From a virus (taxonomy: Duplodnaviria; Caudoviricetes), in IMG/VR virus record IMGVR_UViG_3300034410_000187, positions 1 to 28,999 of that record: 28,999 nt of DNA; one strand, given 5' to 3'. The translations under genes were made by a program, and so were the position numbers. Below the pieces are notes generated by a model. That model worked only from the letters and a program-made list of their open reading frames with translations. It was not told where the DNA came from and ran no database searches. This document shows positions 1 through 28,999 of the stretch, piece by piece (positions within the stretch are counted from its first letter, which is position 1; each line of letters starts with the position of its first letter).

Positions 1-1412
1 TCACCGGTCTCGATACAACGATCGACTGGAAGAACACCGGGGACAACTCGTACGATGGTGAAAAATTAAAACTATTAGTTCACGATGAGTCGGGCAAATG
101 GGAAAGACCAGATAACATATTAAATAACTGGCGTGTAACAAAAACTACATTAAGGCTAGGTAGTAGAGTCATTGGAAAATGTATGATGGGATCAACATCA
201 AACGCATTAGATAAAGGTGGTGAAAACTTTAAAAAACTATACAATGATTCAGATGTTACCAAACGAAACCGCAATGGACAGACTAAGTCAGGATTATATT
301 CTTTGTTCATTCCTATGGAATGGAATTACGAAGGATTCATTGACAATTATGGAATGCCTGTATTCGAAGAGCCATCAGCAAATTGTGTTGGCCCACACGG
401 AGACGCTATCGAAGTTGGCGTCATCGAACATTGGGATAATGAGGTAGAAGGATTAAAAGGTGACCAGGATGCTTTAAATGAGTTCTACAGGCAGTTTCCA
501 CGTACAGAAGAGCACGCGTTTAGGGATGAAACTAAAAATAGTATATTTAATTTAGTTAAAATATACGAACAAATAGATTACAACGAAGATTTAAAAAGTA
601 CAGGCGTTGTAACAACGGGCAGTTTTAATTGGGAGCATGGAGTGAAGGACTCAAAAGTAATGTTTAGCCCAAACCCGAATGGAAGGTTTAAAGTTTCTTG
701 GGTTCCAAAAGTTGGTTTGCAAAATAAACAGGTAATTAAAAATGGTATAAGGTATCCCGCAAATGATCACATAGGCGCATTTGGCTGTGATAGTTACGAT
801 ATATCAGGAACCACCGATGGCAAAGGATCTAAAGGAGCATTACATGGGCTTACTACATTTAGTATGGAGGATGCGCCGTCAAATACGTTTTTTTTAGAAT
901 ATGTGGCAAGACCACAAACAGCTGAAATGTTTTTTGAAGATGTGCTTATGGCTTTAGTGTTCTACGGAATGCCTCTTCTTTGTGAAAACAATAAACCAAG
1001 ATTATTGTATTATCTAAAGCGTAGAGGATATAGAGGTTACTCTATGAATCGCCCTGATAAAACATATACAAAATTATCCGTTACAGAAAAAGAAATAGGC
1101 GGTATACCTAACTCTTCTGAGGATATAAAGCAAGCCCATGCAGCTGCTATTGAAACCTACATACAAAACCATGTTGGTATCACTAATGATGGACAATATG
1201 GTTCCATGTATTTTAGCCAAACTTTAAACGATTGGGCTAAGTTTGATATAAACAAAAGAACAAAATTTGATGCGGCTATTAGTTCAGGGTTAGCGATAAT
1301 GGCCTGTAATAGACATCTATACAGACCAAACCCCAAAGCACAAAAACCTAAGTTAAATATACATATTGCAAAATATAAAAACGCCGGTTCAATATCGGAA
1401 ATAATAAAATAA
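1..1412 (+). CDS. terL: Terminase large subunit, 5'-truncated by the window edge
   Basis: The frame is open from nt 3 (TGLDTTIDWKNTGDNSYDGEKLKLLVHDESGKW...), so the ATG at 183 is internal. It shows a Walker B-like LLVHDE (72-89), a motif III-like GSTSN, and RNase H-like nuclease motifs GAFGCDSYD, LCENN and FDAAISSGLA. It lies directly upstream of the portal. Confidence 0.93.
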   Translation, partial: TGLDTTIDWKNTGDNSYDGEKLKLLVHDESGKWERPDNILNNWRVTKTTLRLGSRVIGKCMMGSTSNALDKGGENFKKLYNDSDVTKRNRNGQTKSGLYSLFIPMEWNYEGFIDNYGMPVFEEPSANCVGPHGDAIEVGVIEHWDNEVEGLKGDQDALNEFYRQFPRTEEHAFRDETKNSIFNLVKIYEQIDYNEDLKSTGVVTTGSFNWEHGVKDSKVMFSPNPNGRFKVSWVPKVGLQNKQVIKNGIRYPANDHIGAFGCDSYDISGTTDGKGSKGALHGLTTFSMEDAPSNTFFLEYVARPQTAEMFFEDVLMALVFYGMPLLCENNKPRLLYYLKRRGYRGYSMNRPDKTYTKLSVTEKEIGGIPNSSEDIKQAHAAAIETYIQNHVGITNDGQYGSMYFSQTLNDWAKFDINKRTKFDAAISSGLAIMACNRHLYRPNPKAQKPKLNIHIAKYKNAGSISEIIK

Positions 1413-1418
1413 ATATAT

Positions 1419-3845
1419 ATGGCTGAGTCAGTTATAAATAGTTTTTTTCCAAGCCAAGTTGCTAGCGATGCTGAAAAGCTTTCGCCTGAATACGGTTTAA
1501 GAGTTGGTAGAGCGATTCAAGATGAATGGTTTAAATCCGATTCTGGCACTAACAGATATAAAAGTAATCAAAATACATTTCATAGATTAAGATTATATGC
1601 TAGAGGTGAACAGTCTGTACAAAAGTATAAAGATGAGTTATCTATTAATGGCGATTTATCATATTTAAATATAGATTGGAAGCCAGTACCAATTATACCT
1701 AAGTTTGTAGATATAGTGGTTAATGGCATATCCGAAAGAGCATTTGATATAAAAGCATATTCGCAAGATCCTTATGGAGTAGCAAAGCGTACAGAGTACT
1801 TAGCTAGTATAATTAGAGATATACAAACTAAAGAGTTAAACGATTTTGCTAAAGATAACTTTGGCGTTAACTTATACGAAAACCAACCCGAGACTCTACC
1901 AGAAACACAGGAAGAGTTAGACGTACATATGCAGCTTACTTATAAGCAGGCTGTAGAAATTGCGGAAGAGCAAGCTATAAATGTATTGCTTGAGGGTAAC
2001 CATTACGATTTAACAAAAAAACGTGTAGTATACGATTTAACCACCATAGGCATTGGAGCTGTTAAAAATAGGTTTACAAAGTCAGAAGGTGTGGTAATAG
2101 ATTATGTTGACCCTTCAAATTTAGTATGGTCTTATACGGACTCTCCGTTTTTTGATGATATTTACTATTGCGGCGAAGTAAGAGAAGTACATATTAATGA
2201 GCTTAAAAAACAATTTCCTGATTTAACAAATGAGGACTTAGAAAAAATATCTAAAACAGGTTACCAAAATAACGGCTTTTATGACAGGTCGTTGTCTAAT
2301 TATAACGAATCTGACTCTAACACTGTTCAAGTTTTGTATTTTAATTACAAGACATATATGAACGAAGTGTATAAAATTAAAGAAACCGCAACAGGAGCTT
2401 CTAAGGTATTAGTCAGAGATGATCAGTTTGATCCACCAGTTGAAGTATTAGAGCAACAGTTTGGTAAACTATCAAGATCACTTGAAGTATTATACGAGGG
2501 TGTTTTAATATTAGGCACTGATTATTTATTAAAATGGGAGCTAGCTAAAAACATGATGCGCCCAAAAAGCGATAGTTCAAAAGTATTATTGAATTACAGT
2601 ATCAATGCACCCAGAATGTACAAAGGTAGGATCGAATCATTAGTAAGCCGCATTACAGGGTTTGCGGATATGATACAACTAACGCATCTAAAGTTACAGC
2701 AACTGCTATCAAGAATGGTGCCTGATGGTGTTTACCTTGATGCTGATGGATTGGCTGAAATAGATTTGGGTAATGGTACAAATTATAATCCGCAAGAAGC
2801 GTTAAACATGTTTTTCCAGACAGGTTCTGTAATCGGAAGATCATTTACGCAGGATGGCGATATGAACCCAGGCAAAGTGCCTATACAAGAAATTACAAGC
2901 GGTAGCGGCGGCAACAAGTTAGGAGCGTTAATCAATACGTATAACTATTATTTGCAAATGATCCGTGATGTAACGGGATTAAACGAGGCAAGAGATGGCA
3001 GCATGCCTGACGGTAAAGCTTTGGTTGGTATACAAAAGATAGCAGCGGCAAATTCAAATACCGCAACGAGGCACATAATGGAAGCTGGATTATTTATAAC
3101 GGCTCACTTAGCAGAATGCTTGTCTCTTAGAATATCTGATATAATTGAGTATTCGCCAGCAAGAGAATCGTTTATACAAAAGATAGGGGCGCATAACGTA
3201 GCCACCCTTTCTGAAATGAATAATTTGCACTTATACGATTTTGGTATATTTTTAACACTTATGCCAGATGAGGAAGAAAAGCAAATGCTTGAAAACAATA
3301 TACAAACCGCATTGTCAGCTGGTTTAATAGACTTGGATGATGCTATTGACATACGCCAAGTGCAAAATTTAAAGTTAGCAAATCAGCTACTAAAAATTAA
3401 GCGTAAGAAAAAACAAGAGCGTGATCAAGCTATTCAACAGCAAAATATTCAAGCGCAAGCACAAGCGAACGCACAGGCTCAACAAGTCGCGGCGCAGGCC
3501 GAGGTACAAAAGCAAGCCGCTATAACACAGCAAAAAGCGCAACTTAAACAATTAGAAGGGCAACTTGATTTACAAAAACTAGAAGCGGAAGTCGAAGCTA
3601 AGAAAGCTTTAATGGCGCAGGAGTTTGATTATAACATGCAGCTTAAAAATATGGAGACTGAGCTTTATAAGCAACGCGAAAGCAAAAAAGAAGATCGCAA
3701 AGATGATCGTTCAAAAATGGAAGCATCGCAGCAAAGCGAATTAATTGAGCAAAGAAAAAACAATACACCACCAAAAAACTTCGAATCCGGCGGAAACGAT
3801 ATAATTGGCGGAGGGTTTGACTTAGGAACCTTTGAACCTAAGTAA
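1419..3845 (+). CDS. Portal protein (808 aa) with Gln/Ala/Lys-rich coiled-coil C-terminal barrel
   Basis: Follows terL. Its size and motifs (IDWKPVPIIPKFVDIVVNG, IRDVTGLNEARDG) are like crAss-like portals. The long Q-rich helical C-terminus resembles a P22-type portal barrel. Confidence 0.88.
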   Translation: MAESVINSFFPSQVASDAEKLSPEYGLRVGRAIQDEWFKSDSGTNRYKSNQNTFHRLRLYARGEQSVQKYKDELSINGDLSYLNIDWKPVPIIPKFVDIVVNGISERAFDIKAYSQDPYGVAKRTEYLASIIRDIQTKELNDFAKDNFGVNLYENQPETLPETQEELDVHMQLTYKQAVEIAEEQAINVLLEGNHYDLTKKRVVYDLTTIGIGAVKNRFTKSEGVVIDYVDPSNLVWSYTDSPFFDDIYYCGEVREVHINELKKQFPDLTNEDLEKISKTGYQNNGFYDRSLSNYNESDSNTVQVLYFNYKTYMNEVYKIKETATGASKVLVRDDQFDPPVEVLEQQFGKLSRSLEVLYEGVLILGTDYLLKWELAKNMMRPKSDSSKVLLNYSINAPRMYKGRIESLVSRITGFADMIQLTHLKLQQLLSRMVPDGVYLDADGLAEIDLGNGTNYNPQEALNMFFQTGSVIGRSFTQDGDMNPGKVPIQEITSGSGGNKLGALINTYNYYLQMIRDVTGLNEARDGSMPDGKALVGIQKIAAANSNTATRHIMEAGLFITAHLAECLSLRISDIIEYSPARESFIQKIGAHNVATLSEMNNLHLYDFGIFLTLMPDEEEKQMLENNIQTALSAGLIDLDDAIDIRQVQNLKLANQLLKIKRKKKQERDQAIQQQNIQAQAQANAQAQQVAAQAEVQKQAAITQQKAQLKQLEGQLDLQKLEAEVEAKKALMAQEFDYNMQLKNMETELYKQRESKKEDRKDDRSKMEASQQSELIEQRKNNTPPKNFESGGNDIIGGGFDLGTFEPK

Positions 3846-3878
3846 TAATAGTAATGTATAATTATATAATATTTTATC

Positions 3879-5087
3879 ATGTCAGAAAACACAGAAGAAG
3901 TTCTAGAGGTGCAAGAAGAAACCCAAGAACAAACAACTCCTGAAAATGAGGTTGTTGAAGAAAAGCCAGATACCGGCGCATCAGTCGCAGATGATGGCAC
4001 TATTAAAATAGATTTAGGTAAACTTAATAAACCAAAAGAAGATGCCGTTCAAGAGCAAAGCGCAGATGACAGCGATGCTGTTGTCGGAGAATCCGAAGAC
4101 ACGCCAGACGGCGAAGAAGTGGTTGAAGAAATACGGGACGCCGAAGAAGAAGAGGTAAGCGCATTAGAAGAAGTAATTGAGGAAGAAGTTGTTGAACAAG
4201 TAGAGGAGCTCACTGAGCAAGTTGAACAAGCTATAGTCGAGGCGGATGCTGGCGTTGATTTGCCAGAAAATATTCAAAAAGTTGTTGACTTTATGAACGA
4301 CACAGGCGGAAGCCTTGAGGATTACGTAAAGTTAAACACAGATTATTCTAAATTAAGTGAAGCGCAGTTAATACGTGAGTATTACGAAACAACAAAACCG
4401 CATTTAGATAAAGAAGATATTGAAGTTTTAATGGAAGACTTCTCGTACGACGAAGAGCTTGATGAACCTAAAGATATTAGAAAAGCAAAAATAGCTTTTA
4501 AAGAGGAAGCGGCGAAAGCTAAAAAACATCTTGAAAAGTTAAAAGCTAATTATTACGAAAACATTAAAGCTGGATCTAACTTAACTGAAGACCAGCAACA
4601 AGCTGTTGATTTTTTCAATCGCTATAATAAAGAAAACGAGGAAGTGACAAAAGCCGCTGCCTCGCAAAAAGAAATATTTTTAAATAAAACTAGTAACGTT
4701 TTTAATAAGGATTTCAAAGGTTTTGATTATTCTGTTGGAGACAAAAAGTATAGGTTTAAAATTAAAAATACTGAAGACGTAAAGGCAACCCAAAGCGATA
4801 TTAATAACTTCGTCAAAAAGTTTTTGAACGATAAAAATGAAATGTCAGATGCTAAGGGTTATCATAAATCTTTATTTACAGCTATGAATGCTGATTCCAT
4901 TGCTAACCACTTTTACGAGCAAGGCAAGGCCGACGCTATAAAAGACAGCATGGCTCGAACCAAAAATGTTGATATGGACCCGAGAAGGGGACACGAAAAA
5001 GTAACAACACAAAATGGTTGGACTGTACGCGCGGTACCAAGTGATGCAAATAGCACGAGTAGTTTTAAAATTAAAAAACGAAAATAA
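3879..5087 (+). CDS. Acidic scaffolding-like/capsid assembly protein (402 aa)
   Basis: Lies between portal and major capsid genes. It has a very Glu/Asp-rich, likely disordered N-terminus, a helical middle and a basic C-terminal tail (FKIKKRK). Confidence 0.65.
   Translation: MSENTEEVLEVQEETQEQTTPENEVVEEKPDTGASVADDGTIKIDLGKLNKPKEDAVQEQSADDSDAVVGESEDTPDGEEVVEEIRDAEEEEVSALEEVIEEEVVEQVEELTEQVEQAIVEADAGVDLPENIQKVVDFMNDTGGSLEDYVKLNTDYSKLSEAQLIREYYETTKPHLDKEDIEVLMEDFSYDEELDEPKDIRKAKIAFKEEAAKAKKHLEKLKANYYENIKAGSNLTEDQQQAVDFFNRYNKENEEVTKAAASQKEIFLNKTSNVFNKDFKGFDYSVGDKKYRFKIKNTEDVKATQSDINNFVKKFLNDKNEMSDAKGYHKSLFTAMNADSIANHFYEQGKADAIKDSMARTKNVDMDPRRGHEKVTTQNGWTVRAVPSDANSTSSFKIKKRK
4042..4158 (+). CDS. 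Putative overprinted small basic protein (38 aa, MPFKSKAQMTAMLLSENPKTRQTAKKWLKKYGTPKKKR) in the +1 frame of the scaffold gene
   Basis: ATG at 4042 and TAA at 4156-4158. It has an A-rich leader (CTTAATAAACCAAAAGAAG) and locally raised GC. The MPFKSKAQ...AKKW pattern resembles a small phage protein family I recall, not verified by search. Confidence 0.6.
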   Translation: MPFKSKAQMTAMLLSENPKTRQTAKKWLKKYGTPKKKR

Positions 5088-5108
5088 TAACCATTAAAAA
5101 TTAAAAAA

Positions 5109-6521
5109 ATGGCTGGATCATTTACTGGGAGCGAATTAGCTCTCCAACATTTAACTCCACGACCAGTTAAGGGATTGTTTGGCGACAATTACCTAGCAGT
5201 CGGGGACCTAGACTTTACGCAACAATTTTTGCCTGAAGTTTACGAAAAAGAAGTAGAACGATATGGAAATCGTACTATCTCTGGATTCCTACGTATGGTA
5301 GGTGCAGAAATGCCTATGGCATCTGACGTAATCACTTGGTCTGAACAAGGACGTTTACACATTGCTTATGACGACGCGGCTGTAGCATCGACTACTTCGC
5401 TAACATTGCCTGCTGGCCACTTGATTGGCAAAGGAATGACTATTGTTGTTTCTAAAGGCTTTGATACTCAAAAAGCATATGTACAAGACGTAGTTGGTCA
5501 AACTGTAACTGTAGATACTTACGGCGAATTAGCAGGTCTTACAATGACAGGCAGCGACGTAAAAGTATTTGTATACGGTTCTGAGTACGCTAAAGGAACA
5601 GAAAATGCTGGTAACTCAGTTGACGCTTCTTTCACAACTTTCAACAACAAACCAATTATTCTTAGAGATAAGTATAATGTAAATGGTTCTGATGTTGCTC
5701 AAATTGGTTGGGTAGAAGTAACTACTGAAGCTGGAACTTCTGGATACCTATGGTACCTAAAGTCTGAGCACGAAGCTCGTATCCGTTTCGAAGATCAACT
5801 TGAAATGGCTATGGTTGAAGCAGAAAAATCATTAAACGCTGATGGATCTACAAGAAATATTACAGCTGCTGCTGGATTTGGTGGTGGTACTAATATTACT
5901 GGTTCTGAAGGTTTATTTGCTGCACTAGAAGAAAGAGGATTAGTTTATGCTGACTCTGCATTCGGTGGCGCTGATGGGCTTGCTGACTTTGATACTATTT
6001 TAGCTGAACTAGATAAGCAAGGAGCTATTGAAGAGAACATGATGTTCTTAGACCGTGGCACTTCCTTGGCTATCGATAACATGCTAGCTGCTCAAAACTC
6101 TTACGGAGCTAACGGAACATCTTACGGTGTATTCGACAATTCAGAAGATATGGCACTAAACCTTGGTTTCTCAGGATTCCGAAGAGGTTCTTACGATTTC
6201 TACAAAACTGACTGGAAATATCTAAACGATTCTACAACTCGTGGATTAGTCGCAGATGTTGAAGGTGTGATTGTTCCTGCTGGAACTTCTACAGTTTACG
6301 ATCAGCAACTCGGAAAGAACATCTCTCGACCATTCTTACACATCCGCTACAGAGCTTCTGAAGCTGATGACCGTAGAATGAAGTCTTGGGTGACTGGATC
6401 AGTAGGAGGTAACTATACTTCTGACGCTGACGAAATGAACGTACACTTCTTGTCAGAAAGAGCGTTGTGTGTTCAAGCTGCTAATAACTTCGTATTATTG
6501 AAGGCTATTGCACCAGCATAG
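5109..6521 (+). CDS. Major capsid protein (470 aa, HK97 fold expected)
   Basis: Position after the scaffold gene, typical size, strongly biased codon usage suggesting high expression, motifs QQFLPEVYEKEVERYGNR and LNLGFSGFRRGSYDFYK, and a terminator downstream. Confidence 0.9.
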   Translation: MAGSFTGSELALQHLTPRPVKGLFGDNYLAVGDLDFTQQFLPEVYEKEVERYGNRTISGFLRMVGAEMPMASDVITWSEQGRLHIAYDDAAVASTTSLTLPAGHLIGKGMTIVVSKGFDTQKAYVQDVVGQTVTVDTYGELAGLTMTGSDVKVFVYGSEYAKGTENAGNSVDASFTTFNNKPIILRDKYNVNGSDVAQIGWVEVTTEAGTSGYLWYLKSEHEARIRFEDQLEMAMVEAEKSLNADGSTRNITAAAGFGGGTNITGSEGLFAALEERGLVYADSAFGGADGLADFDTILAELDKQGAIEENMMFLDRGTSLAIDNMLAAQNSYGANGTSYGVFDNSEDMALNLGFSGFRRGSYDFYKTDWKYLNDSTTRGLVADVEGVIVPAGTSTVYDQQLGKNISRPFLHIRYRASEADDRRMKSWVTGSVGGNYTSDADEMNVHFLSERALCVQAANNFVLLKAIAPA

Positions 6522-6530
6522 TAAATTAAT

Positions 6531-6577
6531 GTAATTGTTACCCTCGTTGTATTAACGGGGGTAGCTATTACTTTTAT
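6531..6577 (+). terminator. Rho-independent terminator after the major capsid gene
   Basis: GTAATTGTTACCCTCGTT-gtatt-AACGGGGGTAGCTATTAC forms an 18-bp stem with two G-U pairs and one mismatch, followed by TTTTAT. Confidence 0.8.
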
Positions 6578-6600
6578 CAATTATTTAATTATATTATATC

Positions 6601-7371
6601 ATGTCAAAGAAAAAAGAATCCCCAGTTTTAGATAACTCTTGGGAAATAAAAGATAGATTATATACGCTTAAAAATAACAAGCGTCCATTAGTATTCACGG
6701 TGCCATCTAAGCACACTGCAAAGAAGCCATTGCTTTATTTTGATACAGAAAAAGGATACCAACGGGAATTAAAATATGCTACTAACCAGCCATCTCCATT
6801 TGTTGAAGAACAAAAAGGTGTAGCCACGTTGGGGCGTATTGTTTTTAGAGACGGAGCTTTAACCGTTAAAAAAGAAAATCAAGTTTTACAAAAACTATTA
6901 TCATTATATCATCCCTGGAGCGACAGTGTTTGGGAAGAATACAAACCTCAACAGCAAGCGGCTAGCCAGTTAGACTGGATTGAAGCTGAAATTGCAGCTT
7001 TAAATTTAGCTAAGTCTCTTGACATAGATCAGATGGAAGCTATACTAAGAGTACAGTTTGGATCTAAAGTAAATGAATTATCAAGCAGTGAACTAAAGCG
7101 CGATGGTTTAATATTTGCAAAAAGAAACCCAATACTTTTCGTTGAGTTAGCAGAAGATGATAATGTTCAATTAAGAAACTTTGGTATCAAAGCCACTGAA
7201 AGCGGCATAATAAAATTATCGCAAGACCAAAGAACATTTACATATGGTGATGGCGATAGAAAGCTTATGACTGTTCCTTTTGACGAAAACCCGTATTCTG
7301 CATTAGCAGCGTGGTTTAAAACAGACGAAGGGGTTGAAGTTTACAAAGCAATTGAAAAAAGACTTAAATAG
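6601..7371 (+). CDS. Conserved hypothetical virion/head-associated protein (256 aa)
   Basis: Long ORF between the capsid and ring-protein genes with an AT-rich leader (ATATTATATC-ATG). No catalytic motif recognised. Confidence 0.6.
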   Translation: MSKKKESPVLDNSWEIKDRLYTLKNNKRPLVFTVPSKHTAKKPLLYFDTEKGYQRELKYATNQPSPFVEEQKGVATLGRIVFRDGALTVKKENQVLQKLLSLYHPWSDSVWEEYKPQQQAASQLDWIEAEIAALNLAKSLDIDQMEAILRVQFGSKVNELSSSELKRDGLIFAKRNPILFVELAEDDNVQLRNFGIKATESGIIKLSQDQRTFTYGDGDRKLMTVPFDENPYSALAAWFKTDEGVEVYKAIEKRLK

Positions 7372-7377
7372 TCACTC

Positions 7378-7416
7378 ATAATGGTTAGGCCATCTTATGG
7401 GTGGCCTAATTATTAT
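7378..7416 (+). other. Intergenic RNA hairpin (terminator, processing or stability element)
   Basis: ATAATGGTTAGGCCATC-ttatg-GGTGGCCTAATTATTAT forms a 17-bp stem fully paired when G-U pairs are allowed. No clear U-tract follows. Confidence 0.65.
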
Positions 7417-7428
7417 AAATAAAAAAAT

Positions 7429-8214
7429 ATGAGCGTAAGTATAGATACTGTTTATCAAAGGGTACTAGGCATACTCAATAAAGAACAACGAGGATATGTT
7501 ACGCCTCAGGAATTTAATTTGTTTGCAAATCAAGCTCAATTAGATTTATTTGAGCAGTATTTTTATGATATAAATCAATTTGGAAGAGGTCCTGGTAATG
7601 ACACGGAATATTCTGACATGCTAGATTTATTAAATAAAAAAATAGCAATATTTGAAAATCAAGGTGTATTAGCATATGATGCTACAAATAATTACTTTTC
7701 TTTGCCCAATGACATGTACCGATTAGGAACTGTCATATACACTAACACTACTACAAGGGATTTCTACCCTTCCCCCACGCAGCCCGCTAACTTTCCGGTT
7801 GCCGACCCAGTAATATACAGACAAACTCTTAACGAAGACATAGAAGCGGAGCGTATTAATGGCAATGAGTTTTTATATATTAACTCTTCACCGTTAACAA
7901 AACCAAAAAATATTAGACCTATATATGTATCTAAAAATGGCAATGTTAATGTGTATGGTGACACTGAATTAACTTCTGGTGTAAAGTGTAATTATATACG
8001 TAAGCCCGCTAAGGTTGAATGGAGATACCAAATGGTATATGGCGAAGCTTTATATGACGCAACTTATTCTCAAGATTTTGAATTACATCCCTCAGAAGAA
8101 ACTGAGCTTGTAATAAAAGTATTAGAATTAGCTGGGCTAGTTGTTAAAGATATACAAATGTATCAAATAGCAGCTGGTGAAGAAGTTAAAAATACACAAC
8201 AAGAAAAAGCATAA
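7429..8214 (+). CDS. Tail ring/head-tail adaptor protein 1 (P22 gp4/tail tubular A-like, 261 aa)
   Basis: N-terminus ILNKEQRGYVTPQEFNLFANQAQ, YFSLPNDMYRL and NYIRKP motifs are typical of crAss-like ring proteins. Position fits. Confidence 0.75.
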   Translation: MSVSIDTVYQRVLGILNKEQRGYVTPQEFNLFANQAQLDLFEQYFYDINQFGRGPGNDTEYSDMLDLLNKKIAIFENQGVLAYDATNNYFSLPNDMYRLGTVIYTNTTTRDFYPSPTQPANFPVADPVIYRQTLNEDIEAERINGNEFLYINSSPLTKPKNIRPIYVSKNGNVNVYGDTELTSGVKCNYIRKPAKVEWRYQMVYGEALYDATYSQDFELHPSEETELVIKVLELAGLVVKDIQMYQIAAGEEVKNTQQEKA

Positions 8215-8217
8215 TAG

Positions 8218-9138
8218 ATGGGTTTACTATATCAAAATAACGAGCAATACTACTTAGGCCCAGACGGCATATGGAATAGTTATGATGAAAACTACGGTGA
8301 CTATCAAGCTATCTCTATAAAAGACATTATAAATAATTTTATAATATCTTATGTTGGTCAAGATAAGCTTATAAGTAAGATAAAAAGAACCGATGTAGCT
8401 TTCCACGCACAACGCGGGTTGGCTGAAATGAGTTTTGATATATTACCATCTGCAAAATGGATTGAAGTAGAGGTTGGGCCGACACTATACGTGCCGTTGC
8501 CGCAAGACTTTGTAGGCTACGTAAAAGTAGCAATGACTGATGAGTCTGGTATAGAAAGAATATTATACCCAGCAAGAAAGACAGGTGATCCCGTTCCTTA
8601 TGTGCAGGATAACGACTACGAATATATATTTGACGAGCAAAGCAGAGAGATCGTAACAGCTACACCGTCTGAAACATTTAAAAGATTTAGAAGATCAGAA
8701 AGATCAGGTAGCACTCCTGAAACAGATTTTCAAAATATGAACAATGCAGATCTTATTCAAGGTGCGTCTTTGGGGCGAAGATATGGGCTTGACCCTGAGC
8801 ACGCCCAAAGTAATGGTGTATTTTTTATAGATCCCGTAAGAGGTGTTATGCACTTTAGCTCGAACATCGTTGGTCAAATAATTTCAATAAAGTACGTATC
8901 AGACGGGCTGGCAACAGACGATGAAAGTAAAATACATAAGTTTGCAGAAGAAGCTTTGTATAAATATATAGCCTATGCTATTTTATCTACCAGGCCGCAA
9001 ACCCCTGAGTATATAGTACAGCGTTATAAGAAAGAAGCAAGAGCATCAAAGCGTAATGCTAAATTAAGGTTATCAAATATTAAGCTTGAGGAGCTAACGC
9101 AGATAATGCGAGGTAAGTCCAAGCAAATAAAACACTAA
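8218..9138 (+). CDS. Tail ring/adaptor protein 2 (306 aa)
   Basis: VPLPQDFVGYVKV, IKYVSDG and IHKFAEEALYKYI motifs give an adaptor-like architecture paralogous to the previous gene. It lies directly before the nozzle gene. Confidence 0.7.
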   Translation: MGLLYQNNEQYYLGPDGIWNSYDENYGDYQAISIKDIINNFIISYVGQDKLISKIKRTDVAFHAQRGLAEMSFDILPSAKWIEVEVGPTLYVPLPQDFVGYVKVAMTDESGIERILYPARKTGDPVPYVQDNDYEYIFDEQSREIVTATPSETFKRFRRSERSGSTPETDFQNMNNADLIQGASLGRRYGLDPEHAQSNGVFFIDPVRGVMHFSSNIVGQIISIKYVSDGLATDDESKIHKFAEEALYKYIAYAILSTRPQTPEYIVQRYKKEARASKRNAKLRLSNIKLEELTQIMRGKSKQIKH

Positions 9139-9141
9139 AAT

Positions 9142-12100
9142 ATGCCAGAATTGATTCACACGTTTCTCAAGGGTAAAATGAATAAAGACCTTGATGAGCG
9201 TTTAGTTCCAAATGGCGAGTATAGGGATGCGTTAAACCTAGAGGTAGCTACATCCGAAGGCTCAGACGTTGGTGCATTACAGACATTAGTTGGTAATGTT
9301 CAAATGGTCAATCGTACTTTAAACGATATAACTACGCTGCATACTACATGGGCGGCCTCTGGGTTGACTTATATACCTGCGGATGCTAAATGCATAGGTA
9401 CTGTAAAAGATGCAACCACAGAAAAAATATATTGGTTTATTACATCGCAAAGCGTGGATGCTATTGTTGAATACGACCAAGTAAGAGATGTTGTTTTTCC
9501 TATTTTAGTAGACAAAACCGGTATACTTGGATTTAATCAAAACTTTTTAATTACAGGTGTAAACATACTTGAAGGTTTTTTATTTTTTACAGACAACCAA
9601 ACTGAGCCTAAAAAAATTGAAATAAAAAAATTTAAAGAGGGTTCATCTGATTTTGCTACACACACTCAAATATTCGGCAGAAACTTTATAGAAGCTGATA
9701 TTACTGTTATAAAAAAATCGCCTCTTTTACGACCAACTGTATATAAAAAGAATACTGTTAGAGACGGTGAGATAGAAACAACTACTACGTTTGAGTTTAA
9801 CACACTGTCTACTGACCCAGAAGATGATCCTGATGAAACAATCTCGATGGACTTCGGTACTGTTATAACTTTAAACTGGACAAACGCAGTAGACTATATA
9901 GCAGGCGACTTTTTATTATTAACAATACAAGACCCTGATGACAATTTTCAAAGAGAATTTCAGGCACGAGTAAAAGTTACACAAGTTGTTTCAGAAGCAC
10001 AAGCCATATGTGAATTACAAAGCGTAGGTGAAGATTTACCTACTGGACCACAGGGGTTCGATGTACTACTGGAGCGAGACGATCCTTTGTTTGAATTTAA
10101 ATTTCCTCGCTTCGCATATCGTTACAAGTACGATGATAACCAATTTTCTACATTTTCTCCTTTTACAGAGATAGCGTTTACACCAGGCGATAAGTTTGAG
10201 TATACAGGCGTTGATGGCTATAACTTAGCTATGACGAATAATATACGAGTCTTGGAGGTAAGAGATTTTATTACGCCTAATATTCCTGATGATGTAATAG
10301 CCGTAGATATACTTTATAAAGAATCAAATAGCACGAATGTATATCGTGTTGATACAATTGAAAAATATGCTCCAAATTTACCTGGTCAATCATATAATCA
10401 ATGGAATGATACAAGCTATCAGGAAGGTGGTGCCACTGGTTATAGTGGTAGAATTAAAATAGAGACAGAGCTTATATCGTCTTTATTGCCGTCTAACCAA
10501 TTGCTAAGACCTTATGATAACGTTCCTAAAAAAGCGTTGGCTCAAGAAATTACTGGGAATAGAATTATATACGGCAACTACACGCAAAACTTTGATATGG
10601 TTGACTTTGCTGACGGTGAGGTTATACCAAACTTTGAGTTTAGTATTGTGCATGATCCTACGAAAAATGAAGATATTATTGAAGACCCAGATAATCCGGG
10701 GCAATTTATAAATATATCATCGGATCCCGACGGGTCTACACCGGTACCATCTTTAAAGTCTATGCGCACCTACCAAATGGGTATTGTGTATTTAGATGAA
10801 TACGGTCGCCAAACACCCGTATTTACGAATGATTCAGGTAGTAGATCATTAGCAAAAGAATTTGCAGACCTATACAATACTATAGAGATAGGCATGCTTT
10901 CAAACCCACCAAAGTGGGCAACACATTACAAGTTCTATATAAAAGAAACATCTAACGAGTATTATAACTTAGCATTAGATAGATTTTATTTACCAGAAGA
11001 TGGTAGTGTATGGCTGTCTTTTCCATCTGCCGACAGGAATAAAGTTGATGAAGAAACGTTTTTAGAGCTTAAAAAAGAGCATGATAATAATTCGTTTATT
11101 GAAGAAACCGCTAGATATAAGATATTAGCTATATCAAATGAGGCGCCAGATGCTGTTAAGATAAGAAGACATCAAGCAGGTAGACAAACAACTGAGTTTA
11201 CAGGCTCAGGATACCCGCAGGTTAATAAAGGGTTTTTTGAAATACCTAAGGACGATTTTGATGGTACCGACGACGACGGCGGCGGTCTTAACGGTTTAAA
11301 TACAGAAAATAATTTATCTTGTAGAATAATTTCAGGGTCTAATATATCTGATTATTTTGAAATAGAATGGATTAAAAAACAAGGACCTTTATACAGGGTT
11401 CAACTTAGGTTTCCCACTGATGATAGTTTAGAGTTTATACCAGAGGGGCAAACGGGCGTGCCTTTAGATATAGCAATATATCAATCCAGATCTGAAAATA
11501 AACCTGAATATCAAGGTAGATTTTTTGTAAAAATATATAAAGACAATGCCCTAGAGCAACGTATAATTAAAAAAGCTCAAGACGCTGAGCTAACTATAGA
11601 ATACCAAAAAGAAGTAGCTTATATACAAAAAAGCGGTGATAGTAGTTTTTGGAGAGACACAGCGCCAGACAATAGTAAAGGGTGGTTTTGGGATAAATCA
11701 TCCCCATTAAATGTTAGAAGAAGAGCAGGTTCCGATGTTAAATATCAGCGTGGTAATCAAGACGAACGACAATATGGTGGTTTAGGTATAGACGCTGGAT
11801 CTAGAAATTTAACTATATCATTTCACGGGTTTGGTAATCCATGGAAACAATCTAAAGCTTTTTATAATAGAACAGGTATTTGGTGGAATTGGCCGACTAA
11901 TCAACCAAGTTCGGCGCATCATATAGGTTTTGCTAAAGCGTTAGATACAGCGGGTAGTATATTTAGAATTACAGACGACCCAGACAAAGAATTAGATTCT
12001 CACACGTACAATATAACAATGAGTTACCGCTCGGCCTACTGTGTTGCAAGTAGAAGGACTGGCAGACATGGGTCTGGTAAGTATGGTAGCCGAAGAGTTG

Positions 12101-14853
12101 TTAGATGGAATATAAAAATAGATAAACCTATAGCCACGTCTGCGGGTTTACCACCTATTAATACTGGACAAGCAAACCCAACAAGAACAGGTGTAGAATT
12201 TTTAAGACTATATGCGGTAGATGCGGATACATACACGTCTAATGATCCTGCTATATTTGAAACATATCCAAAGGAAGCTGTTGATTTAGACTTATATTAT
12301 TCAGCTAGCGATATATATGAAATACAAAATGCAGGTACCACTATGGCTGCCCACCAGCCATTACAAAAACTAGATTGGTTTAATTGCTATTCTTTTGGAC
12401 AAGGTGTAGAATCTGATCGTATACGTGATGATTTTAATGCAACTCGTATAGATAAAGGCCCTGTTGTTTCCACTGTTTTAGACGAAGCATACGGCGAAGA
12501 AGTAAAAGCCACAGGTTTAATATTTTCACAAATATTTAATTCCACTTCTGGTATTAATAGGTTAAACCAGTTTATAGCCGCAGAGCCAATAACAAAAGAT
12601 TTAAACCCGTATTATACAAGTGTTCAAAAGTTACATTCAAGAGATACCGATTTAATTGCTTTTTGTGAGGACAAAGTTCTTAAGATATTAGCAAATAAAG
12701 ATGCCCTCTTTAATGCAGACGGGAGCTCAAACGTTGTTGGTAATACCGCTGTGCTAGGCCAATCAATACCTTTTCTTGGCGAATATGGTATATCTAAAAA
12801 TCCAGAAAGCTTTGCTACTTATGGTTTTAGGGCATACTTTACCGATAAGAACAGAGGAGTCGTCTTAAGATTATCACGTAATGGGTTAGAAGAAATATCA
12901 GCCGCTAATATGCGTGACTTTTTCGCAGACAATCTACACTCTTCAAACGTGTTATTAGGCTCATACGACGACGATAAGGACGTTTATAACCTTACACTTA
13001 ATAATCTTACAGATGAATGGAAAGATAAGCTTAAACTTAATTATTTTAATCCGTCATTAACTCAAAATGGAACCACTGTTTCTTTTAAAGAGGACGTTAA
13101 AGGTTGGACTTCTCGTAAAGATTTTATACCCGAAGGGGCTATATCTTTAAATAACAAATATTACAGTATTAAAAGTGGTAAGATTTGGGAGCATGGAGCA
13201 GCGAGTGCTACAAGAAATAATTTTTATGGCGTTCAATATGATAGCGCGGTTAGATTCCTAATAAATGATCAACCGAACATTGTTAAAAAATACAAAACAT
13301 TAAATTATTCTGGAACAGAATCCAGAGAATACAGGTATCAAGTTGAAGGAAAGCCAGAAGAGCAAACCTTTAATTTGGCTGAATTGCAAGCTAATCCAAA
13401 TTATAATCCAATAAATGAGGTATTTACACCTGGTTGGTACACTAGTTTAATACAAACGAATCTTCAGGAGGGAAGTATTAAAGAGTTTTTAGATAAGGAA
13501 GGTAAATACTTTAATTACATAAAAGGCATTGGCACACAATTTAGCACTAATTTAAATAACAATTTAGATGCTGCAGAGTTTTCAATGCAAGGTATCGGGC
13601 GTGCAGAAATATCAGGGGATACTCAAAGTTCATTTATTTTACATGTTGAAGTTGACCCGTCTTGCTTTGTAGCGAGGGTTGCACCTTATGTTATGAACGG
13701 AAGTTTAACTTCCATAGAGGATTGCACAACCTGCCCGACAATTGATCTTGCTAATTTAACTACAGACAATAATATACCAGCTGGAGTTATTACATACAAC
13801 ATTACAGCAGATAACACAAATGACGGCACATTAACTGTGAATGGTAGCGTTGTTACCTTCACTCCAAATGCAAACTTTAACGGTGATGCTGGAGCATTTA
13901 ACTTTACAGCAACCGACACCTTTAATGGATCACAGCTTGTAAGTAATGTTGGTACAGTTACAATTACGGTTGATCCAGTTGCAGATATTCCTTATTTTAC
14001 GACAACTCCACCTACTACGGCATATGCTATAGGCGATACGTACATTTACAACGTTGGGGTAGCTGACGCGGATCACACTGGTGCAGAGTTAACTATAACT
14101 TCAAGTAATATACCAAGCTGGCTGACACTAACTGACAACGGAGACGGAACCGCTGTTGTGACTGGTACAGTCCCAGATGCTCAACCATACTCTTTTGATT
14201 TAGTTGTAAGCGATCCAGATAATCCGCCAAATACAGCTACGCAAAATGTTACTGTAGAAGGTTTGGCTAATTTGCTAACTAATTTAGATATAGTGGGTAG
14301 GTATGTTTCTACTAACGAACCTCAAGGGGTCTGGGTTGATCCTAGCACTGGAGTTCAGACAACTGTATGTGGATCTCCAGCGTCGGGTGGTCATAGTTGC
14401 AGCAGAGGTACATTCAATATATTTGCAGCAGCAGATTCCGGCAGTGCTATAGAAATTGGTAGAGTTCATATTTCTAACACTGGTGGTGGCGGAACAAACT
14501 ATGTTGATAGTGATGGTAATCCAACTCCTGATTTAGGTACACCAAGTGGAAATGAAAAATATTATACGCCACAAGGAACGGTTAGAAGTACAGGCGATAG
14601 ATATAGTGCTTTCCAAATAAGTCAAGCAGACGCTCAAACATTAGCGCAAAACTCAAGCAATGGTCAGATCACATTCTTTATGGAATGCGGCACATTCAAT
14701 GCTGGTACTACAACTGCTAATTGCCACAGTACCGCGCTTTGGTTTAATGTATTTGATGGTAATGCTCAGCAAATACTTTGCACAGCGTTTACAACCGGAA
14801 CTTTAATAACAATTGACATATATACAGGTCAACCCGTAAATCCAATACCATAA
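9142..14853 (+). CDS. Tail nozzle/stabilisation protein (P22 gp10/crAss muzzle-like) with C-terminal Ig/cadherin-like domains (1903 aa)
   Basis: N-terminal KGKMNKDLDERLVP.GEYRDALN, RFAYRYKY, GEYGISKNPESFA and EGKYFNYIKG motifs. After about nt 13680 come Thr/Asn-rich beta repeats (TFTPNANFNG, PSWLTLTDNGDGTA). Confidence 0.8.
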   Translation: MPELIHTFLKGKMNKDLDERLVPNGEYRDALNLEVATSEGSDVGALQTLVGNVQMVNRTLNDITTLHTTWAASGLTYIPADAKCIGTVKDATTEKIYWFITSQSVDAIVEYDQVRDVVFPILVDKTGILGFNQNFLITGVNILEGFLFFTDNQTEPKKIEIKKFKEGSSDFATHTQIFGRNFIEADITVIKKSPLLRPTVYKKNTVRDGEIETTTTFEFNTLSTDPEDDPDETISMDFGTVITLNWTNAVDYIAGDFLLLTIQDPDDNFQREFQARVKVTQVVSEAQAICELQSVGEDLPTGPQGFDVLLERDDPLFEFKFPRFAYRYKYDDNQFSTFSPFTEIAFTPGDKFEYTGVDGYNLAMTNNIRVLEVRDFITPNIPDDVIAVDILYKESNSTNVYRVDTIEKYAPNLPGQSYNQWNDTSYQEGGATGYSGRIKIETELISSLLPSNQLLRPYDNVPKKALAQEITGNRIIYGNYTQNFDMVDFADGEVIPNFEFSIVHDPTKNEDIIEDPDNPGQFINISSDPDGSTPVPSLKSMRTYQMGIVYLDEYGRQTPVFTNDSGSRSLAKEFADLYNTIEIGMLSNPPKWATHYKFYIKETSNEYYNLALDRFYLPEDGSVWLSFPSADRNKVDEETFLELKKEHDNNSFIEETARYKILAISNEAPDAVKIRRHQAGRQTTEFTGSGYPQVNKGFFEIPKDDFDGTDDDGGGLNGLNTENNLSCRIISGSNISDYFEIEWIKKQGPLYRVQLRFPTDDSLEFIPEGQTGVPLDIAIYQSRSENKPEYQGRFFVKIYKDNALEQRIIKKAQDAELTIEYQKEVAYIQKSGDSSFWRDTAPDNSKGWFWDKSSPLNVRRRAGSDVKYQRGNQDERQYGGLGIDAGSRNLTISFHGFGNPWKQSKAFYNRTGIWWNWPTNQPSSAHHIGFAKALDTAGSIFRITDDPDKELDSHTYNITMSYRSAYCVASRRTGRHGSGKYGSRRVVRWNIKIDKPIATSAGLPPINTGQANPTRTGVEFLRLYAVDADTYTSNDPAIFETYPKEAVDLDLYYSASDIYEIQNAGTTMAAHQPLQKLDWFNCYSFGQGVESDRIRDDFNATRIDKGPVVSTVLDEAYGEEVKATGLIFSQIFNSTSGINRLNQFIAAEPITKDLNPYYTSVQKLHSRDTDLIAFCEDKVLKILANKDALFNADGSSNVVGNTAVLGQSIPFLGEYGISKNPESFATYGFRAYFTDKNRGVVLRLSRNGLEEISAANMRDFFADNLHSSNVLLGSYDDDKDVYNLTLNNLTDEWKDKLKLNYFNPSLTQNGTTVSFKEDVKGWTSRKDFIPEGAISLNNKYYSIKSGKIWEHGAASATRNNFYGVQYDSAVRFLINDQPNIVKKYKTLNYSGTESREYRYQVEGKPEEQTFNLAELQANPNYNPINEVFTPGWYTSLIQTNLQEGSIKEFLDKEGKYFNYIKGIGTQFSTNLNNNLDAAEFSMQGIGRAEISGDTQSSFILHVEVDPSCFVARVAPYVMNGSLTSIEDCTTCPTIDLANLTTDNNIPAGVITYNITADNTNDGTLTVNGSVVTFTPNANFNGDAGAFNFTATDTFNGSQLVSNVGTVTITVDPVADIPYFTTTPPTTAYAIGDTYIYNVGVADADHTGAELTITSSNIPSWLTLTDNGDGTAVVTGTVPDAQPYSFDLVVSDPDNPPNTATQNVTVEGLANLLTNLDIVGRYVSTNEPQGVWVDPSTGVQTTVCGSPASGGHSCSRGTFNIFAAADSGSAIEIGRVHISNTGGGGTNYVDSDGNPTPDLGTPSGNEKYYTPQGTVRSTGDRYSAFQISQADAQTLAQNSSNGQITFFMECGTFNAGTTTANCHSTALWFNVFDGNAQQILCTAFTTGTLITIDIYTGQPVNPIP

Positions 14854-16376
14854 TGAGTAATATAGTAGCAATAGATAATTTTACGGTAACATCAGAAGAA
14901 TTTGTAATACCAGGCGGAGGTTTGATAAGCAGTGTTGCTCCTCAAGCTGTATTGACAATAACACCGAACCAAGGCTATGAAATTGAAGCAAGCAATTTTA
15001 CAGTTGTTTCATCAAACCCAGAAGTTGATGTGCCTAGTTCTTATTTTACACAAGACGGTGAAAACGTTACACTGACAGTTGTTTTTGTATCGACAGCAAC
15101 TATGCCTAATAATAATCTTGATATAAAGATATGTATGCGCGGAGCTGCTCAAGAGCTTGGTGTAACTATCGCGGGCACCGTATTTTATGATACGGCAAAC
15201 GCCACACCATTACCGCAAAGCTTACCTTATACAAATTCAGGGCCAGCGGAAAGTACGGAAGAAATATTATCGCAGCTTGTACAAGCCGATGCGGGTTATT
15301 ATTTTCAGTCTACGCCAACTATATCTCTTAGGACTGGCGATCCCACTGACTACAATTTATATACTACAGCATCTGTATTTGACAATAATAATAGGTTAAC
15401 TGCAATAAGAGTAAACGCTGATTACACTTACCCTTTTGTAAATCACAGTGGAGATGAAATAGATGTATACGCTCACGCTATTGAAATACCTGTTATTTTA
15501 GAATATGTAACTGGGTATTCAATAAACACAACGGTTCCGGCTACGCAAACGGTTAGGGATTTAGCTATAACAGGCGTTCAAGGAGCGGACTATTCTTTAA
15601 CAATAGATAACGGCGCTACTTTTTCTAACGGTACAAATGCTATTACAGGTGTATTACCGGCTGGCCAAGAGCTTGTGCCTATAACATTTCCAGCGGTAAC
15701 ATCGACTCAAACACATAATTTAACATTTGTTGTCCCTGGAACAGATTTAAGCCCTGATTTTAACCAGCCTAATCCAATAGTTTTTACAAGAAGAGTCGTT
15801 ACTTCTATTCAATTAAGTGGGGCAATAACATCGGGCGACACCGATATTTCAGTTACTAATCCTACGCCATTGCCTTTGGATGCTAGTTATAACTTTACGC
15901 AAAGTGGTAGCTTAGAGCATGATATTACTATTTCACCTGTTGGTGGTTTCACTATATCATGGACAGATACTAATGCTTTAGTTGATTCTGATTTTACAAA
16001 AACAGAAGCCGATGGCAATTTTACAATAACCCAAGGAGCAAAGCTACTAAATGCGGGAAGTTCCGATTTAACGCTTAGGGTTGATATTACTTCGCCAACT
16101 ACAGGTGTACAAAATATGAGCTATTTGCTTACGGATAATATCGATACTTACATAACTAAAACGTACATATGCGCTACATTTGATTTTGACAACACTCAAG
16201 GGACTGTAGATTCTGTGTATGAATATGCTGATTGCGACACTGGTGTAATTACACAAGATACAGTGTCTGCGGGAAATAGTATTATAGGGCAATGCGCTAG
16301 AGCAGTGCCGGTGCCTTCATTAGTATCAGGCGATGGAAATCCGCCCGCTCTTAACCCAACAATACAATGCCCATAA
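14853..16376 (+). CDS. Tail-associated beta-sandwich repeat protein, possible fibre/adhesin (507 aa)
   Basis: TAATG coupling to the upstream gene. Thr/Val/Ser-rich, with repeated motif variants LTITPNQGY and LVQADAGYYF and a Cys-containing C-terminal module (YEYADCDTG...QCAR). Confidence 0.6.
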   Translation: MSNIVAIDNFTVTSEEFVIPGGGLISSVAPQAVLTITPNQGYEIEASNFTVVSSNPEVDVPSSYFTQDGENVTLTVVFVSTATMPNNNLDIKICMRGAAQELGVTIAGTVFYDTANATPLPQSLPYTNSGPAESTEEILSQLVQADAGYYFQSTPTISLRTGDPTDYNLYTTASVFDNNNRLTAIRVNADYTYPFVNHSGDEIDVYAHAIEIPVILEYVTGYSINTTVPATQTVRDLAITGVQGADYSLTIDNGATFSNGTNAITGVLPAGQELVPITFPAVTSTQTHNLTFVVPGTDLSPDFNQPNPIVFTRRVVTSIQLSGAITSGDTDISVTNPTPLPLDASYNFTQSGSLEHDITISPVGGFTISWTDTNALVDSDFTKTEADGNFTITQGAKLLNAGSSDLTLRVDITSPTTGVQNMSYLLTDNIDTYITKTYICATFDFDNTQGTVDSVYEYADCDTGVITQDTVSAGNSIIGQCARAVPVPSLVSGDGNPPALNPTIQCP

Positions 16377-16377
16377 T

Positions 16378-16710
16378 ATGGATCAAATAACATTAACATT
16401 TAGCAGCCCCATACAAGTATCTGTACAAATTGGAGATATACTATATTACACAAACGATCCAATGGGTGCAACTGTTGTAAAAATAGGAGATGTGGCATCA
16501 ATAAACTATGGAACAAACACAATTGTGTGTAACATAGCTCCACAAACAGTCAGACCAACGTCTGCATCGTTTATATTATTTACTAAAGATAATAAAGTTA
16601 ACACAAGCGGTATATTAGGATATTTTGCAGAAGCTGAACTTAGAAACGATTCATTAAACAAATCAGAGTTATTTTCCGTAGGCTCAGAGATATTTGAGAG
16701 CAGTAAATAA
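16378..16710 (+). CDS. Small tail protein (110 aa) resembling the C-terminal segment of nozzle proteins
   Basis: The start is more likely the ATG at 16378 (TAA-T-ATG after the upstream stop) than 16333. It ends GILGYFAEAELRND...ELFSVGSEIFESSK. Confidence 0.6.
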   Translation: MDQITLTFSSPIQVSVQIGDILYYTNDPMGATVVKIGDVASINYGTNTIVCNIAPQTVRPTSASFILFTKDNKVNTSGILGYFAEAELRNDSLNKSELFSVGSEIFESSK

Positions 16711-16742
16711 CACGTAATAATAAATTATAAAACAATAAAATT

Positions 16743-17372
16743 ATGATACCAGTAGGAGCAGCGATGGGCGCTATAAAGGGCCTAACCGGAATAGCGGGTG
16801 GTATTATAGGTAGTGGAAAAAGAAAAAGAGAAGAAGCAGCGGCTCAAGAAGAGTACGATATGTTCAAAACTCAATATGCTGAACTTGACACATCTAACCT
16901 ATACGCTAACTTAGAAAATACTATGGAAGACTTAACTGTCGACCAAAGAGCAGCGGAGTTCCAATTGCAGGCACAGCAACAAGGGCAAGCTAACATTATG
17001 CAGAATCTTCAAGGGGCAGCTGGTGGTAGTGGTATTGCAGCGTTGGCGCAATCAATGGCTAATCAACAAACGCAAGGTGCAGCTCAAGCGGCAGCGAGCA
17101 TAGGGCAACAAGAAAGAGCCAACCAAATGGCCAGAGCGCAAATGGCTGGATCATTACAAATGGCTGAAGCTGGTGGAGCTGAAACAGCTAGAGGATTAGA
17201 ATATAAGAAAACAGGTACTCAATTAGGTATGGCTCAACAAAGATTAGGCGCTGCAAAACAAGCAAGGGCGGCAGCTACACAATCTATAATGGGTGGTGTA
17301 GGTGGCTTACTCGGGGCTGGTGTAGAAGCTGGAGCCGCTCCAGGCGGATTTCTAGAGAAAATTGTAGGCTGA
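16743..17372 (+). CDS. Probable internal virion/ejection protein (209 aa)
   Basis: Gly/Ala-rich hydrophobic ends flank a Gln/Ala-rich helical core. It follows the tail genes, as podoviral ejection proteins do. Confidence 0.65.
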   Translation: MIPVGAAMGAIKGLTGIAGGIIGSGKRKREEAAAQEEYDMFKTQYAELDTSNLYANLENTMEDLTVDQRAAEFQLQAQQQGQANIMQNLQGAAGGSGIAALAQSMANQQTQGAAQAAASIGQQERANQMARAQMAGSLQMAEAGGAETARGLEYKKTGTQLGMAQQRLGAAKQARAAATQSIMGGVGGLLGAGVEAGAAPGGFLEKIVG

Positions 17373-17385
17373 TAAATAAAATATT

Positions 17386-18651
17386 ATGGCAAAAAAACAA
17401 GGTATTAGTTATTCCGCAGATGCAGGTTTGATACGGGGCGAAGGGGCCATGCGGCAAGCAGGCGGTTTCGTTGACGCTGCTAAAGCTATAGGCGCTGGAC
17501 TCGATAGAGCTTCTAACCAGATGGCTAAAGCAATGGCTAATCGCGAAAGAAAGGTAGCGGCGATAGACGCTAAAGTAGCTAACTCTATTAGGGCAATGAA
17601 AGGCAATGTTGACGTTACTGGGCTTTCCGCAGCAGACCAAAAAGCTGTTAACACTTTTTTAATAGAGCAGAAAGACATATATGCGCAAGCAGCAAACCTT
17701 GCGGCAACATTAAAGCCAGGGACCCCAGAGTATACCGCGCAAGTTGATATTATGAACAATGTTAATAATGGCTTTGTAACCTTAAAAGAAAACCTAGACT
17801 CTTATGAGTTGGGGCAAACACAATATACGGATAGCTCTCAGGATTTTTCAAAAGGGAACAATATAGGTGACGCAGAATTTAAGTCAAATGTGTTTCTCGG
17901 TAAAACACCATTTAAAGTTGGTGGTGGTGGTAATTTACTTTTTTCAAGCCCCAAGGGGGAGGTTGATTTTAAAGATATTAACATGCCATTTAAGAAAAAC
18001 TACGAGGCAGCTTTAGAGCTAGACAACATGTATAAAGCCGTTTACTCGTCCGGAGGTTTTGATGAATCTCAAAGAAACTCCTTTGAAACTAAGTTAAGGG
18101 CAATGGCAGCGTCAAACCCTGATGCTTTTAAATCCGTCGTAGCAGATGGTTTAAATTCTTATGCGAATTACAGCAATATAAGCCCTGATATGATTGATGA
18201 TCCTGCGCAACAAGATAAGTTTATAGAAACATTTATACAAGATACTTTAAATGGAGCTCAAAAGGCCGCTGCAGCTGGTAAAGCTAAAAAAAATGATGAA
18301 GAAGGAAATAACAAGGGTGCAAGAACTCCGACTCCATCAGCGATAGTAAGGGGAGAGGAAATATTTATTAATGGTAAAAGCATGGGGGTATACGACTATG
18401 GTTATGGTTATGACGCTAACGGTAACTCAGTAAAATATTACAGAAAGCCCCACGGCGACTCTAAGTGGAGCACAACCCTAGGACCTGTTCCTGACTCTAC
18501 AACAACTCCACCTACTGAAGAGGCGCCTACTACTAAGGAATATCCAGAATGGGTTGAAGACAAAAATTTATATGATGATCTTAAAGCTAAATACCCAGTA
18601 GTAGACGAGGCCATGTACGCCTATAAGCTAGAAGAAAAGAATAAACAATAA
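17386..18651 (+). CDS. Probable internal virion/ejection protein (421 aa)
   Basis: Ala-rich helical N-terminus and a Pro/Thr linker near the C-terminus. It sits between the small and giant cargo genes. Confidence 0.55.
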   Translation: MAKKQGISYSADAGLIRGEGAMRQAGGFVDAAKAIGAGLDRASNQMAKAMANRERKVAAIDAKVANSIRAMKGNVDVTGLSAADQKAVNTFLIEQKDIYAQAANLAATLKPGTPEYTAQVDIMNNVNNGFVTLKENLDSYELGQTQYTDSSQDFSKGNNIGDAEFKSNVFLGKTPFKVGGGGNLLFSSPKGEVDFKDINMPFKKNYEAALELDNMYKAVYSSGGFDESQRNSFETKLRAMAASNPDAFKSVVADGLNSYANYSNISPDMIDDPAQQDKFIETFIQDTLNGAQKAAAAGKAKKNDEEGNNKGARTPTPSAIVRGEEIFINGKSMGVYDYGYGYDANGNSVKYYRKPHGDSKWSTTLGPVPDSTTTPPTEEAPTTKEYPEWVEDKNLYDDLKAKYPVVDEAMYAYKLEEKNKQ

Positions 18652-18665
18652 TATAATAAAATAAT

Positions 18666-21600
18666 ATGCCAGATTATAAATTACTTAATGGCGGAATAGT
18701 CAACACTGATGATTACTCGCAAGAGCAAATGGATAATTTTCTTAATGATTTTCCAGGGGCAACACTTGTAGAAGAGGATTTTCAAAACGGAGCTGCGGGG
18801 ACGGATGCGCCTGCAACTCCAGTAATGCCAAGTCGAGCATCCATAATTGCGGGTGTTCAACCCGAAGCTACGGAATTACCATCGGAAGATACTTCTTCGG
18901 AATTACAAAAAGGTGACCAAGGTTATTATAGACAAGAGCGTAAAAAAGGTAGAAGCGCTGAATCTATACGTAGAGAATATTACAGAGAAGGATCCCCGGG
19001 CGCTATAGCTTACGATGCAAAAATGCAGAAGCAAGTTGATACAGCACAAGGTTTACTCACGGATATAGACCCTGAGCTAGAAGCTGAGGCTAAAAAAATA
19101 GCAGAAGATAATCAAGAGTTAGTACTCGGTATAACAGCTGAAACAGAAAAAAATAATATACTAGCAAAAGAGTTTAAGCTAGGTGAACTTAAGTCTAGAA
19201 ACCATAGAGATGGTTATGCTAGCTATGGCGGCGTGGCTACATCTGTAGCTAGGTTTAAGTCAGATGAAGAATATGAAGATTATCTTAAAAAGCAGTTAGG
19301 TAATAAATACGATAGGTATAAAGAATTACAAAGCAGCGCCGAAGAGTTTGGTATGACTCTAAACAAAGATAATATAGCTAACTTTGCTACATTAGATGAT
19401 GCCAGCACCGATACCCAAGCACAGGTTATATATGAGGCACAAAAATCTGCTTCAGAAATACCATTAAGAAATGTTGACGATGATGCCAAAACCTTAGCGG
19501 AATTTTACACTGGATCAGAAGCTGTACAAAAAAAGAAAAAAGATGCCTATGCTAATGCTGTTGCGCAAGCAAAAAAAGACCAGGACGCATACTTTAAACT
19601 TACAGGTAAAAGTTTAGTTGAAAAACAAACTATTGACGGAGTTACGTATAATCCTATTCCGGATATAGAATCAACATTAGATGAAGTTGAAAAACAAAAT
19701 CAAATAGAAATTGGGCGTAGACTAGAGGCTTTTGAAAAAAATAAAGTTAATGTAAATAGCGACATTGAATCACTTGAGGCTTTACAAAAGCAAATGCAAG
19801 AGTATTCTACTATTAATTACAATGCACCCGATCAGCTAGCTATAAGGAATAATTTAATTAAGCAGGAAGAGGATCTTTTAAATAAAATAAATGCTCAAAT
19901 AATTATACTGAATACTGAGTCTACGGCATTGACAAACGAAATTGAGCAAGCTGGAGCCGCAGGAATAAGCGATGCTGCTTTACTTAAGTCATATAAAACT
20001 ATGGATAAGTTGGCTAATGTTTGGGATAGTGCATTTGTAGGCAGCGCTAAAATGCTAGGTGGAGGTATTGCAAGAGTGTTTGGAGATGAAGAAACTTATA
20101 ACGCAGCGATAGACTACAATCAAAAGCTACAGGAATATAGCGAAAAGTATTTACCAGGCAATTTAACAATGGATGATGACAGCACCGCTTGGCAGTATGC
20201 TGGCGACATGCTTGTTAATAATTCTCCCTCCATAGCTGTTGCATTGGCCACAGCCGGATACGGAAGTGTAGCTGCCGCGGGGGGTGGTGCAGTTGCAAGG
20301 GCAGCGGCAACAAGAGTAGCCTCAAGGTATGCTACAGGCGCATTTTTTACAATGGAAGCGGGTGGACAATTGTCTAATCTTGAAATAGGGCAGCGTAATG
20401 CCCCTAAAGTAATTGCCGGGTTAAAAGAGGAGCTTAAAGCAATGGAAGAATCAGGCGCTGCGGTAGCTGATATAAATAAAATTAAAAGCCAAATACAAGA
20501 CCAAGAAGATCTGTTAAGCTTAGGTATGTTCCAAAAAGGCCTTAATAGTGTGGTATATGGTGGTATTGCGGCTGGAGCAGAAAGAATAGGTACATTGGGC
20601 TTTATAAGTAATTTTCAAAAGTATTCAAGGTCTGTTGGCGGAAATCAATTTAGAAAACTATTCGGGGATGCCGTAGGCTCAAGAGTTGCTAAAAATGTAG
20701 GTTTGCTTAATGCAACAGGTATTGGAGCAGGTATTGAGTTTTTAGAAGAGGGCATGACGCTTATAGGTCAAAACGCGTCTGACAATATTATATTCCAGCC
20801 TACTAATGCTAAGAGCCTTATAGAAGGATTAGATGGTGAATTCTTTAGGAACACTATGGTAACGTCTTTAGCTATATCAGGGCCTAGCGTTAGTCAAAAC
20901 ATATATAGTCAAGTAGCAGATGCTGTTAAGACTAGGAAGCAAAGCCGCAGGGAAGGAGAAATAAGAGACGAATTATTTGGTATTCAAGCGGAGTTAGAAA
21001 AATTAGATGGACGAACTGCTGAAGCTAGAGCATTAAAAGTTGAAAGAGATCGTCTTATTACTGAAGCGGGCATAGAGAATACTGATGTCATGCTTAACCT
21101 TAAAGATCTTACCGGCAGTGAAATTGAAACTGTATTTGAAAACCATGCTGAAATACGTAGGTTAAAACTTGAGGCACGGGATTTAGATGTTACAGATTTA
21201 AATAAAAAAGAATTTGATAGATTAAACGCTAAAGCACAAGAGTTATTTAATGCTAATCAAAAAATGCTTAGCAGGGGCGAAACTAATATAGAAAAGTTCG
21301 CTAAAAACACAGCAAACCCAGTTGAAGCTGAAGTTAACGCTAGAACTTATAATACTTATAAATATATAGCTGAAAACAATCCAGGTATAAATAGTATAAT
21401 AATAAAAGACAAGGCAGAAGCTTTGGCTTATGCAGACCAGGCTTTTAAAGACGATGAAGCTGGTAAAAAACAATTTTTAGACAACTACGGTAAATCAAAC
21501 GCTTCGTTTGAACAAAACGGCGATCAAATTATTTATGAAGAAGTTGTTTTAAATCAAATGTCACAGGGCGGTATAAATGCTCGAATAGCTGCGGTATCGC

Positions 21601-24600
21601 CTTTGCATGAGATAGGACATCAACAGACTGTTGCGGCTGGTTTAATAAAGAATGATAAGTTGGCGGTTGATTCTGCTAATGAGCTTGTACAAAACATATT
21701 ACAAGACGTACAGTCTAGGTTTGAGCAAGGTAAAATTACGCAAGAAGAGATGGATGTTTTTAACCAGCGTATGTCTTTTTATAAAGAGTTAGGAAAAGGA
21801 AAGTATACTGAAACTAACGGTGTTGATGCCGATGAGCTTATACAGCTTGTAGGAGACTTTACAGCAATAGGTATTTTGCCTAAAAGTAGTTACGGTAATT
21901 TGTTTGGAGCAAAAACATTTATTAATAATTTGTTGCAAAAATTTAATGGTGATATGGCGCCGTTATTTAAAATTAATAGCCCCAACGATGTTTACGCTTT
22001 TGTTGCTAATTTTCAAAACAAAGCTGCTGGTTTTCAAATAAAGAAAGGTATAGCTGGTAGCGGAATAACCAAACAGCAAATAAGCTCTGCTGCGGCAAAA
22101 AGTAACGCAAGAGTTAATCTTATAACAAAAGAACAACTAGCTGGGCCTAGAGCGCAAGCATTGTTATTTGAAGAAATTACCAACATGGTTGCCGCTCAAA
22201 TAGCCGGCAGATATACATTGCCACCTCAAGCGTTACAAGATTTTACAGCTGAAGTTGTTGGAAGAATATACTTAGCTAAAGAAAATACAAAGTGGGATGG
22301 TAGAGGCCAATTAAGTGGTTTTCTCGGCGGAAGAATTAGTTTGCGTATAGCCGACGTTGTTAGGGCTGAATATAAACTACAGCCAACCGAAAGACAATTT
22401 TTAGGTACGGTAGACAATTTACAACCTGAAGATCAAAAAGATTTGGCTGTACCAGAGCAAGCTCCGGTTGCACAAGAAAAACCTAAATACAGAAATCTTA
22501 CACAAACAAAAATACTGCCAGCGGAGCAGGCTAAAGCCGTAGAGCAAAAAATAGTATCTATAGCTAGAGTATTAAAAAGTAGATTAGATGCACCATTGGG
22601 GCCTAACGCATCTGTAACGCCTATTATCAATGAACTAAAGCGTGAGCTTGGCAAAGCAATCGATATTGAGTTTAAAAAGATGTTAGGTAAAAAGAAAGGC
22701 GATGAGCTTAAGAAAAATGTACTTAGGTATAAGAAAGCTATACTCGAAAACATGACTACCACATGGTTGATGCAGGCTATGCCATTTGCAATACAGAAAT
22801 CTGTTGGTGGCACCTATAAAGTTGACGGGGAAGGTAAAAGAGTTAAGGATTCTAATGGCGATTTTATATTTATACCTAAATACACTAGCGAATGGCAAGG
22901 CAAAACAATAGATAGAGCAAAGACATCTACTAAGCAGCAAGGTAAAACATCAGGCCCTGAAATAGTAAGGCGTTTGCCAAATGCAGCAAACAAAATTACC
23001 GACGAACAATTCCTTAGTTATATGTTTAAAGACGGTGACGTTATACGTGGTCGTAAAGAATCTTTATCTAAGGCATTAGCAGAAGAGTATGGTTTTGATG
23101 TTATAAACGATGCCTTAAAGAATCCCGATAGCCCTATAAGCCAAGCTTTTGAAAACAATCAAGAGATGCTTGGTATGGCTATAGCAGATAACTTCGTTGA
23201 AGAAGTAGCAAAGCAAAGTGAACGTGGTCTTGTTAAAAGAAGTGCTATTGTAAATACCCAAACAATATTTAGAGATGCGCTAGCATTAGAAATAGAAGGG
23301 GACTTGAATGGTTCATTAGCGCTATTAGAAACATTGTCAGCTGAAGATAGAGCAGCATATGAGGATATTACTGCTAATATAAAAGTTGATACCGCTAGAT
23401 ATAAGCAATCTATTAAGAAGTGGAAAGATGCACCAGAAAATGTGCAGCCATTTATTGATCAGTATTTTGAAAATAATTCAGCTCGCGACAACAAGCAAGC
23501 AATGAAGGAATACTATCAATTTAGTACAGCCATGATAGACGCTCTACCAAATGCGCTAGTAAAAGCTTTGGGAGCAGATTTCTTTGGTGCTCATTATAGA
23601 TATTTAAATCCTAAAGAAGCAAAGTCTTTGGGAGCTAAGATAAGAGCGAAAATAGATGCTTTACCTAATACAAGCGAAGACATAGGATTTAATCCTGAGG
23701 ACATGCGCTTAATCCAAGCTGGCTCAGGCTTAGTTGGTCAAATAACAACAAATATACTAAACAAAAAGTTTGAATCCGCGCAGGCTAAGGTTGATGCGTT
23801 TTTGGAAAAGTACGGGGAAGAGGTTGATGCTTTAAATATTGCAAACAAAAAAGCTATTGAAATTGTTGTATCTACAGCGTTTGATATTGCTATAGCTAAA
23901 CCACAGCAAGCTGTTGGATTCTTAAGAATGCTAGAATCTACCACAAACATAGGTAAGTCCCTTAGATCATTGACAGGTATTAGTGATATTCAAATGACCG
24001 CTGAATCACAAGCTGTTTACATAAATACCAAAACTGGGCAAGGTTACAGTAACACTTTAAATGCTTCGCAAAAAGCAAAAGTAGAGACTGGAGAAATTGC
24101 ACTTAATGAAAACCACCCTAACTATAAGGAGGCTAAAAAGTTTATAGAAGATGGTTCAAAGCAAACCCTTCCGCAATTATTGCGAATTAAAGGTGAGCAT
24201 GCCACCCCTTCATCTAACTTTAATGTTTCTGTTGCTAAAGAGTATTTAACTATGCTTGGGATTGCTTTGCAAAATCCAGGTGGTGTGCAACAAGCTAAAG
24301 ATGCTTTAATTGCAAAGATTAATGAATTAACCGTAGAATTTAATCAACAATTAAATACTAAAGTATTATCTGATTTGCAAGACGCTAAGCTAGGGTCAAC
24401 CAGCGATATTGGCGATTTAAGATTATTAGCTATACCTTTGGAAAGTCAAAATGCTTTTTACGATATAAAAGGATTACAAACAATTGGTAGAGTACAAACT
24501 TTGTTAAACACAATGTTCAGCGCTAAAAATGTCGCAGAGCGTGCTAAAATAGCTACAGAACAAAAGGCTATAAACAACGCTAGAAAGCAATCATACGCTG

Positions 24601-27491
24601 CTAACCCTAAGGGAATTAGCGTATATGACTTTGACGATACACTTGCATTTAGTAAAAGTGAGGTTATAGTTAAAATGCCTCCAAATAAAGAAATACTTGA
24701 TATTGCTGCAAGAAGATTGTTTGCAAATCAGTTTAAAGATCTACCAGGTTATTTAAGAAAATTTGAAACTCTTACAAAAGAAGAGCAAGCGAGAGTATTA
24801 AAAGATGTACCACGTACAACTAAAAAAATAACACCCGCTGAGTTTGCAAAACAGGGAGACCAACTTGCTAAGTCCGGTGCTGAGTTTGATTTTAGCGAAT
24901 TTAATAAAGTTGTTAAAGGTACACCAGGGCCATTAGCACCAAGGCTTAAAAAGGCAATAGAAAAGTTTGGTAATAAAAACATATTTGTATTAACAGCTAG
25001 ACCACAAGAATCGGCGGTTGCTATACACGCATTTTTAAAAGGTCTAGGTTTAGAGATACCACTTGAGAATATAACTGGACTAGCTAATGGTGCTCCAGCT
25101 GCGAAAGCCGCGTGGATGGTAGGTAAAGTTTCAGAAGGTTATAATGACTTCTATTTCGTAGATGATCATATGGGCAACGTTAAAGCTGTTAAGGATATTC
25201 TTAATACATTTGATGTTAAAGGCAAAGTGCAGCAGGCAAGGGTTAAAAGAAGCGCTGCGCTAGGTAAGGACCTTAACGATATGATAGAGCGTAATAAAGG
25301 CATTGCCTCGGAAGCTGTTTACTCTAAAATTAGGGCTAGAAAAGAAGGGGCTAAAAAAGGTAGGTTTAAAGTTTTCTTACCGTATGGCGCAGAAGACTTT
25401 AGAGGGCTAACGTCATATACATTAGCTGGCAAAGGCAAGCAGGGAGAAGCTGACCAAAAATTCTTTGAGGATAATTTAGTTGTGCCGTACATGAGAGGCA
25501 TATCCGCTATGGAAAAAGCTAGACGTGCGCTTAAGAATGATTTTGCAACATTGTTAAAAGCGTTGCCTGGAATGAAAAAACGTTTAGGTAAACAAATTGG
25601 CGACACAGATTATACTGTTGACCAAGCTGTACGTGTTTATTTATGGACGCAGCAAGGGCAGGAAGTTCCAGGTATATCTAAAAGAGATCAAAAGAAATTA
25701 AATAGTCTAGTAGCCAAAGATCCAATGTTAACATCATTTGCCCAAGGCTTGCAAGCTATATCAAAACAAGATCAATGGCCCGCTCCAAGTGATCATTGGG
25801 TAGCAGGTTCTGTTTTAAAAGATATTAATGAAATTAACGAAGTGCTTACAAGAGGGGAGTACTTGCAGGAGTTTAACGATAACGTTGATATTATATTTGA
25901 CGAAAACAATTTAACCAAACTAGAAGCCGCATACGGTACGCGTTATGTAAACGCTTTAAAGAACTCAATAGCTCGAATGAAGTCTGGTCGTAACAGACCG
26001 GCGCAGCCAGGGGCTTATGAACAACAATGGTTAAACTGGGTTAACAACTCTGTAGGTACTATAATGTTCTTTAACCGTAGATCAGCAGCAATGCAGATGT
26101 TATCATTTGCTAACTTTGTAAACTGGAGTGATAACAATCCGCTAAAAGCTGGGATTGCATTTGCTAATCAGCCAGCTTACTGGAGCGCGTGGTCAAAAAT
26201 ATTTAACTCCGACAAACTTAAAGAACGTCGCGGTGGTTTAAAATCTGATGTACAAGAACAAGAGATCGCTAACCAAGCTAAAAATAGTAAAGACAAAGCG
26301 AGCGCTGTAATTGCATACTTATTAAAAATAGGATTTACACCTACACAAATTGCGGATAGCTTTGCTATTGCAACAGGGGGAGCTACGTTCTTAATTAACA
26401 GAACAAAAACTTATAAGAAAGAAGGTTTATCACAAGCGGAAGCGGAAGCAAAAGCATTTGAAGACTTTAGCGCTATATCCGATGAGACGCAGCAATCAGG
26501 TGATCCTATGTTGGTATCTGCACAACAGTCGAGCCATTTAGGACGTCTTATATTGGCTTTCCAAAACACGCCGATGCAATACACTAGATTGATGAAAAAA
26601 GCTGGCCAGGATCTTATAAACGGCCGTGGGGATGCTAAGACTAATATTAGCAAGATAGCTTATTACGGGTTTATACAAAACCTTATATTCAGCGCGCTGC
26701 AAAATTCATTATTTGCATTAATACCAGGATTTGATGATGAAGAAGAAGACGATGAGCAATACGAAAAAATCATTAATACAAAGACTGAAAGAATTGTTAA
26801 TTCTATGGTGGACACTATTCTTAGAGGATCTGGATTAACCGGTGCGGTAATATCTACATTAAAGAATACTATTAATAGATATTATAAAGAAGAGAAGAAA
26901 GGTTATAATGCTGATCACGCTTATACGCTATTAGAACTAGCGAACGTATCACCGCCTATAGGTTCTAAGATGAGGAAAGTATACGGTGCAATTCAAACTA
27001 AGAAGTTTGACAAAGATGTAATGGCTGCGCAGGGTTGGGATGTTACATTAGACGGTAGATTTAATATTTCTCCTAATTACGAAATATTAGCATCACTTTC
27101 ATCCGCTGGATTAAACTTGCCGTTAGACAGAGCGTTAGCCGAAATAGACGGTATATCTGAAGCTCTTGATGCTAGGAATACATCTTATCAAAGATTAGCT
27201 TTGGGATTAGGTTGGAGAACATGGGATGTTAAAGCTAGAAAAGAGGAAGAAGAATGGGCTAAGCTTGTTGGTAAAGCAAATCGTAAAGCAGAAGGCAAAA
27301 AGAAAGCTGCTGAAACAAGAAGGCTAAACAAACTGAAAAAAATAGAAGAGCTTGCGGCAATGACTCCTGATGAAAAATCACGATACCTATTAGCAGAAAA
27401 AGCAAAGCGAAAAGCAGCAGCTAAAAAAGCGGCAGCCACAAGAAGACAAAACAAAAGAGTAAAAGATTCAATACTAAGTTTAAAAAATTAA
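18666..27491 (+). CDS. Giant multidomain virion cargo/ejection (polyvalent-type) protein (2941 aa)
   Basis: Contains coiled coils, Gly/Ala hydrophobic segments (about 20030-20890), HEIGH zincin motif (21606-21620), a sigma region 2-like segment (22161-22376), HAD motifs DFDDT/LTAR/VDD (24627-25166) and a basic C-terminal tail. Confidence 0.75.
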   Translation: MPDYKLLNGGIVNTDDYSQEQMDNFLNDFPGATLVEEDFQNGAAGTDAPATPVMPSRASIIAGVQPEATELPSEDTSSELQKGDQGYYRQERKKGRSAESIRREYYREGSPGAIAYDAKMQKQVDTAQGLLTDIDPELEAEAKKIAEDNQELVLGITAETEKNNILAKEFKLGELKSRNHRDGYASYGGVATSVARFKSDEEYEDYLKKQLGNKYDRYKELQSSAEEFGMTLNKDNIANFATLDDASTDTQAQVIYEAQKSASEIPLRNVDDDAKTLAEFYTGSEAVQKKKKDAYANAVAQAKKDQDAYFKLTGKSLVEKQTIDGVTYNPIPDIESTLDEVEKQNQIEIGRRLEAFEKNKVNVNSDIESLEALQKQMQEYSTINYNAPDQLAIRNNLIKQEEDLLNKINAQIIILNTESTALTNEIEQAGAAGISDAALLKSYKTMDKLANVWDSAFVGSAKMLGGGIARVFGDEETYNAAIDYNQKLQEYSEKYLPGNLTMDDDSTAWQYAGDMLVNNSPSIAVALATAGYGSVAAAGGGAVARAAATRVASRYATGAFFTMEAGGQLSNLEIGQRNAPKVIAGLKEELKAMEESGAAVADINKIKSQIQDQEDLLSLGMFQKGLNSVVYGGIAAGAERIGTLGFISNFQKYSRSVGGNQFRKLFGDAVGSRVAKNVGLLNATGIGAGIEFLEEGMTLIGQNASDNIIFQPTNAKSLIEGLDGEFFRNTMVTSLAISGPSVSQNIYSQVADAVKTRKQSRREGEIRDELFGIQAELEKLDGRTAEARALKVERDRLITEAGIENTDVMLNLKDLTGSEIETVFENHAEIRRLKLEARDLDVTDLNKKEFDRLNAKAQELFNANQKMLSRGETNIEKFAKNTANPVEAEVNARTYNTYKYIAENNPGINSIIIKDKAEALAYADQAFKDDEAGKKQFLDNYGKSNASFEQNGDQIIYEEVVLNQMSQGGINARIAAVSPLHEIGHQQTVAAGLIKNDKLAVDSANELVQNILQDVQSRFEQGKITQEEMDVFNQRMSFYKELGKGKYTETNGVDADELIQLVGDFTAIGILPKSSYGNLFGAKTFINNLLQKFNGDMAPLFKINSPNDVYAFVANFQNKAAGFQIKKGIAGSGITKQQISSAAAKSNARVNLITKEQLAGPRAQALLFEEITNMVAAQIAGRYTLPPQALQDFTAEVVGRIYLAKENTKWDGRGQLSGFLGGRISLRIADVVRAEYKLQPTERQFLGTVDNLQPEDQKDLAVPEQAPVAQEKPKYRNLTQTKILPAEQAKAVEQKIVSIARVLKSRLDAPLGPNASVTPIINELKRELGKAIDIEFKKMLGKKKGDELKKNVLRYKKAILENMTTTWLMQAMPFAIQKSVGGTYKVDGEGKRVKDSNGDFIFIPKYTSEWQGKTIDRAKTSTKQQGKTSGPEIVRRLPNAANKITDEQFLSYMFKDGDVIRGRKESLSKALAEEYGFDVINDALKNPDSPISQAFENNQEMLGMAIADNFVEEVAKQSERGLVKRSAIVNTQTIFRDALALEIEGDLNGSLALLETLSAEDRAAYEDITANIKVDTARYKQSIKKWKDAPENVQPFIDQYFENNSARDNKQAMKEYYQFSTAMIDALPNALVKALGADFFGAHYRYLNPKEAKSLGAKIRAKIDALPNTSEDIGFNPEDMRLIQAGSGLVGQITTNILNKKFESAQAKVDAFLEKYGEEVDALNIANKKAIEIVVSTAFDIAIAKPQQAVGFLRMLESTTNIGKSLRSLTGISDIQMTAESQAVYINTKTGQGYSNTLNASQKAKVETGEIALNENHPNYKEAKKFIEDGSKQTLPQLLRIKGEHATPSSNFNVSVAKEYLTMLGIALQNPGGVQQAKDALIAKINELTVEFNQQLNTKVLSDLQDAKLGSTSDIGDLRLLAIPLESQNAFYDIKGLQTIGRVQTLLNTMFSAKNVAERAKIATEQKAINNARKQSYAANPKGISVYDFDDTLAFSKSEVIVKMPPNKEILDIAARRLFANQFKDLPGYLRKFETLTKEEQARVLKDVPRTTKKITPAEFAKQGDQLAKSGAEFDFSEFNKVVKGTPGPLAPRLKKAIEKFGNKNIFVLTARPQESAVAIHAFLKGLGLEIPLENITGLANGAPAAKAAWMVGKVSEGYNDFYFVDDHMGNVKAVKDILNTFDVKGKVQQARVKRSAALGKDLNDMIERNKGIASEAVYSKIRARKEGAKKGRFKVFLPYGAEDFRGLTSYTLAGKGKQGEADQKFFEDNLVVPYMRGISAMEKARRALKNDFATLLKALPGMKKRLGKQIGDTDYTVDQAVRVYLWTQQGQEVPGISKRDQKKLNSLVAKDPMLTSFAQGLQAISKQDQWPAPSDHWVAGSVLKDINEINEVLTRGEYLQEFNDNVDIIFDENNLTKLEAAYGTRYVNALKNSIARMKSGRNRPAQPGAYEQQWLNWVNNSVGTIMFFNRRSAAMQMLSFANFVNWSDNNPLKAGIAFANQPAYWSAWSKIFNSDKLKERRGGLKSDVQEQEIANQAKNSKDKASAVIAYLLKIGFTPTQIADSFAIATGGATFLINRTKTYKKEGLSQAEAEAKAFEDFSAISDETQQSGDPMLVSAQQSSHLGRLILAFQNTPMQYTRLMKKAGQDLINGRGDAKTNISKIAYYGFIQNLIFSALQNSLFALIPGFDDEEEDDEQYEKIINTKTERIVNSMVDTILRGSGLTGAVISTLKNTINRYYKEEKKGYNADHAYTLLELANVSPPIGSKMRKVYGAIQTKKFDKDVMAAQGWDVTLDGRFNISPNYEILASLSSAGLNLPLDRALAEIDGISEALDARNTSYQRLALGLGWRTWDVKARKEEEEWAKLVGKANRKAEGKKKAAETRRLNKLKKIEELAAMTPDEKSRYLLAEKAKRKAAAKKAAATRRQNKRVKDSILSLKN
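18776..18842 (+). promoter_or_regulatory. Predicted -1 programmed ribosomal frameshift signal (slippery heptamer plus H-type pseudoknot)
   Basis: In-frame G_GAT_TTT (18776-18782), spacer CAAAAC, stem 1 18789-18799/18810-18820 (11 positions, one C-A mismatch, one G-U), and stem 2 GGATGC 18803-18808/GCATCC 18837-18842. Confidence 0.65.
18782..18916 (+). CDS. -1 frame extension (44 aa, SKRSCGDGCACNSSNAKSSIHNCGCSTRSYGITIGRYFFGITKR) of a predicted 83-aa transframe protein starting at 18666
   Basis: Open -1 frame from the slip site to TGA at 18914-18916. It is bounded upstream by TGA at 18746-18748 and has no ATG of its own. Confidence 0.5.
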   Translation, partial: SKRSCGDGCACNSSNAKSSIHNCGCSTRSYGITIGRYFFGITKR

Positions 27492-27492
27492 T

Positions 27493-28098
27493 ATGGAACC
27501 ATTCAACATTAAAATACAAAACACAACGCAAGGCGCAAAAAAACCTAATAACCAAGAGGTAACGCAGAATGCTGATGGTTCAGGTGGGCCTATTAGTATT
27601 GCTAAGCAAACTAATTATAAATTTCAATCAAAACCCAAAAATAAAAAACAATATAAACAAAGATTAAAACAGTACAAAGAAGATCCTTATCAAAAAGCAG
27701 TTGATAAGTTTCCACAATTTAATCAAGCTACGGATACTATTATAAGCACTACAAGTGGTGGATATAATATCAATAAAGGAATTAATTCTTTTAAAGCGCA
27801 AAATGCGGCTACTAATTTATATGATGGCAACGGATCTAATAATTACACAATAAAAAACATGAAAGGACCTGAAGACTCCAAGTCATATCATGAATCAGAC
27901 GGCAGGACAACCACCTACGATTTGTATAATAAAGAAAATTTAAAAGATAGTGTTGAATCTATGGTAAAGAAAAAAGACGCTTGTTATACTAAAGTAAAAA
28001 GCAGATATAAGAAGTGGCCATCTGCATACGCAAGCGGTGCATTAGTCAAATGTAGAAAAGTTGGTGCTGCTAACTGGGGAAATAAAAGTAAGAAGTAA
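27493..28098 (+). CDS. Hypothetical protein (201 aa) with C-terminal basic KKDACY...WPSAYASGALVKCRK module
   Basis: Starts 1 nt after the giant gene's stop. The body is Asn/Lys/Gln-rich. The C-terminal 45 aa resemble a module I recall from marine phage proteins. Confidence 0.6.
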   Translation: MEPFNIKIQNTTQGAKKPNNQEVTQNADGSGGPISIAKQTNYKFQSKPKNKKQYKQRLKQYKEDPYQKAVDKFPQFNQATDTIISTTSGGYNINKGINSFKAQNAATNLYDGNGSNNYTIKNMKGPEDSKSYHESDGRTTTYDLYNKENLKDSVESMVKKKDACYTKVKSRYKKWPSAYASGALVKCRKVGAANWGNKSKK

Positions 28099-28337
28099 TG
28101 GCTTTTAAAATGAATTCGCCATTTAAAAACTTAAACCGATGGTTTAAAGAAGAATGGAAAACGCCAAGCGGCGAAGAAGATTATAGCGAAGGCGAAAACA
28201 CCTTTAGACCAACTAAAAGAATATCCGAAGACACACCATCAACCTGGAGCGAGTTAACCGCCGCAGAAAAAGCTGCTGCCCAAAAAGAAAAAAATACCAA
28301 AGGCAGGGTAAGTAGGTATAAGAAAAAGAAAAAATGA
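28098..28337 (+). CDS. Small basic hypothetical protein (79 aa, LNRWFKEEW...FRPTKRIS..TP; possibly DUF5872-like)
   Basis: TAATG-coupled to the upstream gene and ATGA-coupled to the downstream gene. Family name is from recall only. Confidence 0.6.
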   Translation: MAFKMNSPFKNLNRWFKEEWKTPSGEEDYSEGENTFRPTKRISEDTPSTWSELTAAEKAAAQKEKNTKGRVSRYKKKKK

Positions 28338-28489
28338 GCTTAAATGAACTTAAACTTTACGCTATAAATGGGAGCACATTAGGCGTAACAACTTTTACTC
28401 AAATAGAAGATGGTTTGAAAATTTTGCTATTGTTGGTTACCATAGGATATACCGTAGCTAAATGGAAAGACATTAAAAAGAAAAAGTAA
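28334..28489 (+). CDS. Putative holin (51 aa, MSLNELKLYAINGSTLGVTTFTQIEDGLKILLLLVTIGYTVAKWKDIKKKK), absent from the ORF track
   Basis: ATGA overlap with the upstream gene and TAATG overlap with the endolysin. It has a hydrophobic helix (LKILLLLVTIGYTVA) and a Lys-rich C-terminus. Confidence 0.75.
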   Translation: MSLNELKLYAINGSTLGVTTFTQIEDGLKILLLLVTIGYTVAKWKDIKKKK

Positions 28490-28845
28490 TGATGAAGTAT
28501 TTTAATTATTCGGAATTTGATAGTCCTGATGTGCAGGGTTCTGGCCAGATGATGGATAGAGATTTTTTAGAAATACTGGATCAAGCGAGAGATCGCTTTG
28601 ACAAACCCATTAATATTAATTCTGGCTTCCGTACGCCGCAGCATAACCAAGATGTTGGCGGGACTGAAAAGTCTTCACATTTAAAAGGTTTAGCAGCAGA
28701 TATTGATTGTCGCAAATCAAAAGATAGATTTGAGCTTATTGATATATTCTTAGACTTAGGTATAAACAGGATCGGCATTGCGGATACTTTTATCCACATT
28801 GATGTCGACCCTGATAAATCACCTAACGTTATTTGGACGTACTAA
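28489..28845 (+). CDS. Endolysin, peptidase M15A family zinc D-Ala-D-Ala peptidase (118 aa)
   Basis: INSGFR, SSHLKGLAADI (H-x6-D) and FIHID motifs. It follows the holin-like gene. Confidence 0.88.
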   Translation: MMKYFNYSEFDSPDVQGSGQMMDRDFLEILDQARDRFDKPININSGFRTPQHNQDVGGTEKSSHLKGLAADIDCRKSKDRFELIDIFLDLGINRIGIADTFIHIDVDPDKSPNVIWTY

Positions 28846-28848
28846 TAC

Positions 28849-28908
28849 TATACCCTATCGGGTATAAAACTAGTAGTCCTGATATATATTATACCCTCAT
28901 GGGTATAA
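28849..28908. repeat. Two copies of the palindrome TATACCC-N4-GGGTATA(AA)
   Basis: Copy 1 is TATACCC-tatc-GGGTATA (28849-28866). Copy 2 is TTATACCC-tcat-GGGTATAA (28889-28908). They lie in the gap between convergent genes. Confidence 0.85.
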
Positions 28909-28926
28909 ACACCAGTGTATAGCATA

Positions 28927-28999
28927 CTAACCATCACAGGCGGTACATTCAGGATCCATAGCTTGTTGTGCTATATCCCCACGTAGAACGCTTTCTGTT
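28927..28999 (-). CDS. nrdA: 3' end of ribonucleotide reductase class I alpha subunit (partial)
   Basis: The minus strand reads ...TESVLRGDIAQQAMDPECTACDG-stop. The terminal CxxCDG redox cysteine pair is characteristic of NrdA C-termini. Only 23 residues are visible. Confidence 0.75.
   Translation of the reverse strand, partial: TESVLRGDIAQQAMDPECTACDG

Follow-up and report, generated by a model that had tools for sequence, protein, structure and literature searches.

In phage phiX174, gene E is nested in the scaffold gene D, and in phage lambda, Rz1 is nested in Rz; both inner genes are read on the same strand in the +1 frame, from starts of their own. Spanins occur in embedded as well as in separate forms. 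Fully nested genes are thought to be rare in tailed phages, where they are usually fixed pairs that resulted from overprinting. Small, basic proteins that are late or head-linked are represented by the internal proteins IPI-III of T4 and by J of phiX174. Closest to the gene described here is the family phrog_1375, which includes gp10 of mycobacteriophage Patience and gp9 of Barnyard. It has in common with our peptide a small size, a basic character and an F-K-S-K-x-Q ... A-K-K-W core, from which our peptide departs by a 4-residue insertion. The annotated members of phrog_1375 are free-standing, the family description makes no mention of nesting and the family function is unassigned. Embedded frames in Patience are reported in the accessible part of Pope 2014 (PMC4324244).

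The present locus resembles phiX174 E and lambda Rz1 in its same-strand +1 nesting with an own start, and the host of E is a scaffolding gene. In contrast to E and Rz1, the nested cassette lacks membrane or lysis features, its host segment is a dispensable linker, it nests in unrelated host genes and, of the two frames, the nested one seems to be older. The likeness to T4 IPI-III, phiX174 J and the basic virion proteins of Patience, a cohort found in particles, is limited to a small, basic and late or head-linked nature; none of them matches the peptide in sequence or fold, and no targeting sequence was identified.

The source record, of a marine phage, is a 29-kb fragment, ~52% complete. The window, the whole stretch of 28,999 nucleotides that was analysed, has the gene order terminase, portal, host gene (the gene enclosing the nested one), capsid-like gene, more virion genes, giant gene, two basic-domain genes and endolysin. 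The features concerned are the following:

3..1412, + strand: large subunit of terminase, truncated at the window end (phrog_6681)
1419..3845, + strand: portal protein (phrog_6547, E 5e-157)
3879..5087, + strand: host gene, 402 aa, putative scaffold from its position between portal and capsid
4029..4041, + strand: likely internal initiation region without Shine-Dalgarno, weakly structured, with A at -3, -6, -11, -12 and -13
4041..4157, + strand: DNA of the nested gene read in the host frame, an acidic segment (residues 55-93), predicted disordered linker
4042..4158, + strand: nested gene of 38 codons for a basic peptide of the MPFKS family, linked to phrog_1375; predicted two-helix hairpin
5109..6521, + strand: likely major capsid protein (phrog_13704; a weak Crass_capsid match, E 2e-4, is below cut-off)
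18666..27491, + strand: giant gene, 2941 aa, without a copy of the peptide
27493..28337, + strand: pair of genes encoding small basic domains (phrog_727; phrog_14910/DUF5872)

With its counterpart in Elemovirus, the capsid-like protein shares 45% identity, and with that of Cellulophaga phage phi38:1 it shares 38%, which identifies the phage as an Elemovirus-related podophage of Bacteroidota. For the host gene, PHROGs, Pfam and the PDB gave neither a family nor a fold match (Foldseek, none at E 0.001). The gene is a putative capsid scaffold on the basis of gene order and of its helical, acidic composition. Its predicted model is helical past residue 100, with a pLDDT below 50 at residues 52-100, a region that spans the overlap.

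The translation of the originally predicted 38-aa ORF at 4042-4158 on the + strand was reproduced exactly (38 aa and a stop), as was its +1 placement in 3879-5087, at an offset of 163 (54 codons + 1). A complete ORF is thus contained in an intact host ORF in a different frame. The peptide is small and strongly basic, with 12 K+R and a single D+E, and the host residues 55-93 under it include 18 D+E. Host codons were said to end more often in C or G over the ORF, and host GC3 is indeed 0.41 in the overlap, compared with 0.20 upstream and 0.30 downstream. Assembly error is excluded for the DNA of the ORF, because single contigs from two runs reproduce the sequence: in X2 a contig spans 3800-5056 with 1 difference and in X12 one spans 3800-4186 with 2 differences, all outside the ORF. 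Of the sequence words, just 5-7% are present in RNA runs. By its length alone, the ORF is within chance, as 9 ATG-started +1 ORFs of at least 38 codons occur in the 27.5 kb of window genes; its conservation, selection and family match exceed chance. A second +1 ORF in the scaffold gene of the window (21 codons, host codon 22) was rejected, being present in the window locus (L001) only. In the terminase gene, the +1 frame has a 78-codon open stretch at 211-447, open in 9 of 14 hits in relatives, which is probably a shadow of the conserved terminase.

A scan of IMG/VR gave at least 554 scaffold relatives, and the best 80 of the 554, some of them near-duplicates, were read in all frames. The original prediction made conservation of the +1 ATG and open frame a check: a same-site ORF is found in 46 of these 80 homologues, always beginning ATG-CCN, and encodes 40 distinct peptides. 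An HMM scan free of any start requirement detected zero copies in the remaining 34, whose linkers lack the cassette segment. Indels between cassettes preserve both frames. On a tree of 112 scaffolds (unrooted, without outgroup, with L027 mislabelled as a non-carrier, and used for patchiness only), the presence of the cassette switches 16 times or more and the peptide subtypes are dispersed, a pattern suggestive of repeated loss and exchange. Five near-complete genomes picked for carrying the cassette have exactly one copy each. No copy was found in two complete relatives, three partial relatives and phi38:1; as complete relatives do without it, the cassette is accessory.

Selection on the two frames was compared in 29 distinct cassettes of the window subtype (34 before duplicate removal). 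Diversity in the overlap is 0.28, 0.17 and 0.12 at host codon positions 1, 2 and 3 (position 3, 0.118), while position 3 of the host reaches 0.40-0.53 in five other regions, acidic flanks among them. Across cassettes, the identity is 81% for the peptide versus 62% for the host frame. With the 10 codons fixed by the search pattern removed, 112 changes silent in the peptide only were observed, against 38.8 expected. Transitions comprise 89 silent in the peptide versus 23 silent in the host, where about equal numbers are expected (nominal p 9e-10; substitutions were counted along 28 spanning-tree edges that are not fully independent). Among copies nested in giant genes, all 9 giant-giant pairs preserve the frame of the peptide better than that of the host. 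Of the two frames, that of the peptide is under the stronger purifying selection. This answers the earlier caveat that GAA-rich DNA automatically yields Lys in the +1 frame, since composition alone is insufficient for a pattern of 89 versus 23.

The same data bear on the idea that the +1 frame is untranslated and is conserved as a DNA or RNA signal, or as a motif of the host protein such as a cleavage site. A weak start score and a conserved host motif, D-A-x-x-E-Q, would fit it, but the variation is highest at the wobble position of the peptide, the cassette indels retain both frames and the homologous free genes have a closed -1 frame; we consider it very improbable. That the nested gene at 4042-4158 is real is, in our judgement, highly probable.

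The nested peptide is likely translated from its own ATG. According to the part of Baez 2019 (PMC6847099) available, A residues at -3, -6, -12 and -13 are positive determinants of initiation in Flavobacterium; the A at -11 was added here. The leader had been described as A-rich, like those of the real genes of the window. This held for the individual positions, since A is present at all five, a combination found in 18 of the 37 distinct cassette starts, in 35 of the 194 real starts and in 11 of the 4048 internal +1 ATGs. It did not hold for the full matrix, trained on the 194 real starts, in which the window ATG scores far below real starts (3rd percentile) and at the 93.5th percentile of internal ATGs. 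Three higher-GC copies in giant genes have, by eye, a GGAG- or GGGG-like run ahead of the ATG.

Alternatively, a ribosomal frameshift or slippage during transcription could lead into the +1 frame, so that a short N-terminal part of the scaffold would carry a basic tail. Scaffold-like N-termini are indeed fused to the peptide in six database proteins (P0004, P0005, P0007-P0010), and runs of A lie upstream in some loci; the six fusions may, however, be assembly errors, and no common slippery site was seen. Free copies begin at the same Met, the ATG is invariant in 46 of 46 carriers, and upstream +1 stops come as near as one codon to it (L033). Because of these last two points, such a route is disfavoured and seems improbable to us.

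An exact 8-codon motif scan of IMG/VR, in which 120 loci were sampled out of an estimated ~1800, gave 118 classified loci, two loci from before being skipped. Scaffolds house 53 of the 118, giant genes 10 and truncated hosts 9; a further 38 are not nested, 5 are truncated and 3 are probable shadows. With the variant motif of the original prediction (120 loci sampled, an estimated ~2400 IMG/VR stretches), 73 were nested in scaffolds, 37 were not nested, 1 was nested elsewhere and 9 were truncated. Standalone homologues, as originally proposed, therefore do exist, making up 38 of the 118 and 37 of the 120 motif matches, and more than half of the sampled motif loci are nested. Three high-GC loci labelled 'nested_other' were counted as free-standing, their open -1 frame being a likely shadow; the -1 frame is open in 8 of 16 high-GC free copies and in 0 of 19 low-GC ones. 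Against an HMM of 39 free copies, the tail of the window peptide scores 28.3 bits, a value reached by 9 of 2000 tail shuffles. A shuffle test (at most 2 of 200) was passed by 49 of the 50 peptides nested in scaffolds and by all 10 nested in giant genes.

All 68 Flavobacterium records matched by tblastn are of the Elemovirus type. In the one Elemovirus record examined, the cassette lies in +1 within a 3694-aa structural gene and is unannotated. MW202828 likewise has the cassette in its giant gene and a scaffold gene without a copy. In Elemovirus, MW202828, G009 and G010, the giant gene that bears it ends the virion module. The nested copy is unlisted in both annotated records examined. Some of the giant hosts contain LPD23, ART-PolyVal, ParB or DarB-like domains, and in this they have domains in common with the phage large polyvalent proteins, which are not kin of the peptide; in the accessible portion of Iyer 2017 (PMC5512222), which treats these proteins, the term 'overlapping' is absent. 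The original prediction had tied the peptide to the scaffold, a view that has to be widened, as giant virion genes also house copies.

Free copies are present in the cultured phages FlowerPower (gp48), Barnyard (gp9), SketchMex, where it is unannotated between terminase genes, and C75C1. The Barnyard protein matches 479 actinophage records, and the hosts of the family span Bacteroidota and Actinomycetota. Matches by tblastn in Vibrio, Arthrobacter and Microbacterium (E 3-10) were treated as chance, and 5 loci from a GTDB scan, all in metagenome-assembled genomes, were excluded from host claims.

Of the 45 family members, 30 have a weak to moderate match to phrog_1375 (E up to 0.1). This profile is matched at 1e-31 by Patience gp10, a distant member, and at 3e-24 by Barnyard gp9, and Patience gp10 scores 19.2 bits on the family HMM, compared with at most 7.1 in 2000 shuffles. 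The window peptide (P0001, L001) has no direct match to the phrog_1375 profile; it is linked to that group through intermediate homologues. Searches of the window peptide against PHROGs and Pfam gave no match, and by sequence against the PDB only repeat artefacts. The nearest named Atlas cluster is DUF3008 (PF11450), with a score of 0.85 and the family on 37% of its members; none of the 45 members matches DUF3008 at E up to 0.1. In longer proteins, of 119-250 aa or more, the family forms an N-terminal domain (L167, L169, L176, L228, L372, L402 and others). Searches of the accessible literature returned no account of the MPFKS family or its nesting; elemo phages are outside the coverage of PMC7077304.

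The copy in the giant gene of MW202828 and the scaffold copy L189 share 84% DNA identity over 99 bases despite lying in unrelated hosts, which indicates that the cassette has moved between host genes; the Elemovirus copy is 74% identical to L189. Nested copies have T at 2-4% of third positions, against 25% in low-GC free copies, and favour G there. The peptide frame is probably the older one and the acidic host segment the newer reading. The locus had been presented as a newly overprinted frame; an older frame inserted into the host gene is the probable history. Overprinting in the strict sense does not apply, because the family occurs widely and as free-standing genes, and because an indel accounts for the host segment. 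In the Elemovirus giant gene (L322), a truncated second cassette start is located at codon 1088, 132 codons upstream of the full copy.

In the proposed scheme, an ancestral free-standing late gene would have been inserted in frame into a disordered acidic linker. The linker would tolerate this because one base earlier the Lys codons AAG and AAA give Glu, and the host frame would stay open because the silent positions of the peptide are tuned for it. Translation of the nested gene would begin at its own ATG, on the late mRNA of the head module, and nesting would supply late co-expression at no cost in gene order. Its product, a 38-residue basic helical hairpin, would be packed into the head and bind nucleic acid. 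The predicted model of the peptide is such a hairpin, with helices at residues 6-13 and 18-31 (pLDDT 82.6); Foldseek found none at E 0.001 for it in the PDB and viral sets.

Nested hosts are virion-module genes throughout. A terminase, portal or head gene lies at most three genes away in 18 of 30 free copies, by our own count and without a background rate, and 12 of the 30 have no head gene nearby. The Colbert copy (cluster B mycobacteriophage) is located at ~60 kb among unannotated neighbours, with no head gene within 3 kb on either side. Several free copies adjoin small basic domains of the kinds encoded at 27493-28337. In the accessible part of the Patience study (PMC4324244), gp10 is listed as a virion protein by mass spectrometry, with stringent spectra numbering 1 in particles and 4 early and 2 late in cells. 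The same part gives 30-257 spectra in particles for its neighbours gp11-14, 17, 18 and 111, whose net charge is +14 to +49; the K/R content of gp10 would limit its tryptic peptides. These observations support the originally suggested internal head or DNA-condensing role indirectly. That the nested gene encodes a packaged internal head protein binding nucleic acid is, in our view, about as likely as not.

The main rival is a real gene whose peptide acts late in the infected cell, on ribosomes, RNA or a host protein, instead of being cargo. The spectra of Patience gp10 available to us, commoner in cells than in particles, point this way, as do the copies outside head modules. Conserved residues F3, aromatic 11-13, A24 and W27 suggest a specific surface beyond charge, and hosts in both Bacteroidota and Actinomycetota would suit a conserved target. 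Since the nested hosts all belong to the virion module, 18 of 30 free copies lie near head genes and none of 45 members matches a ribosome or RNA factor in Pfam, such a cytoplasmic role is possible but rather unlikely.

A lysis accessory comparable to phiX174 E or lambda Rz1 would share their architecture only, and the FlowerPower copy does lie between a peptidase and a holin. Inspection, model and Pfam, however, revealed no hydrophobic membrane segment or lipoprotein signal, 12 of the 38 residues are basic and the endolysin of the window is 24 kb distant, which leaves this reading with hardly any probability. An S-P-F-K-M-like motif occurs at 28098-28337 of the window, in tails of nested peptides (L019, L022, L028 and others) and at the starts of neighbouring small proteins, and is possibly a shared targeting signal.

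Nested genes as such are already known; the new aspect is a widespread, unstudied family that moves between unrelated host genes. Members of a single family stand alone in some phages and, in others, lie within two or more unrelated host genes, with evidence of transfer between these; this suggests insertion into a tolerant linker as a second way in which gene overlaps arise. The acidic segment conserved in the host proteins is thereby explained too, as a by-product of reading the other frame. The cassette is present in a cultured phage-host pair, so that direct testing is possible. More tentatively, and with somewhat less than even confidence, the disordered acidic linkers of head proteins and giant injected proteins might be general landing sites, and mobile basic microproteins an unrecognised, protamine-like class of cargo. 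If so, a Lys-rich gene would equal an acidic spacer one base earlier, allowing in-frame hops from one virion gene to another, unrelated one and same-site swaps, and such genes would be missed by gene callers in thousands of aquatic phage contigs.

The scaffold linker can also house, in +1, a second small basic family, which follows or replaces the MPFKS cassette (L011:3311-3430, L031, L048, L073, L184, L197, L207, L232); this second family is absent from the window. It has a weak match to DUF7230 (best E 0.006, under cut-off) and none to ArfA. Two further groups of basic +1 ORFs in this linker (L158, L190, L192 and L193; L054, L056, L064, L075 and L076) gave no convincing Pfam match. G007 (L304-L307) has its virion-module genes in two sets, two giant genes among them, which reflects either duplication or a chimeric assembly. 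The +2 frame of the giant gene of the window contains, at 18749-18913, a Cys-rich segment of 55 codons from stop to stop, without an ATG, which ends in a conserved aromatic-Gly tail followed by the stop. Similar segments are found in six relatives (L291, L295, L297, L298, L301, L305) and in a second giant gene (L307); the segment could be a -1 frameshift product of the 5' end of the giant gene or a nested gene with a non-ATG start.

Follow-up and report, generated by a model that had tools for sequence, protein, structure and literature searches.

A probably programmed −1 frameshift at the start of a giant gene in aquatic bacteriophages

Many aquatic bacteriophages likely make a small, unannotated second protein at the start of one giant gene, and comparison of their sequences predicts that it helps to load or release the giant protein. 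The initial annotation of the DNA analysed here had proposed a short frameshift protein that carries the N-terminus of the giant one, and this proposal is now supported by a slip site, by stems that covary and by a −1 frame motif that is conserved. Because slip site, pseudoknot and −1 peptide are conserved together, ribosomes likely shift frame at this place. Comparison across relatives gives strong evidence of a programmed −1 frameshift, and we consider it very probable that the shift is real and used; that the tail encoded in the new frame functions as a peptide is also quite probable.

The window, i.e. the whole stretch of DNA that was analysed, is a virus record of 28,999 bases carrying a morphogenesis block, in which terminase, portal (phrog_6547), probable scaffold, capsid and tail genes are followed by genes of 209, 421 and 2941 aa. 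Its relevant features are these:

5109-6521: capsid gene (phrog_13704; PF23898 below cut-off)
16743-18651, plus strand: two upstream presumed cargo genes (209 aa and 421 aa)
18666-27491, plus strand: giant ORF of 2941 aa (0 frame), third gene of the presumed ejected-cargo block
18666-18773, plus strand: shared N-terminal mini-domain, aa 1-36, predicted beta-beta-alpha-beta
18746-18748, plus strand: TGA closing the −1 frame upstream
18776-18782, plus strand: slippery heptamer G_GAT_TTT (codons 37-39, GAG GAT TTT)
18782-18916, plus strand: −1 frame ORF of 44 codons and TGA (18914-18916), the putative trans-frame tail
18783-18788, plus strand: spacer of 6 nt
18789-18799 / 18810-18820, plus strand: stem 1, 10 pairs of 11, with a C18793·A18816 mismatch and one G·U pair
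18803-18808 / 18837-18842, plus strand: stem 2, 6 Watson-Crick pairs
18821-18836: loop 3 of 16 nt, besides a loop 1 of 3 nt and a 1-nt junction
18869-18904, plus strand: conserved −1 motif YGITIGRYFFGI, three residues before the stop

The cultured phages nearest by capsid protein are Elemovirus (45%), Pervagoviridae (38%) and Pachyviridae (22%), all of which infect Flavobacteriia, and the 85 capsid tblastn hits comprised Flavobacterium, Cellulophaga and Maribacter phages plus one unclassified phage. Against PF23898, used as a test for crassvirus type, the window capsid scored 20.4 bits with a cut-off of 27. The giant protein has no Pfam family above cut-off and no PHROG family; its counterpart in phage phi18:3, gp123, matched by the position of its gene, is annotated as a virion protein from MS/MS. 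By analogy with the cargo proteins of crassviruses (PMC10172136), the giant protein may be ejected. Near residue 1000 it has an HExxH-like motif and near residue 1990 a HAD-like one, DFDDT, again without a family above cut-off. Contigs from three independent runs cover most of 18500-18905 with 0-1 differences, so the site is no assembly artefact. Elsewhere in the window, a strong inverted repeat at 7378-7410, between the genes for 256 and 261 aa, has the second-best structure score and is possibly a terminator or processing site. Promoter and terminator scans of the window stayed at chance level.

The heptamer, spacer, loop and stop positions of the initial annotation proved to be correct. The −1 frame is closed upstream by the TGA at 18746-18748, is open for 44 codons past the slip site and lacks ATG as claimed, with GTG and TTG absent too, and the predicted product has 39+44 = 83 aa with 5 Cys and 1 His. 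The pseudoknot likewise has its stems, loops and spacer where they had been placed, except that stem 1 consists of ten pairs and a C·A mismatch instead of eleven pairs; its span, 18789-18820, encloses loop 1, the 5′ strand of stem 2 and the junction base. This geometry may resemble that of the coronavirus IBV pseudoknot, to which it had been likened. Scored by a stacking-energy measure of our own, in place of a validated pseudoknot program, this site comes out as the top H-type pseudoknot among 28,889 plus-strand positions of the window. A nested fold of this one sequence does not reach significance (z −0.85, with 37 of 200 shuffled versions doing equally well), and Rfam gave no covariance-model match, the best E-value of 0.74 being to an unrelated miRNA family. 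The single window sequence is thus weak evidence, and it is the data from homologues that place the cassette far beyond chance in spite of its unremarkable fold.

If the −1 frame is translated, what has been kept in it along different lineages? Homologous loci were gathered through neighbouring genes, among them the 209-aa gene, and hence independently of the motif: 170 loci had the 209-aa gene, 138 of them reached the giant gene, and 85 were left after removal of near-copies. With a regular expression written after a first inspection of sequence matches, a motif of the type [YW]GΦxΦGx[WY]F[FI]G was found in the −1 frame within the first 150 codons of 51/85 giant genes and in neither of the other frames (0, +1) in any of the 85; 2261 control windows gave 0, 3 and 0 matches in frames −1, 0 and +1. 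Two further loci carry variants of the motif, which brings the total to 53/85. In the alignment of 49 loci (two divergent ones were left out), Gly is encoded by all four GGN codons and Phe by both of its codons, whereas the residues read in frame 0 are variable. The base entropies at the three −1 codon positions are, in order, 0.79, 0.50 and 1.32. The motif has four invariant positions at fixed spacing. The conserved −1 motif that the initial annotation had asked for is therefore present, and it shows synonymous variation in its own frame.

The −1 stop is also positioned. No stop falls at motif +11 to +13 in any of the 51 loci (background 0.147 per codon), 37/51 have one at +14 to +16 where about 19 are expected, and the motif lies 14-18 codons ahead of the stop in 45/51. 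From 31 to 47 open −1 codons are kept past the slip site, and 139/145 of the −1 segments lack ATG, GTG or TTG. A DNA-pattern scan detected 119 viral loci, and the number of stored viral stretches with one narrow form of the motif is estimated at about 460. The full architecture is found in 117/119 of the viral pattern loci versus 8/120 matches in bacterial genomes, a negative control of mostly unrelated sequences. Some cassette contigs (L429, L446, L468, L493, L518, L524 and L536) have been binned in MAGs of Flavobacteriales, Gammaproteobacteria and Parvibaculum, and these are probably mis-binned phage contigs. In one further locus (L042) the cassette is present and the 0 frame stops 42 codons past the motif, with no giant ORF.

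The cassette appears to be dispensable in some lineages, since 32/85 relatives lack both motif and pseudoknot; they form several separate clusters (12 changes on a quick tree). In the fetched flanks we detected no gene that compensates in the motif-negative loci and none that separates them from the motif-positive ones. The −1 peptide had no Pfam or PHROGs match above cut-off, its profile found nothing credible among PDB sequences (best E 0.14), and tblastn against GenBank phages returned only E of 2 or more. A profile search of 1.84 billion proteins returned 27 proteins of 54-127 aa, 26 of them with the motif at or near the C-terminus; these are not counted as evidence because several appear to come from assemblies with indels. 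A metatranscriptome run yielded only short pieces of relatives, which are not counted as expression.

The slip site is conserved as a class. With slip classes that, like the motif expression, were partly drawn up post hoc on data already seen, a slip-class heptamer stands in register in 48/51 motif loci versus 5 and 5 in the other two registers, the background being 32% of 9758 control segments. The three misses carry T_GAT_TTT. The form G_GGA_AAN alone accounts for 19/51 loci versus 0.3% of control segments, and the strict XXXYYYN form for 27/51 in register versus 4 and 3. Thus the conserved heptamer expected of the homologues exists, and its sequence varies: the relatives have G_GGA_AAN, A_GYA_AAG, N_NAT_TTT or A-runs at this position, and the 74 strong-pseudoknot loci have GGGAAAG (24), GGATTTT (10), AGTAAAG (9), AGCAAAG (9), AAATTTT (6) and others, with a spacer of 6 nt in 51/74. 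On the tree of the neighbouring 209-aa protein the slip class changes 14 times (minimum 3), a count that recombination between this gene and the giant gene could inflate. G_GAU_UUU satisfies the X_XXY_YYZ test through the G_GA exception listed in PMC5009743. The same source lists G_GGA_AAG as highly shift-prone in E. coli, and documents this and NNA_AAG sites for bacterial ribosomes. The label "RNA-virus-style" given earlier to the site is accordingly weak, as G_GAU_UUU is one of several interchangeable sites, with G_GGA_AAG the commonest (24/74), and bacterial ribosomes are already known for pseudoknot-stimulated −1 shifting; frameshifting in the capsid gene of phage PSA also involves a pseudoknot (PMC5009743).

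Downstream of the slip site, a pseudoknot score of −20 or better was obtained in 42/51 motif loci, compared with 7/549 downstream slip-like heptamers, 6/306 base shuffles and 57/306 synonymous recodings; from the last figure, the 0-frame protein sequence explains part of the structure signal. A search blind to the slip site, at −25 or better, found pseudoknots in 41/53 motif-positive versus 1/32 motif-negative genes, and its matches mostly start 6 nt past the heptamer. Both stems have compensatory changes, as covariation would demand. For stem 1 in ungapped register, 69% of cells pair across all 98 loci without a poly-A run versus 54.5 ± 1.4% after row shuffling. In a set of 40 loci, of which 34 were picked as pseudoknot-positive in that register and 6 had no call, pairing reaches 90.9% of cells versus 76.3% and double changes number 53 versus 19, counts which relatedness inflates; compensatory changes occur at 6/9 pairs. 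The 5′ strand of stem 2 finds its own 3′ partner in 50/54 loci and a foreign one in 178/1446 swaps, partners being exchanged between loci with different 5′ strands. Metagenome contigs of other strains match the window from 18777 onward with unrelated 5′ flanks, and their listed differences inside the pseudoknot lie in loop 3.

A second class of loci probably reaches the same tail in another way. A run of nine or more A replaces the slip site and pseudoknot signal in 47/145 loci, all from the pattern scan, and a pseudoknot was scored in 3/47 of these versus 74/98 of the others. A dedicated scan gave 110 distinct poly-A loci, 104 of them in phase, with runs of 9 (24 loci), 10 (84) and 11 (2) A; the ATG frame is continuous with the giant ORF in 107/110 of these metagenomic loci. 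Elsewhere in these genes such runs occur once in 296,195 nt. Runs of nine A or T are known slippage sites of RNA polymerase (PMC5009743), and slippage of the polymerase or of the ribosome on A9-A11 is the likely route of these relatives to the tail. The window locus itself is not of this kind: it has T4, and the longest run anywhere in the window does not exceed 8. In one locus (L028, minus strand, 885-1178) an A-run of 8 makes N-domain and motif a single ORF of 98 aa and puts the giant ORF out of frame, which is either a variant or an assembly indel; in the single-sequence model of this ORF the tail is of low confidence, and its last 6 residues are omitted from the coordinates.

Poly-A runs at the cassette position are also present in cultured phages, with A10 in phi38:1, Calle_1, elemoE and Gundel_1 and A11 in MW202828. 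Their −1 tails are basic and contain aromatic residues and Gly, without a match to the strict motif. The −1 tail predicted after A10 in phi38:1 gp101 would give tryptic peptides including AFGIEFYLWSGSFK and FGWFR. For phi38:1, public mass spectra of virions and of infection (PXD066074 / MSV000098485, given in PMC13288928) and SOLiD RNA reads (SRP066570), perhaps too short to span the run, are available. In phi18:3, phi19:3, phi46:3 and phi13:2 (Pachyviridae) and in Panino the run is A9, the giant gene is split, and WFFG-type tails lie in frame −1 to the giant ORF. The split records are L550 (34729-35052), L552, L553 and L554 for the four Cellulophaga phages, where the N-terminal part is annotated as a separate small gene and the giant gene has a late start, and L226 (19112-19294) for Panino, whose tail has the aromatic-glycine motif twice in tandem (19254-19380). 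The idea that the split genes represent three-way slippage was dropped, given that A10 in Gundel_1 yields a continuous gene, as do 107/110 of the poly-A loci. Homopolymer under-calls in sequencing are the likely cause of the A9 splits. Panino was sequenced on MinION, and the Cellulophaga phages reportedly by 454. Five GenBank records with the giant gene split at the A-run are thus an annotation trap.

The predicted products have 53-135 aa (median 86). AlphaFold2 on an alignment of 24 rows gives the N-domain a mean pLDDT of 86 and a compact shape, its end directly preceding the slip site, which would therefore mark a domain boundary. Relatives have several dissimilar or unrelated types of N-domain, exchanged right up to the slip site; for example, phi13:2 and phi18:3 differ up to the A-run. 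Searches of Pfam and PHROGs with the N-domain gave nothing above cut-off, those of the ESM Atlas only hypothetical clusters below 0.8, and fold searches were weak (best Z 3.3, rmsd 3.0 over 41 aligned residues, to a BRK domain), establishing neither a match nor a new fold. The conserved part of the predicted product is the basic aromatic-glycine tail.

What would such a protein do? Our slightly favoured reading is that a fraction of ribosomes shifts to −1 at codon 39 and produces an 83-aa assembly adaptor of the giant protein. The pseudoknot would pause the ribosome over G_GAU_UUU, the tRNAs would re-pair one base back, and translation would run on for 44 codons and stop a few residues past the motif. 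The product would then unite the N-terminal mini-domain of the giant protein, a linker and the basic aromatic-glycine tail, which the giant protein itself lacks. The tail may dock on a virion part such as the portal, the inner capsid or the tail nozzle, and the shared domain may associate with the giant protein or with its binding site, so that a set ratio of adaptor to cargo would result. This model follows lambda gpG/gpGT (PMC5009743), with the difference that the shifted product would be the short one. The chances of an adaptor role for the giant protein, which is argued from analogy, seem to us about even. It is burdened by the variation of the N-domain between lineages, which a partner-specific adaptor would have to tolerate, and the cultured relatives, with their diverged tails only, count against it as well.

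The tail could instead make the short product a small membrane-active protein that inserts shallowly in the host envelope at ejection or anchors assembly. The last ~20 residues have a median net charge of +4, the 12-aa motif has a mean hydropathy of 0.7, and crassvirus cargo proteins have been proposed to form a trans-envelope channel (PMC10172136). On the other hand, in 100/145 loci no uncharged run is longer than 8 residues, so the tail is mostly unfit for a transmembrane helix, and four invariant positions at fixed spacing would suit a protein pocket better than lipid; on balance we find this reading unlikely. Still less credence is due to the view that the frameshift mainly sets the dose of the giant protein. 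In that view the tail would mark the product for degradation or, at the −1 stop, make the nascent chain pause, and the short protein would be jobless. The distance of the motif from the stop speaks for it, 14-18 codons being the span of the ribosome exit tunnel. Truncating frameshifts that set a ratio are known from dnaX (PMC5009743), but an immediate −1 stop would suffice for this purpose, yet 31-47 codons stay open and the final residues before the stop are not conserved.

The initial annotation had gone further and suggested that the product could set the stoichiometry of the giant protein, anchor it or be its Cys/His metal-binding chaperone. What stands of the last idea is the recurrence of Cys in the pseudoknot class, where 84/98 loci have two or more; at two fixed positions Cys is found in 44 and 48 of 54 loci, and G·U pairs persist at these base-paired positions though C-G would be stronger. 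However, 33/47 poly-A loci have no Cys, which makes the idea weak; 12/98 pseudoknot-class loci lack it too, the motif being kept in both groups, and the His is not conserved. Moreover, Cys can arise by chance, because Ala and Val codons after T give it automatically in the −1 frame: at 20222-20374, where the giant gene encodes a hydrophobic segment rich in Ala and Gly, the −1 frame is open for 51 codons and rich in Cys, and this stretch serves as an internal control. We therefore regard a metal chaperone as improbable. Finally, it is very improbable that there is no trans-frame protein at all and that the pattern stems from a linker motif in the 0 frame or from a non-coding signal in RNA or DNA. 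The fold of the single sequence is unremarkable, and a loose Ser/Glu pattern lies in the 0 frame over the motif bases; but variation in the motif peaks at the −1 wobble base, which in the 0 frame occupies codon position two, and slip site, pseudoknot, open frame and stop are present or absent as a set.

It is useful to compare the adaptor reading with known systems. Lambda shifts from G to GT at G_GGA_AAG. As in lambda gpG/gpGT, a −1 shift at a set ratio would give two products with a common N-terminus in virion morphogenesis, and the new-frame segment would, as in lambda, bind another virion part (PMC5009743). Here, in contrast, the shift comes as early as codon 39 of 2941, the module is of podovirus type, the product of the shift is short and the pseudoknot covaries. 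The lambda-type combination of a 3′-end shift in a short chaperone gene next to the tape-measure gene, giving a longer product, was not found at the locus, nor was a match to a chaperone family. The frameshifts of T7/T3 gene 10, Lactobacillus phage A2 and Listeria phages PSA, A118 and A500 also lie in phage structural genes (PMC5009743). Those shifts lengthen a capsid or tail protein at its C-terminus, whereas the one here bypasses about 99% of a gene that is neither capsid nor tail, the capsid gene being at 5109-6521 and no capsid or major-tail extension being found at the site. In dnaX, where tau and gamma arise by a ribosomal −1 shift in E. coli and by transcriptional slippage in Thermus thermophilus (PMC5009743), a change of frame likewise makes the shorter product and two mechanisms lead to one outcome, as in our pseudoknot and poly-A classes. 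But the dnaX stop follows one codon past the shift, in contrast to the conserved, functional-looking tail here, and the proteins are unrelated.

The gene order of crassvirus phiCrAss001, with portal, capsid and tail genes followed by cargo genes (gp45-gp50) that end in a very large one, resembles that of the window (PMC10172136). It differs in that the main text of that paper does not contain the word "frameshift", and in the cultured phages nearest to the window, namely Elemovirus, Pervagoviridae and Pachyviridae. In the phiCrAss001 map an unassigned segment of 14 residues, similar in size to our motif, is bound to the muzzle protein in six copies; it is helical, and its authors favour gp45 (PMC10172136). 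Programmed −1 shifting, pseudoknot stimulators and poly-A slippage are already known. In searches of open-access full texts we found no report that places them at the 5′ end of a giant gene for a virion protein, where they would yield a short product with a conserved tail, and "frameshift" occurs in the main text of none of PMC10172136, PMC13288928, PMC8776804 and PMC11590407. Parts of PMC10885494, PMC5335546 and bioRxiv 10.1101/2025.10.02.679949 also entered this comparison.

More broadly, it is possible, and we put it tentatively, that podophages of the aquatic Flavobacteriia type, as a large group, have an unrecognised virion protein within the 5′ end of the giant gene, encoded by a portable cassette that outlasts exchanges of the N-domain and of the recoding mechanism, and acting as an adaptor or plug that loads and gates cargo proteins several thousand residues long. 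If the frameshift is true, it would be a third recurrent frameshift site of tailed phages, beside those of tail chaperones and of capsid or tail extensions, in an abundant aquatic group. In the relatives, nature would supply a range of interchangeable slip sites on a single pseudoknot scaffold, with a switch to poly-A slippage, and the short protein may help to explain how such phages package and dose their giant ejected proteins.
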